62,838 nucleotides of DNA, taken from a virus (taxonomy: Duplodnaviria; Caudoviricetes). The stretch lies in IMG/VR virus record IMGVR_UViG_3300042444_000200, positions 1 through 62,838 of that record, one strand, 5' to 3'. The notes below the pieces were generated by a model. That model was given only the letters and a program-made list of their open reading frames with translations. It made no database searches and had not been told where the DNA came from. Positions 1 to 62,838 of this stretch are shown here, one piece after another (the first letter of the stretch is position 1; each line of letters begins with the position of its first letter). The position numbers and the translations under genes were made by a program.

Positions 1-14
1 GCGGGGTGGCTTCG
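1..14. repeat. Terminal overlap, copy 1 (GCGGGGTGGCTTCG)
   Basis: Identical to 62825-62838. Confidence 0.9.
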
Positions 15-633
15 GGAAGTTCGCGGGCAGTCGCTGCGCTACCGTGAACGTGCCTGTGGCGGTGACGGTGAGGGTCAGTTCTCCACGCAGTTGGATCATT
101 CCGTTGAGGACTCGGGCCTCGATGAGCCCAGAGCCCGCGACCCTCACGCATGGAGTCCAGTCGATGTCGGCCGGTACGGTCTTGCCGCCAGCCATCACAT
201 TGCGAACCTCGTCAATGACGCTCTTCCGCATCGCGGCGAGGGAGTCGTCGGAAAGGCGGAGCGTGGAGAGTTGACGGGTCGTGAGGTTGACGGTTGCCGG
301 TGACAACCACAGGTCGCCGTCCTTGAGGTCGCCAGCCGGAGCGGTGGGGCTCTCGTATACAGCCGGTCGCGCGCCGCCCGCGTCACCTGTTGCAGCGTTT
401 GCAACAAGTGCATCGACTTCCGCCTTCGAGTACAGCGTGGCGACCTGCCCATCGACATACGCCGTCGTGGCGTACGCCGAGAGATCGACCGTCTGAAGCC
501 CGCCGCCAGTCGGCAGGGCTGCAAGCAGCGTGTCGATCTCCGCGTCTGTGTAGTACCCGACCAGCCCCTTCGTGTAGGCCCACGAGGAGGTGGAGTCAGT
601 CCGCGTCGGTGGCTGGCGTTCTGGTGCTGGCAT
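1..633 (-). CDS. Tail fibre / receptor-binding protein, 5' part (260 aa in total, continues across the junction)
   Basis: Absent from the ORF track. The ATG at 633 overlaps the upstream TGA and the frame is open for 211 codons to base 1 (MPAPERQPPTR...YSKAEVDAL...DIDWTPC...LPANFPKPPR). Confidence 0.85.
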   Translation of the reverse strand, partial: MPAPERQPPTRTDSTSSWAYTKGLVGYYTDAEIDTLLAALPTGGGLQTVDLSAYATTAYVDGQVATLYSKAEVDALVANAATGDAGGARPAVYESPTAPAGDLKDGDLWLSPATVNLTTRQLSTLRLSDDSLAAMRKSVIDEVRNVMAGGKTVPADIDWTPCVRVAGSGLIEARVLNGMIQLRGELTLTVTATGTFTVAQRLPANFPKPPR

Positions 634-983
634 CAGGTTTCAACCAGTGGGATCAAATACTTCTTGCCGTTCACGACCACAGGGATGCCCCCAGTGATGA
701 GCGGCTGGTGGAAGGTCAGGCCGTCGGCCGAAAGGCCAATGGGCGTGCCATCTTCTTGTTCGAGGATCGGGTCGTCCGCAAAGGTGATCGGGTTGTCGGT
801 TGTGAACTCACCCGTGCCCGCTCCGGTTGAAGTCCCGGTGGGGTCGATCCAGATCGCGTCCACGCCCGGAGGTGGCGGCTCAACATCCGACACGAAGACC
901 TGCGGCTCCGACGAACCGCCGACGCCCGCAAGGGGAGCCCATGCGGTGCCGTTCCAGACGCGGAGTTCAACTGCGTCAGCCAT
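633..983 (-). CDS. Small fibre-associated protein
   Basis: LRVWNGTAW and VSDVEPPPPGVDAIWIDP motifs; TGATG coupling on both sides. Confidence 0.75.
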   Translation of the reverse strand: MADAVELRVWNGTAWAPLAGVGGSSEPQVFVSDVEPPPPGVDAIWIDPTGTSTGAGTGEFTTDNPITFADDPILEQEDGTPIGLSADGLTFHQPLITGGIPVVVNGKKYLIPLVET

Positions 984-2074
984 CAGCCAATCCTCACTGA
1001 CACATTGTCGAAGTAGATGGTGTCGCAGCCGGGAACCATGACGTTGATGAGACTGATCGCCGAACGGACTTCGCCTACGCCAATGACTGGAGCAGGGGCA
1101 CCCGGCGAGACGCGGCCCAAGAGGATCACGCGAGTGTCAGCCTTCGGGCGAGTGAATCCGGCGGGAAGTTCGAGGTAGGCAAACCCGCCAGCCGCGCTCG
1201 TTGTGGGGCTACCGGCGGGCATCAGGAACGAGCCCCTGAAGTAGAGGACGCCATTCAACTGAATGACCTCGACGGTCGAGGACTGCGGCTTGGGGTTGAT
1301 GAAGGACGTAATCGGACAGGGCGTCCAAGTCGTGATGTCCGGTGGCGGAACCACTCCACCGTTCAGCGTCTTGCGAATGTCGGGGAGAATGGCCGCTGCA
1401 ATGGCCGCAGTGTCAACGGCCTCGCCAGCGGGGAGTGCTGCGAGTTTGGCGTCGATCTCTGACTGCACTTGGGCGAGCGTGATCCCCTTGCTGGCCGGAG
1501 CACTGGCCGCGTCAACAGGCTTGGCCCAGATGGTCGGCAGGGCGGGATCGCCCGGAGGGGTCGGTGGAGCGGTGTCACTTACGATCACGGGCTCGGCGAA
1601 GTACCAGCCGCTCGCAGGGTCTAGGTCGGCGCGAAGGTAGCCCTGCTGCGTGGGCGTCGGAAGGACGTAGCCATCAACAGCCGCACGGCCGGGTTGGTTG
1701 CCGTAGTTGAGAGTGCCGAAATAGCCGTAGTCGGCCAGCACCCAGCCGTCACCGCCAATAGGATCGCCCACACCTGTACCGCCGGAGAGGTCTTGCAGGC
1801 GAACGCGAGTGAACGTGACGGGCGTGTCTTTGAACGCCGCCTTGAGAGACATTTCCTCCGACCACTGCTGGATCGGAAGGTTGGGCGAGGCGGTGAGGCC
1901 AGTGATCGGGCCAGTGGCAGTCGTGTCTACCGTGCCGCTCGGCATCGCGGCAGTGGCGAGATCGACGATGCTCTTGACGGTGACGCGCTGCGTGGTGGTG
2001 CCGTTCACGACCGGCACGATGCTGGTCGCTGCGGCTACCCCGTTCGGCAGTGCTGAGATTTTTACGTCGGCCAT
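983..2074 (-). CDS. Tail fibre / receptor-binding protein
   Basis: MADVKISALP N-terminus typical of fibres; C-terminal head with LPAGFTRP motif, paralogous to two other fibre genes. Confidence 0.75.
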   Translation of the reverse strand: MADVKISALPNGVAAATSIVPVVNGTTTQRVTVKSIVDLATAAMPSGTVDTTATGPITGLTASPNLPIQQWSEEMSLKAAFKDTPVTFTRVRLQDLSGGTGVGDPIGGDGWVLADYGYFGTLNYGNQPGRAAVDGYVLPTPTQQGYLRADLDPASGWYFAEPVIVSDTAPPTPPGDPALPTIWAKPVDAASAPASKGITLAQVQSEIDAKLAALPAGEAVDTAAIAAAILPDIRKTLNGGVVPPPDITTWTPCPITSFINPKPQSSTVEVIQLNGVLYFRGSFLMPAGSPTTSAAGGFAYLELPAGFTRPKADTRVILLGRVSPGAPAPVIGVGEVRSAISLINVMVPGCDTIYFDNVSVRIG

Positions 2075-2226
2075 CAGGGCGTTTCAGTGCGGAGTTTGTC
2101 GCTGCTCTCGGTATTGATGACGTCGCCGGTCTCGGCGAGGATGCGGTACGTTGCGGTTACTGGCGGGGGAGGGGCACCGGCCGACTCCGCGACAGGCGCA
2201 AGCCTGACGATGTTGTCTACGGCCAT
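2074..2226 (-). CDS. Small virion-associated protein (50 aa)
   Basis: Below the ORF-track cutoff: MAVDNIVRLAP...ILAETGDVINTESSDKLRTETP*, with TGATG overlap onto the next gene. Confidence 0.65.
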   Translation of the reverse strand: MAVDNIVRLAPVAESAGAPPPPVTATYRILAETGDVINTESSDKLRTETP

Positions 2227-2229
2227 TGC

Positions 2230-2550
2230 CTATCCCTTCACGCAGATGAATCCCTCGATGTTCCCGGCCGCCCGGCCCACAACAAACTGAGCCCCGTAAA
2301 GCGCAGACGGCAGTTCGACCGCCTCGCCGGTTACGGCAACGGTCGTGACATCCACACCCTTTGAGTCCTTGAGCGGGACTGGCTCGACGTTGGCGTCGTG
2401 CGTGACGTACCACTGGATCGTTCCAGCGCCCGTCTTCACGATCAGCAGCCCGCCAGCCACAGCCGAGAACGGAATGCGGGGCCCGGTCGCTGCGTCTGCC
2501 GTCACCTTGAACGGTGCGGCGGAACCGACTCGGGAAATACTGGTAGCCAT
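2230..2550 (-). CDS. Hypothetical structural protein
   Basis: Beta-rich 106 aa, AGGAGG SD, CCATAA motif upstream. Confidence 0.75.
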   Translation of the reverse strand: MATSISRVGSAAPFKVTADAATGPRIPFSAVAGGLLIVKTGAGTIQWYVTHDANVEPVPLKDSKGVDVTTVAVTGEAVELPSALYGAQFVVGRAAGNIEGFICVKG

Positions 2551-2621
2551 GACTCCTCCTGCGGCGTGCGGTCACCCCGTTTATGGAGGTTCAAGCCCGC
2601 TTTCCCGCATTTGCCGCAGGG

Positions 2622-3161
2622 CTACCCAGACTTCTTGGCCCAGTGGGGAGTGTGCCGGGACTTCACCGTCTCGACCGCGTCCCGGCGGGACATCTGCGGG
2701 TCTTTCCGCATGAGTTCACCAGCCATCTTGTTGACCAACTTGGGATTCAGCGGCACCCGCTTTGGAGGAGTCGGGGTTCCCTTGTGGGTCACGGCACCCT
2801 GCACATCGAGGTTCCTGTCCTTCGCCACCTTGAGAACATCTGCCGTCGAGTCCACCCACGCACGAGGGTCTTTGTGTCCGCGCTTGTCGGCAAGGCCGGA
2901 GCAGTAGAACTTCCCGACCGTGCTGATCCCGGCCGCCTTTGCCTCTGCAAGCATCCACTTCGCCTGCTTGGGGGGGAGTTTGTCGAGCCACTGCCCGTTG
3001 TACTTCCCCTCCATGAAGGTGCCGTCAAGGCCCCTTGTGCCGGGAGCCTGCTGAAGACTGCACATCATGGCGAACCTTTCGGTCTGGCCGTCTGCGATCA
3101 TCTTCGTGTAGTGGGCCTGAACCTCGTGGCTCGCGGCTGCTATTTCGTACGGCAGTTCCAT
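2622..3161 (-). CDS. Hypothetical phage protein
   Basis: Probable start MELPYEIAAA at 3161 with a GGAG SD. Confidence 0.7.
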   Translation of the reverse strand: MELPYEIAAASHEVQAHYTKMIADGQTERFAMMCSLQQAPGTRGLDGTFMEGKYNGQWLDKLPPKQAKWMLAEAKAAGISTVGKFYCSGLADKRGHKDPRAWVDSTADVLKVAKDRNLDVQGAVTHKGTPTPPKRVPLNPKLVNKMAGELMRKDPQMSRRDAVETVKSRHTPHWAKKSG

Positions 3162-3432
3162 TTGTCTTCTCCAAGTAGCACACGGCACGGCGCAACCTGT
3201 CGGCGTCGTCCCCAAGTTTCCCGATCCCAGAGTTGCACTGAAGGCACAGGAGCCCACGCACCGCCAACGTCAGATGGCTGTGATCTACGCAAGTCGGCTC
3301 CCTCTTGAGGCAGATAGGACACAGTCCGTCGCAGTCCGCGTACATCGCGTCGAACTGCTCGGGCGTGATTCCGTACCGCGTCTTGAGGTTGTGCTTGCGC
3401 TTACTGACCGGGTTGATCTTCCGGCGGGGCAT
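3025..3432 (-). CDS. Endonuclease VII-like (homing) endonuclease
   Basis: YGIT..F..M...CPIC...VDHSH...VRGLLC..CN.GIG.LGD signature; start MPRRK overlaps the portal 3' end. Confidence 0.85.
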   Translation of the reverse strand: MPRRKINPVSKRKHNLKTRYGITPEQFDAMYADCDGLCPICLKREPTCVDHSHLTLAVRGLLCLQCNSGIGKLGDDADRLRRAVCYLEKTNGTAVRNSSREPRGSGPLHEDDRRRPDRKVRHDVQSSAGSRHKGP

Positions 3433-5503
3433 CAGGAGGCCCTCCGCCGCCGGGCGCATCACCTTCGGGTGGAGGAGGCCCGTTTGGCGGCAGCATCGGC
3501 GGCGGCGGAGGGGGAGGAGGCAGCATGTACCCAGAGGCGTCGAGATCGAGGCTGTTGGCCCAGTCCGACATGAGTCGATTGAAGGGCTCGACGTTGCCCA
3601 TCCCGGTGGCGAGGCCGGACAGGATCGGCCCAAGCGTCTGGACGGCTTGCTGCATCTGGTCGATGCGAGTGTCTTTGTTTGGCTTGCGGGCAGAGCCGCT
3701 CTCGATGCGGTAGTCGAACTCCCGGCCGATCACGCCAACGTCCACGCCAGTGTTCGAGGAGAGGTGCAAGTCCCACGCCTGAGCCCCGAGAGGGCCAAGC
3801 ACTGGGGCAACGTCCTTAGCCTGTAGGAGCCAGCGGGCAGCGATGGCCTCCTTGCGGGCGATCACGCTCATCGCGTCTTCGAGTGCGTTCGCCATGTCGT
3901 CGGGCCGCACGCTCACGGCCTGACCCTTCACGTTGGCCTCTGTGGCACTTCTCATCTGCTGGCGTGAAATACCGTAAGTGAGTTCCGTGAGGCCGACTCG
4001 CTTGTCGAACATCTCCGCGACTGCGGCGACGATGTCCCACATGTCCCGCGTCACGCCGGGCTGCTGGAACACAGACACGATGTCGTTGACCGACTTCCCC
4101 ATCGACTCGGAAATCTCGATGATCTTGAAGCCGTTCTCTGACGGGGCGAGGATTTGATCCTTGATGTCTTGGTCAGCAGACTTCGACACGCCAATGAGGG
4201 TTTCGCAGGAGACTGCGATGCGCGTCGCAAGGAATGAGATCGCCCAGTTCAGGAAGCGAAGTTCGCCCACACCCGGCTTGATGTGGGACAGAGGCCACAG
4301 CGTGTTCGGCTTGCGGTGGAACGCGAGCGGTGTGAACGGCCAGCCGTTCGGCATCGACCAGAGCGGGATCGGCCACGAGGCGCGGGCACGGAGGTTACCC
4401 GGCAGGCCGTCCTGATCCGGCTGTTCCTGCATCGAGGCGGGCGGGACGTTGAGCGGGAAGTCAACGCCGGGCGCAACAACGAGATAGCAATAGTCGCCAA
4501 GAGGATCGAAAACACCGCGATCTTCCTTCTTTGTTCCCTTGAGCCGGTCACCAAATCCACACTTGCTCCACACCTTGAAGAACGTGCAGAGGTCGTTCGT
4601 CTTGCCGATCCTTCGCTGTGTCCTGAACCCGCGATCACTCTCGCGGCTCGTGGACTCATAGGACTCCAGATGACCCTTGAGGTCTTCCCGAGTCAGGCCA
4701 AACATGCGGGCCACTTGGTCAACCGGCAGCACGCATTTCTTGGCGCACCACTGGATTTCCTCGATGGTCTGGGCATCGGGGTCGAGGAACAGGTTGTCCA
4801 CGCTGTCGGCAAACGAGCCCACTACGAGGGTCGGCTCGGAAGGCGGGACATTGGGGAACTCGGTGGCTTCAGTCCACCACACCCCCATCCCCTTGATGAT
4901 GCCCTCGTCCACCACCAGCCGGGAGTGCGTCTTGAGGTCTAACTCGACGGGCGTGTAGTTGAGGTACGTCGAGAGCAACTCGGCGATGACGCCCTTACGG
5001 GAGTCAGCGTCACCGACCGCGTTAGAGGTTTCGATGTACTGCTGAACGCTTGGGTCTGGGATTGGCTGGCCCGTCATCGGGTCAACCTGATAGGCGTTCG
5101 GGTCTACGCCCACCATCTGCGGCGGGATCACCGGGTACTTGCGAGGAGTGACCGTCCGCACAGGGTTGCGGTTGTAGATCACCGCCCCCAGCAACTTGAC
5201 CGCCTCGAAGACCCGGTTCATGGTCATCCGAAAGGCGGGCGCAGGAGTCGGGCGGGACGCCAACGACTGCCCGCGATTGGGCGAGGAGCCCGTGAAGAAC
5301 CACGAGCCGCTGCCGTGCCCGTCAAAGAAGAGGGTCGCCTCTCTGGCGTCCGCATCAAAGATGGACTTGGCCTTGCGGGCGGACTCAATCTTCTTCAGCC
5401 ACGTTTCCGCAATCGGCCGAAGCGGATTGTCGGTGTGCAACTCCGGCTGCTTGGGCACAGCCGGTAGTTCGCCCGTGAAATCGACCGAAAGATCATCCGC
5501 CAT
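3401..5503 (-). CDS. Portal protein
   Basis: 700 aa downstream of terL; GIIKGMGVW, RSATEA and Pro-rich tail as in P22-like portals. Confidence 0.8.
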   Translation of the reverse strand: MADDLSVDFTGELPAVPKQPELHTDNPLRPIAETWLKKIESARKAKSIFDADAREATLFFDGHGSGSWFFTGSSPNRGQSLASRPTPAPAFRMTMNRVFEAVKLLGAVIYNRNPVRTVTPRKYPVIPPQMVGVDPNAYQVDPMTGQPIPDPSVQQYIETSNAVGDADSRKGVIAELLSTYLNYTPVELDLKTHSRLVVDEGIIKGMGVWWTEATEFPNVPPSEPTLVVGSFADSVDNLFLDPDAQTIEEIQWCAKKCVLPVDQVARMFGLTREDLKGHLESYESTSRESDRGFRTQRRIGKTNDLCTFFKVWSKCGFGDRLKGTKKEDRGVFDPLGDYCYLVVAPGVDFPLNVPPASMQEQPDQDGLPGNLRARASWPIPLWSMPNGWPFTPLAFHRKPNTLWPLSHIKPGVGELRFLNWAISFLATRIAVSCETLIGVSKSADQDIKDQILAPSENGFKIIEISESMGKSVNDIVSVFQQPGVTRDMWDIVAAVAEMFDKRVGLTELTYGISRQQMRSATEANVKGQAVSVRPDDMANALEDAMSVIARKEAIAARWLLQAKDVAPVLGPLGAQAWDLHLSSNTGVDVGVIGREFDYRIESGSARKPNKDTRIDQMQQAVQTLGPILSGLATGMGNVEPFNRLMSDWANSLDLDASGYMLPPPPPPPPMLPPNGPPPPEGDAPGGGGPPDAPPEDQPGQ

Positions 5504-5544
5504 TACTGGGCCTCCATGCCCGATTTATGGCCTTTGCGGCAGCG

Positions 5545-5877
5545 TTACTTGCTGTCCTTGCGATCAAGGAGCCCCACGATGCGGGGCAGGAGGGACTTGA
5601 ACTTGCGGAGAGTCTCGGTCGTGGGGTGAAGTTCCCAAGCCCCAGCCTGCCGCCAGTCGGCGTTGTCCTGAAGTCCGGGATCGGACAGGTGCCGCACAGA
5701 CGGCTTCTCGACGAACCCCGCGTTCTCCGTGAACACAAGGCACGAGATCGTGTGCTTGCCCGGACGGCGAGAGACCCAACCCATGTTCGGGGACTGTGGG
5801 TTCTGAGGGTTCGAGTGGTAGAGGATCAGGTCGCCCAGAGAGATTTCGGGCGGGAGAAAGTCTTCAGAACCAGACAT
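5545..5877 (-). CDS. Hypothetical protein
   Basis: Lies between terL and portal and overlaps the terL stop. Confidence 0.7.
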   Translation of the reverse strand: MSGSEDFLPPEISLGDLILYHSNPQNPQSPNMGWVSRRPGKHTISCLVFTENAGFVEKPSVRHLSDPGLQDNADWRQAGAWELHPTTETLRKFKSLLPRIVGLLDRKDSK

Positions 5878-7594
5878 CTTGGGGGCTCTCCAGTAAGGAT
5901 GTGGACAGGTTGCTTTCGGGGCCGAGATACACGAACGGTGTTTTGTTCTTGCCGTTCCGTCGCTCCAGATACTCGATCATCCATTGCGGCATCCCGGCTG
6001 TCTCGTCTTTTTCTTTCTTGGGGATGGAATATCTGGGCTCGTGCGCGACGAGGTACTCCAAGCACTGGCAGGCGTGAACGTCACCCTTCGTGTTGGGAAC
6101 GTCCGTGACGATGGACATGCCGTTCTGGAGAACCACCTTGTTGCGGTAACGCTTGATCTCACGCTCAAGGTTTGGGCACGAGCCGCGAAGGACTCGAACC
6201 CTCGTCGTGCCATTCGGCCGGATGTGCATCCAGTTGCGGACGGCTGTAGTGCGGGCCGCTATGTCGTCACACCCAGCCACAAACGCAGCACCCGTCGTAC
6301 GGGATCGCACGTTTCGTTTGCGGAGTTGCTCGCAGTATTGCTCCACCACCTGCCGCCCGGAGCCAATGTCACGCAGCCTGCCGCCGTGCATGTCGATGAT
6401 GAACGTCTGGAACTGCGGCTCTGTCTCCATCGCCTGTGCGAACTTCTCCCCAAAAATCTGTGCGTTGCATTGGCGGATGTACAGTTCGCGGTAGATGAGA
6501 AGCATTTCGCCGTCCGGTGGAACGGCTGCGAAGAGGACTGCCGTGACTGCGTGACCCGGATCAATGGCAGCGAAGCGAGTCCATTCGTCCGGGATGGTGG
6601 ACTTATTGGGCAGCGACTCCCTGTCGTAGCCGTGAATACTCATGTGGAAGGTGGGGTAGACGAGGATCGAATCGGTGACGAACTCGCCTTCCGCACGCAT
6701 CCGAACTACGTCGTCGCCAAGAGCCGACCATCGCTCGATGTTCTTCCGCTTCTCTTCGTCGTCGATGTGCGGGTTGTCGAGGAACCGGAGCGTGAACTTC
6801 CTGATGATGGGGTTCTCTATCCCGGACTGCTCGGCCTGATCTGCACGCTCTGAGAGCCCCAGAAGGGCGTCGTTCTTGGAGTGCGGCATAGCCGACCAGC
6901 AGAAGCACCCCTTGCGGTCAGAGAGACGGGCCTGCATTTCAGGCACCCATTGCTCGTTTGAAACGTCCTCGTCGATGTGGCAACGATTGGTTTGAAACCC
7001 CTGCGGAGGATCGCCTTCGCTTGAGAAGAAGAGAACCTGCCAGCCGTTGTGGAGTTCCACCGAGTTGCAGTACCCGGCGGACTTCAGAACCCAACTGGTG
7101 TGCTTGACCAGTCGCGGCGGAATCAGGGGCGGTGCGGGCTTGGCGTCTGCCCTACGGTGAGCATCAGAGACAGGGTTGTAGGCCCGCCACTCGTTCGTCA
7201 CCTCGTCGCGGATGATCTTGAATGCCCCAGCCTTGAACAGAAGGGGGTACGCCACGAGACCAATGTGTTTCCAGTTGGCCCCTACGATGCAGACGATGCC
7301 GTCCTTCTCTGGGTACTTCCCGTGCGGGTCTTGCCCCGTCGCGGCCCTCGCGTCCTCCACGAACGTGGACAGACTCTTGCCGCTTCGGTTGCCACCAATG
7401 ACGAGGACTTCACTCGCCCGGCAGGCGTGCATCTCCTCCTGCTGCGGAGTAGGCCGATAGAGTTTCAGTGCCTCGATCCGCCGATCCGCCAACTCCGCGT
7501 GCAAGGCACGCATCTGCCCCATCTCGTACTGGGAGGTGGGTTTCGCTACCGATGGCAAGGGTGTCACCTGCGGCGGCTTCGCCTTCTTCGTCAT
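5864..7594 (-). CDS. terL: Terminase large subunit
   Basis: Walker A GGNRSGKS, Walker B HIDED, RNase H-like IDPGH, C-terminal DVHACQCLEY. Confidence 0.93.
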   Translation of the reverse strand: MTKKAKPPQVTPLPSVAKPTSQYEMGQMRALHAELADRRIEALKLYRPTPQQEEMHACRASEVLVIGGNRSGKSLSTFVEDARAATGQDPHGKYPEKDGIVCIVGANWKHIGLVAYPLLFKAGAFKIIRDEVTNEWRAYNPVSDAHRRADAKPAPPLIPPRLVKHTSWVLKSAGYCNSVELHNGWQVLFFSSEGDPPQGFQTNRCHIDEDVSNEQWVPEMQARLSDRKGCFCWSAMPHSKNDALLGLSERADQAEQSGIENPIIRKFTLRFLDNPHIDDEEKRKNIERWSALGDDVVRMRAEGEFVTDSILVYPTFHMSIHGYDRESLPNKSTIPDEWTRFAAIDPGHAVTAVLFAAVPPDGEMLLIYRELYIRQCNAQIFGEKFAQAMETEPQFQTFIIDMHGGRLRDIGSGRQVVEQYCEQLRKRNVRSRTTGAAFVAGCDDIAARTTAVRNWMHIRPNGTTRVRVLRGSCPNLEREIKRYRNKVVLQNGMSIVTDVPNTKGDVHACQCLEYLVAHEPRYSIPKKEKDETAGMPQWMIEYLERRNGKNKTPFVYLGPESNLSTSLLESPQDVWF

Positions 7595-8108
7595 CTACCG
7601 TTCTCCCCTCAAGGATTGCGCGGCGGAACCGATCCTTCAGTTCCAAGTCCAGTTCCTCTTCCGACCAGAGCGTCAAAGGCTTCTGCGCCCCACCCTGATC
7701 GACGTTCTTCTGGACGAGCCGGACTACCATCTCCAGCATCTTGCCCCGCTGCGAGGAGCCCGGCTTGGAGTCAAAGTACTGCTTCACGAGCAGGGCAGAG
7801 AACCCAGAGGTTCCGCCCCAGTACGTCATGATCTGTTCGAGCAACTCCGCAGAGTGCGGGATGTTCGCCCCGCCACGCACGGCGTTTTCGAGAAGGGCGT
7901 CAACCGCCACCTTCTCCATCTTCTTCATCATCCCGGCGCGGCGAGCCTTGTCTTTCTGGACGGCATCTCGCCTGCGCTTGCCCACACAGCGGGCACACGC
8001 CACAGACAAAGACCCGTCCTTCGCGGGCGGAAAGTTGTCCACGCTCTCGGCGTAGATTTCGCCGCACTCTTGGCAGCACCGCTGACCCGGTTCCATGACA
8101 CTCTCCAA
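7410..8108 (-). CDS. Putative terminase small subunit (N-terminal Zn finger)
   Basis: Directly upstream of and overlapping terL; CxxC...CxxC; helical C-terminus. Confidence 0.55.
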   Translation of the reverse strand: MESVMEPGQRCCQECGEIYAESVDNFPPAKDGSLSVACARCVGKRRRDAVQKDKARRAGMMKKMEKVAVDALLENAVRGGANIPHSAELLEQIMTYWGGTSGFSALLVKQYFDSKPGSSQRGKMLEMVVRLVQKNVDQGGAQKPLTLWSEEELDLELKDRFRRAILEGRTVDDEEGEAAAGDTLAIGSETHLPVRDGADACLARGVGGSADRGTETLSAYSAAGGDARLPGE

Positions 8109-8172
8109 GAAACTGACCCGGCGGGCGTCCCCGCCGAGTCAGCCCCGAGACCCGGCACACGCCGGGATGTTC

Positions 8173-8703
8173 TCAGCCGATGAGTGACCGCAAGGGGGAC
8201 ACGCTGCCCCCGCCGATCTTCTGGCCGCCAGCGCCACGCATCGTCATGCTGACGCCGCCTGTTCCGCCCCCGCCATTGAGAGCCGACTGTGCATTGCTCA
8301 TCGCGCTCGCCACGCCGCTTGCCATCGTCTGGTTGGCCCAGTTCTTCGCGAAGGACTCCTTCTCGCGGAGGCGCATCTCGCGCTCGTACCGCTCCTTCTC
8401 TTCCTTGCGGCGGATGATCTCGTCGCGGCGGGCCTTCTCTGCCATTGCGGCTTGAGCGTTGTTCTGCGCCCGCATCGCCATCTCGTTCTCTGTGACCTGC
8501 GCCTGATTGCGAGCAACGTCACCAGCGGTCGCGAGCCGCTGCATCTCGCTCAACATGGACTGGTGCTGTCGGGGGCCGTCGCCGAGAGCCATTGCCCCAA
8601 ACACTGGGCGGCCCGCTCCGGCTTGGCCGTAGCCCACTCGGGCGGCGTACTCGCGGTACCGGCGGTCAGCCTCGTTCGCTTCGTTCCAGTGGTCGTGCTG
8701 CAC
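8173..8703 (-). CDS. Hypothetical coiled-coil/Gly-rich (virion-like) protein
   Basis: ORF in the late operon. Confidence 0.65.
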   Translation of the reverse strand: MQHDHWNEANEADRRYREYAARVGYGQAGAGRPVFGAMALGDGPRQHQSMLSEMQRLATAGDVARNQAQVTENEMAMRAQNNAQAAMAEKARRDEIIRRKEEKERYEREMRLREKESFAKNWANQTMASGVASAMSNAQSALNGGGGTGGVSMTMRGAGGQKIGGGSVSPLRSLIG

Positions 8704-8794
8704 TGTGGTATCCCTTGTTCAAAGAAACAGGCGGCGGGGCGGCCTCCTGCCATCCCGCCGCCCGCAAAGTCAGTCCGGGTTCACCAGACCGAGA

Positions 8795-9013
8795 TCACTT
8801 CTTGCCGTCCTCACCCCGAAGGGCGGACGCCTTCAACTCGAACTTGCGGGCGTAGAAGCGAGCGCGGGACTCCTTCTTCTTCTCCCTCATTTCCTGCTTG
8901 GCCTGCTTGATCTGGTGACCAAGTTCAGGACGGTCACGCGGGTCGTTGTTGTCAACGGCGAACGCGACGGGGGCACAGCCGAGCAGAATCACCGACAGGA
9001 TGGCGTTCTTCAT
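8795..9013 (-). CDS. Small exported protein
   Basis: Signal-peptide-like MKNAILSVILLGCAPVAFA followed by a basic helical tail. Confidence 0.7.
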   Translation of the reverse strand: MKNAILSVILLGCAPVAFAVDNNDPRDRPELGHQIKQAKQEMREKKKESRARFYARKFELKASALRGEDGKK

Positions 9014-9022
9014 TCAGTCACC

Positions 9023-9577
9023 TCACGGAGTGGTGGGGGTGGTGGCGTCGGGCGTCGTGACATCGGGGGTTGCTTCCTTCGTCTCGACGGAAGGAATCAC
9101 TTCCTCGACATCCTCTTCGGTGCCGTCCGGCAGGAGCCGGGTCACCGGAGCGGCCGTTCCGGTCGAGAAGGGAACCCGCTGCCGCTTGCCCGCAGCGTCC
9201 GTGTACGGGCCAGCAACCACGAGCCAGTAGATTTCGCCAGCGGGAACACCGCCGGTAGCGGTAGCGCCCGTGCCGACAACCTTCGGCAGGTACTCGTCCA
9301 CAATGCCCGTGTAGCCGTAGGCCGTCTGCGTGGAGCAGGGGGCAAGCGGAGTGGTTCCTGCCGCAGCCGTGTTCTTCACGGCAATGCAGGTCACGATCTC
9401 GTTCGACAGGACGCGGCCCGTAGCGGGGTTGACGTCCGTGAAGACCCGAGTCGTGCCGAGCGACGACAGACCCGCATCAGGCAGGTAAGCGCCAGTCGGG
9501 TTCTCAATCGGGTGCTTCCAGTTGACGCCGAGAACCTGACCCCGCGTGAACGGAGGATTGTGCTGATAGATCGACAT
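9023..9577 (-). CDS. Putative capsid decoration / minor head protein
   Basis: Follows the major capsid gene; probable start MSIYQHNPPF with an AAAGG SD. Confidence 0.65.
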   Translation of the reverse strand: MSIYQHNPPFTRGQVLGVNWKHPIENPTGAYLPDAGLSSLGTTRVFTDVNPATGRVLSNEIVTCIAVKNTAAAGTTPLAPCSTQTAYGYTGIVDEYLPKVVGTGATATGGVPAGEIYWLVVAGPYTDAAGKRQRVPFSTGTAAPVTRLLPDGTEEDVEEVIPSVETKEATPDVTTPDATTPTTP

Positions 9578-9599
9578 GGAGCGATGTCCCTTTCTTTGG

Positions 9600-18532: not shown

Positions 18533-18742
18533 ATGCCCGAATGGATTTCTTGCGGCGAACGGCTCCCCACCGACAGCACAACCGTGCTCGCGTTTGCGGC
18601 CGGTCAGTGCTACGCCATGCAGCACTACGCGGGCGACGACGACTACCCCGCTGAATGGGCCTGTGCGCAGGGCGACGGTTGGGGTGTGCCAAACCACCTC
18701 GTCACCCACTGGATGCCCATGCCCCAGCCCCCCGCAAAGTGA
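18533..18742 (+). CDS. DUF551 family protein
   Basis: MPEWISCGERLP...VTHWMPMPQPP. Confidence 0.88.
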   Translation: MPEWISCGERLPTDSTTVLAFAAGQCYAMQHYAGDDDYPAEWACAQGDGWGVPNHLVTHWMPMPQPPAK

Positions 18743-18770
18743 CAGGGGCACAACAACGCGACGCGGCAAC

Positions 18771-18806
18771 AACCCCCTCACTGGGCAACTGGTGAGGGGG
18801 TTTTTT
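18771..18806 (+). terminator. Intrinsic terminator
   Basis: AACCCCCTCACTG/TGGTGAGGGGGTT stem followed by a T-run. Confidence 0.85.
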
Positions 18807-18818
18807 GTTTCCCGCACT

Positions 18819-18848
18819 GGTTGCCGGTCGTTCGGCAGGTGCTATGTG
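18819..18848 (+). promoter_or_regulatory. Early motif copy 2
   Basis: GGTTGCCGGTCGTTCGGCAGGTGCTATGTG. Confidence 0.65.
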
Positions 18849-18899
18849 GCGGCACGTTGCCGCTGCTGTTCGGTGCGTTTTCTTTCGGAGAGTTTCACC

Positions 18900-19223
18900 A
18901 TGCCCCGTTTCATCCCTTCCGTGATCGACGTTACCTATGACCTCGTTGACCTCATGCTCGACGAGGCCACCGGCTGCGACCGGCTGAACGATGAGTGCCG
19001 CGAGTGGCCCGACTACGCCGAAGACATCGACGGCATCGGGCGGTTCGCCGTGATCTACAACCTGCCGGGCAACCTGCCGGAGTGTGATCCGACGTACCAC
19101 GAGACGATGGATGAGGCGGAGCAGCGGCTCCGTGAACTCCGGGCGGAGGGCCGTGAACTGTACGGTCGCAACGATCCCTACGTCTACGAAATCGTGGACA
19201 TGAACGAGCGGACGTTCGCCTGA
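18900..19223 (+). CDS. Acidic hypothetical protein
   Basis: Start MPRFIPS with a GGAG SD. Confidence 0.7.
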   Translation: MPRFIPSVIDVTYDLVDLMLDEATGCDRLNDECREWPDYAEDIDGIGRFAVIYNLPGNLPECDPTYHETMDEAEQRLRELRAEGRELYGRNDPYVYEIVDMNERTFA

Positions 19224-19243
19224 CCCGCGACGCGGTGAAACCT

Positions 19244-19288
19244 AGCCCCCTGCTGGTAGCCGAAAGGCCACTGGCAGGGGGCTTTTTT
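19244..19288 (+). terminator. Intrinsic terminator
   Basis: AGCCCCCTGCTGGT...ACTGGCAGGGGGCT followed by a T-run; stem nearly identical to the one at 18267. Confidence 0.85.
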
Positions 19289-19325
19289 GTTGGCCCGATT
19301 CATCCCCAAACCCGGAGACAAAGCG

Positions 19326-19865
19326 ATGGCAACCATGCAGATGGTCAGTGATTTCTGTGACAACTACGCGATTGAGGCTTACCTCGAATGCGACAACGAG
19401 GGGCGGCTTCGTGCGCCCATCACGGCACACACAATCGCAGCCCGATTTGGCGTGCTCGACAACTGCCCCGTGCGGTTCGTTGGCCGCGAGTTCGTTCACG
19501 AGTTGGGCCTTTACTACATGGCCGCGAGCATCGGGAACGGCGAGCGTGGCGTCCATGTGTGGATCGGACGGAAAGACCCGCTGGGAAGCACAGAAATCAA
19601 GGCCGTACCTCGATCCGCTCCGTACGTTGTCGGACTCCCCGAGAACCCCGCCGTTTTGCACGGCATCCCCGACCCCGACCGCGTCACCGCATGGGGTGCC
19701 GACGACTTCTGGGTACGCACCACCGACAGCATCGTCGCGGACGTAGCCAACCACCGGAAGATGCTCGACGAGAAGGTGAAGCGGCTCCGCAAGGAACTCA
19801 CCGACGCGGAGAAGGAACTCGATGTCTTTGTCAACTGGGTCTGCGGCACAGCCAACGGCGGCTGA
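19326..19865 (+). CDS. Hypothetical protein
   Basis: GGAG SD; coiled-coil C-terminus. Confidence 0.7.
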   Translation: MATMQMVSDFCDNYAIEAYLECDNEGRLRAPITAHTIAARFGVLDNCPVRFVGREFVHELGLYYMAASIGNGERGVHVWIGRKDPLGSTEIKAVPRSAPYVVGLPENPAVLHGIPDPDRVTAWGADDFWVRTTDSIVADVANHRKMLDEKVKRLRKELTDAEKELDVFVNWVCGTANGG

Positions 19866-19904
19866 CCCAACCCCATAACCACACATACGAAAGGAGAACC
19901 CGTA

Positions 19905-20351
19905 ATGTCCCGCACGTTTGCCCACCTGCCGTCCCGAATCCGTGAGGATCGCGGCCTGCACTACGACCCCGCTGGTACTGCCAACCTGCCCACTCACGGG
20001 CGGGCTGGCTACGTCCGCAGCATCGACCGGGCGGAGGGTGCCCGGCTCGTCACCTCAACCGCACGGGAAAGGCGTGCCCTGATCCACACCCTCACCACCA
20101 TCCGCAGTCTGCACGATGCGGAGGACAAGTTCGGCACGGGAGATAGGTGGTACGACCCGTGCGTGGTTGGGAGGCGGGTCATCTTCCGCTGCCTCGACAA
20201 GTGGGAGGAACTCGACCCTCGCACTCCAACCTACGACCCCACGCACGACGATGAGGCACAGGCTATCGCCGACCGGGAGTGGGAGGAGGAGGTGCGTGAT
20301 TGGTACGAGCGTCTCCCGGAACCGTGCCCCTGTTGTGGAAGGAGGGACTGA
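19905..20351 (+). CDS. Hypothetical protein
   Basis: AAGGAG SD; C-terminal CPCC. Confidence 0.7.
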   Translation: MSRTFAHLPSRIREDRGLHYDPAGTANLPTHGRAGYVRSIDRAEGARLVTSTARERRALIHTLTTIRSLHDAEDKFGTGDRWYDPCVVGRRVIFRCLDKWEELDPRTPTYDPTHDDEAQAIADREWEEEVRDWYERLPEPCPCCGRRD

Positions 20352-20353
20352 AC

Positions 20354-20614
20354 ATGGACATCGACATCTCGGACGACCTGCAAGACCTGCTCGAAAGAAT
20401 GGAACTGGACGGGCGGTTCGACGACGCCGACACGATCACTCGTGCGGCCCTCGAAATCGCACGACTGAGGGGCGGGGATGATCCCGCGTTCAAGCCCACG
20501 CTCACTGCCCCCGAGAAGGAGGCAGTCAGTGAGGCGTGCGACGAGGGAAGGTGGTGGCCGAAGGACTACCACCACATCCACACGCTGCGAGAGTTGCTCG
20601 CGAGGATGAGTTGA
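20354..20614 (+). CDS. Hypothetical protein (paralogue of 15434-15739)
   Basis: AALEIARLR...TLTAPEKEA...TLRELLARM. Confidence 0.7.
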   Translation: MDIDISDDLQDLLERMELDGRFDDADTITRAALEIARLRGGDDPAFKPTLTAPEKEAVSEACDEGRWWPKDYHHIHTLRELLARMS

Positions 20615-20644
20615 TTCGCCCGTAACAACGGGCTTCGAGCGGGC

Positions 20645-20674
20645 GGTTGACGCTCGTTCGGCAGGTGATTTGTG
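20645..20674 (+). promoter_or_regulatory. Early motif copy 3
   Basis: GGTTGACGCTCGTTCGGCAGGTGATTTGTG. Confidence 0.65.
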
Positions 20675-20764
20675 AGCCGTGCTGCTCGTTGCAGTGCGGC
20701 TCGTTTCTTTCCGGGCCATGCCATTCGGCGTGGCCTTTTTCGTTTCTTGAAAGGGGATCGCGAT

Positions 20765-22039
20765 ATGTCCGCACAGAAGTACGACGAGGCTGGGTTCGGC
20801 GAGGACGACGGCCTGCACCGTGACACGGGCACGATGTTCAACCCGGAGGGGTTCGACTGCGACGGGCGTGACGACGAGGGCTACGACGTAAATGGCTACA
20901 ACGAGTCGGGCTTCAACCGCGACGGCATCAACCGCCGAACCGGCAATGAGTTCGACATCTACGGTCACACGGAGGACGGCTCTCGCTACAACGAGGACGG
21001 CTACGACTGCAACGGGTACGACGAGGAGGGGTACAACGAGGAGGGGTACGACTCGGAGGGGTTCGATAGCGACGGCATCCACTGCGATACCGGCACTGAA
21101 TACAACGAGGACGGGTACGACGTTCACGGGAACGAGCAGGAGGCCGACGACGACGGGTTCGACGACGGGCTTCGGCCGTACGAGGAGTGCGTGATCGAGG
21201 CGACGGGCTGGCGTCACCCAACCGGGCGGCACGACACGCTGCTCGCCGGTCACGAGATCGAGATGTATTCCCGTGACTGCGACCTGACCGACGTTGCCAA
21301 CGTGGTGAATCAGTTGGCCCGTGCGTACCGCAAGCACGCCCCGACTGTGCTTGGAGGCTCGAAGTTCGGGCATTGTGCCATCGGCAAGCACGACGGTTCG
21401 CTTGGCGAGGACGGGCGGATCGGCGGGTTCGAGACTGTCACTGTCCCCCTCACTCGTGAGCAGACGTACGGAATCTTTGAGTCGTTCGATGTGCTGGGCG
21501 ACGGCGAGTGCAAGGCGTGGAGCATGGGCCCGGAGGTCGGGCACCACATCCACCTCAGTCTGTCCGCCATCTCGCCGCTCACGCTCGGAAAGATGGGCGT
21601 GTTCCTCAACGAGCCGGGCAATCGGCGGTTCATTGAGGCAGTGGCCCAGCGGGGTGCGATCTACAACGGGTTCGAGAACAACAAGAAACTCACGCACCCC
21701 AAGCCGTACGTGCGGCACAGCGTGATGAACGTGACGCCGCAGACAGTGGAGTTCCGCATGTTCAAGTCGAACCTGCGGTCGAGCGGCATCCTCAAGAACT
21801 ACGAGTTCGCCATCTCAACCGTGCGGTTCTGCCGTGAGGCAAGTGCTGCCGACCTGAACTTCACCCACTACCTGCGGTTCCTTGCAGCCCACCGCAAGGA
21901 GTTCCGGTACATGCACCAGTTCATGCTGCAAGCGAGCGGCGTAGTCAGCATCTACGACGGCCGCAAGTGGTGTGACGTTTACGCCTCGTTCGTTCCGCAG
22001 AACGGACGCCGTGCCAACAAGCCCGACCAAGCAGCCTAA
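20765..22039 (+). CDS. Putative amidoligase (COOH-NH2 ligase) with N-terminal acidic YxxxG repeats
   Basis: GHEIEM, HDGSL, GFETVT.P, GHHIHLS, TVEFR motifs; the first ~140 aa are YNEDGYD/GFNRDG repeats. Confidence 0.85.
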   Translation: MSAQKYDEAGFGEDDGLHRDTGTMFNPEGFDCDGRDDEGYDVNGYNESGFNRDGINRRTGNEFDIYGHTEDGSRYNEDGYDCNGYDEEGYNEEGYDSEGFDSDGIHCDTGTEYNEDGYDVHGNEQEADDDGFDDGLRPYEECVIEATGWRHPTGRHDTLLAGHEIEMYSRDCDLTDVANVVNQLARAYRKHAPTVLGGSKFGHCAIGKHDGSLGEDGRIGGFETVTVPLTREQTYGIFESFDVLGDGECKAWSMGPEVGHHIHLSLSAISPLTLGKMGVFLNEPGNRRFIEAVAQRGAIYNGFENNKKLTHPKPYVRHSVMNVTPQTVEFRMFKSNLRSSGILKNYEFAISTVRFCREASAADLNFTHYLRFLAAHRKEFRYMHQFMLQASGVVSIYDGRKWCDVYASFVPQNGRRANKPDQAA

Positions 22040-22068
22040 CCCACCCCACCACAAGGAGAACCAACCAC

Positions 22069-22875
22069 ATGTGCCTCGCAATCTACAAGCCTGCCACCAC
22101 CAAGCCCGACTGGGGTGCCTACCAAAACGGGATGGCCGAGAACCCAGATGGCTGGGGCTTTGCCGTGATCGACAACGGGGAACTGCTAACCGCCTGCGGA
22201 ATGGGCGGGTTCGCTGAGTTCCGCCACAACTTCGAGCCCTTCTCGCACTGCCAGTCCATCATCCACTTCCGATGGGCTACGCATGGCACGAAGGACGAGA
22301 CGAACTGCCACCCCTTCTTCGTCAAGGACTTGGCCGTGATTCACAACGGCATGATTCAGATCGACACGAAGTCTGACGAGGCACGCTCGGACACATGGCA
22401 CTTCGTCACGAAGGTCGTGGCCCCCATGTACGAGCGTGACAGGGACTTCTTCCTCCACGACGATGTCATGTTCAACATGGAGTTGGCCCACGCCACCAGC
22501 AAGTTCGTGTTCCTGCGGCAAGACGGAACCGTGTGCATCTGGAACGAGGCAGACGGGAAGAACACTGCCGATGGGCACTGGTATTCCAACGACGGGTACC
22601 TCCCGTCCCGCAAGTATTGGACGCAGCCCTCTTCCAAGAAGGCTGTTGCCAACTGCACCGTGTCAGTCCGCGATTCGTGGAGCATGACCGACGCGGAGGA
22701 CGAGGAGATGTACCGCAGGTGGAAGGAGGACGAGGGCTACGACTCATACGAGAGGGCGTACCACGAGAAGATGGAGCACGACCTCATGGCGTTCGGGTTC
22801 ACCCGCGACACGGTGGACGAGGTGTTCGGGCTGCTCGGCGGCTACGGATTGGAGGCACTGTTCGACGTACTCTGA
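22069..22875 (+). CDS. Class II (Ntn) glutamine amidotransferase
   Basis: Cys2 nucleophile (MCLAI); NPDGWG, HFRWATHG, NCHPF, HNG, SDT. Confidence 0.92.
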   Translation: MCLAIYKPATTKPDWGAYQNGMAENPDGWGFAVIDNGELLTACGMGGFAEFRHNFEPFSHCQSIIHFRWATHGTKDETNCHPFFVKDLAVIHNGMIQIDTKSDEARSDTWHFVTKVVAPMYERDRDFFLHDDVMFNMELAHATSKFVFLRQDGTVCIWNEADGKNTADGHWYSNDGYLPSRKYWTQPSSKKAVANCTVSVRDSWSMTDAEDEEMYRRWKEDEGYDSYERAYHEKMEHDLMAFGFTRDTVDEVFGLLGGYGLEALFDVL

Positions 22876-22879
22876 CCCG

Positions 22880-22921
22880 AGAAAAAAGTCACGAGACTGC
22901 GGAAACACACGGCGTTATACA
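22880..22921 (+). promoter_or_regulatory. AAAAAGTCA-box with a downstream -10-like hexamer
   Basis: AGAAAAAAGTCACGAGAC is 17/18 identical to 24664-24681. Confidence 0.5.
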
Positions 22922-22948
22922 GGTAACCAATCGCATGGAGGCGTACGC

Positions 22949-23227
22949 ATGGAGTGGCAGGCGGGAGAATGGATACCGATGGAGCGGGTGTCTGCGATGA
23001 CCGAAGCGGGCGTGCCCGCATCGGAGTCCCTCCCCCTGCTGCTCGTGCTATCACGGGTCGAGAGGTTGATTGAGAAGGGCACCGACATGGATCGGGTTGA
23101 CCTCGTAATAGTTCGCACGTTCTTGCAGTCCTACATCACGGCGTTCACCGCCCGAATGGTGGACATGAGGAGGCTGGTCGAGGTACTCGCGGAGTCGCGG
23201 GTATCAACGGAACCATCTAACAACTAG
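22949..23227 (+). CDS. Hypothetical protein
   Basis: GGAGG SD. Confidence 0.55.
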   Translation: MEWQAGEWIPMERVSAMTEAGVPASESLPLLLVLSRVERLIEKGTDMDRVDLVIVRTFLQSYITAFTARMVDMRRLVEVLAESRVSTEPSNN

Positions 23228-23241
23228 CCCTTCCCGCTTGG

Positions 23242-23271
23242 GGTTGAGGCTCGTTCGGCAGGTGGATTGTG
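23242..23271 (+). promoter_or_regulatory. Early motif copy 4
   Basis: GGTTGAGGCTCGTTCGGCAGGTGGATTGTG. Confidence 0.65.
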
Positions 23272-23320
23272 TGGGCTCGGCAGTGTGCCGGGCCCTTGTC
23301 ATTTCAACACGGAGGATCGA

Positions 23321-24190
23321 ATGAACATCCATGAAATCAGCACTGACCGGCAGGGTGGCGTCGTCTACTGGGACGCCAGCCCTGTGCGGAAAGCCGTACT
23401 CGACGGGGCGTACACCGAGTTCGGTCTGGCGAACCAACTACCCCGCCGCATGAAGCGGGCGACCGCACTGCGGATGGCGATGTCGGATTACATCGAGGCC
23501 AACCGGAACGGACGCAAGCGGACACGCATCGACCTCAACCCACTCGACCGCAGGGTGTGCGGGTTCGAGGCGGTGCTTCAGAACAAGGGCGACGAGCAGA
23601 ACCAGCACCAGTACCAGTTCACTGCGAAGGTGAACACGACCGACGAGTCCGTGCGTGTCACCTCCGGCGGCGTATCACTGGGGCAGCAGGCCGACGACGA
23701 CATGACCGCACGATACCAGCAGCACCTGCTCTGGTACTGCGGCTCGACGGTGGGTGCCCTGCTCAAGCGGGCTGTGCTGGAGTGGCGTGGCACCTCGCTC
23801 AAGGGCAGGGGTGGCGTGTACTTCCTGCCCGATGCAGCCATCGACAAGTACCGTGACCTCGACTCCCGGTTCACTGCGTCCGGTGCTGCCTGCCAGTTGC
23901 ATGTGATCCGCTTCCCCATCGGGAGGGACGATGCCACTACCCGCTCGGTTATCGGTGGGTTCCGGGATGAGGTGCGATCCCTCATCGAAGAACTCAACGG
24001 CGACCTGCTGGGTGACACCGAGATGCGGGAGCGTGGCGTATCCACCCGCATCACACGACTGACTGAGGCACGGGAGAAGATCGCCTTCTACTGTGACCTG
24101 TTCAGCGTGTCGCTCGACGACCTGCGTGAAGCGGTGGATACCACGACCACCGCAATCAAGATGGCCCGACTCACCCAAATCTCTGCGTGA
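23321..24190 (+). CDS. DUF3150-like helical phage protein
   Basis: GGAGG SD; G.VVYW N-terminus, GGVYFLP motif, helical C-terminus; such proteins often neighbour MoxR/vWA genes. Confidence 0.6.
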   Translation: MNIHEISTDRQGGVVYWDASPVRKAVLDGAYTEFGLANQLPRRMKRATALRMAMSDYIEANRNGRKRTRIDLNPLDRRVCGFEAVLQNKGDEQNQHQYQFTAKVNTTDESVRVTSGGVSLGQQADDDMTARYQQHLLWYCGSTVGALLKRAVLEWRGTSLKGRGGVYFLPDAAIDKYRDLDSRFTASGAACQLHVIRFPIGRDDATTRSVIGGFRDEVRSLIEELNGDLLGDTEMRERGVSTRITRLTEAREKIAFYCDLFSVSLDDLREAVDTTTTAIKMARLTQISA

Positions 24191-24201
24191 AAGGACACAC
24201 G

Positions 24202-24435
24202 ATGCCATACCACGACTCGGAATACCCAAGCATCCTGCGTGGCAGGAGCAAGCGGGAGTCGCAGCGATTGCTGGATGCGGCACCCGTGATGCTCGACGCC
24301 CTGCGGGAGGCACTAGACACCCTCGTGAATCTGTACGAGTACGCATATCCGGGAGACGAATCCGACAACGACGTCACCGACACCATCGACATGGTGATCG
24401 AGGCCATCGACAAAGCAGAAGGGAGCAAGGCATGA
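24202..24435 (+). CDS. Hypothetical protein
   Basis: AAPVMLDAL...IEAIDKAEG, a motif common in small phage proteins. Confidence 0.7.
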   Translation: MPYHDSEYPSILRGRSKRESQRLLDAAPVMLDALREALDTLVNLYEYAYPGDESDNDVTDTIDMVIEAIDKAEGSKA

Positions 24436-24650
24436 ACTCTTTCTGGTTCCACTTCAACAAGCCCCTGTCCCAAAGCAAGGGGCACCCCGTGATGACAGTC
24501 CACTACCGCAACGCCTGCATCCCGGTGCGGCACATCATCTGCAAGGTACCAACCAGCACCAGAGAAAGGAGACAGCAACCCCGCATGGTTATCGCCGGGC
24601 GTGGTGTGGTCAGGGTCGAGAACGACACTGCCACCATCACCGAAATCTGA
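24432..24650 (+). CDS. Hypothetical phage protein
   Basis: ATGA-coupled start MNSFWFHFNKPLSQ...QQPRMVIAG. Confidence 0.7.
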   Translation: MNSFWFHFNKPLSQSKGHPVMTVHYRNACIPVRHIICKVPTSTRERRQQPRMVIAGRGVVRVENDTATITEI

Positions 24651-24663
24651 CGCACGTTTTCCT

Positions 24664-24705
24664 AGAAAAAAGTCACGCGACCTAGCAGGACGCCAGCACT
24701 ACGCT
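24664..24705 (+). promoter_or_regulatory. AAAAAGTCA-box with -10-like TACGCT
   Basis: Repeat of 22880-22897, upstream of an HTH gene. Confidence 0.5.
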
Positions 24706-24736
24706 GGCGTTTCGCATTTCCCATTAGGAGTTTCCC

Positions 24737-25060
24737 ATGACCCACGCAGAATCCCGTGCCCGCCGTGCCCTTGTCCCCACCCTGTTCCGCAAGGGGGCCA
24801 CAGTCAAGGGCATCGCCCGCCAGTTGAAAGTCCACGAGTACTACGTCCAGTCCATCCTCCGGCAGGCTGGCGTTGATCCGACCGAGTACTCCACCCGTGC
24901 CCGGAACGCAGAGATCAGGCGGCTGCGGATGGAGGGCTGGAGCCCGAGCGTTCTGGCGGAGGAGTTCGGCCTGACTCAAGGCCGCATCTCCCAGATCACT
25001 GGCCCCGTCCGCAAGGCGGACATCCTCGCACACGCTGCGGCGGAAGGGCTGGTGGCCTGA
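24737..25060 (+). CDS. Tandem helix-turn-helix DNA-binding protein
   Basis: G.TVKGIARQLKVHEYYV and RNAEI...GWSPSVLAEEFGLTQGRISQI. Confidence 0.8.
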   Translation: MTHAESRARRALVPTLFRKGATVKGIARQLKVHEYYVQSILRQAGVDPTEYSTRARNAEIRRLRMEGWSPSVLAEEFGLTQGRISQITGPVRKADILAHAAAEGLVA

Positions 25061-25263
25061 TGCAAGCACCGAGACTGAGCGAGAAGGTGAGGCGTGGGCT
25101 ATGGCTCATCGTCGCACGCAGTGCAACGGTGTGGAGTTGGGAGCAGATCAGTTCCCAAGAAACACCGAGAGACCAGCGAGAGGAGAGGGAGTGCGTACTC
25201 GCAGCGGCGAGATACGCGGAGCACCACTGGAAGCAGGAGCCCCATGACGGGGAGGCAGCATGA
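25060..25263 (+). CDS. Hypothetical protein
   Basis: TGATG coupling to the upstream gene. Confidence 0.55.
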   Translation: MQAPRLSEKVRRGLWLIVARSATVWSWEQISSQETPRDQREERECVLAAARYAEHHWKQEPHDGEAA

Positions 25264-25328
25264 ACGAGGACACGGTACTGATCATCGTCACGATCCTTCG
25301 CATCATCGCAGAGGTCATCTCCGCAGGT

Positions 25329-25358
25329 GGTTGAGGCTCGTTCGGCAGGTACATGGCG
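25329..25358 (+). promoter_or_regulatory. Early motif copy 5
   Basis: GGTTGAGGCTCGTTCGGCAGGTACATGGCG. Confidence 0.65.
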
Positions 25359-25411
25359 GGGGCTAGTCACGTTGGCTGGCCCCCGCCTTTCATTCACACA
25401 AGGACTACGAC

Positions 25412-26548
25412 ATGACAAACGCATGGCTTGATCACAACGCCCCTTACTACTGTGCCCTTCAGGTTGTCCCCTCCCTTGCGGAAGGGTTCTGCGGCGAGGG
25501 CAAGACGCAGATCGCTGCCTCGTTGAGCAAGGCATTGAACCGCAGGTTCGTGCTGCTCATCGCCAGCCAGTGTGCCCCCGAAGATGTGGCTGGTATGCCA
25601 GCCCCCGACAACAAGTCGGGTGTCACCCGGATGCTACCCCCGTACTGGTACGAGGATGTCAAGGGGCCGGGCGGGTTCCTGTTCGCTGACGAGATGACCA
25701 CGCCAGTCCCTTCGGTGCGTGCCCCCTTCCTCTCCGTGTTCTCGGAGTTCAAGGTCGGCCAGTACCACATGCACCCCGACACCATCGTGTGCGGTGCGTT
25801 CAACCCGGCAGACCTCGCCCCCAACGGCAGTCCGCTGGAGCCAGCGATGGCGAACCGCTTCTTCCACCACAAGTGGCAGATGAACAAGGACGCTTGGCTC
25901 TCCGGCGTGTGCGACCCGGCGACGCCGCTGAACTGGAAGGCACCCGAGTTCCCCATCGTGCCGTCGAACTGGCAGGACTATCTCGGTATCTGGTCGCCGC
26001 TCGTTGGTGAGTTTCTCCGCTCACACGACGGGCTGTACACGCAGATGCCGAAGGACGGCGAACTCGCCTTCGCTTCCTATCGAACGTGGACGTACGCCAT
26101 CCGCTGCCTTGCCGCAGCAGAGGCGTCGGGCGCTGAGATGTACGAGAACAACAGCGTCGTCCGCAAGATGGTAGCCGGGTGCGTCGGGGTCAACGCAGCC
26201 CACCAGTTCTGTGAGTGGATGCGTACCCGGAACCTCGCCCGCATCGACGACCTGCTCGATGGCACGGCGGTGTTCAAGCACGACGACAACCGACCGGACA
26301 TCACGCTGTGCGTGGCTGCCGCAATCACCACTGCGGTCGGCCTGCCCAGCAAGTTCACGCCGGATCGGTGGGATCGTGCGGCTGCGATCATCGGCCAGAT
26401 CGGAACCGAGTGCAGTCCTGAGATTGCCCTCAAGCACAACAACAAACTCAAGCAGGCCGCCACTTCCAACGGCTACCGGCCGAAGGCTGCGGCACTCAAG
26501 CCCCTGCTTGACCTGATGGACACGGTCGATGCACTGCTCGCCAAGTAA
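25412..26548 (+). CDS. MoxR-like AAA+ ATPase
   Basis: Walker A GFCGEGKT, Walker B FLFADEM, PAMANRF arginine finger. Confidence 0.88.
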   Translation: MTNAWLDHNAPYYCALQVVPSLAEGFCGEGKTQIAASLSKALNRRFVLLIASQCAPEDVAGMPAPDNKSGVTRMLPPYWYEDVKGPGGFLFADEMTTPVPSVRAPFLSVFSEFKVGQYHMHPDTIVCGAFNPADLAPNGSPLEPAMANRFFHHKWQMNKDAWLSGVCDPATPLNWKAPEFPIVPSNWQDYLGIWSPLVGEFLRSHDGLYTQMPKDGELAFASYRTWTYAIRCLAAAEASGAEMYENNSVVRKMVAGCVGVNAAHQFCEWMRTRNLARIDDLLDGTAVFKHDDNRPDITLCVAAAITTAVGLPSKFTPDRWDRAAAIIGQIGTECSPEIALKHNNKLKQAATSNGYRPKAAALKPLLDLMDTVDALLAK

Positions 26549-26610
26549 CTAACCAACACCCGCCCCGCCCCCTTGCACAACGCAGGGGGGCGGGCACAGA
26601 AGGAGGGACA

Positions 26611-27132
26611 ATGGCTCTCAAGATCAACAACGTCTGGAAGAAATGGGGCGTCCGCCTATGGAGCCCATTCAAAAGCACATACACAACCTCATGCCGGAAG
26701 CGTACGTTCGAGCAGGCTGTGGAACTGGGGTACCAAGAGGTGGCGAAACTGCGGGAGGAGATTGCCCCGCATCCCCACCGATTCACGTTCAAGCCCGACG
26801 AGGTTCCGAACGTAGACGTAGGGTTCGTCACGGTTGACGTCGTGATGGAGTTGAAGGGCTCGGTCTGGATAGATCGGGGCCTTCGATTCACTCAGACTTC
26901 GCCAGCGGGGCTGCGATGTGCATACCACACCAGTAGAGGTGCTGACACGTTCGCATCCGCTGCACGCATCAAGCGTGGAGGCGAGGCGTACGTTTCACTC
27001 GACCCGTACCTGTACGACATGGGCACAAAGAGTCAGTCGCATTACCTCCGGCTGGCAGAGGCCCTCTCCCAAGCAGAAGAGTATCTCAAGGAGCATTCAG
27101 TTTTCTGGAACGCATTTCGACACACGGCATAG
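26611..27132 (+). CDS. Hypothetical protein
   Basis: AAGGAGG SD. Confidence 0.7.
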   Translation: MALKINNVWKKWGVRLWSPFKSTYTTSCRKRTFEQAVELGYQEVAKLREEIAPHPHRFTFKPDEVPNVDVGFVTVDVVMELKGSVWIDRGLRFTQTSPAGLRCAYHTSRGADTFASAARIKRGGEAYVSLDPYLYDMGTKSQSHYLRLAEALSQAEEYLKEHSVFWNAFRHTA

Positions 27133-27142
27133 GAGGCCACCC

Positions 27143-27418
27143 ATGATTCGGACACCACACTTCACACTGACCGACGCACAACTCGACTCCCTCGTGGACG
27201 CCCTTGTCTACGCCCTCGATGACATCGGCGAGTACATCGACTACCTCCACAAGGAGTCACTCAAGGAAGATGCCAACGACGCAGACCTCGACGATGCAAT
27301 CATGTTTGCAGAAGAGGATCGCAGTCGGTGGACGTTCCTGCGTGACGAGTTGCAGGACATGATCGACGCACGACCCAAGTTGACAATCGTCAAGCCATTC
27401 AACCCGGAGCACAACTGA
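27143..27418 (+). CDS. Acidic hypothetical protein
   Basis: AGGAGG SD; start MIRTPHF. Confidence 0.7.
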   Translation: MIRTPHFTLTDAQLDSLVDALVYALDDIGEYIDYLHKESLKEDANDADLDDAIMFAEEDRSRWTFLRDELQDMIDARPKLTIVKPFNPEHN

Positions 27419-28788
27419 TGAACTTCACAGAATCCCGCACGCGGATCGGCCAGTTCCGCGTCGCAGCAGGTGATGCCATGTCGTACATGGGCACCTACAT
27501 CTACGCCCTGATCCCGATTGAAAGACCGGGCATCGGCACGATGGCGGTTGACAAGTACGGCAGGCTGTACCACGACCCCGCCTACACCAACACAGTCTCG
27601 CTTGAGACCGGCATGTGGACGGTACTGCACGAGTCGCTTCACCTCGTGTTCGACCACGCTGGCATGGCAGAGCGGATCATTGGCAAGGCACCCACCAACG
27701 TGCAAGCAAACGCATGGAACTTTGCGTGCGACATGGTGGTCAACGAAATCCTCCGGCAGTACCTATCGCACGCACCGGAGGGGATCGTTACGGCTGGGCG
27801 GTTTGGCCTGCCGCCGAAGCGGACGGCTATCGAGTACTACCACATGCTGATGGACATCAACGACAACCAACAGAAGGAACAGGGCGATGACACGCAAGAC
27901 CAACAAGACGACGAGCAAGGCGAGCAGCAGGACGACGAGCAAGGCGACGGCGGCGAGGGAGACGAGAGCGAGGAGCCGGGCACTGAACGACCTAGCGATG
28001 AGGATGGGAGTGACGGCGGCGATCCTGATGCGGACGGCCCAAGCGATAGCGTGGGAGGCGAACCAGAACTCACCGACCACGAAGGCAAGGGCGGGTCGTG
28101 CAGCGACGGGCAACCCCGCGACTACGAACTCCCGGCCGACGACTCGTGGGAGGACAGGTCGTTCTCGATGACCGCCGACCTCGAAGCCAAGTGCGAGGAG
28201 ACTGGGTGGGGCAGCGTGCCCGGCGAACTGCGTGTCGCCCTCGATGCGAAGGTCAGGCCGCAGCCCGACCCCTTCGATGTCCTGCGTGCGGCGTGCTGCC
28301 GTGCGGTGGCATCGCCGGTCGGGTCGCCGGACTTTACCTACCGTCGCATGAGCAGGCGTCAGGTCGAGGATGCACCACGCCTGAAGGGTGTGATCAAGAC
28401 CACGCCCAGTGCCATCGTGGTACTGGATACCTCCGGCTCGATGACCAACCGCGAGACGCAGGACAAGGCCCTGACTGTGGTGGCCTCCGCCCTGCGGCGG
28501 CTGCGGTCAGTGAAGGTGATCTGCGGTGACACGCACATCGCCAGCAACAAGACCGTGACCAACCTCAAGCAGGTGGACTGGGCTGGCGGCGGCGGCACCA
28601 GCATGAGGCGAGTGTTGGAGGAGGCGGATCGGATCGAGAAGCCCGATGCCATCGTCCTCATCACGGACGGTTACACCGATTGGCCCGAGCGGCTGCGTGC
28701 TAGGCTGGTCGTTGCGTTGACTGAGGACAGGCCGACCCCATCGTGGGCGAAGTCGGTGCTGGTCAAGAAGAAGGAGGTGACACAGTGA
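27418..28788 (+). CDS. Metallopeptidase-vWA protein (DUF2201-like)
   Basis: HESLH (HExxH), acidic linker, MIDAS DTSGS, GGGGT, ITDGY. Confidence 0.9.
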   Translation: MNFTESRTRIGQFRVAAGDAMSYMGTYIYALIPIERPGIGTMAVDKYGRLYHDPAYTNTVSLETGMWTVLHESLHLVFDHAGMAERIIGKAPTNVQANAWNFACDMVVNEILRQYLSHAPEGIVTAGRFGLPPKRTAIEYYHMLMDINDNQQKEQGDDTQDQQDDEQGEQQDDEQGDGGEGDESEEPGTERPSDEDGSDGGDPDADGPSDSVGGEPELTDHEGKGGSCSDGQPRDYELPADDSWEDRSFSMTADLEAKCEETGWGSVPGELRVALDAKVRPQPDPFDVLRAACCRAVASPVGSPDFTYRRMSRRQVEDAPRLKGVIKTTPSAIVVLDTSGSMTNRETQDKALTVVASALRRLRSVKVICGDTHIASNKTVTNLKQVDWAGGGGTSMRRVLEEADRIEKPDAIVLITDGYTDWPERLRARLVVALTEDRPTPSWAKSVLVKKKEVTQ

Positions 28789-28876
28789 CACCCATCCTGT
28801 CTATCGAGCAAGTCTTTCTTATCAACGTAGTCATTGTCTCTCTCCTGTTCTTTCTCATTCTGGATGGAGGTCGAGG

Positions 28877-29104
28877 TTGAACCCCAAGAAACAACACATC
28901 GGAAAGGCGTACGGTTTCTGCGTCCTCTACCGACTGGACGGCGAGCGCGAGTGGACAGTCGATCACCACGAGGAACTGCAAGACCTGCCCGCTTACTACG
29001 AGATAGCCGAAGAGGCCATCGACAGGGTCGAGTACCTGCGGTCGGGCGGGGTGCAGGCACGGGTGGTTACCCTGCTTGCTGAGAGAGGGGAGGAGCCGAC
29101 ATGA
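28877..29104 (+). CDS. Hypothetical protein
   Basis: GGAGG upstream; coupled to the next gene. Confidence 0.5.
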   Translation: MNPKKQHIGKAYGFCVLYRLDGEREWTVDHHEELQDLPAYYEIAEEAIDRVEYLRSGGVQARVVTLLAERGEEPT

Positions 29105-29694
29105 CTGCGGCCATGCAACTGTGGAAGAACTTCTTCTTGGTCGGGTACTACAACCACCGTGCGGTAGCCCCGTGCCTGCTGCAAAAGCAACGCACTCCAG
29201 AGCGGGCGGTCGAGGCAGCGGAGCGGTACATCACTGACTCGTACCGGAAGCACAACTCGAATGCCAACGTGTACGGCGTGTACGTCAGTGCGTGCCCGGC
29301 ACAATGGCAGAAGGTTGGCGTGCAATGGGAGTCTGTGCTTGGCCCGCCCTTGTACAGCGACATGGACAGGCTGGCAGTGGGTGCCTCGAACTTTCTCTGG
29401 ACTCACGTTGCCGACAGGCGTGGGTTCCGGGAGGTCGAGTGCTACTCAAGGGAGCAGAAGGGTGAGGGCATACGCCCGCCACTCCTGTTCCCTCACCGCC
29501 TGATGCGGGTGCTGCATGTGCAGTGGAAGCATGGCAAAGACCTCTCGACCCTGTGGTCTCCGGCAGTGGAGGCCATTGCGTCGAGGCCAACCAAGTCGAA
29601 GCGGCTAGTGCTGGCACGAGATGCGTTCGTGGAACTGGCCGACCTGTGCAAAGAGCGTAACGCTTTCAACCTATCCTTCAGACACGGAGCGTGA
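29101..29694 (+). CDS. Hypothetical protein
   Basis: GGAGG SD; ATGA overlap. Confidence 0.65.
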   Translation: MTAAMQLWKNFFLVGYYNHRAVAPCLLQKQRTPERAVEAAERYITDSYRKHNSNANVYGVYVSACPAQWQKVGVQWESVLGPPLYSDMDRLAVGASNFLWTHVADRRGFREVECYSREQKGEGIRPPLLFPHRLMRVLHVQWKHGKDLSTLWSPAVEAIASRPTKSKRLVLARDAFVELADLCKERNAFNLSFRHGA

Positions 29695-29695
29695 C

Positions 29696-30517
29696 ATGGC
29701 AAAAGTCTACGGCTATGGGCGGCACAGCACCAACCACCAAGCCATCACGGAGGAGGTGCAACGGCAGCAGGTGGACGCCTACTGCAAGTACCAACTCCTC
29801 CCGAAGGGCGAGGAACTTGGCGACCCCTTCTGGTTCTACGATGCGGCAACGTCTGGCGGCAAGCCGCTGACTGAGCGGGAGCAGGGGCTGCGGATGTGGT
29901 GCGTGCTCCAGCCCGGTGACCACATCGTGGTTGCCAAGTTGGATCGTGCGTTTCGTTCGGTGATCGACGGCGTGAACTGCATCGAGATGCTCAAGGCAAA
30001 GGGCGTCCACCTACACATCCTCGACGTACACATCGACACCTCGTCTGCGATGGGGCAGTTCCATGTGACGATCATGCTGGCGTTCGCCCAACTCCAGCGG
30101 CAGTACATCTCCGACCGCACGAAGGAGGTGATGGCACGCAAGAAGGAGAGCGGCAAGTGGGTAGGCAACGGTGCCAACTCCGTGCCGTTCGGGTGGAAGA
30201 AGGCGGGCAAGCAGGGCTACCTCTTCAAGGACGAGGAGGAGCGGTCAAGGATCGAGCAGATACACCAGTGGCGGGAGGAGGGACTGAGCCTCTACTCCAT
30301 CTACTGCAAGGCGAACAGCAAGCAGTACCGCTGGGCACGGAAGGGCAGGTCGTGGGAACCCATGACCGTGAAGGCCGCACTCATTGCTCGGGATCGGGGG
30401 TATCCGAAGGTGATACCCAAGTCGCTTCTACGCACCCCCGTAGTTCACGGAGTGCCGCTTCCAGCCGACGCTGTAGCGTGCGAGGGTCTCGACCCTGCTC
30501 CCGTGCAATCTCCGTGA
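29696..30517 (+). CDS. Serine recombinase (resolvase/invertase family)
   Basis: YGYGRHST catalytic serine; SGG...R; GDHIVVAKLDRAFRS; ISDRTK. Confidence 0.92.
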   Translation: MAKVYGYGRHSTNHQAITEEVQRQQVDAYCKYQLLPKGEELGDPFWFYDAATSGGKPLTEREQGLRMWCVLQPGDHIVVAKLDRAFRSVIDGVNCIEMLKAKGVHLHILDVHIDTSSAMGQFHVTIMLAFAQLQRQYISDRTKEVMARKKESGKWVGNGANSVPFGWKKAGKQGYLFKDEEERSRIEQIHQWREEGLSLYSIYCKANSKQYRWARKGRSWEPMTVKAALIARDRGYPKVIPKSLLRTPVVHGVPLPADAVACEGLDPAPVQSP

Positions 30518-30953
30518 CGCGACGGCCGATGACGATGGCCTGATGGATCAGGTCGCGGGCTGGTGGTTCGAGCCTGCTCATGCACTCTTGTGCTTCGCCG
30601 AAGTCGGGCATGGATGCCCGCTTGTCGGTGGCTGAAAGAGCGTGGCGGGGGGAGGAGTCCTCCCTCCGCCGCTGCTCCTTCATCGCCTCCTTCCGCAGTT
30701 CATTGCGGATGGCGACGGTGAAGTAGGTGGACATCTTGCTCTTGCGTTCGTCGAAACAGAACGACGCGAGGGTGATGGCGGTCATCGCTGCACCCGTGCT
30801 ATCTATCGAGCCCCTGTACTTACGCAGGCATGGGTGCCCACGCCAGAAGGCGGCAATCGCCTCCGGCATTATGGCAAGGGCTTGCTCGGCAACCTTCTGT
30901 TGCTCGGGCGTCAACTGTCTGACGAGCGGGGGCCTACTCACAGAGACCTCCAC
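30381..30953 (-). CDS. Sigma-70-family-like transcription factor
   Basis: FDERKSKMSTYFTVAIRNEL (region 2-like) and L.P..R.LI...GRRVTEIAREQG...RLEAALRELR (region 4 HTH). Confidence 0.75.
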   Translation of the reverse strand: MEVSVSRPPLVRQLTPEQQKVAEQALAIMPEAIAAFWRGHPCLRKYRGSIDSTGAAMTAITLASFCFDERKSKMSTYFTVAIRNELRKEAMKEQRRREDSSPRHALSATDKRASMPDFGEAQECMSRLEPPARDLIHQAIVIGRRVTEIAREQGRDPRTLQRRLEAALRELRGCVEATWVSPSDTPDPEQ

Positions 30954-31079
30954 TCGTGCATCTTCCAGTCACGCGCGCAATGCTTCTCGTGGCAGCGGTC
31001 GCAGTGGACTGGTTCACACAGCATCCCGCTGGGCGTGACCTTGACAGTCGCCTCCCGCATCCCGCATGACACGCACCCC

Positions 31080-31460
31080 TTACCGGCGGGCACGCCATGC
31101 ACGGGCACGGTCAAGCATTCGACCGTACTTGCCACCCCCCGCTTCGCCGCCTTCGGCCGTGACTTCTTCGAGGGGTTCGTACTCGATGACCTCTTGGTCT
31201 TTCGGCTTCTCATCCGTGAGCCACCCGTAGGCGATGATGACGGCTGGTACTACGCCGAGTGCGAGTGCCGCCACCAACAGGAACCACACGTTCTTCCGGG
31301 CCCACTCGACCGAGACCTCCTGCTTCCGTGCAGGTGGCTCAACTGGGGCAGGGGCTGGGGCTGGCCTGTCGAACAGGCCGACCCTCACCTGCGGCGGGTC
31401 GAATGGGTGGTGGATAACACCGTCCCGACCGTCCTTACCGTCCGGCATCATAACCTCCAT
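31080..31460 (-). CDS. Single-pass membrane protein
   Basis: Hydrophobic segment VWFLLVAALALGVVPAVIIAYGW. Confidence 0.65.
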   Translation of the reverse strand: MEVMMPDGKDGRDGVIHHPFDPPQVRVGLFDRPAPAPAPVEPPARKQEVSVEWARKNVWFLLVAALALGVVPAVIIAYGWLTDEKPKDQEVIEYEPLEEVTAEGGEAGGGKYGRMLDRARAWRARR

Positions 31461-31595
31461 TGGCGTGCGAGGCTATACGTCCGTACACATTCCGATCCCT
31501 AGCGCAACGTGCGTTACATTAGGGTTGAATGTGCGGGCGACTGGGGAAACGCACGCTGTCTCAGGGCTGACGCTCGGGGCTACCCAGTTTATGGC

Positions 31596-31960
31596 CTATT
31601 GGCCCGCCAGAAGGCTCTGCGCCCGGAGGGGTGTGGCATACCGCCCTGATCCCGGATCGGCCGTCTCGCACGCACTGAGGAAGCGAGAGAGGGACTCCCT
31701 TGCTGGGCCCGGCCGGAGCCCCAACTCCTCGCAGCATTCCTCGAACGGCAGCAGCCCGCCACCCTCTAGCCACATCTCGGCAACCGCCCGCTGGCGGGCT
31801 ACCTCCCGGACGTAGGAGTTGTCAGCCACCGACCGCCGGAGTTCGTGCGTGTTCAGCACCGACCTGCCGTCCTCGCCCACCTCAGACAGGAGGCGGGCCG
31901 TGTGCTGGAGCATGGAACCACAGAGCAGGCGGTACGCCCCCTCGATCTCCTCGCCCGTCA
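31596..31960 (-). CDS. Hypothetical protein (start uncertain)
   Basis: AEMWLEGGGLLPFEECCEELGLRP helical motif; the ORF-track start overlaps the upstream gene. Confidence 0.55.
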
Positions 31961-32233
31961 GTCCGGGTTCAGTTCTTGAGGTATCGTCGGGATGAAACAG
32001 ACGAGTTGTTCCGGGTGCAACTCCTCGCAGTCCTCTCCCCTCCAGTACCACTCCTCGTTCGACCTCGCCGTCCCCCGATCCAATACGCCCACAAACGCGG
32101 TCTGCGTCCTCCTGTCGAACACCAGATACTCGAAGCCGTTTCGCAGGTAAGCCTGCACTTTTCCTAGAACGTGCCATCGGTGACCCTCAATCTCTGCGTG
32201 ATAAAACTCTGGGGAATACATCTCCAACGCCAT
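31958..32233 (-). CDS. Hypothetical protein
   Basis: AGGAG SD; lies within the operon. Confidence 0.65.
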   Translation of the reverse strand: MALEMYSPEFYHAEIEGHRWHVLGKVQAYLRNGFEYLVFDRRTQTAFVGVLDRGTARSNEEWYWRGEDCEELHPEQLVCFIPTIPQELNPD

Positions 32234-32236
32234 CGC

Positions 32237-32596
32237 TCACTCCTGTCGTGGTGGTGGTAGACATCCGGGCAGACGCTCGTGCCCCGCATTCAGTTCAGGA
32301 TATGCCTCCTGTGACTGACATGCAAACAATGCGTTCCAAGCCATGTGACCAAGATGGTCATCACTGCGGTCGCCAGATAAGTAGGCGTAGGCATGGGCAA
32401 TCGCGTGGTTCAGGTACACATGGACGGGCAGGCCCCGCTCGTGATTGAACGCACCGTACTTTTCAACACCCACTGCCGCTGCCTCCGCACAACGCCGCAA
32501 CCCTACGGGCGAGAGCAAGTCCCACCTCGCACCGAGTGCCGTCCTCTTGGCACCCGTCTCGTACACCTCTGTCTCACCGTGAACTGTGCTTTCCAT
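32237..32596 (-). CDS. dATP/dGTP diphosphohydrolase-like protein (DUF5664)
   Basis: ETGAKR..RWDLL...G.EKYG..N..RG...H......DHLGH.AWN signature. Confidence 0.8.
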   Translation of the reverse strand: MESTVHGETEVYETGAKRTALGARWDLLSPVGLRRCAEAAAVGVEKYGAFNHERGLPVHVYLNHAIAHAYAYLSGDRSDDHLGHMAWNALFACQSQEAYPELNAGHERLPGCLPPPRQE

Positions 32597-32607
32597 GTCA
32601 ACACTCC

Positions 32608-33087
32608 TCAGTTTGCCATCGAACCTAGACTCATCTTCAACTCCGAGAGAGGACGCAGTGCAGACTTGGGCACGAAGTAAGCGGGCTCATAGCCCCCGTG
32701 ATTCTTCAGCCACTGCTCCTGCCTGCCGTCCTCACACATGATCCAGCCATGTACCTGAAAGTCTGGGGCCTCGCCCGTCACAAGGACGTACGGCCTGCCA
32801 GCCGGGTCATCCTTGCGGATGATCAAGTCCCAGTCGTGGTTGCTGCGGGTGCGAACCTCGACGCCAGCAACATCGGACTTCCCCTTGAAGGTGTTGATGT
32901 CGGCCGTCCAGTACACACCCATGCACTTGGCGTACGCCATCTCACCGCAGGCACCCAAGATGTGGGCATCCCACGACGAGCCAGCGTCGAACCTACGCTT
33001 GCGGTTGTCGGCCATAGCGTGGACGTTGCGAAGGACACCCTCCTCCGCACCACGCCTGACCTCGTGCCAGTCGAGAGTCACTCGCAT
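32608..33087 (-). CDS. PD-(D/E)XK-like phage protein
   Basis: GACGEMAYAK...SDV...EVRT...VHGWI. Confidence 0.65.
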   Translation of the reverse strand: MRVTLDWHEVRRGAEEGVLRNVHAMADNRKRRFDAGSSWDAHILGACGEMAYAKCMGVYWTADINTFKGKSDVAGVEVRTRSNHDWDLIIRKDDPAGRPYVLVTGEAPDFQVHGWIMCEDGRQEQWLKNHGGYEPAYFVPKSALRPLSELKMSLGSMAN

Positions 33088-33419
33088 CTGCCGCCCTCCT
33101 TCACTGTGCGAACCAGTTGGTGCAGGTCATCGAGCCGCACGGTCAGGAGCCAGTCAGCCCCGTTCTTCCGGTGGCACACGACGGGCAACTTCTTCTGGGG
33201 CGAGGCGTCGCTCACTGCCTGATCCATGACAGCGTGGATGTTCAGCCGCTGGCACCGCTTGCTCTCAACGAACAGGCCGGGCAACTCCGACACCTCAACG
33301 TCACTGTCTCCGGCGGCACCGCAGAACTGCTGCGTCCTGCGAGATGAGTAGCCCATGTCGCGGAACTTCTCTGCCAGTTCACGCTCACCGGCAGCACCTT
33401 TGGCACGGCTATTGGTCAC
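33078..33419 (-). CDS. Holliday junction resolvase (PD-(D/E)XK)
   Basis: NSRAKGAAGERE...RRTQQFCG...DV...VESKR; GTG start at 33419. Confidence 0.82.
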   Translation of the reverse strand: MTNSRAKGAAGERELAEKFRDMGYSSRRTQQFCGAAGDSDVEVSELPGLFVESKRCQRLNIHAVMDQAVSDASPQKKLPVVCHRKNGADWLLTVRLDDLHQLVRTVKEGGRCE

Positions 33420-33774
33420 GGTTGGCGGCCCTCTCTTCTTCAGCCCAGTCGGGGATGCTGAACACAAGGTCGGGAAACGAGCGTCGATGTCGTAGTCCAG
33501 CAAGGTAATCAAGATCGACCTCGCCATCCTCCTGACGCTTCGCCTCCAATATAACACCCATGTCAATCGACTTTCTTTCTCCTCCACTGTGATACCCGTA
33601 GTGACAATCACGGCACAGAAGGATGAGGTTCCGATTGTCATGCGGGTTCTTGCCACGCCGACCTTGAATGTGATGGAGTTCGAGCGTCTTGCCCGGCCTG
33701 AACTTCCTCCAGTGGCACACGGCACATCGGTCGTGCGACTCCGCGTACCCCGAGAGGTCAGCGTTCTTCTTCAT
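33409..33774 (-). CDS. HNH endonuclease
   Basis: CAVC...LELHHI...NLILLCRDCH...H. Confidence 0.85.
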   Translation of the reverse strand: MKKNADLSGYAESHDRCAVCHWRKFRPGKTLELHHIQGRRGKNPHDNRNLILLCRDCHYGYHSGGERKSIDMGVILEAKRQEDGEVDLDYLAGLRHRRSFPDLVFSIPDWAEEERAANRDQ

Positions 33775-34450
33775 TGTTCACCTTCAGGAGGACACAGTCC
33801 TTCACGATGGGCAGCGAGTCGAAGTCCTCCGCGATGTAGCGGCACCGCTCAAGCAGCACCCCGTAGAACTCCACGAGTTGACCAACGGGGTACTCGTCGC
33901 CCTCCCTGCGGCACACCTCGTCCACCATGTAGGCGGAGTACACGGCGAGTTCGCCCATGAACTCCTCCGTCTCACGCCGCCTCGTCCAGTTCAACTCCTG
34001 CCGCACCATCGCACCGTGCTGGTACGCGATCAGTTCATCGAACAGGTACAGCGGGTACGAACCCCAGTCCTTCTTCGAGTCCACGAGGTAGGTCTTGAAC
34101 GTCTTGCCACGCATTGCCGCCGGGATGGTCGCAGCCACATGGTCGAGCGTCGTCTTCTCGGTCAGCGGCACACGCCATGCCTCACCCTCAAGGGTGTAGA
34201 AGGCACGGTGCTTCGTGCCCGACAGGCGGGAGTTCACGAAGTGACTGGCCTCGTGAGCCCAAGTGATGGGGCACTCATCGAAGCGGGCTTCGGTGGCGTC
34301 CTTCTCGGGGAGACGGGCGAGCACATCCCGGAGCGTCTCCGGCATGCCGCCCTCAATCTTCCTGATCGGCGTCGCCTCGATGTACAGAATCTCCCCTGCC
34401 TGTACGGCAATGGGGAGCAACGCAATAGCCGCAGTCACAAGTCGTTTCAT
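33758..34450 (-). CDS. Exported HExxH protein (putative metallopeptidase)
   Basis: Signal peptide MKRLVTAAIALLPIAVQA; TWAHEASH with a downstream DE. Confidence 0.65.
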   Translation of the reverse strand: MKRLVTAAIALLPIAVQAGEILYIEATPIRKIEGGMPETLRDVLARLPEKDATEARFDECPITWAHEASHFVNSRLSGTKHRAFYTLEGEAWRVPLTEKTTLDHVAATIPAAMRGKTFKTYLVDSKKDWGSYPLYLFDELIAYQHGAMVRQELNWTRRRETEEFMGELAVYSAYMVDEVCRREGDEYPVGQLVEFYGVLLERCRYIAEDFDSLPIVKDCVLLKVNNEEER

Positions 34451-34601
34451 TTCGCACTTCCTTTTGCTGGGATTGGAGGCCAGCCTTGACCTCCGCTAAC
34501 TCTTTCATGGCCCTAGCCAACTGGGCTTCGAGCCACGCCATACGCATTTCTGCGTAGCGGACGTACTTCTCATCAGCGACCTGCTGTTTGTCTTCGCTCA
34601 T
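34353..34601 (-). CDS. Small coiled-coil protein
   Basis: Overlaps both neighbours. Confidence 0.5.
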   Translation of the reverse strand: MSEDKQQVADEKYVRYAEMRMAWLEAQLARAMKELAEVKAGLQSQQKEVRNETTCDCGYCVAPHCRTGRGDSVHRGDADQED

Positions 34602-36150
34602 TTGCCACCCTGTTGAGTTCGCGTTTCACCGCCTCCACCAGCCACTCATTGCCGGGCCTCTTGCTCGCCCCCTTGATCCAGCCCTTGAGGTAGTCGGCCG
34701 GGATCATGCGGATCGGGATTCCCTTATAGGGCCCCCAGATCATGCGGGCCTCTCGCCTCTTGGGGATGTCGCTCGTGCCCTTCTTGAAGGCGTCCACCCA
34801 CTGGCTGTCCACCTCCGCACGGAACACCAGCGGGCGGCGGCGTGCCAGTTCTTCCTGACGGTGGATCACTGCTGCCTGCCGCTCCTGCTCCATCTCGGCA
34901 GCGACGGCTGCGTCCACATCCTCCATCGTGACCGGCTCGCCCCTGTCGATCATGTCCTCGACGTACGCCTTACGCTTCTTGGTGGGCGGCACGAACACAT
35001 CGACGGCACTGCAAATGCAGTGGCACTTGCTGGCGTCGGTGTAGTCGTACACATCGCAGTTGGGCTTGGCGTCGTTGCGGATCGCAAGGCGGCGGCTGTA
35101 GTCGCTCGGTGCATCCTTGAACACATCGTTGGACGAGGGCCGGGCACCACGCCCCAGCATCTGGATGTACTTGGGCAGGCTCTTGGTTGGGCGAAGGTTG
35201 TGAATCTCGCCTACCTGTGGGCTGTCCCAGCCGGTAGTAAGGCAGCCCACGTTCACGATCAGTTCGGCGTCGCCCTCCTCGAAGCGGGCCAACTGCTCGA
35301 CCCGCTTCTCCTTCGGCATCTCGCTGTCAACGACGGCACACTGGATGCCGTGCCGGTTCTCAAGGATGTCCTGCATGGCCCGTGCATTGCGGATGCCGGT
35401 CGTGAACACCACGCCCTTCCGCTTGTGGTTGGCGGCGATCATGGCCGTCTGCTCCAGCATCACGCCCTCCTCGCCCATGATCCTGTCGAGTTCCTCAACG
35501 CTGAAGTCGTGGGCACCCGTGCTACCGAAGCGACTCATGTCGAGTTTCTTCAGCACGATGCGTCGGATGTTGAACGGAACCAGCCACCCCCACTCGATGC
35601 CCTGCCTCATTCCGATTGACACTGGGTGGCAGTCGTACTGGTGCAGCGGCGACACGCCGGTCGTGCGGTAGTGGGGGGTGGCTGACATGCCGATGATCTT
35701 CGTGCCCGCTGCCTTGAAGGCGGCGACCAACTCAGCCTGACGGGGGCCAAGCGAAGCGTGTGCTTCGTCGATGATCAGCAACTCCGTCTTGCCCAAGAAC
35801 CTCTCGTACCTGTTGTTCGAGATGAGGCTCGCCAGTGACGCCACCGTGACCGGGCACTCAGGGTCTGCCATCAGCGGGCCCTGTTCGATCTCCGGGACGT
35901 ACCGGCGATACCTCTTGACGGTGGACACCACCTGCCCGACTGTTGCGTCGTACGGCGTGGAGATGAGCACCTTGTCAAACTGCTCCGAGAGGGCGGCGGC
36001 TATCGCCGTCTTGCCCATACCCGTCGCCACCTCGATGAACGCACTCTGCCGAGAGCGGAGCGCGTTCATGCCACCGTCTACGGAGTGCTGCTGGTAATCA
36101 CGCAGCAGCATCTTCCGCTCGGATGGCTTGTCAAACAGGGAGAGAGTCAT
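34573..36150 (-). CDS. Superfamily 2 (DExH, ResIII-like) helicase
   Basis: LRDYQ, ATGMGKT, DEAH, SATP, TTGWD, QMLGRGAR; C-terminal WGPYKG..I..IP..YL. Confidence 0.93.
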   Translation of the reverse strand: MTLSLFDKPSERKMLLRDYQQHSVDGGMNALRSRQSAFIEVATGMGKTAIAAALSEQFDKVLISTPYDATVGQVVSTVKRYRRYVPEIEQGPLMADPECPVTVASLASLISNNRYERFLGKTELLIIDEAHASLGPRQAELVAAFKAAGTKIIGMSATPHYRTTGVSPLHQYDCHPVSIGMRQGIEWGWLVPFNIRRIVLKKLDMSRFGSTGAHDFSVEELDRIMGEEGVMLEQTAMIAANHKRKGVVFTTGIRNARAMQDILENRHGIQCAVVDSEMPKEKRVEQLARFEEGDAELIVNVGCLTTGWDSPQVGEIHNLRPTKSLPKYIQMLGRGARPSSNDVFKDAPSDYSRRLAIRNDAKPNCDVYDYTDASKCHCICSAVDVFVPPTKKRKAYVEDMIDRGEPVTMEDVDAAVAAEMEQERQAAVIHRQEELARRRPLVFRAEVDSQWVDAFKKGTSDIPKRREARMIWGPYKGIPIRMIPADYLKGWIKGASKRPGNEWLVEAVKRELNRVANERRQTAGR

Positions 36151-36467
36151 GCTACGGCACCCCCGTAGGAGACCCGCGACCGGAGGCGTGGGCTGTAACT
36201 ACCCACCCACCTGCGGGCTGCTTCCTCCGGCGTCCACGCCGCCTTGATCTCCTCCGCCCTCTGACGAATCTCCTCCGGTGTCGGATCGACCTTCCGCTGG
36301 AGCCTTCGGTCTTCGGGCTCGACGCCTTCTTCGCGTTCCATTCTCCGCCGGAACGGGTACAGGGTGATCCCGCTCAGGCTCGTCGCCACCTCCGGTGACA
36401 CTCCCTCCATCACCAACCTCCTTGCTTGCTGGTACCGAATCTCGTAGTTCGCTGGTCGCCCCTTCAT
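36147..36467 (-). CDS. Hypothetical DNA-binding protein
   Basis: HTH-like N-terminus; DPTPEEIRQRAEEIKAAW motif. Confidence 0.65.
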   Translation of the reverse strand: MKGRPANYEIRYQQARRLVMEGVSPEVATSLSGITLYPFRRRMEREEGVEPEDRRLQRKVDPTPEEIRQRAEEIKAAWTPEEAARRWVGSYSPRLRSRVSYGGAVA

Positions 36468-36642
36468 CTGTCGCCTCCTTGAAGAAATCGTTGAACGTCA
36501 CCATCGCCTGCAACGCCCTCACCTCCGTAATGAGGAGAGGCACCCATGCCCGTGTGATCTGCACCGTCAGCGTGGGATTCAGAACCACCTCGTCGCTCGC
36601 GGCCCATTCATCGAGCCGCTTCAAGTCGCTCTCTTGGATCAC
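36199..36642 (-). CDS. Hypothetical protein
   Basis: GTGA-coupled to the ERF gene; its 3' part overlaps the next gene. Confidence 0.45.
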   Translation of the reverse strand: MIQESDLKRLDEWAASDEVVLNPTLTVQITRAWVPLLITEVRALQAMVTFNDFFKEATDEGATSELRDSVPASKEVGDGGSVTGGGDEPERDHPVPVPAENGTRRRRRARRPKAPAEGRSDTGGDSSEGGGDQGGVDAGGSSPQVGG

Positions 36643-37328
36643 GCTTTTGACTCCGTGTTGGGCGGGGTCTTGGCCCGCAACTTCTCACGCTCCTTCTTCA
36701 GCAACTCCATCTGGCTCTCGGTCATCTCGCCGCTGCCGACACGCATGGCGACGCGGGCAATGACCTCGTCGCGTTCCTGCTCCGTCGAGACGGCCTTCAA
36801 CTTCTTGAGTGCCATCTCCTCCAGCCGGAAGGACTGGGCAGACGAGGTCTTCGTCGCCTCTGTCGCAGCCACGCCGTCGTCATCGTTCTCCGCTGCGATG
36901 CCGCAGAGGCAGGCGATGTGGAGACGACGCATGTAGGTGCAGTAGGCGAGGTACGCCTGCGGCTTCATCGGGTCGGCAGCGATGCGGCTGACCGACCGGG
37001 TGAACTGGCCCGACTTGTGACCCAGCGTCGTGACGAGGAACTCCTCCTCGCCCACGATCTGCGTCGTGCTCTTGAGAGCCAGCCCGTGAGCACTGTTGAT
37101 CGGACGAACGGCATCGAGCAGGGCATCGACGGTGGCGTACATCCCGAATGCACCCTTCGCATTCTTGAGTACGGCCGGGTACTCGCCCTGCGCCTTCGCA
37201 AGGTCTTCGTACAGCAGTTCAGTGGTCTCCGACTCGTTCGCATATGGATCGAACGGACGGTGGCGAATCGGCTTGTTGGTCGGCACGAACATTGGGGTTT
37301 GCATTTCTGCGTCCTTTGGGGTTTCCAT
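36639..37328 (-). CDS. ERF-family single-strand annealing protein
   Basis: LAKAQ...K...YAT...HGL...TTLGHKSGQ...TYMRR...GIAAENDDDG. Confidence 0.88.
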   Translation of the reverse strand: METPKDAEMQTPMFVPTNKPIRHRPFDPYANESETTELLYEDLAKAQGEYPAVLKNAKGAFGMYATVDALLDAVRPINSAHGLALKSTTQIVGEEEFLVTTLGHKSGQFTRSVSRIAADPMKPQAYLAYCTYMRRLHIACLCGIAAENDDDGVAATEATKTSSAQSFRLEEMALKKLKAVSTEQERDEVIARVAMRVGSGEMTESQMELLKKEREKLRAKTPPNTESKA

Positions 37329-37333
37329 TCCTC

Positions 37334-38326
37334 TCACTCCTCGTCGCCGTAAACGTGCGGCGGCATGTACAGTTCGGTGATCGCTCCGTACGAAGACGGC
37401 ACCCACGAATCGAGTGCCATGCGGTCTTCGTATTCCTCGATGAGCCGGTCGAGTTTCCGCTGGCCCATCAGCACGAAGCGGCGGGGCAGCGTCACGCAAT
37501 GCACCTCGCACTCGCCCACCGTGCTGGCGACAACGAAGGTCATGGGCTCGTCGGAGAAGCCAGCGAGAGAAGCACCCTCGCGGTAAACGGCGGCTTGCAA
37601 TCCGTAGCCGTACTCACGGCACGAATGCCACCACTGCTTCAGCGGGAACTGGTCGCGGGTGGTCTTGAAGTCGATGAGCCTGCCGTCTTCGAGGACGGCG
37701 TCGGGGCGGCAGCGAAGGCCGGTGCCGGTGCCACGCTTCCAGATGATCGAGATTTCCTTCTCGGCCACCTGCTCCCACAACTCGACGAAGGCACGGTTCG
37801 CCATCGCCTGCTTGTGCTGGGCACGGAGTGTCTCTTCGTCGGACGGGGTGACGAGGATCGCGTCAGGCCCCTGCTCCTTGACCCAATCTTGGGCATCCTG
37901 CTTTGTGGAAAGCCCGCCGGAGCCAGTGCAGAACTTGGCAGGAACCCGCTTGGCTACGTCCCAGAAAACGGACGGCCCGATCTCCCAGAAGGAGTGGAAC
38001 TTTGTTCCGTATTGAGTCGCCTCTGTCCCGGCGTGAGACTTGTGGCGAAGGACATGGTGCCGGTGGAACTGGGCAGGGCTCTTGCCCAATACCCGCAGGC
38101 TCGATGTCGAGAGTTCTGGTCGGGCGTGGTAGGCGGCGTTCGCCTCACCTCGCACGACTGCCACGAGAGTCGCGGCAGGGCATCCCTCAAAAGTCGGGGC
38201 GATCGGATTCGAACCGACGACCTCTACGTCCCGAACGTAGTCGTCGATGCCCTGCGTGAGTGGATCTGTCGTGGCGAGGAGGTTCTTCGTCATGTCAGTC
38301 TCAGTGCTTGCGTCTTCTGCTGTCAT
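37334..38326 (-). CDS. RecE/exonuclease VIII-like PD-(D/E)XK nuclease (DUF3799-like); start at 38326, 38293 or later
   Basis: YHA...LSTSSL, GTKFHS, RCRPD, IDFKTT, YGLQAAVY. Confidence 0.88.
   Translation of the reverse strand: MTAEDASTETDMTKNLLATTDPLTQGIDDYVRDVEVVGSNPIAPTFEGCPAATLVAVVRGEANAAYHARPELSTSSLRVLGKSPAQFHRHHVLRHKSHAGTEATQYGTKFHSFWEIGPSVFWDVAKRVPAKFCTGSGGLSTKQDAQDWVKEQGPDAILVTPSDEETLRAQHKQAMANRAFVELWEQVAEKEISIIWKRGTGTGLRCRPDAVLEDGRLIDFKTTRDQFPLKQWWHSCREYGYGLQAAVYREGASLAGFSDEPMTFVVASTVGECEVHCVTLPRRFVLMGQRKLDRLIEEYEDRMALDSWVPSSYGAITELYMPPHVYGDEE
38194..38240 (-). other. attP core: 3' half of tRNA-Pro(CGG)
   Basis: CTACG-TTCGGGA-CGTAG anticodon arm, AGGTC, GTCGG-TTCGAAT-CCGAT T-arm, CGCCCCG-A. 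No 5' half. About 145 bp from the integrase start. Confidence 0.88.
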
Positions 38327-38384
38327 CGGTATCTTTGCTGAACCCGGTACGGGGGTAGTGTACAGCGGTTCAGTAGGGTCGTCA

Positions 38385-39218
38385 ATGATAGGGTTAGCGG
38401 AAAGGTATTTGATGGGGAGGGATGTCTCGCGTGGTCACGCGGGCAACATCAGGCGAGCGGCTGCTCGGATGTACGCGGCAGGCATCACGCCTGACAACAT
38501 CGACGGGCAACTGGTCACCACTTGGCTCTCCTCCTTGAGGGCTACGCTGTCGGCAAGAAGCGTTTCGAGTGAACGCAACCTTGCACTCACATTGTGGAAG
38601 TATGGCTACGACGAAGACCTTGTCAAGAATCCGGTTCGCGGAGTTCAGAAGATCAAGGTGCCTCGCCGTGTCACTCGTGCCTTCACACGCCATCAGTGTA
38701 CGGATGCTGTCAAGCAGATTTCTTCTTCGGACTTTGGGAAGTTCAGGAAGAGTGGATGCCCGAAGTCTCTATGGCTAGAGGCTTGGTATCGGACTGCATA
38801 TGAGACCGGCATCAGATTCACCGACCTCTATATGCTGCGGCACGATTCTTTAGTGGACGGCGGCATCGCCATCGTCGCCAGCAAGACCAACGGCATCGTC
38901 ATCAAGCGGATCACCGCCGAGACGCAGGGCCTGCTCGACCGTCTTATAGAGATGTCACCGGACGGCACCGTCTTCAGTTGGGCTGTCTCTAGGCGTTGGG
39001 CCTTTGCCAACATCAAGGCAGCGTTCAAGGCAATCGGTCTGGATACTGGGCGTACCCAGTGGCTTCGTAGGTCTGGCGCTACGCACGCAGAAATGGCACA
39101 GCCCGGAAGTGCGGCACGTTATCTTTGCCACGCGACGCCGGGACTGGCCGAGCGCCACTATTTGGATCACACGCAACTTTTGGGACAGGCACCCGCTCCC
39201 CCTCCGCTCGATCAGTAG
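38385..39218 (+). CDS. int: Tyrosine recombinase / integrase
   Basis: TGIRFTDL (R), SKT (K), WLRRSGAT, LCH, HY (Y); adjacent to a tRNA-derived att site. Confidence 0.88.
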   Translation: MIGLAERYLMGRDVSRGHAGNIRRAAARMYAAGITPDNIDGQLVTTWLSSLRATLSARSVSSERNLALTLWKYGYDEDLVKNPVRGVQKIKVPRRVTRAFTRHQCTDAVKQISSSDFGKFRKSGCPKSLWLEAWYRTAYETGIRFTDLYMLRHDSLVDGGIAIVASKTNGIVIKRITAETQGLLDRLIEMSPDGTVFSWAVSRRWAFANIKAAFKAIGLDTGRTQWLRRSGATHAEMAQPGSAARYLCHATPGLAERHYLDHTQLLGQAPAPPPLDQ

Positions 39219-39264
39219 AAGAAAGTCGCTGGCCTGAAAGTGGGAGTGGGCGTAGATTCAGTTC

Positions 39265-39600
39265 TGTGCCGATACGACTGAAGGGTCGGCATGAGAGCGG
39301 AGTCTCCTTCAGCGGAGCCCGTCCCGATCAAAAGGGGCGGGAGTGGTGGTGGTGCCACAAACGACTCCAACGCTAGCCCGCAGACCAATGGCGTAAGTGG
39401 CAGGGGGTGCGAGCCCCGAAAGAAGTGGTCAGCCTCCTGCCCCGTCACGCAGGAGGTCGCACTAAAACCGACCCGGCTCCAACGATTCAGAGCAAGGCGG
39501 CGTGCGTAGAGGGGTCGGCGTCGGATCGCCCATCTATGGGAACCGACGGTGGCTCTTTCCCTGCGCACGTCTCCCAACCACTCACCGTACGATTCAGTTG
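39265..39600 (+). ncRNA. Candidate structured non-coding RNA or origin
   Basis: No convincing ORF; H-type pseudoknot plus six hairpins; -10-like TAGATT at 39253-39258. Confidence 0.5.
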
Positions 39601-39655
39601 CGTCAGTTTGAGTTTGAGTACAGAAAGAAGCGCACGCTTTATAGAGGGGCATGTC

Positions 39656-39901
39656 ATGGATTCTTCTGACCAGTCCGAAGCAAGGTTCGTCTACCGGCCG
39701 TCAAGCAGGGTTGCCCATGTGTGGGTGGGCGAAGACACGGCCTGCCGGATGTGGTCAACGGGCGGGCTACGCCAGCACAAGTTCGTGTTCGCCGAAGACG
39801 CTGGCGGCAGGGAGACCTGCAACAACTGCAAGAACTGCGCATGTGAATCGGACGAGTCGGAGAGGATGTCTCACCTCCGCTCGATACTCACCTGCCCATG
39901 A
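39656..39901 (+). CDS. Small Zn-binding phage protein
   Basis: AHVW.GEDTACRMWSTGG...CNNC; GAGG SD. Confidence 0.7.
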   Translation: MDSSDQSEARFVYRPSSRVAHVWVGEDTACRMWSTGGLRQHKFVFAEDAGGRETCNNCKNCACESDESERMSHLRSILTCP

Positions 39902-42900
39902 GCCCTAGTTGCTCACGCCGCTTCTTCGCCTCGCGGCTGTCCTTCCCGAGCCGCCGGTTGAGTTCGTACACCTGACGCAACTCTGGCGAGAGCGTGAGGA
40001 GTTCGTCCTCCGCGATGCTGACCGAGTCGTACGATCTGGTGTGGCCCTTCAGCAGTTCCCTAGCCTGACGCTGGGCATCTCTCGCTGCGTCCTCTGGCGT
40101 GGCCGTCTTGACTTGCAGGCCGGTGGTCGCACTGAGGAAAGCCCTAGCAGCCCTCTCTTCGGGCGAGGCACCGCTTCGCGTGTCGGTCATTTGCGTGACG
40201 ATCTTGCCCAGACCAAGCGGCAGGGCAGGTGCCACGAAGCGGCTCGCCATGTTGATCGCGTCTGGGGCCTGCGCTTCATCGTCTCCGGTTGCAGACTGGA
40301 TGAGTCGGTCGAGGGTAGTCGGCACCTCGTTGATTCTCTTCCCGGAGAACAGGTCGTTGCCGGAGAGCAACTCGATAGACGCCTTCGGGATCGGGGCGAG
40401 TTTCGACCCGTAGCCCTGAAGCGTGGCAATGAGGCTCTCGTACGGATCGACCCAGCCGTTCGCATCCTTCTTGATCTTGCCCGCGTTGATCGCGTTGATG
40501 CCGGGAAACTCGATGTTGGTGAGGAAGTTGTTGTCGCCAAGCGGGATGTACGGCGGGAGCCTGCGGATGTGCTCCGGCAGGTACGGATCGCCCTGCTCTG
40601 ACGGGTCGCTGGATCGAGCCAGCATCCGAATCATCTGACCTGTCCGGCCGCCCGGCCTGCGAACGAGGTCATCTACCGTGCGACCAATGCTGCGGCTCTC
40701 GTAGGTGTAGAAGGGCACGAGGTAGTCGCGTAGAGACTTCTCCACTGTGGTCAGTTGGGAGTAGTCAACGTGCTGCCGCTTCACAAGACGAGCCGCTTCG
40801 AGCGGGTCGATGTTCTGGCGAAGAAGCCCCATGTACCCGGTGAGTCGGGTGAAGGTGTCGGACTTGTCGCCAGCGACCTCCGCCGCACGATAGAGCGGGT
40901 TGCGCGTCTTCAGTGCGTCCTGTCCCCACGCTTTGGTGGCTGGGTCATACACGCCACGAATGGAGAGCAGGTCGCTCCACTGCGATGCAGGGTTGTAGAT
41001 GTTCTCCTGCACGCTTCCCGGCATGAGGGTCTTCACAGCCTCGCCGGTGCGGTCTCCGATTTCCGTGCCAAGCGTGCCCATCCCCTGAAGGACACGGGAC
41101 TCGCCGATGTCCAGCATGAACGCCTTCAGGCGGTCTGCCTCTGGCAGTTTCTTGTAGCGGGGAATGTCGGCCAGTCGGCTCGCAAACGCACGGTAGTTGT
41201 CCTTCACGCCGTGCATCAGCGTGGATGCGTCTGCCATTCCCGGAAGGGTGGAGTTGCCAGCGAGGATGAAGTTGCCGATTGCGCTGGAGTACAAGTCGCG
41301 GGTCAGTCGAGAACCAGAGAGTAAGGCGTTCGCCTTGAACAAGTTGTTGTACGACTTGATGTACTTGGCAATCGTGCTCTGCGCCTGCGGGCTCTTGTAG
41401 GCGTCGGCCATCCGGCTGATGTTGTCGATCACATCGCGTGACACGGACTGGTTTGCCAGTTCGTCTGTCGTCACGCCCATCCGCTTCGCCAACTCGTCCA
41501 TCGCTCCCGGCTCAAGGCCGAGCCGAGTGGTCAGTGCTTCGCCGACAGAGATGTGACCGCCACCCGGAACGTGGGTGTACGGCATGTCCCGCACCTGCCC
41601 CTGTACGGAGTCGAGCAGTGCGTCCACCATGCCGTGCTTGCGTCCGCGACCCTGCATGTACTGGGCCACGCTCTCAAGCGGGTGCGTTCCGAAGATGGCC
41701 TTCGGCCCATCGAGCCGGTTGAGCATGCGCGTCAGGCCGAGCGCATTGTCCATGCTGTACTCAGGGGCACCGGCAGGCACCGCACCATTGACGATGCCGT
41801 AGATTTGCTGCGCCACCTCGTCGTCGGTCGCCAGTCCTACGCCGTCCGCCCCAACGCCACTAAGCGTACGCCCCTTGCCAGCGAAGCGTGCGTCGGCAGA
41901 CAGTTCCTGAAGTTGGGCAAGGCCACCGGGCAACTTGTTGTAGTCGGCCCGGTGAAGCATGTCGCCCGTCTCTGGGTCGAACACGCGACGAGAGCCGCCC
42001 TCGTTGTAGCCGGGAATGTTCTCCTTGTAGGGCAGGTAGCCGACACCGTACGGGTGTTCGAGTTCAGCAGACGGTACGCCGAGCCGCTTGCCATCGGCAA
42101 GAATCTCCTGCCGGATGTTGCCCCACTCATCGACCGCCTTCTTCACGGCAGGGGCGTTGCCCATCAGGGTGCGATCTGCACTGGTGGCAATGCGTGCGGC
42201 GGGCGTGTCCTCCATCAACCGCCCCATCGCCTCGCCGATCTCTGTGGTGTGCAGGTTGGTCGGCGACATGGTGGCGTCGAAGCCAATGCGGTCTACGAAC
42301 TCACGCCCTGCCTTTGCCTCGCCGATGTCGCCGTATGCGTTCGCCTTCTTGGCAATGGCCTGACTCAGGGCGTCTGTCTGACCGCTCACCGACTTGTCTG
42401 TCAGTGCTGCGTAGCCCCTTCCGACAGGGTTCCAGCGGAGGTATGAGCCAGCCCTGTCCATTGCGTCGCCAAGAGCGGCCCCACCCGGAACGTCGAAGGC
42501 CCCGAAGTTCGTGGACGAGAGGGGCATGGCAAGGCCGAAGTTCCGGCCCAGCGTGTCGTCGAGCAGGTCGTTCGGGATCGCAGCACCACGCGGCAGGTCG
42601 AGCGCACCTCGAACCTTTTCCAGCATGGCGGGATCGCTGCCGATCACATCGCCTAGCCGCGAGTTCCGTAGCGAATCTCGTGCCCCGACAAGCGGCCTGC
42701 CGTAATGCTCCGCGTATTTCGCTGCCGCCTCAAGTGCGGCTTGATCGGTTGAGACATCGGCCCCCATGTCCGAGAGCGTTCGTTTTGCATACGACGGCAG
42801 GTCGAGCGGCGCGCCGGAGGCCAGCGCCCGAGAGGCGTCGTCGGATAGCGAGCGGCTTGCGTAACGTGCCGCATCGTCCAGTAGGCCAGCAGACTTGAGG

Positions 42901-43262
42901 GCACGGCCGGATTTGGTCAGGGCACTCATCGGCCCCGTAAGCAGGGACAACGGGTCGGTCGCAACCTCTGTCGCCAGCCCGCCCCAGAAGTCAACGTATC
43001 CGTTGCCGGTTGAGAGCCCGGCGTTCGTCAGGAGGTCTCGCCCCGACACGCGGTCGTCGGTCAGCGGGTCGTTCCACTGGCCGTCCTGTGCGTAGTCGAT
43101 GCCCGACCTGACGTACGCGGCGGGGGTGTCGAGTGCCCACCCCAAGTCCGATACGAAGTTCAGGCCACGCTTAGAAAGCGACCACAGAAGCGAGTCGCGA
43201 TCCTGATCGCTGATGTAGGTGGCTTCCTGACCGCCGCCTGTGGGGCCGCTGCGAAACATCAA
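39888..43262 (-). CDS. Large internal virion / DNA ejection protein
   Basis: 1124 aa, last late gene; EVATDPLS N-terminal and DYSQLT..EK...VPFYTY C-terminal motifs seen in podoviral ejection proteins. Confidence 0.7.
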   Translation of the reverse strand: MMFRSGPTGGGQEATYISDQDRDSLLWSLSKRGLNFVSDLGWALDTPAAYVRSGIDYAQDGQWNDPLTDDRVSGRDLLTNAGLSTGNGYVDFWGGLATEVATDPLSLLTGPMSALTKSGRALKSAGLLDDAARYASRSLSDDASRALASGAPLDLPSYAKRTLSDMGADVSTDQAALEAAAKYAEHYGRPLVGARDSLRNSRLGDVIGSDPAMLEKVRGALDLPRGAAIPNDLLDDTLGRNFGLAMPLSSTNFGAFDVPGGAALGDAMDRAGSYLRWNPVGRGYAALTDKSVSGQTDALSQAIAKKANAYGDIGEAKAGREFVDRIGFDATMSPTNLHTTEIGEAMGRLMEDTPAARIATSADRTLMGNAPAVKKAVDEWGNIRQEILADGKRLGVPSAELEHPYGVGYLPYKENIPGYNEGGSRRVFDPETGDMLHRADYNKLPGGLAQLQELSADARFAGKGRTLSGVGADGVGLATDDEVAQQIYGIVNGAVPAGAPEYSMDNALGLTRMLNRLDGPKAIFGTHPLESVAQYMQGRGRKHGMVDALLDSVQGQVRDMPYTHVPGGGHISVGEALTTRLGLEPGAMDELAKRMGVTTDELANQSVSRDVIDNISRMADAYKSPQAQSTIAKYIKSYNNLFKANALLSGSRLTRDLYSSAIGNFILAGNSTLPGMADASTLMHGVKDNYRAFASRLADIPRYKKLPEADRLKAFMLDIGESRVLQGMGTLGTEIGDRTGEAVKTLMPGSVQENIYNPASQWSDLLSIRGVYDPATKAWGQDALKTRNPLYRAAEVAGDKSDTFTRLTGYMGLLRQNIDPLEAARLVKRQHVDYSQLTTVEKSLRDYLVPFYTYESRSIGRTVDDLVRRPGGRTGQMIRMLARSSDPSEQGDPYLPEHIRRLPPYIPLGDNNFLTNIEFPGINAINAGKIKKDANGWVDPYESLIATLQGYGSKLAPIPKASIELLSGNDLFSGKRINEVPTTLDRLIQSATGDDEAQAPDAINMASRFVAPALPLGLGKIVTQMTDTRSGASPEERAARAFLSATTGLQVKTATPEDAARDAQRQARELLKGHTRSYDSVSIAEDELLTLSPELRQVYELNRRLGKDSREAKKRREQLGLMGR

Positions 43263-43267
43263 GCCCC

Positions 43268-45592
43268 CTATGCCGTGAAGGCGTGCGCTTCGTTTACGCC
43301 AAGACTCGCACTTGGGTTCTTGCCGTTAGGATCGCCGACCAGCGTGGCCCGGCGTGCCTTGTAGACGTCGTAGAACTTGGACAGTTTTTCCTGTAGCCCC
43401 TGCGGGTTGTCGCCGTCGTAGTGCTGCAAGATGCCTTCGATGAAACTGGCCTTGTCCATCATCGCGTACGACTGATCCTTGAGTTGGGTCAGCGCAGCCT
43501 GCTCAAGGTACCGCCAGTCACCCTGACGCATGTACGCCGGGCCAGCCGAAAGCCGCTGGGCAACGTGCGTTCGGGCAAATCGGTTGAACGCCGACTTCTT
43601 TTCTTCTCGCTGGGCGTTGTCGAGGTGGCCCATGCCACTGAGTTTGGCCTCGAAGTCCCGCTCCATGTCCTGAAGTGTCGGGCCTTCCTTTGCCAGCGGC
43701 GCGTTCATGATGGGGGTCATCAAGTCCGCCTCTTGCTGTGCTGGCAGGGCCCCCTTTGCTGCGTCCCTCGCTGCGCCTTCCTCTTGCAGAACAAGCCTTC
43801 GATTGTCGTTGAGAAGTGTTGCCCGCTTGAACTCAAGGTCTTGCTTGCGTTCTTCGGCGGCGATCTTCTCCTTTAGGTTTCCGGCCCTCTCGTGAGCAGC
43901 GATTTCCTTGTCAACGATTGTCATCTTGGCGTCGATTTCAGCGAGGGCGATTTCTCGCTGCTTGTCAGCAAGTTCTCCTCGCTGCGCTCTGTCCGCTGCG
44001 GCGTTGTTTGCGTCTGCGTCGTTGCGCTCCCGAGCAACCTGCCGGTCGGCCTCTCTCTGGACTCCCATCGCCTGCTGCTCTAGAACGCCACCTGCCGCAT
44101 TGACCACGTTCGCGCCCAGCGCCGGGTTACGGTGGTTGGCACCGCCCATCATCATGTTCTTGAAGAAGGCGTCGTTCTGGGCGGAAGCGTTCTGGGCAAC
44201 GAGGCCCTCGTGCATCTTGATGGCGGAGTCAGCGTGCTCCTTCATGGCCTCGCCCTGTGCGATCAATGCCCTGCCACGCATCCGATCTTCAGCCTGCGGG
44301 GAGGACATGAGAGCGTTGCCCTGACCGATCATCTCCGCAGCCCGGCCGCTCTGTAGTCGAGCCCGTGCGTGCCCGTACGACAGGCCCTCGTTACGGGCCA
44401 TGTTCTGCGTGCCGACATGGTCGCGGTAGTTGGCCTGCGTGTGAACACGCTGCTGGTCGTGGGCCTCGCGTCGCATTCGTCCGCGCTCAAGCGCAGGCAT
44501 GTCAGCCCACTCGTCAGGCGAGAGGCGACCGTCGCCGTTCTTGTCGTGCTCAGTACCGGCAACTGCCTTGTCGAAGAAGACTCGCGTGTTCGGGTGGATG
44601 CCACGAAGGTCTGCCATTGAGCGACGGCGATCCATCTCGGCCTTCATTGCCTGCTTCTTTGGATCGACCTCTGGCTTTGGGGCGTCCGGCTCCATCTGTG
44701 CGGCTGCTGGCCGCACGGGCACGGGCGGCATCTCTGCGTTCGGCTTGGCTTCTGCTACTGCTGGAGGGGCGGGAAGTGCACCACGCTGCGGGGCTGGCTT
44801 TTCGTCCGCCTTCTTCGGCATCTCGCGTACAACGGCCGGGCGATTGTTTTGGCGGTCAAACTCCGCTTGATCTTCCACAGAAAGCGGGTGCGGCCCTGCT
44901 GCTCGGCGGTCAACTTCAGCCTGCTCGTCGGAAGACAGGCCGGTTTCCCTGCGACCCCAACTGTCTGTATCAAGCAGTCCGGGTGGCGATGCACCCCTTC
45001 CTGCGTTTGACGGGAGTGTGCCACCCTTGACAAATCTGTACGCCTGCGCCACCGACCCTTCGCCGTCTTCTTTTTCTTTCGACGAGTGGTCAGATACCCA
45101 CTGCTCGTTTAGTAGTCGCGGGACTGTTGGGAATGGATTGTCGCTGGCGTCTCTGGCAAGACCTTCTGCGTGGTGGTCGATGATGTCAGGGCGCACGCCA
45201 CCCGCATATGGTCGATCCGGGTAAGTGAGCGGCGCACGGTTGAGGTCAGACTGCGACGGCCTGTTGGCAAGCGATGGGAGTCCTGTGGCAGCACGATGCT
45301 CTCCAATGAGTTCTTGCATCTTGGGCGGCACAATGGTCGCGTACCGGCGATGCTCTGCGCCAATCTGGGCCGGAGGCGAGTCGCTGCGAGGGATCAGGGC
45401 ATCTGCAATCTGGTTCGCGGACGGAACCGCCACGCCGTTGCTGTCTACGGGCGGGCCCCACGAGACAACAGCCGGGCCTCCGGGAGGGGCAAACCCAACG
45501 CGGGCAATGCTGTCGCGCTCCCGCTGCTCGCGAGCCTCGCGAATCAAATCGTGCGACAAGCCGCCGGAGTATGCGGAAGAAGAAAGGGGCAT
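43268..45592 (-). CDS. Putative internal virion protein
   Basis: 774 aa, Pro-rich then coiled-coil, no Cys; in the ejection cluster. Confidence 0.65.
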   Translation of the reverse strand: MPLSSSAYSGGLSHDLIREAREQRERDSIARVGFAPPGGPAVVSWGPPVDSNGVAVPSANQIADALIPRSDSPPAQIGAEHRRYATIVPPKMQELIGEHRAATGLPSLANRPSQSDLNRAPLTYPDRPYAGGVRPDIIDHHAEGLARDASDNPFPTVPRLLNEQWVSDHSSKEKEDGEGSVAQAYRFVKGGTLPSNAGRGASPPGLLDTDSWGRRETGLSSDEQAEVDRRAAGPHPLSVEDQAEFDRQNNRPAVVREMPKKADEKPAPQRGALPAPPAVAEAKPNAEMPPVPVRPAAAQMEPDAPKPEVDPKKQAMKAEMDRRRSMADLRGIHPNTRVFFDKAVAGTEHDKNGDGRLSPDEWADMPALERGRMRREAHDQQRVHTQANYRDHVGTQNMARNEGLSYGHARARLQSGRAAEMIGQGNALMSSPQAEDRMRGRALIAQGEAMKEHADSAIKMHEGLVAQNASAQNDAFFKNMMMGGANHRNPALGANVVNAAGGVLEQQAMGVQREADRQVARERNDADANNAAADRAQRGELADKQREIALAEIDAKMTIVDKEIAAHERAGNLKEKIAAEERKQDLEFKRATLLNDNRRLVLQEEGAARDAAKGALPAQQEADLMTPIMNAPLAKEGPTLQDMERDFEAKLSGMGHLDNAQREEKKSAFNRFARTHVAQRLSAGPAYMRQGDWRYLEQAALTQLKDQSYAMMDKASFIEGILQHYDGDNPQGLQEKLSKFYDVYKARRATLVGDPNGKNPSASLGVNEAHAFTA

Positions 45593-45601
45593 CGTGTCCT
45601 C

Positions 45602-48600
45602 TCAATACGCTGGGCCGTACTGCCCGTACCCGTACATGCGGGCGGCAGAGACCGACTTGAGCACGCGGGACAGTCGCTCGACCTCGTCTGGGCCCATGCC
45701 CTCGCCAGCCCCGTTTGCTGCTCTGTTTATGGCCTGTTCCCCATCCGCACCGCCAAGTTGAGGTGCGGCCGCTGCGGCTTCCTCGCCAAAAACAGATTCG
45801 CCGTAATCGGCTTCGGGCGAGCCGCCAGCCGCTGCGGGCTCGCTCTCCTGTGGTGCCGGTGCCGGTGCTGGGGCTTGGCGGCGGGGCGGAACGTCTTGGC
45901 TGGAGTCCCCAAACACCGCGTCGTTGTAGGAAGAGGGCTCTGTCTTGGCATCCCTCTCGCCGAGAACCATGCCAGCGATTGGCGGCACGGCGGCGATGCC
46001 AGCGATCCTTGCGACATTCCCCCACCGCTTGTCCTTTGGCCCAATGATCCGGTCGATCAGGGTAGGGCCCGGAGGCGGCTCCGGGAGGTTGGGGTCAAAT
46101 GTGACCACATCCTCATCTGTCGTGGGCAATCTTGCAGTGTTGCCGTCCTCGTCTACATACGGCTTCATCCAGTCGGCGTCTTCTTTGAACTTTGGTTCGT
46201 CGCTGACCTGCCGGGCGCGGACTGACGGAATATGGGTCGTGCTGGCGGCTGGGGCTGGCGGCGGCACGGGCTTCGACTCTTTCGTGCCGTCTACGACGCG
46301 AGGCTTCCCGTTAGACGAAGTGACCACGCCCTCTGGGGCGGGCTTTGCGGCAGTCGAACTGCTCACCCCCGACATCCGGCCCGTGCCGGGAGTCAACTTG
46401 GCCGGGCCCTTCGGAGGCGGCGTCACCTCAGTCGTCAGTTCGCCAGCCGAGTCTTTCATGTGATCCGGGATCGGCGGGAAGACCTCGCCGTCTTCGCCGG
46501 GCACGTTGTCGCCCTCGACAACATCGCCGGGCTTTCTTCGCTGCCTGATCGTCGTGCCAATGGGCGGCTTCGCTGGGGCCTCAAACGTGGTCGGGCCATT
46601 GGTCTTTCGGAGTTCGGCACCCTTTGCGTCAATCGCGTCAAACAGTTCGAGGTCTGACAGTCCCTCGTGCGGTACGCCCCACTGCTCTGCGAGGTTTCGC
46701 ATCTGCTCGACGGGCGGTGCGTTGGCCGGAAGCGTGCGCGGGGCAGGCGTCGCAGCGGTCGCGGCGGGCTTCGCAACCTCTTCGGCGGGCTTCGCGGCTG
46801 CCTCGCTGGCGGCGGCTCGTGCGTTCGCTTGCTCCTGCGTCTGCTTCGCTACCTCCAGAGACTCCTTCTGTGCGGTCTCGAAACTTGACGCCGGGTTCGT
46901 CATGTCGATGGACTTCGGCGCGGCCGCGTTGGGCACCCACTTCTTGCCGACCAACTTGCCGTCTGCGTCAACGGCCTCTTGGCCGAACTGCTTGACGGCA
47001 GCGTCAACGCCCTTCTTCTTGATGAACCCCGTGATCTCGGAGTCGCCGGTCATGGCTGCGGGAACGGCCGTGAGATTGTCGGCGGCTGCGGGCGTCGGAG
47101 CAGGGGCCGGAGCAACCTCTGCCTGCGGGGCCGGTGCCTCGACCACAGCCTTCTTCCGCGAGCGGGGAGGCTTCGCCGCAGGAGTCGGCACGCCACCTTC
47201 AGGTACTTCTGCCAGCGGCCCGGCTGCTGGTGCCGGAGTGGCGGGGGTCTTTGCTTTCTCGGGGCTCGGGAACCACTTGTCCCAGTAGTCGTTCACCGCC
47301 CTGTCGCTGCCAGTGTTCATCGACTCGGTGAGGGCCTTAGCAAACGCATCGTTTCGTGCGATGTCGTCGGCCGACTCCGAGCGAGTCACGAGTTCGCCGG
47401 TCTGAAGATTCTTCTGAAGAGGGGTCGTTCGCTTGGCGTCTGGGCCGCGAACATTGTCCGGCACCGGCGGCAGTCGGCTGGCGTCTTGGGATGTGCCGGG
47501 AGAAACAATCCCCGCAGGGTCTGTCTCTGTCATCGCCGGAGCGTCGCTTGCTGGCCGCGCTCCGCCTGTTGCTGGGCCGACGCCCAACTTTCTTGCATCT
47601 GTGCCAAGAGTTGTCCGCAGTTCACGCAGTGCCTTGTCAGTAGCCTTGCTCGCGGCAACGCGGTCATCAAGCGAGCCAGCCGCTGGCGTTGCTCCTCCGG
47701 CGACGCGCCCTTCTTTGCGGATGGCGGCATCCAGCGTGCGGGACATCTCCGGCGTCCACTGGAGATTGGGCAGGCCCTGAGACTTGCGGTACTTGTTGAT
47801 GTAGGTCTCGACTCGGGCAATCGCCGACTGGACGCTAAACCAGTTTGTGTTCTCCTCAAGCCGCGACGCCATTTCCAGCATCGTGCGGAACGCCTCTTGC
47901 GGGTACTTGAGGCTTCCGTCTGCTGCGTCTTCGGTCAAGACCTGATGCGTGACGGGGAGTCGCCCGCGCTGGTCGGCCGCGACGAGTCGGCCAATGCGGC
48001 TTGAGCCCCGACCGCTTTGTGAAGAGAACCCCGACTGCGTTTGGCCTTCGACGAGGTTGCCGTCCTTGTCAACGACCTCGCTGCCCTTCGTGGCGGTGCC
48101 GCCACCCTCGCCCATAGCAATCCCGCGATTGTAGTCTGCTGTCGAAAGGTCGTACGGCTCCATGTCAAAGCCCGGCCTCAGCCGGTACAGACTCTTCGAG
48201 CCATTCTCCAAAACGTCCTGCTTGCGCATGGACTGGCTGCTTTGCCAAGACCGAGCCCGCTCCATGAGTTCCTTCGTGGGAGCGCCATCTCCGCCTTCGC
48301 TGCGCATCCGGTCGGCAACCTTGTGTGCAATCTCCTGCTGCTGGGTGATGATCGAAAGACGCTGCAACTTCGCCTCTTCGGGCGACATGTCCTCAAGTTG
48401 GCGTAGCGTCTGGATTTCTTCGGCAGTGAATAGGCCGCCGTGCGAAATCGGGTCAGACATGATGTTGTGGGCATCGTCCGGCGAAGCCTCTATCGCTGAA
48501 TCAAGTCGCACCTTGCTTTCCGACAGGGCGTGATTGAGGAGGTCTTCGAGGTCGGAGGTCTTCTGTCCGTCGCGAGGCAGGTTTCCGGTTGAAGCAAGCG

Positions 48601-49273
48601 CCTTGCGGATGTCGCCGGGCAACTCTCCCTTGTTGAGGCGGCTCTTTTCCGGCTCGTTCACATCGACGTACTTGCGCTGCTCGTATTCGGGGGTGGAGTA
48701 GTCCACCTTCTCGCGAGATCCATCTGCTCGAACGTGCTCGGTCGTGATCTTCGGCGACGCCTGCCGCTTGCGATTGCCAACGCCCGCTGGAGATGGCTCG
48801 CCAATCTGCGGATCATCCTTGCCGAGTTGCAAAACATCACTGCCGGGCTCGCCGTCGTCCAACTTATCGACTGGGACTTCCACGCCTTTCTTGGCCTTGC
48901 GGACTGCCTCGAACTCCGCCGCCCACTTCGCGTTCTCGCTGGCGGCGTTCTCGACGATACCCTTCTGGATTTCAGGCTTGAGGGATCGGAAGGCTTCCTG
49001 CCCCGCCAGCGTGTGCAGGTCGTTGCGGAGAGCACGCACCCGTGCGGCAGAGTCGCCCATGTTGGCTGTGTCAACTGCCTGCTCAAGAGCCTGCGTGCGA
49101 ACGGCAGGCTCTGCGGCGGCTTTCGCCTTGCCTGCGCTTGGGTTCACTTCGAGTTCGAGCGCAGACTTCGGAACAATGCGCGTTGGCTTTGTCGGCTTCT
49201 TGCCGGAACGCGCAGCGTTGATACCCCGAAGGGCCTTCTCGGCAGAGGTAAGGTTCGAGAACTTGTCAGCCAT
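45602..49273 (-). CDS. Putative internal virion protein, largely low-complexity
   Basis: 1223 aa, Ala/Pro/Lys-rich, no Cys, one hydrophobic segment near the C-terminus. Confidence 0.65.
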   Translation of the reverse strand: MADKFSNLTSAEKALRGINAARSGKKPTKPTRIVPKSALELEVNPSAGKAKAAAEPAVRTQALEQAVDTANMGDSAARVRALRNDLHTLAGQEAFRSLKPEIQKGIVENAASENAKWAAEFEAVRKAKKGVEVPVDKLDDGEPGSDVLQLGKDDPQIGEPSPAGVGNRKRQASPKITTEHVRADGSREKVDYSTPEYEQRKYVDVNEPEKSRLNKGELPGDIRKALASTGNLPRDGQKTSDLEDLLNHALSESKVRLDSAIEASPDDAHNIMSDPISHGGLFTAEEIQTLRQLEDMSPEEAKLQRLSIITQQQEIAHKVADRMRSEGGDGAPTKELMERARSWQSSQSMRKQDVLENGSKSLYRLRPGFDMEPYDLSTADYNRGIAMGEGGGTATKGSEVVDKDGNLVEGQTQSGFSSQSGRGSSRIGRLVAADQRGRLPVTHQVLTEDAADGSLKYPQEAFRTMLEMASRLEENTNWFSVQSAIARVETYINKYRKSQGLPNLQWTPEMSRTLDAAIRKEGRVAGGATPAAGSLDDRVAASKATDKALRELRTTLGTDARKLGVGPATGGARPASDAPAMTETDPAGIVSPGTSQDASRLPPVPDNVRGPDAKRTTPLQKNLQTGELVTRSESADDIARNDAFAKALTESMNTGSDRAVNDYWDKWFPSPEKAKTPATPAPAAGPLAEVPEGGVPTPAAKPPRSRKKAVVEAPAPQAEVAPAPAPTPAAADNLTAVPAAMTGDSEITGFIKKKGVDAAVKQFGQEAVDADGKLVGKKWVPNAAAPKSIDMTNPASSFETAQKESLEVAKQTQEQANARAAASEAAAKPAEEVAKPAATAATPAPRTLPANAPPVEQMRNLAEQWGVPHEGLSDLELFDAIDAKGAELRKTNGPTTFEAPAKPPIGTTIRQRRKPGDVVEGDNVPGEDGEVFPPIPDHMKDSAGELTTEVTPPPKGPAKLTPGTGRMSGVSSSTAAKPAPEGVVTSSNGKPRVVDGTKESKPVPPPAPAASTTHIPSVRARQVSDEPKFKEDADWMKPYVDEDGNTARLPTTDEDVVTFDPNLPEPPPGPTLIDRIIGPKDKRWGNVARIAGIAAVPPIAGMVLGERDAKTEPSSYNDAVFGDSSQDVPPRRQAPAPAPAPQESEPAAAGGSPEADYGESVFGEEAAAAAPQLGGADGEQAINRAANGAGEGMGPDEVERLSRVLKSVSAARMYGYGQYGPAY

Positions 49274-49276
49274 TCG

Positions 49277-49606
49277 TCACTTCTTCTTCTTGAATGGGAA
49301 CGGCTTCTTGCCCTTCTTGAACTTGCTCTTGTCAGGGTCAGCCTTGCTGTCCTTCTTCTTGTCTGCCTCTTCGTGCATCTTGTCGCGGAGTTCGGACGGC
49401 AGTTCTGCCTCGTCGGACGGATCGTCCTTGTGCGGCTTCTTGCCGTGACGCTCTGCCATCAGGTCGGCAGTGTCCTCGTTCTCTGCGTCTTCCTCTTCGC
49501 GAGCCTTGTCGCGATTCGCCTTCTTGTTGTCGTCGCTCTTGAGCAGGGCCTGCTTGAGCAAACGCTTGAGGGCGGTTGGCTTGATGTCGTCGAGGTCAAA
49601 CTCCAT
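49277..49606 (-). CDS. Small highly charged protein
   Basis: K/D/E-rich with a KKGKKPFPFKKKK tail. Confidence 0.7.
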   Translation of the reverse strand: MEFDLDDIKPTALKRLLKQALLKSDDNKKANRDKAREEEDAENEDTADLMAERHGKKPHKDDPSDEAELPSELRDKMHEEADKKKDSKADPDKSKFKKGKKPFPFKKKK

Positions 49607-49615
49607 GTCTCTCTC

Positions 49616-50194
49616 CTATCCAAGTAGTCGTCGAAGAATGTCGAGTTGCGCCTTCTGTCGTGCCGCGTTTATGGTTGCGCCAGCCTGCTGTCCTGCAAAG
49701 CCCTTCGCCCAGTTGGCTTGGTCAAACATGTGCTGCAAGACGCCCATCTGCTGGGCCTCCTGCTCGCGTCCAAACTGGAAAGCAAGGCGAGCCTGAGCGT
49801 TGTTCATTTGGTCTTGGGCCTGAATGCCAGCAGAGTCTGCGCGGCCTTGCGCGAGCGCCTGCTGCTGCCCGACCTGTGCGAAGTAGTCCGTCCCCCTTGA
49901 GGAACTGATGCCATTGCGAGCCATCTGCTTCTGGAAGATTCGAGGATCGCCCATCATCTGGGCCTGCCCCATGCGGTTGTTCACCGCAGTCTGGGTCGAG
50001 TTGGCGGAGATGTAGTTCGGCTCCTGCCAAGTTGACTGAGACGAAATGTTTGTTCCGCCGTTGAGGCCACCAAGAGCGCTTCCGCCCTTTGGCATTGACT
50101 TTGGTGCGGCCGGAGCGGGGTTTGGCCCAGCACTGCCGGGAGCCAAAAGCACAGGCGGCGACGATCCGGGATTCATGGAGATCACTTGAACCAC
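49616..50194 (-). CDS. Putative internal virion (pilot-like) protein
   Basis: Gln/Ala-rich, ARNGISSS motif. Confidence 0.6.
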   Translation of the reverse strand: MVQVISMNPGSSPPVLLAPGSAGPNPAPAAPKSMPKGGSALGGLNGGTNISSQSTWQEPNYISANSTQTAVNNRMGQAQMMGDPRIFQKQMARNGISSSRGTDYFAQVGQQQALAQGRADSAGIQAQDQMNNAQARLAFQFGREQEAQQMGVLQHMFDQANWAKGFAGQQAGATINAARQKAQLDILRRLLG

Positions 50195-50754
50195 CCCCCC
50201 ATTCCAGATATTCCGCGAATGCCTGCGGCGGCAATGCCGGAAGCAAAGCCAATGTTGTTTGCCTCGATCTGGGCGGCGAGTCCCTGCTGCGAGACGCTTC
50301 GGTCGGCCATGTCGCCGTAAATCTTCGCGAGATTCCCTAGACCCGAGAGAGAAGACTCCGACCGCTTGGCCTGCTGCGCCATCTGCATTTGCTGGTTCTG
50401 GGCGTCAATGCCGCGACCGATCTGGGCCGCGTCGTTCAAAGACGTTGAGCGAGCGAGGGCGGCAATGTTTGGGTCAGACGGATTGCCGGTGTTGAGCAGT
50501 CCAGAAAGAACTCCGCCCTTGCCGATGCCTGCCCCGACGTTGATGCCAGACTGGTAGTTGACGGCAGTGGGTGATGGCTGTGAACCGGCGGACGGGGTGC
50601 TTGGAGATGCCTTCGGTGCCTGCGGCTGTGCCCCCCGTCGCGGCTGCGACATGGCATGCTGGACGTTTGCGTTGTGGCGCGCAATCATCCCGTCGTTGGA
50701 CAACTGGCCCATCAGTCCATAGACGCGCTTATTGTCGGGGCTCATGCCTGCCAT
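50182..50754 (-). CDS. Putative internal virion protein
   Basis: Gln/Gly/Ala-rich; CCATAA motif upstream. Confidence 0.6.
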   Translation of the reverse strand: MAGMSPDNKRVYGLMGQLSNDGMIARHNANVQHAMSQPRRGAQPQAPKASPSTPSAGSQPSPTAVNYQSGINVGAGIGKGGVLSGLLNTGNPSDPNIAALARSTSLNDAAQIGRGIDAQNQQMQMAQQAKRSESSLSGLGNLAKIYGDMADRSVSQQGLAAQIEANNIGFASGIAAAGIRGISGMGGWFK

Positions 50755-50802
50755 AGGGTTTCTCCGACAGGTTTATGGCCTGATCGCGGGAGAAACAGGC
50801 AC

Positions 50803-51258
50803 CTACGGCAGGGCTTCCGGCCACTTTGCGGCCCGAGCGATAGCCAGCCGGATCAGCGTTTTCCCGGCCAGTTCGACGTACGGGAGTTTCCTCTTGGCGG
50901 CCTCCTCGCCCAGCCAAGTGGAGATCAGTTCCACGTTGTCGCGGCACCACTGGAGGCCCTTCAAATCCATCTCTCGGGCTCTGGCGTTGCACTTACAGGT
51001 GGGCGATGAGGTTATGCCTATCCGCTTCAGCATTCCCTTCATCGCCGTCCCTGCGCCACGAGGAGGCGGGGGCTTGGGTGGGCCGTAGACCTCCGGCTTG
51101 GCAGCCTTCGCCGGGCGGGGCTTCGGGTAGGCCGAGTGCTTCTCGTCAATCGTCCACTCGTCCCCCTGCTTGGAGACGACGCATGGCATGACGTCGGAGA
51201 CTTTGTACCCGCGCTCGGCACAGCGGGCGAACAAGTGCTTCTTGTGACAGGTGATCAT
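50803..51258 (-). CDS. Small Cys-containing protein coupled to the Cys-rich gene
   Basis: ATGA overlap; CKCNARAREMD...WCRDN. Confidence 0.75.
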   Translation of the reverse strand: MITCHKKHLFARCAERGYKVSDVMPCVVSKQGDEWTIDEKHSAYPKPRPAKAAKPEVYGPPKPPPPRGAGTAMKGMLKRIGITSSPTCKCNARAREMDLKGLQWCRDNVELISTWLGEEAAKRKLPYVELAGKTLIRLAIARAAKWPEALP

Positions 51259-53627
51259 GGGAGTGGGTTCTCCGCGACTCGGGGTATGCAGGTGGGGCGT
51301 CCGAATCGCAGAGGCGCTGTCGGCGGTTCGGCAGCGGGTGCTGGGCCGGTAGTGCAGGCGGCCCCCAAGTTGCTGCCTTGACTATCACTGTTTGCGAAAG
51401 CCATCACGTTCGGGGCCTCCTCCCACTCCTTCTTTCGGCAGTTGAGCGCGAACATGCGATACCGAAAACGAGTCACAGTGGAGAAGCCTATACAGCACTC
51501 ACTGTTCGCCTCACTGTTGGTCTCGGAAACATAATCAGACCAGCCGGTTAAGCGAGCACCTTTGGCGCGAAGATCATCCAGCGGGGAGCAGTCGTTATTT
51601 TCGCAGAAGTAGTCCAGCGTACCCCCCTGCTCCACTCTATCGAAAGTGTAGTAGTCCGACTCGAATCCATTGAGAGGGCTGGGGCCACAGTGGGTAGGGG
51701 CGTCCGGTCGCTGCTGGCCGCAGGGGACGCCGTTTGCCACGCAGTATGTCCCGCCGATCCCCGCGCAGTCGCACCCGCAGGTCGTGTCGAACGCCTCGCC
51801 CGGCTCGTAGAACGTACCGCCCCACTCCTTGCACTGCTTGCGAGAGACGTACGACAGGCCGTACTCGGTGCAGCACCCGCCGATGCAGAGTTCGACGCAC
51901 TGGCCGTTACAGCATTCGCCCGTTGCAACGAGGGAGGTCTCCGTTCCGGGCCGACCATCCTCCCAGCATTGGTTGGTTCCGGGTTTCGGAACCTGCCCAT
52001 CTTGGCAGCAGCCATGACCCTCGAAGTATGTGTCAGGTGCGTCGCAGCCGCAGTCCGAATCGACCACGCACTCCGGTTTCACGCAGTTGCCGCCACAGGT
52101 GTCTTCGTCGTACGGGCCGTTGTCGTCGGGCACGCACTGGTCGTCAACGCAGGCGTACTTCTTGGGCTTGTCGCAGTTGCCGCCGCAGTCGTCTGTGTCG
52201 TACTCGCCGTCGGGGTCTTGGACGCAGGTCTTCGTGCCGTCCCCGTTGTCTTGGCAGGTGTACGCCTCCTTGCAATCTTCGGGGGCACCATCGAGGCAGG
52301 CGTCTTCGCTGTCGTACGGGCCAGAGTCGCCCGACTCGCACGCATCAGGGGCGGTGCAGTACCAGTACACCTTCGCACACGCCGCCTCCTTGCACGCCAC
52401 ATCGTCGTCGTACGGCCCGCCCTTCTCCTCCGTGCCAGCAGGGCAGTTGCCCTTGTAGCAGTTGCGTTCGCCGTTGCTGTCCTCGCAGCAGTAGTACTTC
52501 TCGCACTCGGGTTCGCAGAGGTCTTTCGTGTCGTATGGCCCGCCAACCTCGTTCTCCCCGTAGTACTCGCACTCGTCATCTCGGCAGGTCTTGTTGCCGT
52601 CGCTGTCTTCGCAGCAGTAGTACTTGACGCCGCAGTCTGTGGAGCACTCGCGGGGCGTGGAGTACGGCCCGCCAGCCTCTGTCTGGTCGGGAGGGCACCC
52701 GTACTTGTAGCAGTCCTTGTCGCCGGAGGCGTCCTCGCAGCAGAAGTACACAGGATCGGGCGGGCACTCGCCGTCGCAGTCGGGCGTCTCGTACTGGTTG
52801 AGAATCAGGGAGGGGTCGATGGCGTCGCTGAACGCCACGCACTCGTAGCCATCGACGGGGTACGGAGTCTTCTGGGCGCAGACGTAGTAGACGGGGCACT
52901 GACTATCACAGTCGGTCTCGTCGGTGTACACGCCGACCGTAGTCGTGCCGTTCGGGCAGCGGCCGGGATGGCACGACCGCTCGCCAGTGGCGTCTTGGCA
53001 GCAGTAGTAGAGCGTCTTGCAGTCGTCCGCGCACTCGATGTCGTCGATGTACGGCCCGCCAACTTGGTTCTCGCCGTAGAACTCGCAGCCCTCCTGTCGG
53101 CAGGTCTTTACGCCATCGGCGTCCTCGCAGCAGTAGTACTGCGTGTCTTTGCAGTTGTCCTTGCAGACTTGCAGGTCGGTGTACGGCCCGGTCGGGTCTT
53201 CTGTACAGTCGTATGTGTCAGTGTTGCATTTGTAGTGCGTCACCTTGCACTTGTCGTCGCACTCTTCTGGCGTGTCGTAGACCCCGTACTGAACGTAGCC
53301 AACACCGCACGGAGTGGAGTAGCAGTCCCGGTCGTCAGGGTCGCTGGCTGGCCCGCAGCAGTAGTACTTGTCGGGCGTGCAAACCGCAGCACACTCGGCA
53401 AGGTTCTCGTAGGGCCCGGCCGGGTCTGGCACGCAAGTGTACGAAGAGGTGTCGCACGAGTACCGCTTGCACTTTTCGTTGCACTCTTTCTCGGAGGTGT
53501 ACGGCCCGGAGGGGTCTTGCGTGCAGTCCTGCGTGGCGGGGTTGCACAACCACTTCGTGCAGCAGCACGAGGCGACGAACCCGGCAGCCCGGCGCAGCAG
53601 CCCACTGGCGTTGCGTGCAAGGGGCAT
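51255..53627 (-). CDS. Cysteine-rich repeat protein (tail region)
   Basis: 13 tandem Y.C(C)...C...GPY....C...C units plus a Cys-rich C-terminal region. Confidence 0.85.
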   Translation of the reverse strand: MPLARNASGLLRRAAGFVASCCCTKWLCNPATQDCTQDPSGPYTSEKECNEKCKRYSCDTSSYTCVPDPAGPYENLAECAAVCTPDKYYCCGPASDPDDRDCYSTPCGVGYVQYGVYDTPEECDDKCKVTHYKCNTDTYDCTEDPTGPYTDLQVCKDNCKDTQYYCCEDADGVKTCRQEGCEFYGENQVGGPYIDDIECADDCKTLYYCCQDATGERSCHPGRCPNGTTTVGVYTDETDCDSQCPVYYVCAQKTPYPVDGYECVAFSDAIDPSLILNQYETPDCDGECPPDPVYFCCEDASGDKDCYKYGCPPDQTEAGGPYSTPRECSTDCGVKYYCCEDSDGNKTCRDDECEYYGENEVGGPYDTKDLCEPECEKYYCCEDSNGERNCYKGNCPAGTEEKGGPYDDDVACKEAACAKVYWYCTAPDACESGDSGPYDSEDACLDGAPEDCKEAYTCQDNGDGTKTCVQDPDGEYDTDDCGGNCDKPKKYACVDDQCVPDDNGPYDEDTCGGNCVKPECVVDSDCGCDAPDTYFEGHGCCQDGQVPKPGTNQCWEDGRPGTETSLVATGECCNGQCVELCIGGCCTEYGLSYVSRKQCKEWGGTFYEPGEAFDTTCGCDCAGIGGTYCVANGVPCGQQRPDAPTHCGPSPLNGFESDYYTFDRVEQGGTLDYFCENNDCSPLDDLRAKGARLTGWSDYVSETNSEANSECCIGFSTVTRFRYRMFALNCRKKEWEEAPNVMAFANSDSQGSNLGAACTTGPAPAAEPPTAPLRFGRPTCIPRVAENPLP

Positions 53628-53629
53628 GG

Positions 53630-54427
53630 CTACACCGTGCAGTCGGTTACGGGGATGTCAATCGGCCCGGCAGATTCTGCGGGCGAGCCAAGCACATAGC
53701 GGCTCTCCCGCTTGAAGGTGAGCGCGCCGCTGCTGTCTAGGACGTCGTAGACGTACTCCATCTGCTCAAGCGGAATCGAATCATCGACCTCTGCGCCCAA
53801 GCCAAAGCCGAACATCGTGCGCTTTCGCAGCGTGAGACGCTCGCCATCGATAGAGATGCCGGTGATGACTTCGATGGTTTCGCCCTTCGGCTTGATGGTG
53901 AACTCAAGGCCGTTCCGATCCACCCCAAAGACCTTCTCGTTACTGCTCTTGACGTTGAGCCTGCGGCCTCGAAGGGTATTGCTCTCGAACGTGGCAACCT
54001 CGCCGTTGCCCCCGCTGCCGTTGAGCGAGACTCGCGGGCCATCGACTCGAATGAACGGGCCAGCCGAAATGGAAAAGGAGTTGCGGTAGACGTTGGTGTT
54101 CGTCGGCTGGAAGGGCTCGCGGAGGGGGCGATCCTCTGTCTCTGGAGCGGGAGGTCGGCGGTCGTCCTCTGCACGCTTCTCCTCCTGTGGCGGCCGGATG
54201 CGTGGCATCTCGCCGCTGATCTGCTCTAGGTTGGGGAAGCGGTACTTGCGGAGTTCCGGCGTGACGAACTTGAAGTCGGGCGGCGTCGCGTCAACGGACA
54301 CGGGGCCGCGATGGATGAGTGCTTGTGAGCAGTTGCCAATCGCTGACATGGCACTGTTGGCTGCCAGCGGGTTGATCCCGCCGTCGATGAGTGCCTGCTC
54401 TAGGCGAACCGCCTGCTTGGTAAGCAT
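53630..54427 (-). CDS. Putative tail protein
   Basis: Follows the tail nozzle gene; beta-rich C-terminal half. Confidence 0.6.
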   Translation of the reverse strand: MLTKQAVRLEQALIDGGINPLAANSAMSAIGNCSQALIHRGPVSVDATPPDFKFVTPELRKYRFPNLEQISGEMPRIRPPQEEKRAEDDRRPPAPETEDRPLREPFQPTNTNVYRNSFSISAGPFIRVDGPRVSLNGSGGNGEVATFESNTLRGRRLNVKSSNEKVFGVDRNGLEFTIKPKGETIEVITGISIDGERLTLRKRTMFGFGLGAEVDDSIPLEQMEYVYDVLDSSGALTFKRESRYVLGSPAESAGPIDIPVTDCTV

Positions 54428-54428
54428 G

Positions 54429-62838: not shown

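What the first reader, a model, noticed from the sequence alone, without database searches (positions are those of the whole stretch)
38159..38385. attP lies inside the first gene of the recombination/replication operon: possible integration-operated lytic switch
Seen: the 47-nt tRNA-Pro(CGG) 3' half (38240-38194) is read in frame as YVRDVEVVGSNPIAP within the RecE-like ORF. The only in-frame ATGs before the nuclease domain (38326, 38293) are upstream of it, and no good SD follows it. This ORF heads the whole minus-strand operon (ERF, helicase, resolvase, sigma-like factor), and int is transcribed divergently. No CI-like (HTH plus S24 peptidase) repressor is recognisable. Known precedent: some mycobacteriophages such as BPs have attP inside the repressor gene. 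Inference: here integration would cut the replication and late-activator operon away from its promoter and start codon, so DNA topology rather than a repressor could hold lysogeny.
Basis: partly seen in the sequence, partly recalled or inferred. Interest (0 to 1): 0.78.

Follow-up and report, generated by a model that had tools for sequence, protein, structure and literature searches.

The report
Phage attachment site inside nuclease gene
A freshwater phage keeps its chromosome-docking site, a piece of a host proline-tRNA gene, inside the translated start of its first recombination gene, so inserting into the host should cut that gene from its start.

Summary
Window 38240-38194 (minus strand) is the anticodon arm, T arm and 3' acceptor strand of a tRNA-Pro(CGG). 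It lies in frame (residues 30-44) in a 330-codon RecE/exonuclease-VIII-like ORF, divergent from a 268-aa tyrosine integrase.

The layout is a family trait. In 24 related viral contigs the same spot holds a piece of tRNA-Pro, tRNA-Met or tRNA-Gly (3' or 5' part). In all 25 genomes the frame is open through the piece back to an upstream ATG. In 11 of 17 checked there is no ATG/GTG/TTG between the piece and the nuclease fold. T stems co-vary and the same piece is read in different phases, so openness is conserved, not the peptide.

Most likely the piece is the attP core in a disordered, translated leader. Integration would then part the nuclease and its coupled operon from start codon and upstream promoter, and excision would rejoin them.

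Not shown: any lysogen junction, transcript or protein. This phage also has GTG starts after the piece. The claim that topology replaces a repressor is untested: no CI-like protein in 50 ORFs, but one HTH protein and many orphans.

It is a new variant of integration-dependent gene control. First readers of this scan noted the same layout on six other genomes, none followed up.

The parts
38412..39218 (+). Tyrosine integrase, 268 aa, short form
   Evidence: PHROG integrase phrog_1, E 1.3e-13. Pfam Phage_integrase is weak: E 6e-4, 20.1 bits, below the cut-off of 27.1. R135, K158, R219/R220 and Y250 are invariant in 8 relatives (A4). GAAAGG lies 7 nt before the ATG.
38357..38385 (-). Sigma-70-like promoter candidate facing the nuclease: TTGACG, 17 nt, TACACT
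   Evidence: 9 of 12 consensus matches. It is the only hit on either strand in 31400-38420, where 1.2 hits are expected by chance, so position is the argument and not statistics.
38291..38326 (-). Two in-frame ATGs (38326-38324 and 38293-38291) that open the leader
   Evidence: Both are positionally conserved in the tRNA-Pro-type relatives L013, L015 and L016 ('ataccgATG', N-termini MT.SD.S...DM). No SD-like motif precedes either.
38194..38240 (-). tRNA-Pro(CGG) anticodon arm, T arm and acceptor 3' strand: inferred attP core
   Evidence: In other lake metagenome runs, 5' halves of tRNA-Pro type join exactly at 38240 (loose ends).
38229..38235 (-). Anticodon loop TTCGGGA: inferred crossover segment (codons V31-D33)
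   Evidence: Inference. Sister phages carry either the 3' or the 5' part of one tRNA, and the two parts overlap only at the anticodon loop and stem. Class I tRNA-targeting integrases exchange strands in the 7-bp anticodon loop (PMC1762012, passages).
38175..38255 (.). Perfect 10-bp inverted repeat GCAGGGCATC / GATGCCCTGC flanking the piece
   Evidence: I19. It pairs in the RNA fold (z -1.5, not significant). It is not conserved in relatives. Role unknown.
38153..38164 (-). Alternative in-frame GTG starts (codons 55 and 58) after the piece
   Evidence: One public call uses 38164 (P0015). Both lie inside the first confident beta strand (residues 52-59) of the model.
37334..38326 (-). RecE/exonuclease-VIII-like PD-(D/E)XK nuclease ORF, 330 codons: disordered leader 1-48, fold from about residue 52
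   Evidence: E191, D209, D219 and K221 are invariant (A1).
36639..37328 (-). ERF single-strand annealing protein; its ATG lies 5 nt after the nuclease stop
   Evidence: Sequence: TGA-GAGGA-ATG.
31596..36467 (-). Rest of the co-directional operon: p106, DEAD/ResIII helicase, p230, HNH, PDDEXK_15, phrog_18407, dATP/dGTP diphosphohydrolase-like protein and small ORFs
   Evidence: The order is conserved in relatives.

Best explanation
The 47-nt tRNA-Pro(CGG) piece is the core of the phage attachment site used by the neighbouring tyrosine integrase. It sits inside a roughly 50-residue disordered N-terminal leader of the RecE-like nuclease, and that leader is translated. Its amino-acid sequence does not matter; only its openness does. 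Strand exchange, probably in the anticodon loop, would leave the promoter region, the ATG and the first ~31 codons at the int end of the prophage. The start-less nuclease body, with ERF, helicase and the rest, would end up at the other end, directly behind the rebuilt host tRNA-Pro gene. Excision rejoins them. The first gene of the recombination/replication operon can then be made in full only from the excised, circular genome, and probably also the genes coupled to it. Shown: the anatomy, the tRNA origin of the piece, family-wide conservation of the open frame, and the lack of downstream starts in most relatives. Inferred: attP function, the crossover place, the promoter, and the consequence for expression. 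Whether this helps hold lysogeny or only keeps a nuclease silent behind a strong tRNA promoter is open.
For: (1) The piece is tRNA-derived and matches real tRNA-Pro genes.
(2) Synteny 'large virion gene -> <- int | leader+piece-nuclease -> helicase' holds in 7 of the 8 loci of the nuclease scan (L009 has neither int nor piece) and in 22 of 22 loci of the integrase scan. All 10 new contigs of the 20 stretches hit by the tRNA-Met-piece scan belong to the same family.
(3) Piece types, for the window and the 18 relatives typed: Pro(CGG) 3' in 4, Met(CAT) 3' in 8, Gly(CCC) 3' in 5, Gly(CCC) 5' in 2. Six more Met(CAT) 3' came. The four Pro pieces have four T stems with paired changes: GTCGG/CCGAT, GCACG/CGTGT, GGAGG/CCTCT, GCTGG/CCAGT. 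The first four Met-type loci aligned share a block invariant at 46 of 47 positions, against 64% mean column identity for that alignment as a whole.
(4) In 25 of 25 non-redundant genomes the longest ORF through the piece is the nuclease ORF (23) or an HNH ORF (L027, L029). In L027 the stop of that HNH ORF overlaps the nuclease ATG as ATGA. All 25 have an ATG upstream of the piece.
(5) 11 of 17 continuous ORFs have no ATG/GTG/TTG between the piece and the conserved YH codon.
(6) An SD-like motif precedes an upstream ATG in 20 of 25. The spacer is 6-7 nt in 4 (L037, L044, L045, L047).
(7) The Pro piece is read in two phases, as is the Met piece. A Gly piece 1 nt shorter is offset by a spacer 1 nt longer.
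(8) In the 40 codons before YH, stops by frame are 0/6/20 in 8 loci. The chance of an open frame is 0.18-0.46 per locus.
(9) The AF2 model has pLDDT under 50 for residues 1-48 and a first strand at 52-59, so a GTG start at 55 or 58 would clip it.
(10) Distant exonuclease VIII homologues match only from residue 56-66 onward. Homologues without the piece start 9-17 residues before YH.
(11) A promoter-like site lies on the int side. The ERF start lies 5 nt after the nuclease stop.
Against: No attL or attR junction and no host tRNA-Pro(CGG) with the full 47-mer was found. The genome contigs protein scan found nothing and the 30-mer had no exact match there. The metagenome hits are other tRNA-Pro isoacceptors. 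In the 4 runs laid, no contig was seen joining a host 5' half to the nuclease side; only part of that table is shown. All 4 Pro-type genomes, this one included, have start codons after the piece, and one public gene call starts at GTG 38164. No SD-like motif precedes ATG 38326 or 38293. The promoter match is 9 of 12 and not above chance over 7 kb. In the Met-type phages int and the nuclease ATG are at most about 55 bp apart, back to back in L006, so promoters there must lie inside coding DNA and are unmapped. After integration the operon would lie behind a host tRNA promoter, and no U-tailed terminator follows the piece. Leader GC3 is lower than in the gene body in all 8 loci. The loci are related, so counts overstate independence.
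Confidence: 0.6

Rival explanations
1. Neutral packing. The attP site has to sit next to int, between the promoter and start and the nuclease fold. The ORF is kept open across it only so that ribosomes cover this stretch (avoiding polarity) or for compactness. Splitting the gene on integration is a side effect with no regulatory use.
For: The leader is disordered and unconserved and is read in different phases. Leader GC3 is lower than in the gene body. An HNH gene can be inserted into it. Many temperate phages silence early genes with a repressor anyway.
Against: The layout persisted through at least four changes of tRNA target and through swaps between 3' and 5' parts. An intergenic attP would be simpler if the split had no value. 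In 11 of 17 genomes the only starts lie beyond the core.
Confidence: 0.22
2. In this phage the nuclease starts at GTG 38164 or 38155. The piece then lies in the 5' untranslated leader and the long ORF is an inherited but unused open frame. Integration would still cut off the promoter but not the coding sequence.
For: The GTGs exist in frame. P0015 is called as 276 aa. All four Pro-type genomes have downstream starts. No SD-like motif precedes the ATGs.
Against: No SD lies at a working distance from the GTGs either: GAGGG ends 19 nt before 38164. The GTGs lie inside the predicted first strand, residues 52-59. The N-terminal MT.SD.S...DM and both ATGs are conserved in L013, L015 and L016 at only 57-59% integrase identity. 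Eleven relatives have no such start.
Confidence: 0.12
3. There is no repressor at all, and the cut made by integration is the lysis-lysogeny switch.
For: No HTH+S24 protein among 50 ORFs scanned with Pfam. PHROGs gave only weak regulator-family matches, all for the HTH protein at 24737-25060 (best: late transcriptional activator, E 3.6e-07; weakest: transcriptional repressor phrog_769, E 0.0081), among 30 ORFs.
Against: Most ORFs are orphans. An HTH protein exists at 24737-25060. The plus-strand early block at 16-31.5 kb and the late genes are not touched by the cut. The host tRNA promoter would face the operon.
Confidence: 0.05
4. The piece is not an attachment site. It is a relic, or a tRNA-like RNA element of the leader.
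For: No junction has been seen. A 10-bp inverted repeat could close a tRNA-like fold.
Against: It always lies next to a tyrosine integrase. The target tRNA changes between lineages while each piece stays intact, with co-varying stems. The fold is not significant (z -1.5) and the repeat is not conserved.
Confidence: 0.03

Closest known systems
Integration-dependent immunity of mycobacteriophages BPs, Brujita and Charlie (Broussard and Hatfull; PMC3694055, section 4 read)
   Same: attP lies inside a phage reading frame next to a tyrosine integrase, so the viral and prophage genomes encode different products. No excisionase is evident.
   Different: There attP lies in the 3' part of the repressor gene, and integration removes a degradation tag and activates the repressor. 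Here it lies in the 5' leader of a lytic-cycle nuclease, and integration would remove the start and promoter. No int-rep-cro cassette is present.
Tn916: transfer genes expressed only after circularisation (Celli and Trieu-Cuot 1998, as described in PMC5812530, passages read)
   Same: A gene block is promoterless while integrated and is joined to its promoter across the attachment site on excision.
   Different: Tn916 is a conjugative element, not a phage. Its joint is intergenic, no reading frame crosses it, and its target is not a tRNA gene.
Class I tRNA-targeting tyrosine integrases such as phage L5 (PMC1762012 passages, citing Williams 2002, which was not read)
   Same: attP carries the tRNA from the anticodon stem to the 3' end, with crossover in the 7-bp anticodon loop, so the tRNA is rebuilt.
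   Different: In those systems attP is described as non-coding. Here it is translated, and some sister phages carry the 5' part instead.
SSV1-type 'suicidal' integrases and Myxococcus phage Mx8 intP (recalled; PMC8371274 seen only in a search listing)
   Same: attP lies inside a gene of the element, which integration splits or alters.
   Different: There the split gene is the integrase itself. Here int stays whole.
Lambda sib retroregulation (recalled)
   Same: Integration changes what lies beyond attP and so changes expression of a neighbouring gene.
   Different: sib acts on int mRNA stability from downstream. No coding frame is cut.

Membership tests
attP of a tRNA-targeting tyrosine integrase (anticodon-loop class) | A tyrosine recombinase gene lies next to the site | tested here: met
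   The same adjacency is seen in 29 of the 30 locus rows returned by the two protein scans: 7 of 8 (L009 has neither int nor piece) and 22 of 22, some rows being the same contigs.
attP of a tRNA-targeting tyrosine integrase (anticodon-loop class) | The segment equals a host tRNA gene from the anticodon stem to the 3' end | tested here: inconclusive
   The last 30-34 nt are identical to real tRNA-Pro genes. The full 47-mer with anticodon CGG was found in no record: the 47-mer was scanned exactly only in viral contigs, and its last 30 nt had no exact match in genome contigs.
attP of a tRNA-targeting tyrosine integrase (anticodon-loop class) | attL and attR junctions exist in lysogens | tested here: inconclusive
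   None found.
attP of a tRNA-targeting tyrosine integrase (anticodon-loop class) | Strand exchange occurs in the anticodon loop | not testable with these tools
   Inferred from 3'-part and 5'-part sister phages whose pieces overlap only at the anticodon arm.
Integration-dependent immunity (BPs type) | attP lies inside the repressor gene, and integration removes a C-terminal degradation tag | tested here: not met
   The gene crossed is a DUF3799/exonuclease VIII nuclease, and the site lies at its 5' end.
Integration-dependent immunity (BPs type) | A compact int-rep-cro cassette | tested here: not met
   Next to int lie the nuclease on one side and a roughly 430-bp gene-free stretch plus an 82-aa orphan on the other.
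RecE-like / exonuclease VIII (DUF3799, PD-(D/E)XK) | A domain match above the curated cut-off and conserved acidic and lysine residues | tested here: met
   PF12684 E 4.6e-13 and PF12705 E 1.3e-07. phrog_412 E 5.8e-36. E191, D209, D219 and K221 are invariant.
Excision-gated operon (Tn916 type) | Genes are silent when integrated and transcribed across the joint when excised | not testable with these tools
   No RNA run was listed. Only a promoter-like site on the int side supports it.

The most novel reading that the evidence does not exclude
A whole family of ~60-kb freshwater phages uses its own integration as a translational and transcriptional gate. The start codon and promoter of the early recombination/replication operon lie across attP. 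In the prophage the operon lies behind a host tRNA gene as an untranslatable read-through, so it is prone to termination. After excision, ribosomes that start at the leader ATG run through the tRNA piece and open the operon. The gate would be the main lock on lytic growth. It would explain why the frame has been kept open through every change of tRNA target, phase and tRNA half.
Probability: 0.12. Interest if true: 0.85.

Novelty: new variant of a known kind. Interest (0 to 1): 0.62.

Why it matters
Known cases where integration rewires a phage's own genes are few: the BPs-type repressor, self-split integrases and lambda sib. Here attP crosses the 5' end of a lytic-cycle gene, and the layout persists in at least 25 genomes with three target tRNAs. 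If the split is functional, it is a second, independent design in which DNA topology gates phage development. It also bears on annotation: gene callers disagree on this start (276 to 362 aa in one 90% cluster) and would miss attP. The alternation of 3' and 5' tRNA parts, always in frame, offers a natural series for studying how integrases change target and how attP sites evolve.

Tried and rejected
Host and lysogen search. The 47-mer gave no exact match in viral contigs. The family protein scan of genome contigs found none. The 30-mer gave none in genome contigs. The metagenome scan gave 3 contigs, all other tRNA-Pro isoacceptors.

Statements on their tRNA pieces rest on translations.

Sequencing runs: 24 rows in 21 studies, lake or freshwater metagenomes. 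No RNA holder was listed. Laying 4 runs showed only contigs. Contigs of X7 and X10 break at 38214-38218 inside the piece, as expected at a repeat shared with host tRNAs. No attL or attR contig was identified.

No close isolated phage exists: the best protein hits are under 30% identical.

The inverted repeat around the piece was dropped as a conserved feature. The leader RNA fold is not significant. No U-tailed terminator follows the piece.

Repressor hunt: Pfam on 50 ORFs and PHROGs on 30 gave no CI-like protein. This does not show absence.

Literature: searches (CC-licensed PMC and bioRxiv only) listed no paper describing attP inside a RecE-like nuclease gene. The JC1 paper (PMC9144972, passages) concerns a different case. 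Supplements were closed and not used.

Rows dropped before counts: L009 (distant nuclease, no int, no piece), L034 (no piece recognised), and loci judged duplicates by contig name or identical flanks: L014, L017, L020, L022, L023, L025, L026, L030-L032, L036, L038-L040, L043, L048-L054. L035 and L041 were dropped because the contig ends lie beside the piece. L016 was mis-framed, so its values come.
Full report
WHAT IS THERE. The window is a complete-looking 62.8-kb viral record. On the minus strand, 38240-38194 reads as the anticodon arm (anticodon CGG), variable loop, T arm and 3' acceptor strand of a tRNA-Pro. Rfam's tRNA model scores it 25.6 bits (E 0.0066), and ARAGORN finds no whole tRNA in the window. 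The last 30 nt occur exactly in three metagenome contigs. Each hit lies inside a full tRNA-Pro gene, with blastn identity running to 34 nt in two of them. In lake metagenome runs, tRNA-Pro-type 5' halves join exactly at 38240. The piece is therefore genuine tRNA sequence.

It lies in frame, as residues 30-44, in ORF 37334-38326(-). That ORF is a DUF3799/PD-(D/E)XK, exonuclease-VIII-like nuclease. Known relatives match only from residue 56-66 onward. A 268-aa tyrosine integrase starts 85 bp upstream on the other strand. In-frame ATGs lie at 38326 and 38293, before the piece. In-frame GTGs lie at 38164 and 38155, after it. The ERF gene starts 5 nt after the nuclease stop. A helicase, HNH, PDDEXK_15 and further genes follow on the same strand.

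IS THE FRAME THROUGH THE PIECE REAL? This was tested on relatives. Three scans of viral contigs were run. The nuclease alignment gave 8 loci from 42 candidates. The integrase alignment gave 22 loci from 52 candidates. The tRNA-Met-type block gave 20 stretches. Apart from L009, which has neither int nor piece, every locus examined has the same order: large virion gene, then int on the opposite strand, then leader-nuclease and helicase.

After dropping duplicates and truncated rows (listed under Tried and rejected), 25 genomes remain, with a tRNA piece at the same spot in each. The window and the 18 relatives typed carry Pro(CGG) 3' (4), Met(CAT) 3' (8), Gly(CCC) 3' (5) or Gly(CCC) 5' part (2). 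Six further Met(CAT) 3' genomes came.

The tRNA origin shows in the variation. The four Pro pieces have four different T stems with paired changes. The first four Met-type loci aligned share a 47-nt block that is invariant at 46 positions, against 64% mean column identity for that alignment as a whole.

In all 25 genomes the longest ORF through the piece is the nuclease ORF, and an ATG lies upstream of the piece. The two exceptions, L027 and L029, have an HNH ORF inserted after the piece. In L027 the leader reads through the piece into that ORF, whose stop overlaps the nuclease ATG as ATGA. An SD-like motif precedes an upstream ATG in 20 of 25 genomes, with a textbook 6-7 nt spacer in 4.

Of the 17 continuous ORFs examined for it, 11 have no ATG, GTG or TTG between the piece and the conserved YH codon. 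In those phages translation must begin beyond the piece.

The peptide itself is not conserved. The Pro piece is read in two phases (YVRDVEV.GSNP.AP versus ALRSGRRGR.F.S.RPD), and so is the Met piece. A Gly piece that is 1 nt shorter is offset by a spacer 1 nt longer.

A fixed 40-codon stretch before YH has 0, 6 and 20 stops in the three frames over 8 loci. Shuffled sequence stays open with probability 0.18-0.46 per locus. The loci are related, so these figures are not independent.

An AlphaFold model (10-row alignment, mean pLDDT 77.7) gives pLDDT under 50 for residues 1-48. Its first confident strand is at 52-59, which a GTG start at codon 55 or 58 would clip.

THIS PHAGE IN PARTICULAR. The case is weaker here than for the family. 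All four Pro-type genomes have start codons after the piece. No SD-like motif precedes their ATGs. Public gene calls for the window's 90% cluster range from 276 aa (GTG 38164) to 362 aa. In favour of the upstream start, both ATGs and an N-terminal MT.SD.S...DM are kept in L013, L015 and L016. Those phages share only 57-59% integrase identity with the window.

HOW IT MOST LIKELY WORKS. Sister phages carry either the 3' part or the 5' part of one tRNA: L002 versus L003/L005, and P0002 versus P0032-type proteins. The two forms overlap only at the anticodon arm. This fits the class of tRNA-targeting integrases that exchange strands in the 7-bp anticodon loop (PMC1762012, passages).

A crossover there would leave the promoter-like site at 38385-38357, the ATGs and about 31 codons next to int at one prophage end. 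The start-less nuclease, with ERF 5 nt behind its stop and the rest of the operon, would sit at the other end, right after the rebuilt tRNA-Pro. Excision restores the gene. Expression of this operon, or at least of its first gene, is therefore tied to the excised state. All of this step is inferred. No lysogen junction, transcript or protein start was seen.

One plausible use follows from the geometry. The operon lands behind a strong host tRNA promoter, and removing its start codon keeps a nuclease from being made there.

WHAT IS NOT SUPPORTED. The idea that topology replaces a repressor rests only on a negative search. No HTH+S24 protein was found in 50 ORFs by Pfam, and PHROGs on 30 ORFs gave only weak regulator-family matches, all for one HTH protein. 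Most ORFs are orphans, and that HTH protein sits at 24737-25060. The plus-strand early block and the late genes are not touched by the cut.

COMPARISON AND NOVELTY. The nearest known design is BPs-type integration-dependent immunity. There attP lies in the 3' part of the repressor gene, and integration removes a degradation tag (PMC3694055, section 4). Here the gene, the end of the gene and the predicted effect all differ, so it is not a member of that system.

Tn916 shows the same logic of genes joined to their promoter by circularisation (PMC5812530, passages). It is not a phage and no frame crosses its joint. Self-split integrases (SSV1 type, Mx8) and lambda sib are recalled parallels.

Five literature searches listed no description of attP inside a RecE-like nuclease gene. 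The library covers only CC-licensed PMC papers and bioRxiv.

First readers of this scan flagged the same layout on six other genomes. None was followed up, and they are not independent evidence.

VERDICT. It is a new variant of a known kind. Confidence in the mechanism is about 0.6 and interest is 0.62.

Noticed in passing
L002 vs L003/L005; proteins P0002, P0032-P0039: Near-identical phages carry either the 3' part or the 5' part of the same tRNA in the leader. One 90% protein cluster shows three leader forms. The third (P0034, P0038) looks like a recombinant of the other two at the anticodon arm. In L003 and L005, 14 of the 18 nt upstream of the tRNA start are also conserved.
   Followed up: partly
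L027 5938-6690, and L029 (reverse-complemented loci): An HNH-endonuclease-like ORF of about 650 bp is inserted right after the tRNA-Gly piece, with the tRNA end GCCCGCTTT repeated at the far side. The leader now heads this ORF, which ends ATGA-overlapped with the nuclease start.
   Followed up: partly
window 29621-30517 (+): A second recombinase: a 298-aa serine recombinase (Pfam Resolvase 1.1e-29; PHROG integrase or DNA invertase). Its role is unknown. L044 has a homologue.
   Followed up: no
window 24737-25060 (+): A 107-aa protein with two HTH motifs (HTH_23, Sigma70_r4, KorA-like; PHROG late transcriptional activator). It is the only recognisable regulator found.
   Followed up: no
window 38175-38184 and 38246-38255: A perfect 10-bp inverted repeat brackets the tRNA piece. 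It is not conserved in relatives. L004 and L008 have other 8-bp repeats there.
   Followed up: partly
window 38303-38356, seen in run X7: A close relative replaces these 54 nt, which include ATG 38326, with 111 other letters. This matches the longer, different N-termini of P0022 and P0023. The ATG at 38293 is the one kept in that cluster.
   Followed up: partly
window 32237-32596 (-): An N-terminal domain of dATP/dGTP diphosphohydrolase type (PF18909, 1.3e-14) at the end of the operon, conserved in relatives. No partner genes of a base-modification pathway were recognised.
   Followed up: no
window 25412-28788 (+): A weak AAA_3-like ATPase followed by a DUF2201 metallopeptidase/VWA protein, a pair of unknown role in the early block.
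   Followed up: no
window 11816-12780 (-): A CAP (cysteine-rich secretory protein family) domain protein and an HNH_3 endonuclease at the head of the late block.
   Followed up: no
L035, L041, L044, L047, about 35 nt upstream of the Met piece: A conserved 9-bp-stem hairpin (GCGTCAGGG...CCCTGACGC) sits in the leader region of one Met-type subgroup. In L044, ARAGORN calls a whole tRNA-Met across the piece.
   Followed up: no

Follow-up and report, generated by a model that had tools for sequence, protein, structure and literature searches.

A strand-specific, double-pseudoknotted RNA of a putative new family, directly behind the integrase gene of a lake-water phage

The gene order of one lake-water phage leaves a gap of 437 bases (39219-39655) behind the integrase gene, which raises the question of whether this DNA holds an overlooked gene, fortuitous hairpins or a structured RNA. 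The window, i.e., the whole stretch of 62,838 nt that was analysed, is a complete 62.8-kb phage from lake water. A sequence-only reading had placed a promoter-preceded, pseudoknotted RNA in the gap and suggested an integrase partner, a ribozyme or a ColE1-like replication primer. The gap is bordered on one side by an integrase gene, typed as a tyrosine integrase by Pfam and PHROG searches, whose TAG stop codon (39216-18) directly precedes a degenerate box (39220-28), and on the other side by a small Cys-rich gene. A replication/recombination module (helicase, ERF, and exonuclease) adjoins the RNA element. Pfam scanning of 45 window ORFs found 11 families, and none of these ORFs contained RT, TnpB/IscB, or Cas domains.

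The gap is non-coding. Mean codon log-odds were negative in every ORF tested, which applies to a 146-aa minus-strand ORF (-0.104), a 72-aa ORF (-0.045), and the upstream part of a 164-aa ORF (-0.090); the flanking genes scored +0.06 to +0.26. The gap ORFs had no Pfam or PHROG match and no tblastn match in nine syntenic loci. Within the element, the homologues L027, L033, and L034 differ by indels of 1 nt, 2 nt, and 12 nt, and thus also by frame-breaking ones. Coding-type composition, a kept frame, and protein homologues are thus all lacking, and the initial statement that the gap has no credible gene was borne out. These results speak against a missed protein gene, be it on the plus strand or the minus-strand ORF (39212-39652), although the latter covers the entire gap.

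Homologues of the element occur in other uncultured phages and yielded five distinct sequences, namely the window, L014, L027, L033, and L034. As three of them are 89-95% alike, they effectively represent three lineages. Covariance model R1 was built from L027, L033, and L034 only, with the window left out. It matched the window at 39264-39401 on the plus strand (58.8 bits, E = 2.6e-13, model positions 1-152) and L014 with E = 9.8e-10, both across the whole model, and the next matches in the 200,095 nt searched had E-values of at least 0.33. R2, a model of the 3' domain, matched L014 (E = 2.3e-10) and, when 501 nt were searched with the filters disabled, the window at 39418-39590 on the plus strand (14.6 bits, E = 1.8e-4). 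With default filters, R2 missed the window, and the 3' half of the window (to about 39590) appears to match the family weakly. The features of the locus are as follows:

39220-39228, + strand: degenerate A-rich box AGAAAGTCG with 2/9 mismatches to AAAAAGTCA, a weak signal alone
39230-39258, + strand: putative promoter with -35-like TGGCCT (39230-35), 17-nt spacer, and -10-like TAGATT (39253-58)
39265-39590, + strand: structured non-coding RNA, ~325 nt with predicted ends (model matches and fold z)
39264-39401 and 39418-39590, + strand: 5' domain and 3' domain of the RNA (R1 and R2 matches)
39267-39291, + strand: P1 hairpin, TGCCGA (39267-72) with TCGGCA (39286-91), conserved 13-nt loop TACGACTGAAGGG (covariation)
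39278-39312, + strand: PK1, P1 loop CTGAAGG (39278-84) with CCTTCAG (39306-12), then conserved AGCGGAG
39299-39368, + strand: P3 long-range helix, GGAGTC (39299-304) with GACTCC (39363-68) (covariation)
39318-39341, + strand: P2 hairpin, CCCGTCCC (39318-25) with GGGGCGGG (39334-41)
39353-39402, + strand: P6, TGCCAC (39353-58) with GTGGCA (39397-402)
39370-39394, + strand: P4 hairpin, ACGC with GCGT, loop with conserved AGCCCG
39404-39425, + strand: P5 hairpin, GGGG with CCCC (39404-17), then conserved GAAAGAAG (39418-25)
39432-39457, + strand: P7 hairpin, GCCTCCTGC (39432-40) with GCAGGAGGT (39449-57), loop with GTCAC
39499-39571, + strand: P8 long hairpin (MFE and R2 alignment), segments 39499-509/39561-71, 39510-17/39550-57, 39519-24/39543-48, and 39529-32/39537-40
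39656-39901, + strand: small Cys-rich gene (81 aa), next to the RNA but not belonging to it

An alignment of the five sequences comprises 32 pairs, and all cells (151/151) are standard pairs, including six G-U. Double compensatory changes were counted in 17 pairs, compared to a mean of 5.2 after shuffling, and 0/500 shuffles reached 17. Slid controls were 31-38% paired and had 1-4 double-change pairs. Of the six helices counted, four had been part of the model behind the alignment, which biases their counts towards the structure; PK1 and P6 were outside it. An independent string check of eight helices found complementary arms in the five sequences. In the alignment, every window cell is paired and the anchors are collinear, P1, PK1, P3, P2, P6, and P4 being in order and accompanied by conserved words in loops and junctions. 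These words are UAsGACUGAwGGG, AGCGGAG, UGGUGG, CAAAC, AGCCCG, GAAAGAAG, CGAC.CGG, and CCCUGCGCAC. Good folding by chance is expected of G+C-rich DNA, and the hairpins could accordingly be fortuitous in such a spacer; however, the observed covariation was not reached by any shuffle. We therefore consider chance hairpins or a missed gene extremely improbable. Combining MAFFT and RNAalifold on two or three sequences gave partly wrong registers and artefactual 5'-3' pairing, and these alignments were rejected.

The covariation check in homologues that had been suggested for the locus came out positive, as P1, PK1, P2, and further helices keep pairing while their sequence changes. P1 has seven pairs (100% paired, four changed on both sides) and forms three different stems across the lineages. 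The proposed H-type pseudoknot between CTGAAGG and CCTTCAG, i.e., PK1, was corroborated by seven pairs that are 100% paired in 5/5 sequences; one of them has a double change (A-U to U-A), and there is one change between G-C and G-U. Five of the six P3 pairs show double changes, and each of its four sequence versions is perfectly complementary. A P2 hairpin is present at this position in 5/5 sequences, differing in sequence and length, and two of its outer four pairs have double changes, as have three of the four pairs of P4. P6 contributes four aligned pairs (100% paired, two with double changes), and its arms are complementary in 5/5 sequences. Since P6 crosses P3, the two helices constitute a second pseudoknot (P3/P6), which the sequence-only reading had missed. 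The P5 stem differs per lineage and is followed by GAAAGAAG or ACAGCAG. P7 arms are paired in 9/9, 7/7, 6/7, 7/7, and 6/6 positions in the five sequences, all of which differ in sequence, and the 3' strand of P8 carries the conserved motif CCCTGCGCAC (39559-68). All eight complementary word pairs listed in the sequence-only reading are present at their positions, and six of these stems stand, including CGTCGG (39519-24) with CCGACG (39543-48), which lies within P8. The remaining two are complementary, but probably non-native, and were re-paired: ACTCC (39364-68), previously assigned to GGAGT (39340-44), pairs in P3, which covaries in 5/5 sequences, and GGGTCGG (39512-18), previously assigned to CCGACCC (39468-74), belongs to P8 according to the MFE fold, the R2 alignment, and a natural variant at 39517 (G>A).

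Folding of 39255-39600 yielded -154.4 kcal/mol for the plus strand (z = -4.25, 0/100 shuffles as good) and a z-value of -1.28 for the minus strand (10/100 shuffles as good). L014 folded with z = -3.31 (+) versus -2.33 (-), and L033 folded no better than its own shuffles (z = -1.22). The plus-strand R1 match, the G-U cells, and the z-values of the two window strands place the signal on the plus strand. The sequence is listed with 24 sequencing runs from 21 studies, none of which (0/24) is an RNA run. Contigs from these runs provided one informative variant (run X7); gaps in contig cover were not counted as evidence. In the integrase gene, the variant differs by 12 changes over 728 nt, and of the ten changes listed, nine fall on third codon positions. 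Both substitutions in predicted stems of the RNA are located in P8 and keep the plus-strand pairs, i.e., 39517 G>A (G-U to A-U) and 39546 A>G (A-U to G-U), and the indels cluster in a hairpin loop.

The -10-like TAGATT is located 8 nt before P1, and TTGCGT...TACAAC of L014 aligns with the window promoter at the same 8-nt distance. By eye, TAGATT follows the A-rich box AGAAAGTCG after 24 nt, and the window's three exact copies of AAAAAGTCA have a spacing of 23-24 nt, in line with the earlier claim. With one mismatch allowed, AAAAAGTCA is not enriched (6 found vs. 4.92 expected; 42/100 shuffles reach 6), and a consensus scan of the RNA strand found no sigma-70-like site in the window, L014, L012, or L033. 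The promoter is hence best described as a predicted one, consisting of a -10-like hexamer at a conserved position.

Are the neighbouring genes informative about the role of the RNA? In the window and in L014, L023, and L024, it is found immediately behind the integrase gene, an arrangement reminiscent of IS110 bridge RNA/seekRNA, where a structured RNA also lies beside a recombinase gene. The RNA could then be a partner or guide of the integrase, and the 5' strand of P8 (39505-31) indeed resembles part of a tRNA-Pro-like att fragment (CGTAGAGG; TCgGATCGCCC). This resemblance is confined to the window; inspection of L014 and L027 by eye did not reveal it. In L027, L033, and L034, moreover, the RNA directly adjoins the stop codon of a helicase orthologue (37% identity), and the integrase is encoded on the other strand at a distance of ~4 kb, so that the RNA does not always accompany its own recombinase. 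An integrase partner, one of the roles initially suggested, is disfavoured by this position in three of the five distinct members. Integrase relatives of 53-62% identity have unrelated RNAs or none at the integrase-downstream site. Further differences from the IS110 RNAs are the type of enzyme (a tyrosine integrase), the apparent lack of programmable att-matching loops, and another size and pseudoknotted fold. Tyrosine integrases are not known to use guides, which also counts against this role, and we regard it as extremely unlikely.

Proximity to the replication/recombination module, and to the helicase gene in L027-type phages, would suit an RNA or DNA element involved in replication, such as an origin or a ColE1-like primer transcript. 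The RNA resembles ColE1 RNA II, as had been suggested, in that it is folded, a few hundred nt long, and preceded by a promoter-like signal. Conversely, G-U pairs and compensatory changes favour an RNA fold over DNA sites, neither iterons nor an AT-rich stretch were seen, and evidence for an origin was not found. The position also varies among relatives, and some complete relatives, such as G005, lack the RNA. A replication element is therefore highly unlikely.

A further aspect is the gene that follows. On the same strand, an ORF begins 65-95 nt beyond the RNA in both the window and L027-type phages; in the latter, the downstream ATG is preceded by AGGAG and lies about 95 nt past the 3' motif. 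This fits equally well with a cis-acting riboswitch or attenuator leader, in which the 5' domain would be the sensor and the 3' domain the expression platform for the next same-strand gene (39656-39901). The far better conservation of the 5' domain (E = 2.6e-13 vs. 1.8e-4) and the conserved purine-rich junctions, which look like binding pockets, point in the same direction. However, L014, L023, and L024 have no plus-strand ORF of at least 70 aa between the RNA and a convergent large ORF. The RNA of L014 has no gene after it and therefore looks stand-alone, and a same-strand downstream gene is not common to all members. In addition, the ORFs that follow the RNA in the window and in L027 are not related to each other (no tblastn match, no common Pfam family), no terminator-like hairpin or site was found in the window or L033, and no riboswitch family in Rfam matched. 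We consider a leader unlikely.

The surroundings of the RNA differ among related phages. At the integrase-downstream site, relatives carry unrelated structured RNAs (types A, B, and E). R3, a model of all five sequences applied with filters off, found nothing in the type A, B, and E loci (best E = 0.13, wrong strand), so these RNAs are not members of the family. The Cys-rich gene is absent from the gaps of integrase relatives. Its protein has eight relatives in viral contigs with matches over residues 14-60, and ORFs of 75-90 aa surround the matches in 5/8 loci (L002, L004, L007, L008, and L009). The loci found via this protein (L002-L009) have no similarity to the gap and no R1 match with E < 9. 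No DNA match to 38200-40000 was found in a phage GenBank collection. Searches of viral, metagenome, and genome collections with the integrase alone had no match, nor had a search with the C-terminal 500 aa of the 1124-aa neighbour, and gapped or exact DNA patterns from P7 and P1/PK1 had 0 matches in viral contigs. The 36-nt tRNA-Pro-like att word had 0 matches in genome contigs, and thus no host was found.

Comparison with known families placed the RNA outside the catalogue. No Rfam 15 family reached its gathering score anywhere in the window; at E ≤ 10, only mir-1537 (17.1 bits vs. 63) and snoZ178 (14 vs. 100) appeared within 38900-39950, and the homologue loci had only tRNA-like matches away from the element. 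The suggested Infernal/Rfam check thus agrees with the view that the RNA cannot be assigned to a catalogued family. Judged from the sequences, it is an RNA family outside Rfam that occurs once per genome in some ~62-kb temperate phages of lake water; 4/5 related records searched contain one copy per record. The structured-RNA observation as a whole is confirmed, and homologues and compensatory changes support a non-coding, strand-specific, pseudoknotted RNA. tmRNA (ssrA) is about 350 nt long, has several pseudoknots, and is often linked to integrases and att sites. In contrast, the phage RNA lacks tRNA-like acceptor/T-arm ends and a tag frame, and both ARAGORN (0 tRNA/tmRNA genes in the window, none at the element in relatives) and Rfam were negative. 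Known prophage sRNAs are mostly short and base-pairing. The phage RNA differs from them in its large size, its conserved tertiary-type fold, and the lack of an enriched complementary phage target: 44 targets complementary to the 3' motif were found vs. 55 expected, and the repeat CGATTCAG (39483, 39590) is not enriched. It shares with prophage "moron" loci and int-att small RNAs (cf. PMC7067206) the integrase-end position, the promoter-like signal, and the swapping among relatives. GOLLD and ROOL (cf. 10.1101/2024.12.08.627333) are likewise big, intricately folded phage non-coding RNAs, some from lake metagenomes, that were discovered by covariation and whose function was long obscure; they differ in size (roughly 600-800 nt vs. 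~325 nt), and neither their models nor any other Rfam model matched here. The accessible parts of the literature searched name no such RNA. PMC10690425 reports more than 10,000 candidates predicted from viral contigs, and its supplementary tables might contain the motif.

The pseudoknotted core with invariant unpaired nucleotides also brings to mind catalysis, by self-cleavage or otherwise, with the RNA processing the transcript that contains it. In L027-type phages, the RNA sits inside an operon right at the helicase stop codon and lacks a promoter of its own, and in the window it directly follows the integrase gene. Pistol ribozymes also have a P1-loop pseudoknot topology (cf. PMC4604425), and a hairpin loop that pairs with a downstream strand, together with preserved junction nucleotides, is further found in SAM-II and preQ1-II. 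The phage RNA, however, is several times larger than these, has a second crossing helix, and lacks a family match or a conserved downstream gene. No Rfam ribozyme family matched the window region (E ≤ 10) or the homologues (E ≤ 1), and the RNA is far larger than known small ribozymes. Catalysis of this kind is very unlikely.

Overall, we favour, with a probability of roughly 0.6, a gene-sized cassette for a ~325-nt double-pseudoknot RNA of a new family that has predicted transcription and would function stand-alone in trans. Its fold would consist of a 5' domain with P1, PK1, P3, P2, P6 (crossing P3), and P4, followed by P5, P7, and the long P8. Transcription would proceed rightward, starting at the weak promoter that precedes P1 by 8 nt and/or reading through from the integrase gene, and the P1 hairpin at the extreme 5' end may stabilise the RNA. 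In trans, the folded RNA could serve as a scaffold that binds a protein or ligand, as a decoy, or possibly as a catalyst. It would be an exchangeable accessory "moron"-like cassette, and probably not an integrase guide, antisense RNA, or leader peptide.

Large RNAs that have a conserved tertiary-type fold are rare, and the majority of those solved have proved to be ribozymes, riboswitches, scaffolds, or cages. For this family, the compensatory evidence is strong from few sequences, and two pseudoknots, invariant junctions, and cassette-like behaviour come together in abundant freshwater phages. A broader reading, which we put forward tentatively and consider rather unlikely, is a new class of large double-pseudoknotted RNAs (ribozyme, ligand sensor, or decoy) along with a promoter-bearing site behind the integrase gene that serves as a dock for unrelated RNA cassettes swapped among phages (window type, A, B, and E). 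The covariance model is ready for finding further members and, via prophage copies, the host. Whether temperate phages trade RNA-only accessory genes like protein morons is now directly testable. If true, these phages would have an RNA-only accessory gene pool, which may serve, e.g., counter-defence or superinfection immunity in lysogens.

The phage record is linear and complete (62,838 bp; CheckV completeness 100), and the structured element, hereafter the RNA, lies in the following setting:

34573-36150, minus strand: helicase
36639-37511, minus strand: ERF
37334 to about 38170, minus strand: PD-(D/E)XK exonuclease
38186-38236, minus strand: tRNA-Pro(CGG)-like fragment
about 38385-39218, plus strand: short tyrosine integrase (PHROG_1 'integrase', 7e-14; weak Pfam match under the cut-off, E 6e-4)
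39219-39655: gap holding the RNA
39656-39901, plus strand: Cys-rich gene of 81 aa
minus strand: long block of genes, the first a 1124-aa ORF with its end at 39888

Relatives of the small Cys-rich protein were found in eight viral contigs (match to residues 14-60), and the surrounding ORF measures 75-90 aa in five of the eight loci. The gene is genuine, with its start near 39656; because the relatives' ORFs are of this size, the 164-aa ORF reaching back to 39407 represents no gene extension. Pfam assigned only 11 families to 45 window ORFs, including a Resolvase-domain serine recombinase, CAP, collagen repeats, HNH_3, DUF2201, and a Sigma70_r4-domain protein; none was a reverse transcriptase, TnpB/IscB, or Cas domain. 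The minus-strand proteins of 1124, 774, and 1223 aa had no PHROG family, and the first also lacked a Pfam family.

The view that the gap contains no credible gene was upheld. Mean codon log-odds were negative for all ORFs tested (-0.10 for the 146-aa minus-strand ORF spanning the gap, -0.05 for a 72-aa ORF, and -0.09 for the 164-aa ORF in its upstream part), with values of +0.06 to +0.26 for adjacent genes, and gap ORFs yielded no Pfam or PHROG family and no tblastn match in nine syntenic loci. The sequence-only reading had proposed an Rfam scan, which assigned no family: Rfam 15 gave no match at gathering score over the whole window and two meaningless ones at E ≤ 10. ARAGORN reported no tRNA or tmRNA gene in the window. 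Membership in an Rfam family, the tmRNAs, or the known recombinase-guide RNAs was rejected. On the plus strand, 39255-39600 folds with an MFE of -154.4 kcal/mol (z -4.25; as good in 0 of 100 shuffles), and on the minus strand with a z of -1.28. A homologue of the RNA (L033, 3798-4130) folds no better than shuffles (z -1.22 on the plus and -0.17 on the minus strand); a screen by thermodynamic z-score only would not have picked up the family.

No close relatives were present in the GenBank phage set, and single-protein integrase searches returned no loci. A protein search yielded 72 integrase relatives (28-96% identity), 24 of which were aligned and used as query, giving nine metagenome and eight viral loci with integrases of 40-62% identity. 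Loci long enough to show the flanks keep the order exonuclease (minus), integrase (plus), gap, and large ORF (minus). The gaps downstream of the integrase fall into several types without blastn matches between them:

type A: L010, L011, L017, L018, L025
type B: L012, L013, L020 = L021, L022
type E: L019
window-like plan: L014 = L023 = L024

By eye, L014 shares with the window a 6-bp hairpin (13-nt loop nearly identical, stem wholly different), a loop word complementary to a downstream word with a compensating change, then AGCGGAG and, ~240 nt beyond, CCCTGCGCAC. These words were combined into two gapped patterns. Of the 12 stretches matched, nine contain the element (L027; L030 = L031 = L032 = L033 = L036; L034; and L028 and L029, both of the L014 type). 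The matches in L035, L037, and L038 lack the first stem, P1, and were rejected as chance. Five distinct RNA sequences thus resulted (window, L014, L027, L033, and L034); since the last three are 89-95% alike, the five represent effectively three lineages. A covariance model of the 5' domain built from L027, L033, and L034 only (R1; 152 positions, 21 pairs in P1, P3, outer P2, and P4) was run against 200,095 nt from 23 sources. It recovered window 39264-39401 on the plus strand (58.8 bits, E 2.6e-13) and L014 (44.8 bits, E 9.8e-10), spanning the whole model in both; the next-best matches had E-values of at least 0.33, none in gaps of type A, B, or E. With the window gap as query, nhmmer and blastn did not recover L014, which indicates that much of the signal is structural.

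The RNA has a conserved plus-strand fold with invariant unpaired junction words. Its helices are:

39267-72 / 39286-91, plus strand: P1 (7 pairs, 4 with double changes)
39278-84 / 39306-12, plus strand: PK1 (7 pairs, 1 double change and one G-C/G-U change)
39299-304 / 39363-68, plus strand: P3 (6 pairs, 5 with double changes)
39318-25 / 39334-41, plus strand: outer P2 (4 pairs, 2 with double changes)
39353-58 / 39397-402, plus strand: P6 (4 pairs, 2 with double changes)
39370-73 / 39391-94, plus strand: P4 (4 pairs, 3 with double changes)
39404-07 / 39414-17, plus strand: P5 (string check, five sequences)
39432-40 / 39449-57, plus strand: P7 (string check, five sequences)

Covariation, suggested earlier as a check, was assessed on a model-based alignment of the five sequences, to which the brackets of PK1 and P6, both outside the model, were added. 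All 151 cells over 32 pairs were standard pairs. Double-sided changes occurred in 17 of the 32 pairs, a number reached in 0 of 500 shuffles (mean 5.2), in a set of few, related sequences with four of the six helices already in the aligning model. When partners were slid by 1-3 columns as a control, 31-38% of cells paired, with 1-4 double-change pairs. The 3' strand of P3 is enclosed by P6, so the RNA contains two pseudoknots. In a separate string check, the arms of all eight helices listed were complementary in each of the five sequences, with one mismatch overall.

All eight word pairs of the sequence-only reading proved complementary at their coordinates, and its H-type pseudoknot (PK1) was paired in every cell despite lying outside the aligning model. 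Two of its stems had to be replaced: ACTCC (39364-68) pairs with GGAGTC at 39299-304 instead of GGAGT at 39340-44, the two P3 strands keeping their positions across all homologues in four sequence versions; and GGGTCGG (39512-18), formerly paired with CCGACCC, is part of P8 according to MFE and alignment to R2, a covariance model of the 3' domain:

39499-509 / 39561-71, 39510-17 / 39550-57, 39519-24 / 39543-48, tip 39529-32 / 39537-40, plus strand: P8, three-part hairpin (MFE and R2 alignment)

R2 was likewise built from L027, L033, and L034 (166 positions, 29 pairs). It matched L014 (E 2.3e-10) and missed the window with default filters. With filters off over 39300-39800, the best match was 39418-39590 on the plus strand (14.6 bits, E 1.8e-4 in a 501-nt space), covering the whole model and collinear with the 5' domain. 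The match is weak, and the 3' half of the window is therefore regarded as the same plan, diverged. We estimate the 3' end near 39590. A direct repeat, ACGATTCAG, stands on either side of P8 (39483-39491 and 39588-39596), and its GATTCAG recurs at 39255-61; across the genome, CGATTCAG shows no enrichment (3 found vs 2.1 expected). The matching places in L014 and L027 hold quasi-palindromic CCUCAAGAGG and CCUAAGAGG, changing in concert between phages. By eye, the 3' word CUGC(a/c)C(u)CACC is common to unrelated RNA types (window 39559-39585; 3' ends of type A/B gaps), following the last strong hairpin of each; it may act as a shared signal for the RNA end, for processing, or for recognition.

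Between the genes for exonuclease and integrase, a tRNA-Pro(CGG)-like sequence is present in the window (38175-38255, minus strand), L019 (2217-2308), L022 (2332-2400), and L024 (2190-2286). ARAGORN found a full tRNA-Pro in L019 and L022; L024 has the 5' half and anticodon arm, then unrelated sequence; the window fragment, which falls within the exonuclease ORF in its long form, is reduced to anticodon arm, T arm, and 3' acceptor and is bounded by a perfect 10-nt inverted repeat. The sequence probably represents the attP core, with the anticodon arm at its centre. The 5' strand of P8 (39505-39531) resembles part of the fragment at 38197-38236 (CGTAGAGG; TCgGATCGCCC); no such similarity was seen in L014 or L027, and it could be due to chance.

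The stretch occurred in metagenomes of lakes and freshwater, with 24 run rows from 21 studies and no RNA run among them. One of four runs compared with the window, X7, contained a variant strain. Its integrase shows 12 changes in 728 nt, with nine of the ten listed at third codon positions. In the RNA, 39197-39348 carries two changes, neither within a helix, and 39417-39614 carries 13 substitutions and 11 gap letters, the latter concentrated in the loop 39484-96. Two substitutions fall within predicted stems, and by hand comparison with the pair list both keep plus-strand pairing: 39517 G>A (G-U to A-U), which would disrupt the discarded CCGACCC/GGGTCGG stem, and 39546 A>G (A-U to G-U). One X7 contig matches 39215-39259 and continues with type-A-like sequence right after TAGATT, which suggests that cassettes were swapped just 3' of a shared promoter-like stretch.

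P1 is preceded, at a distance of 8 nt, by a -10-like hexamer (TAGATT in the window, TACAAC in L014), with a -35-like hexamer 16-17 nt further upstream. The promoter box postulated earlier has two mismatches and is not enriched. By eye, most other integrase relatives show TTGAC(G/C/A) shortly after the integrase stop, then a TAnnnT-like hexamer. None of these hexamer pairs, those of the window and L014 included, passed the sigma-70 scan (spacers of 15-19 nt or last base not T). The L027-type copies lack any promoter-like signal, which means that transcription by read-through must be possible; the window yielded no terminator-like site. From sequence, we infer that the RNA is transcribed. Elsewhere, AAAAAGTCA occurs in three exact intergenic copies (16398-16406, minus; 22883-22891 and 24667-24675, plus; about 0.1 expected by a rough base-composition estimate), each by eye ~60 nt before an ATG, and probably represents a promoter or regulator site of the phage.

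In L014/L023/L024, the RNA follows the integrase, as in the window. In L027/L033/L034, P1 starts within the final codons of a 529-aa helicase gene, and the UAG stop of that gene falls in the P1 loop; its product is orthologous to the window helicase, with 37% identity across 521 aligned positions. The integrase is ~4 kb away on the opposite strand. Exactly one copy was present in four of five related virus records searched, and none in a complete type-B phage. Context, copy number, and Pfam content together speak for an RNA cassette that is self-contained and movable, and against an obligatory integrase partner. The same integrase-downstream site carries a type B RNA in L012 (1603-1893), L020 (3387-3673), L022 (3384-3672), and L013 (3392-3670), for which RNAalifold predicted 61 pairs, of which 12 are changed on both sides; types A and E differ again. 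Types A, B, and E gave no match to R1, R2, or a five-sequence model, R3 (best E for R3 with filters off 0.13, wrong strand).

The RNA is most likely a stable, stand-alone molecule acting through its three-dimensional shape. The main rival is a leader or riboswitch role, because same-strand ORFs follow 3' of the RNA in two of the three lineages; in L014/L023/L024, no same-strand ORF lies between the RNA and the convergent large ORF. As a stand-alone RNA, it would carry P1 at its extreme 5' end, and a 5'-terminal hairpin is a classical guard of RNA against 5'-end-dependent decay. The doubly knotted 5' domain would form the conserved business end and the 3' hairpins the variable part, with protein binding, small-molecule binding, or catalysis as candidate activities.

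An RNA of this kind was not described in the papers searched; the supplementary candidate lists of PMC10690425 might include it. That paper mentions neither integrase, helicase, nor lysogen, and 10.64898/2026.09.22.753630 neither integrase nor tyrosine recombinase. We rate the RNA as a new family, alike in kind to the large orphan structured RNAs known from phages and prophage accessory loci, and noteworthy for its double pseudoknot, its clean compensatory record, and its cassette-swapping site.
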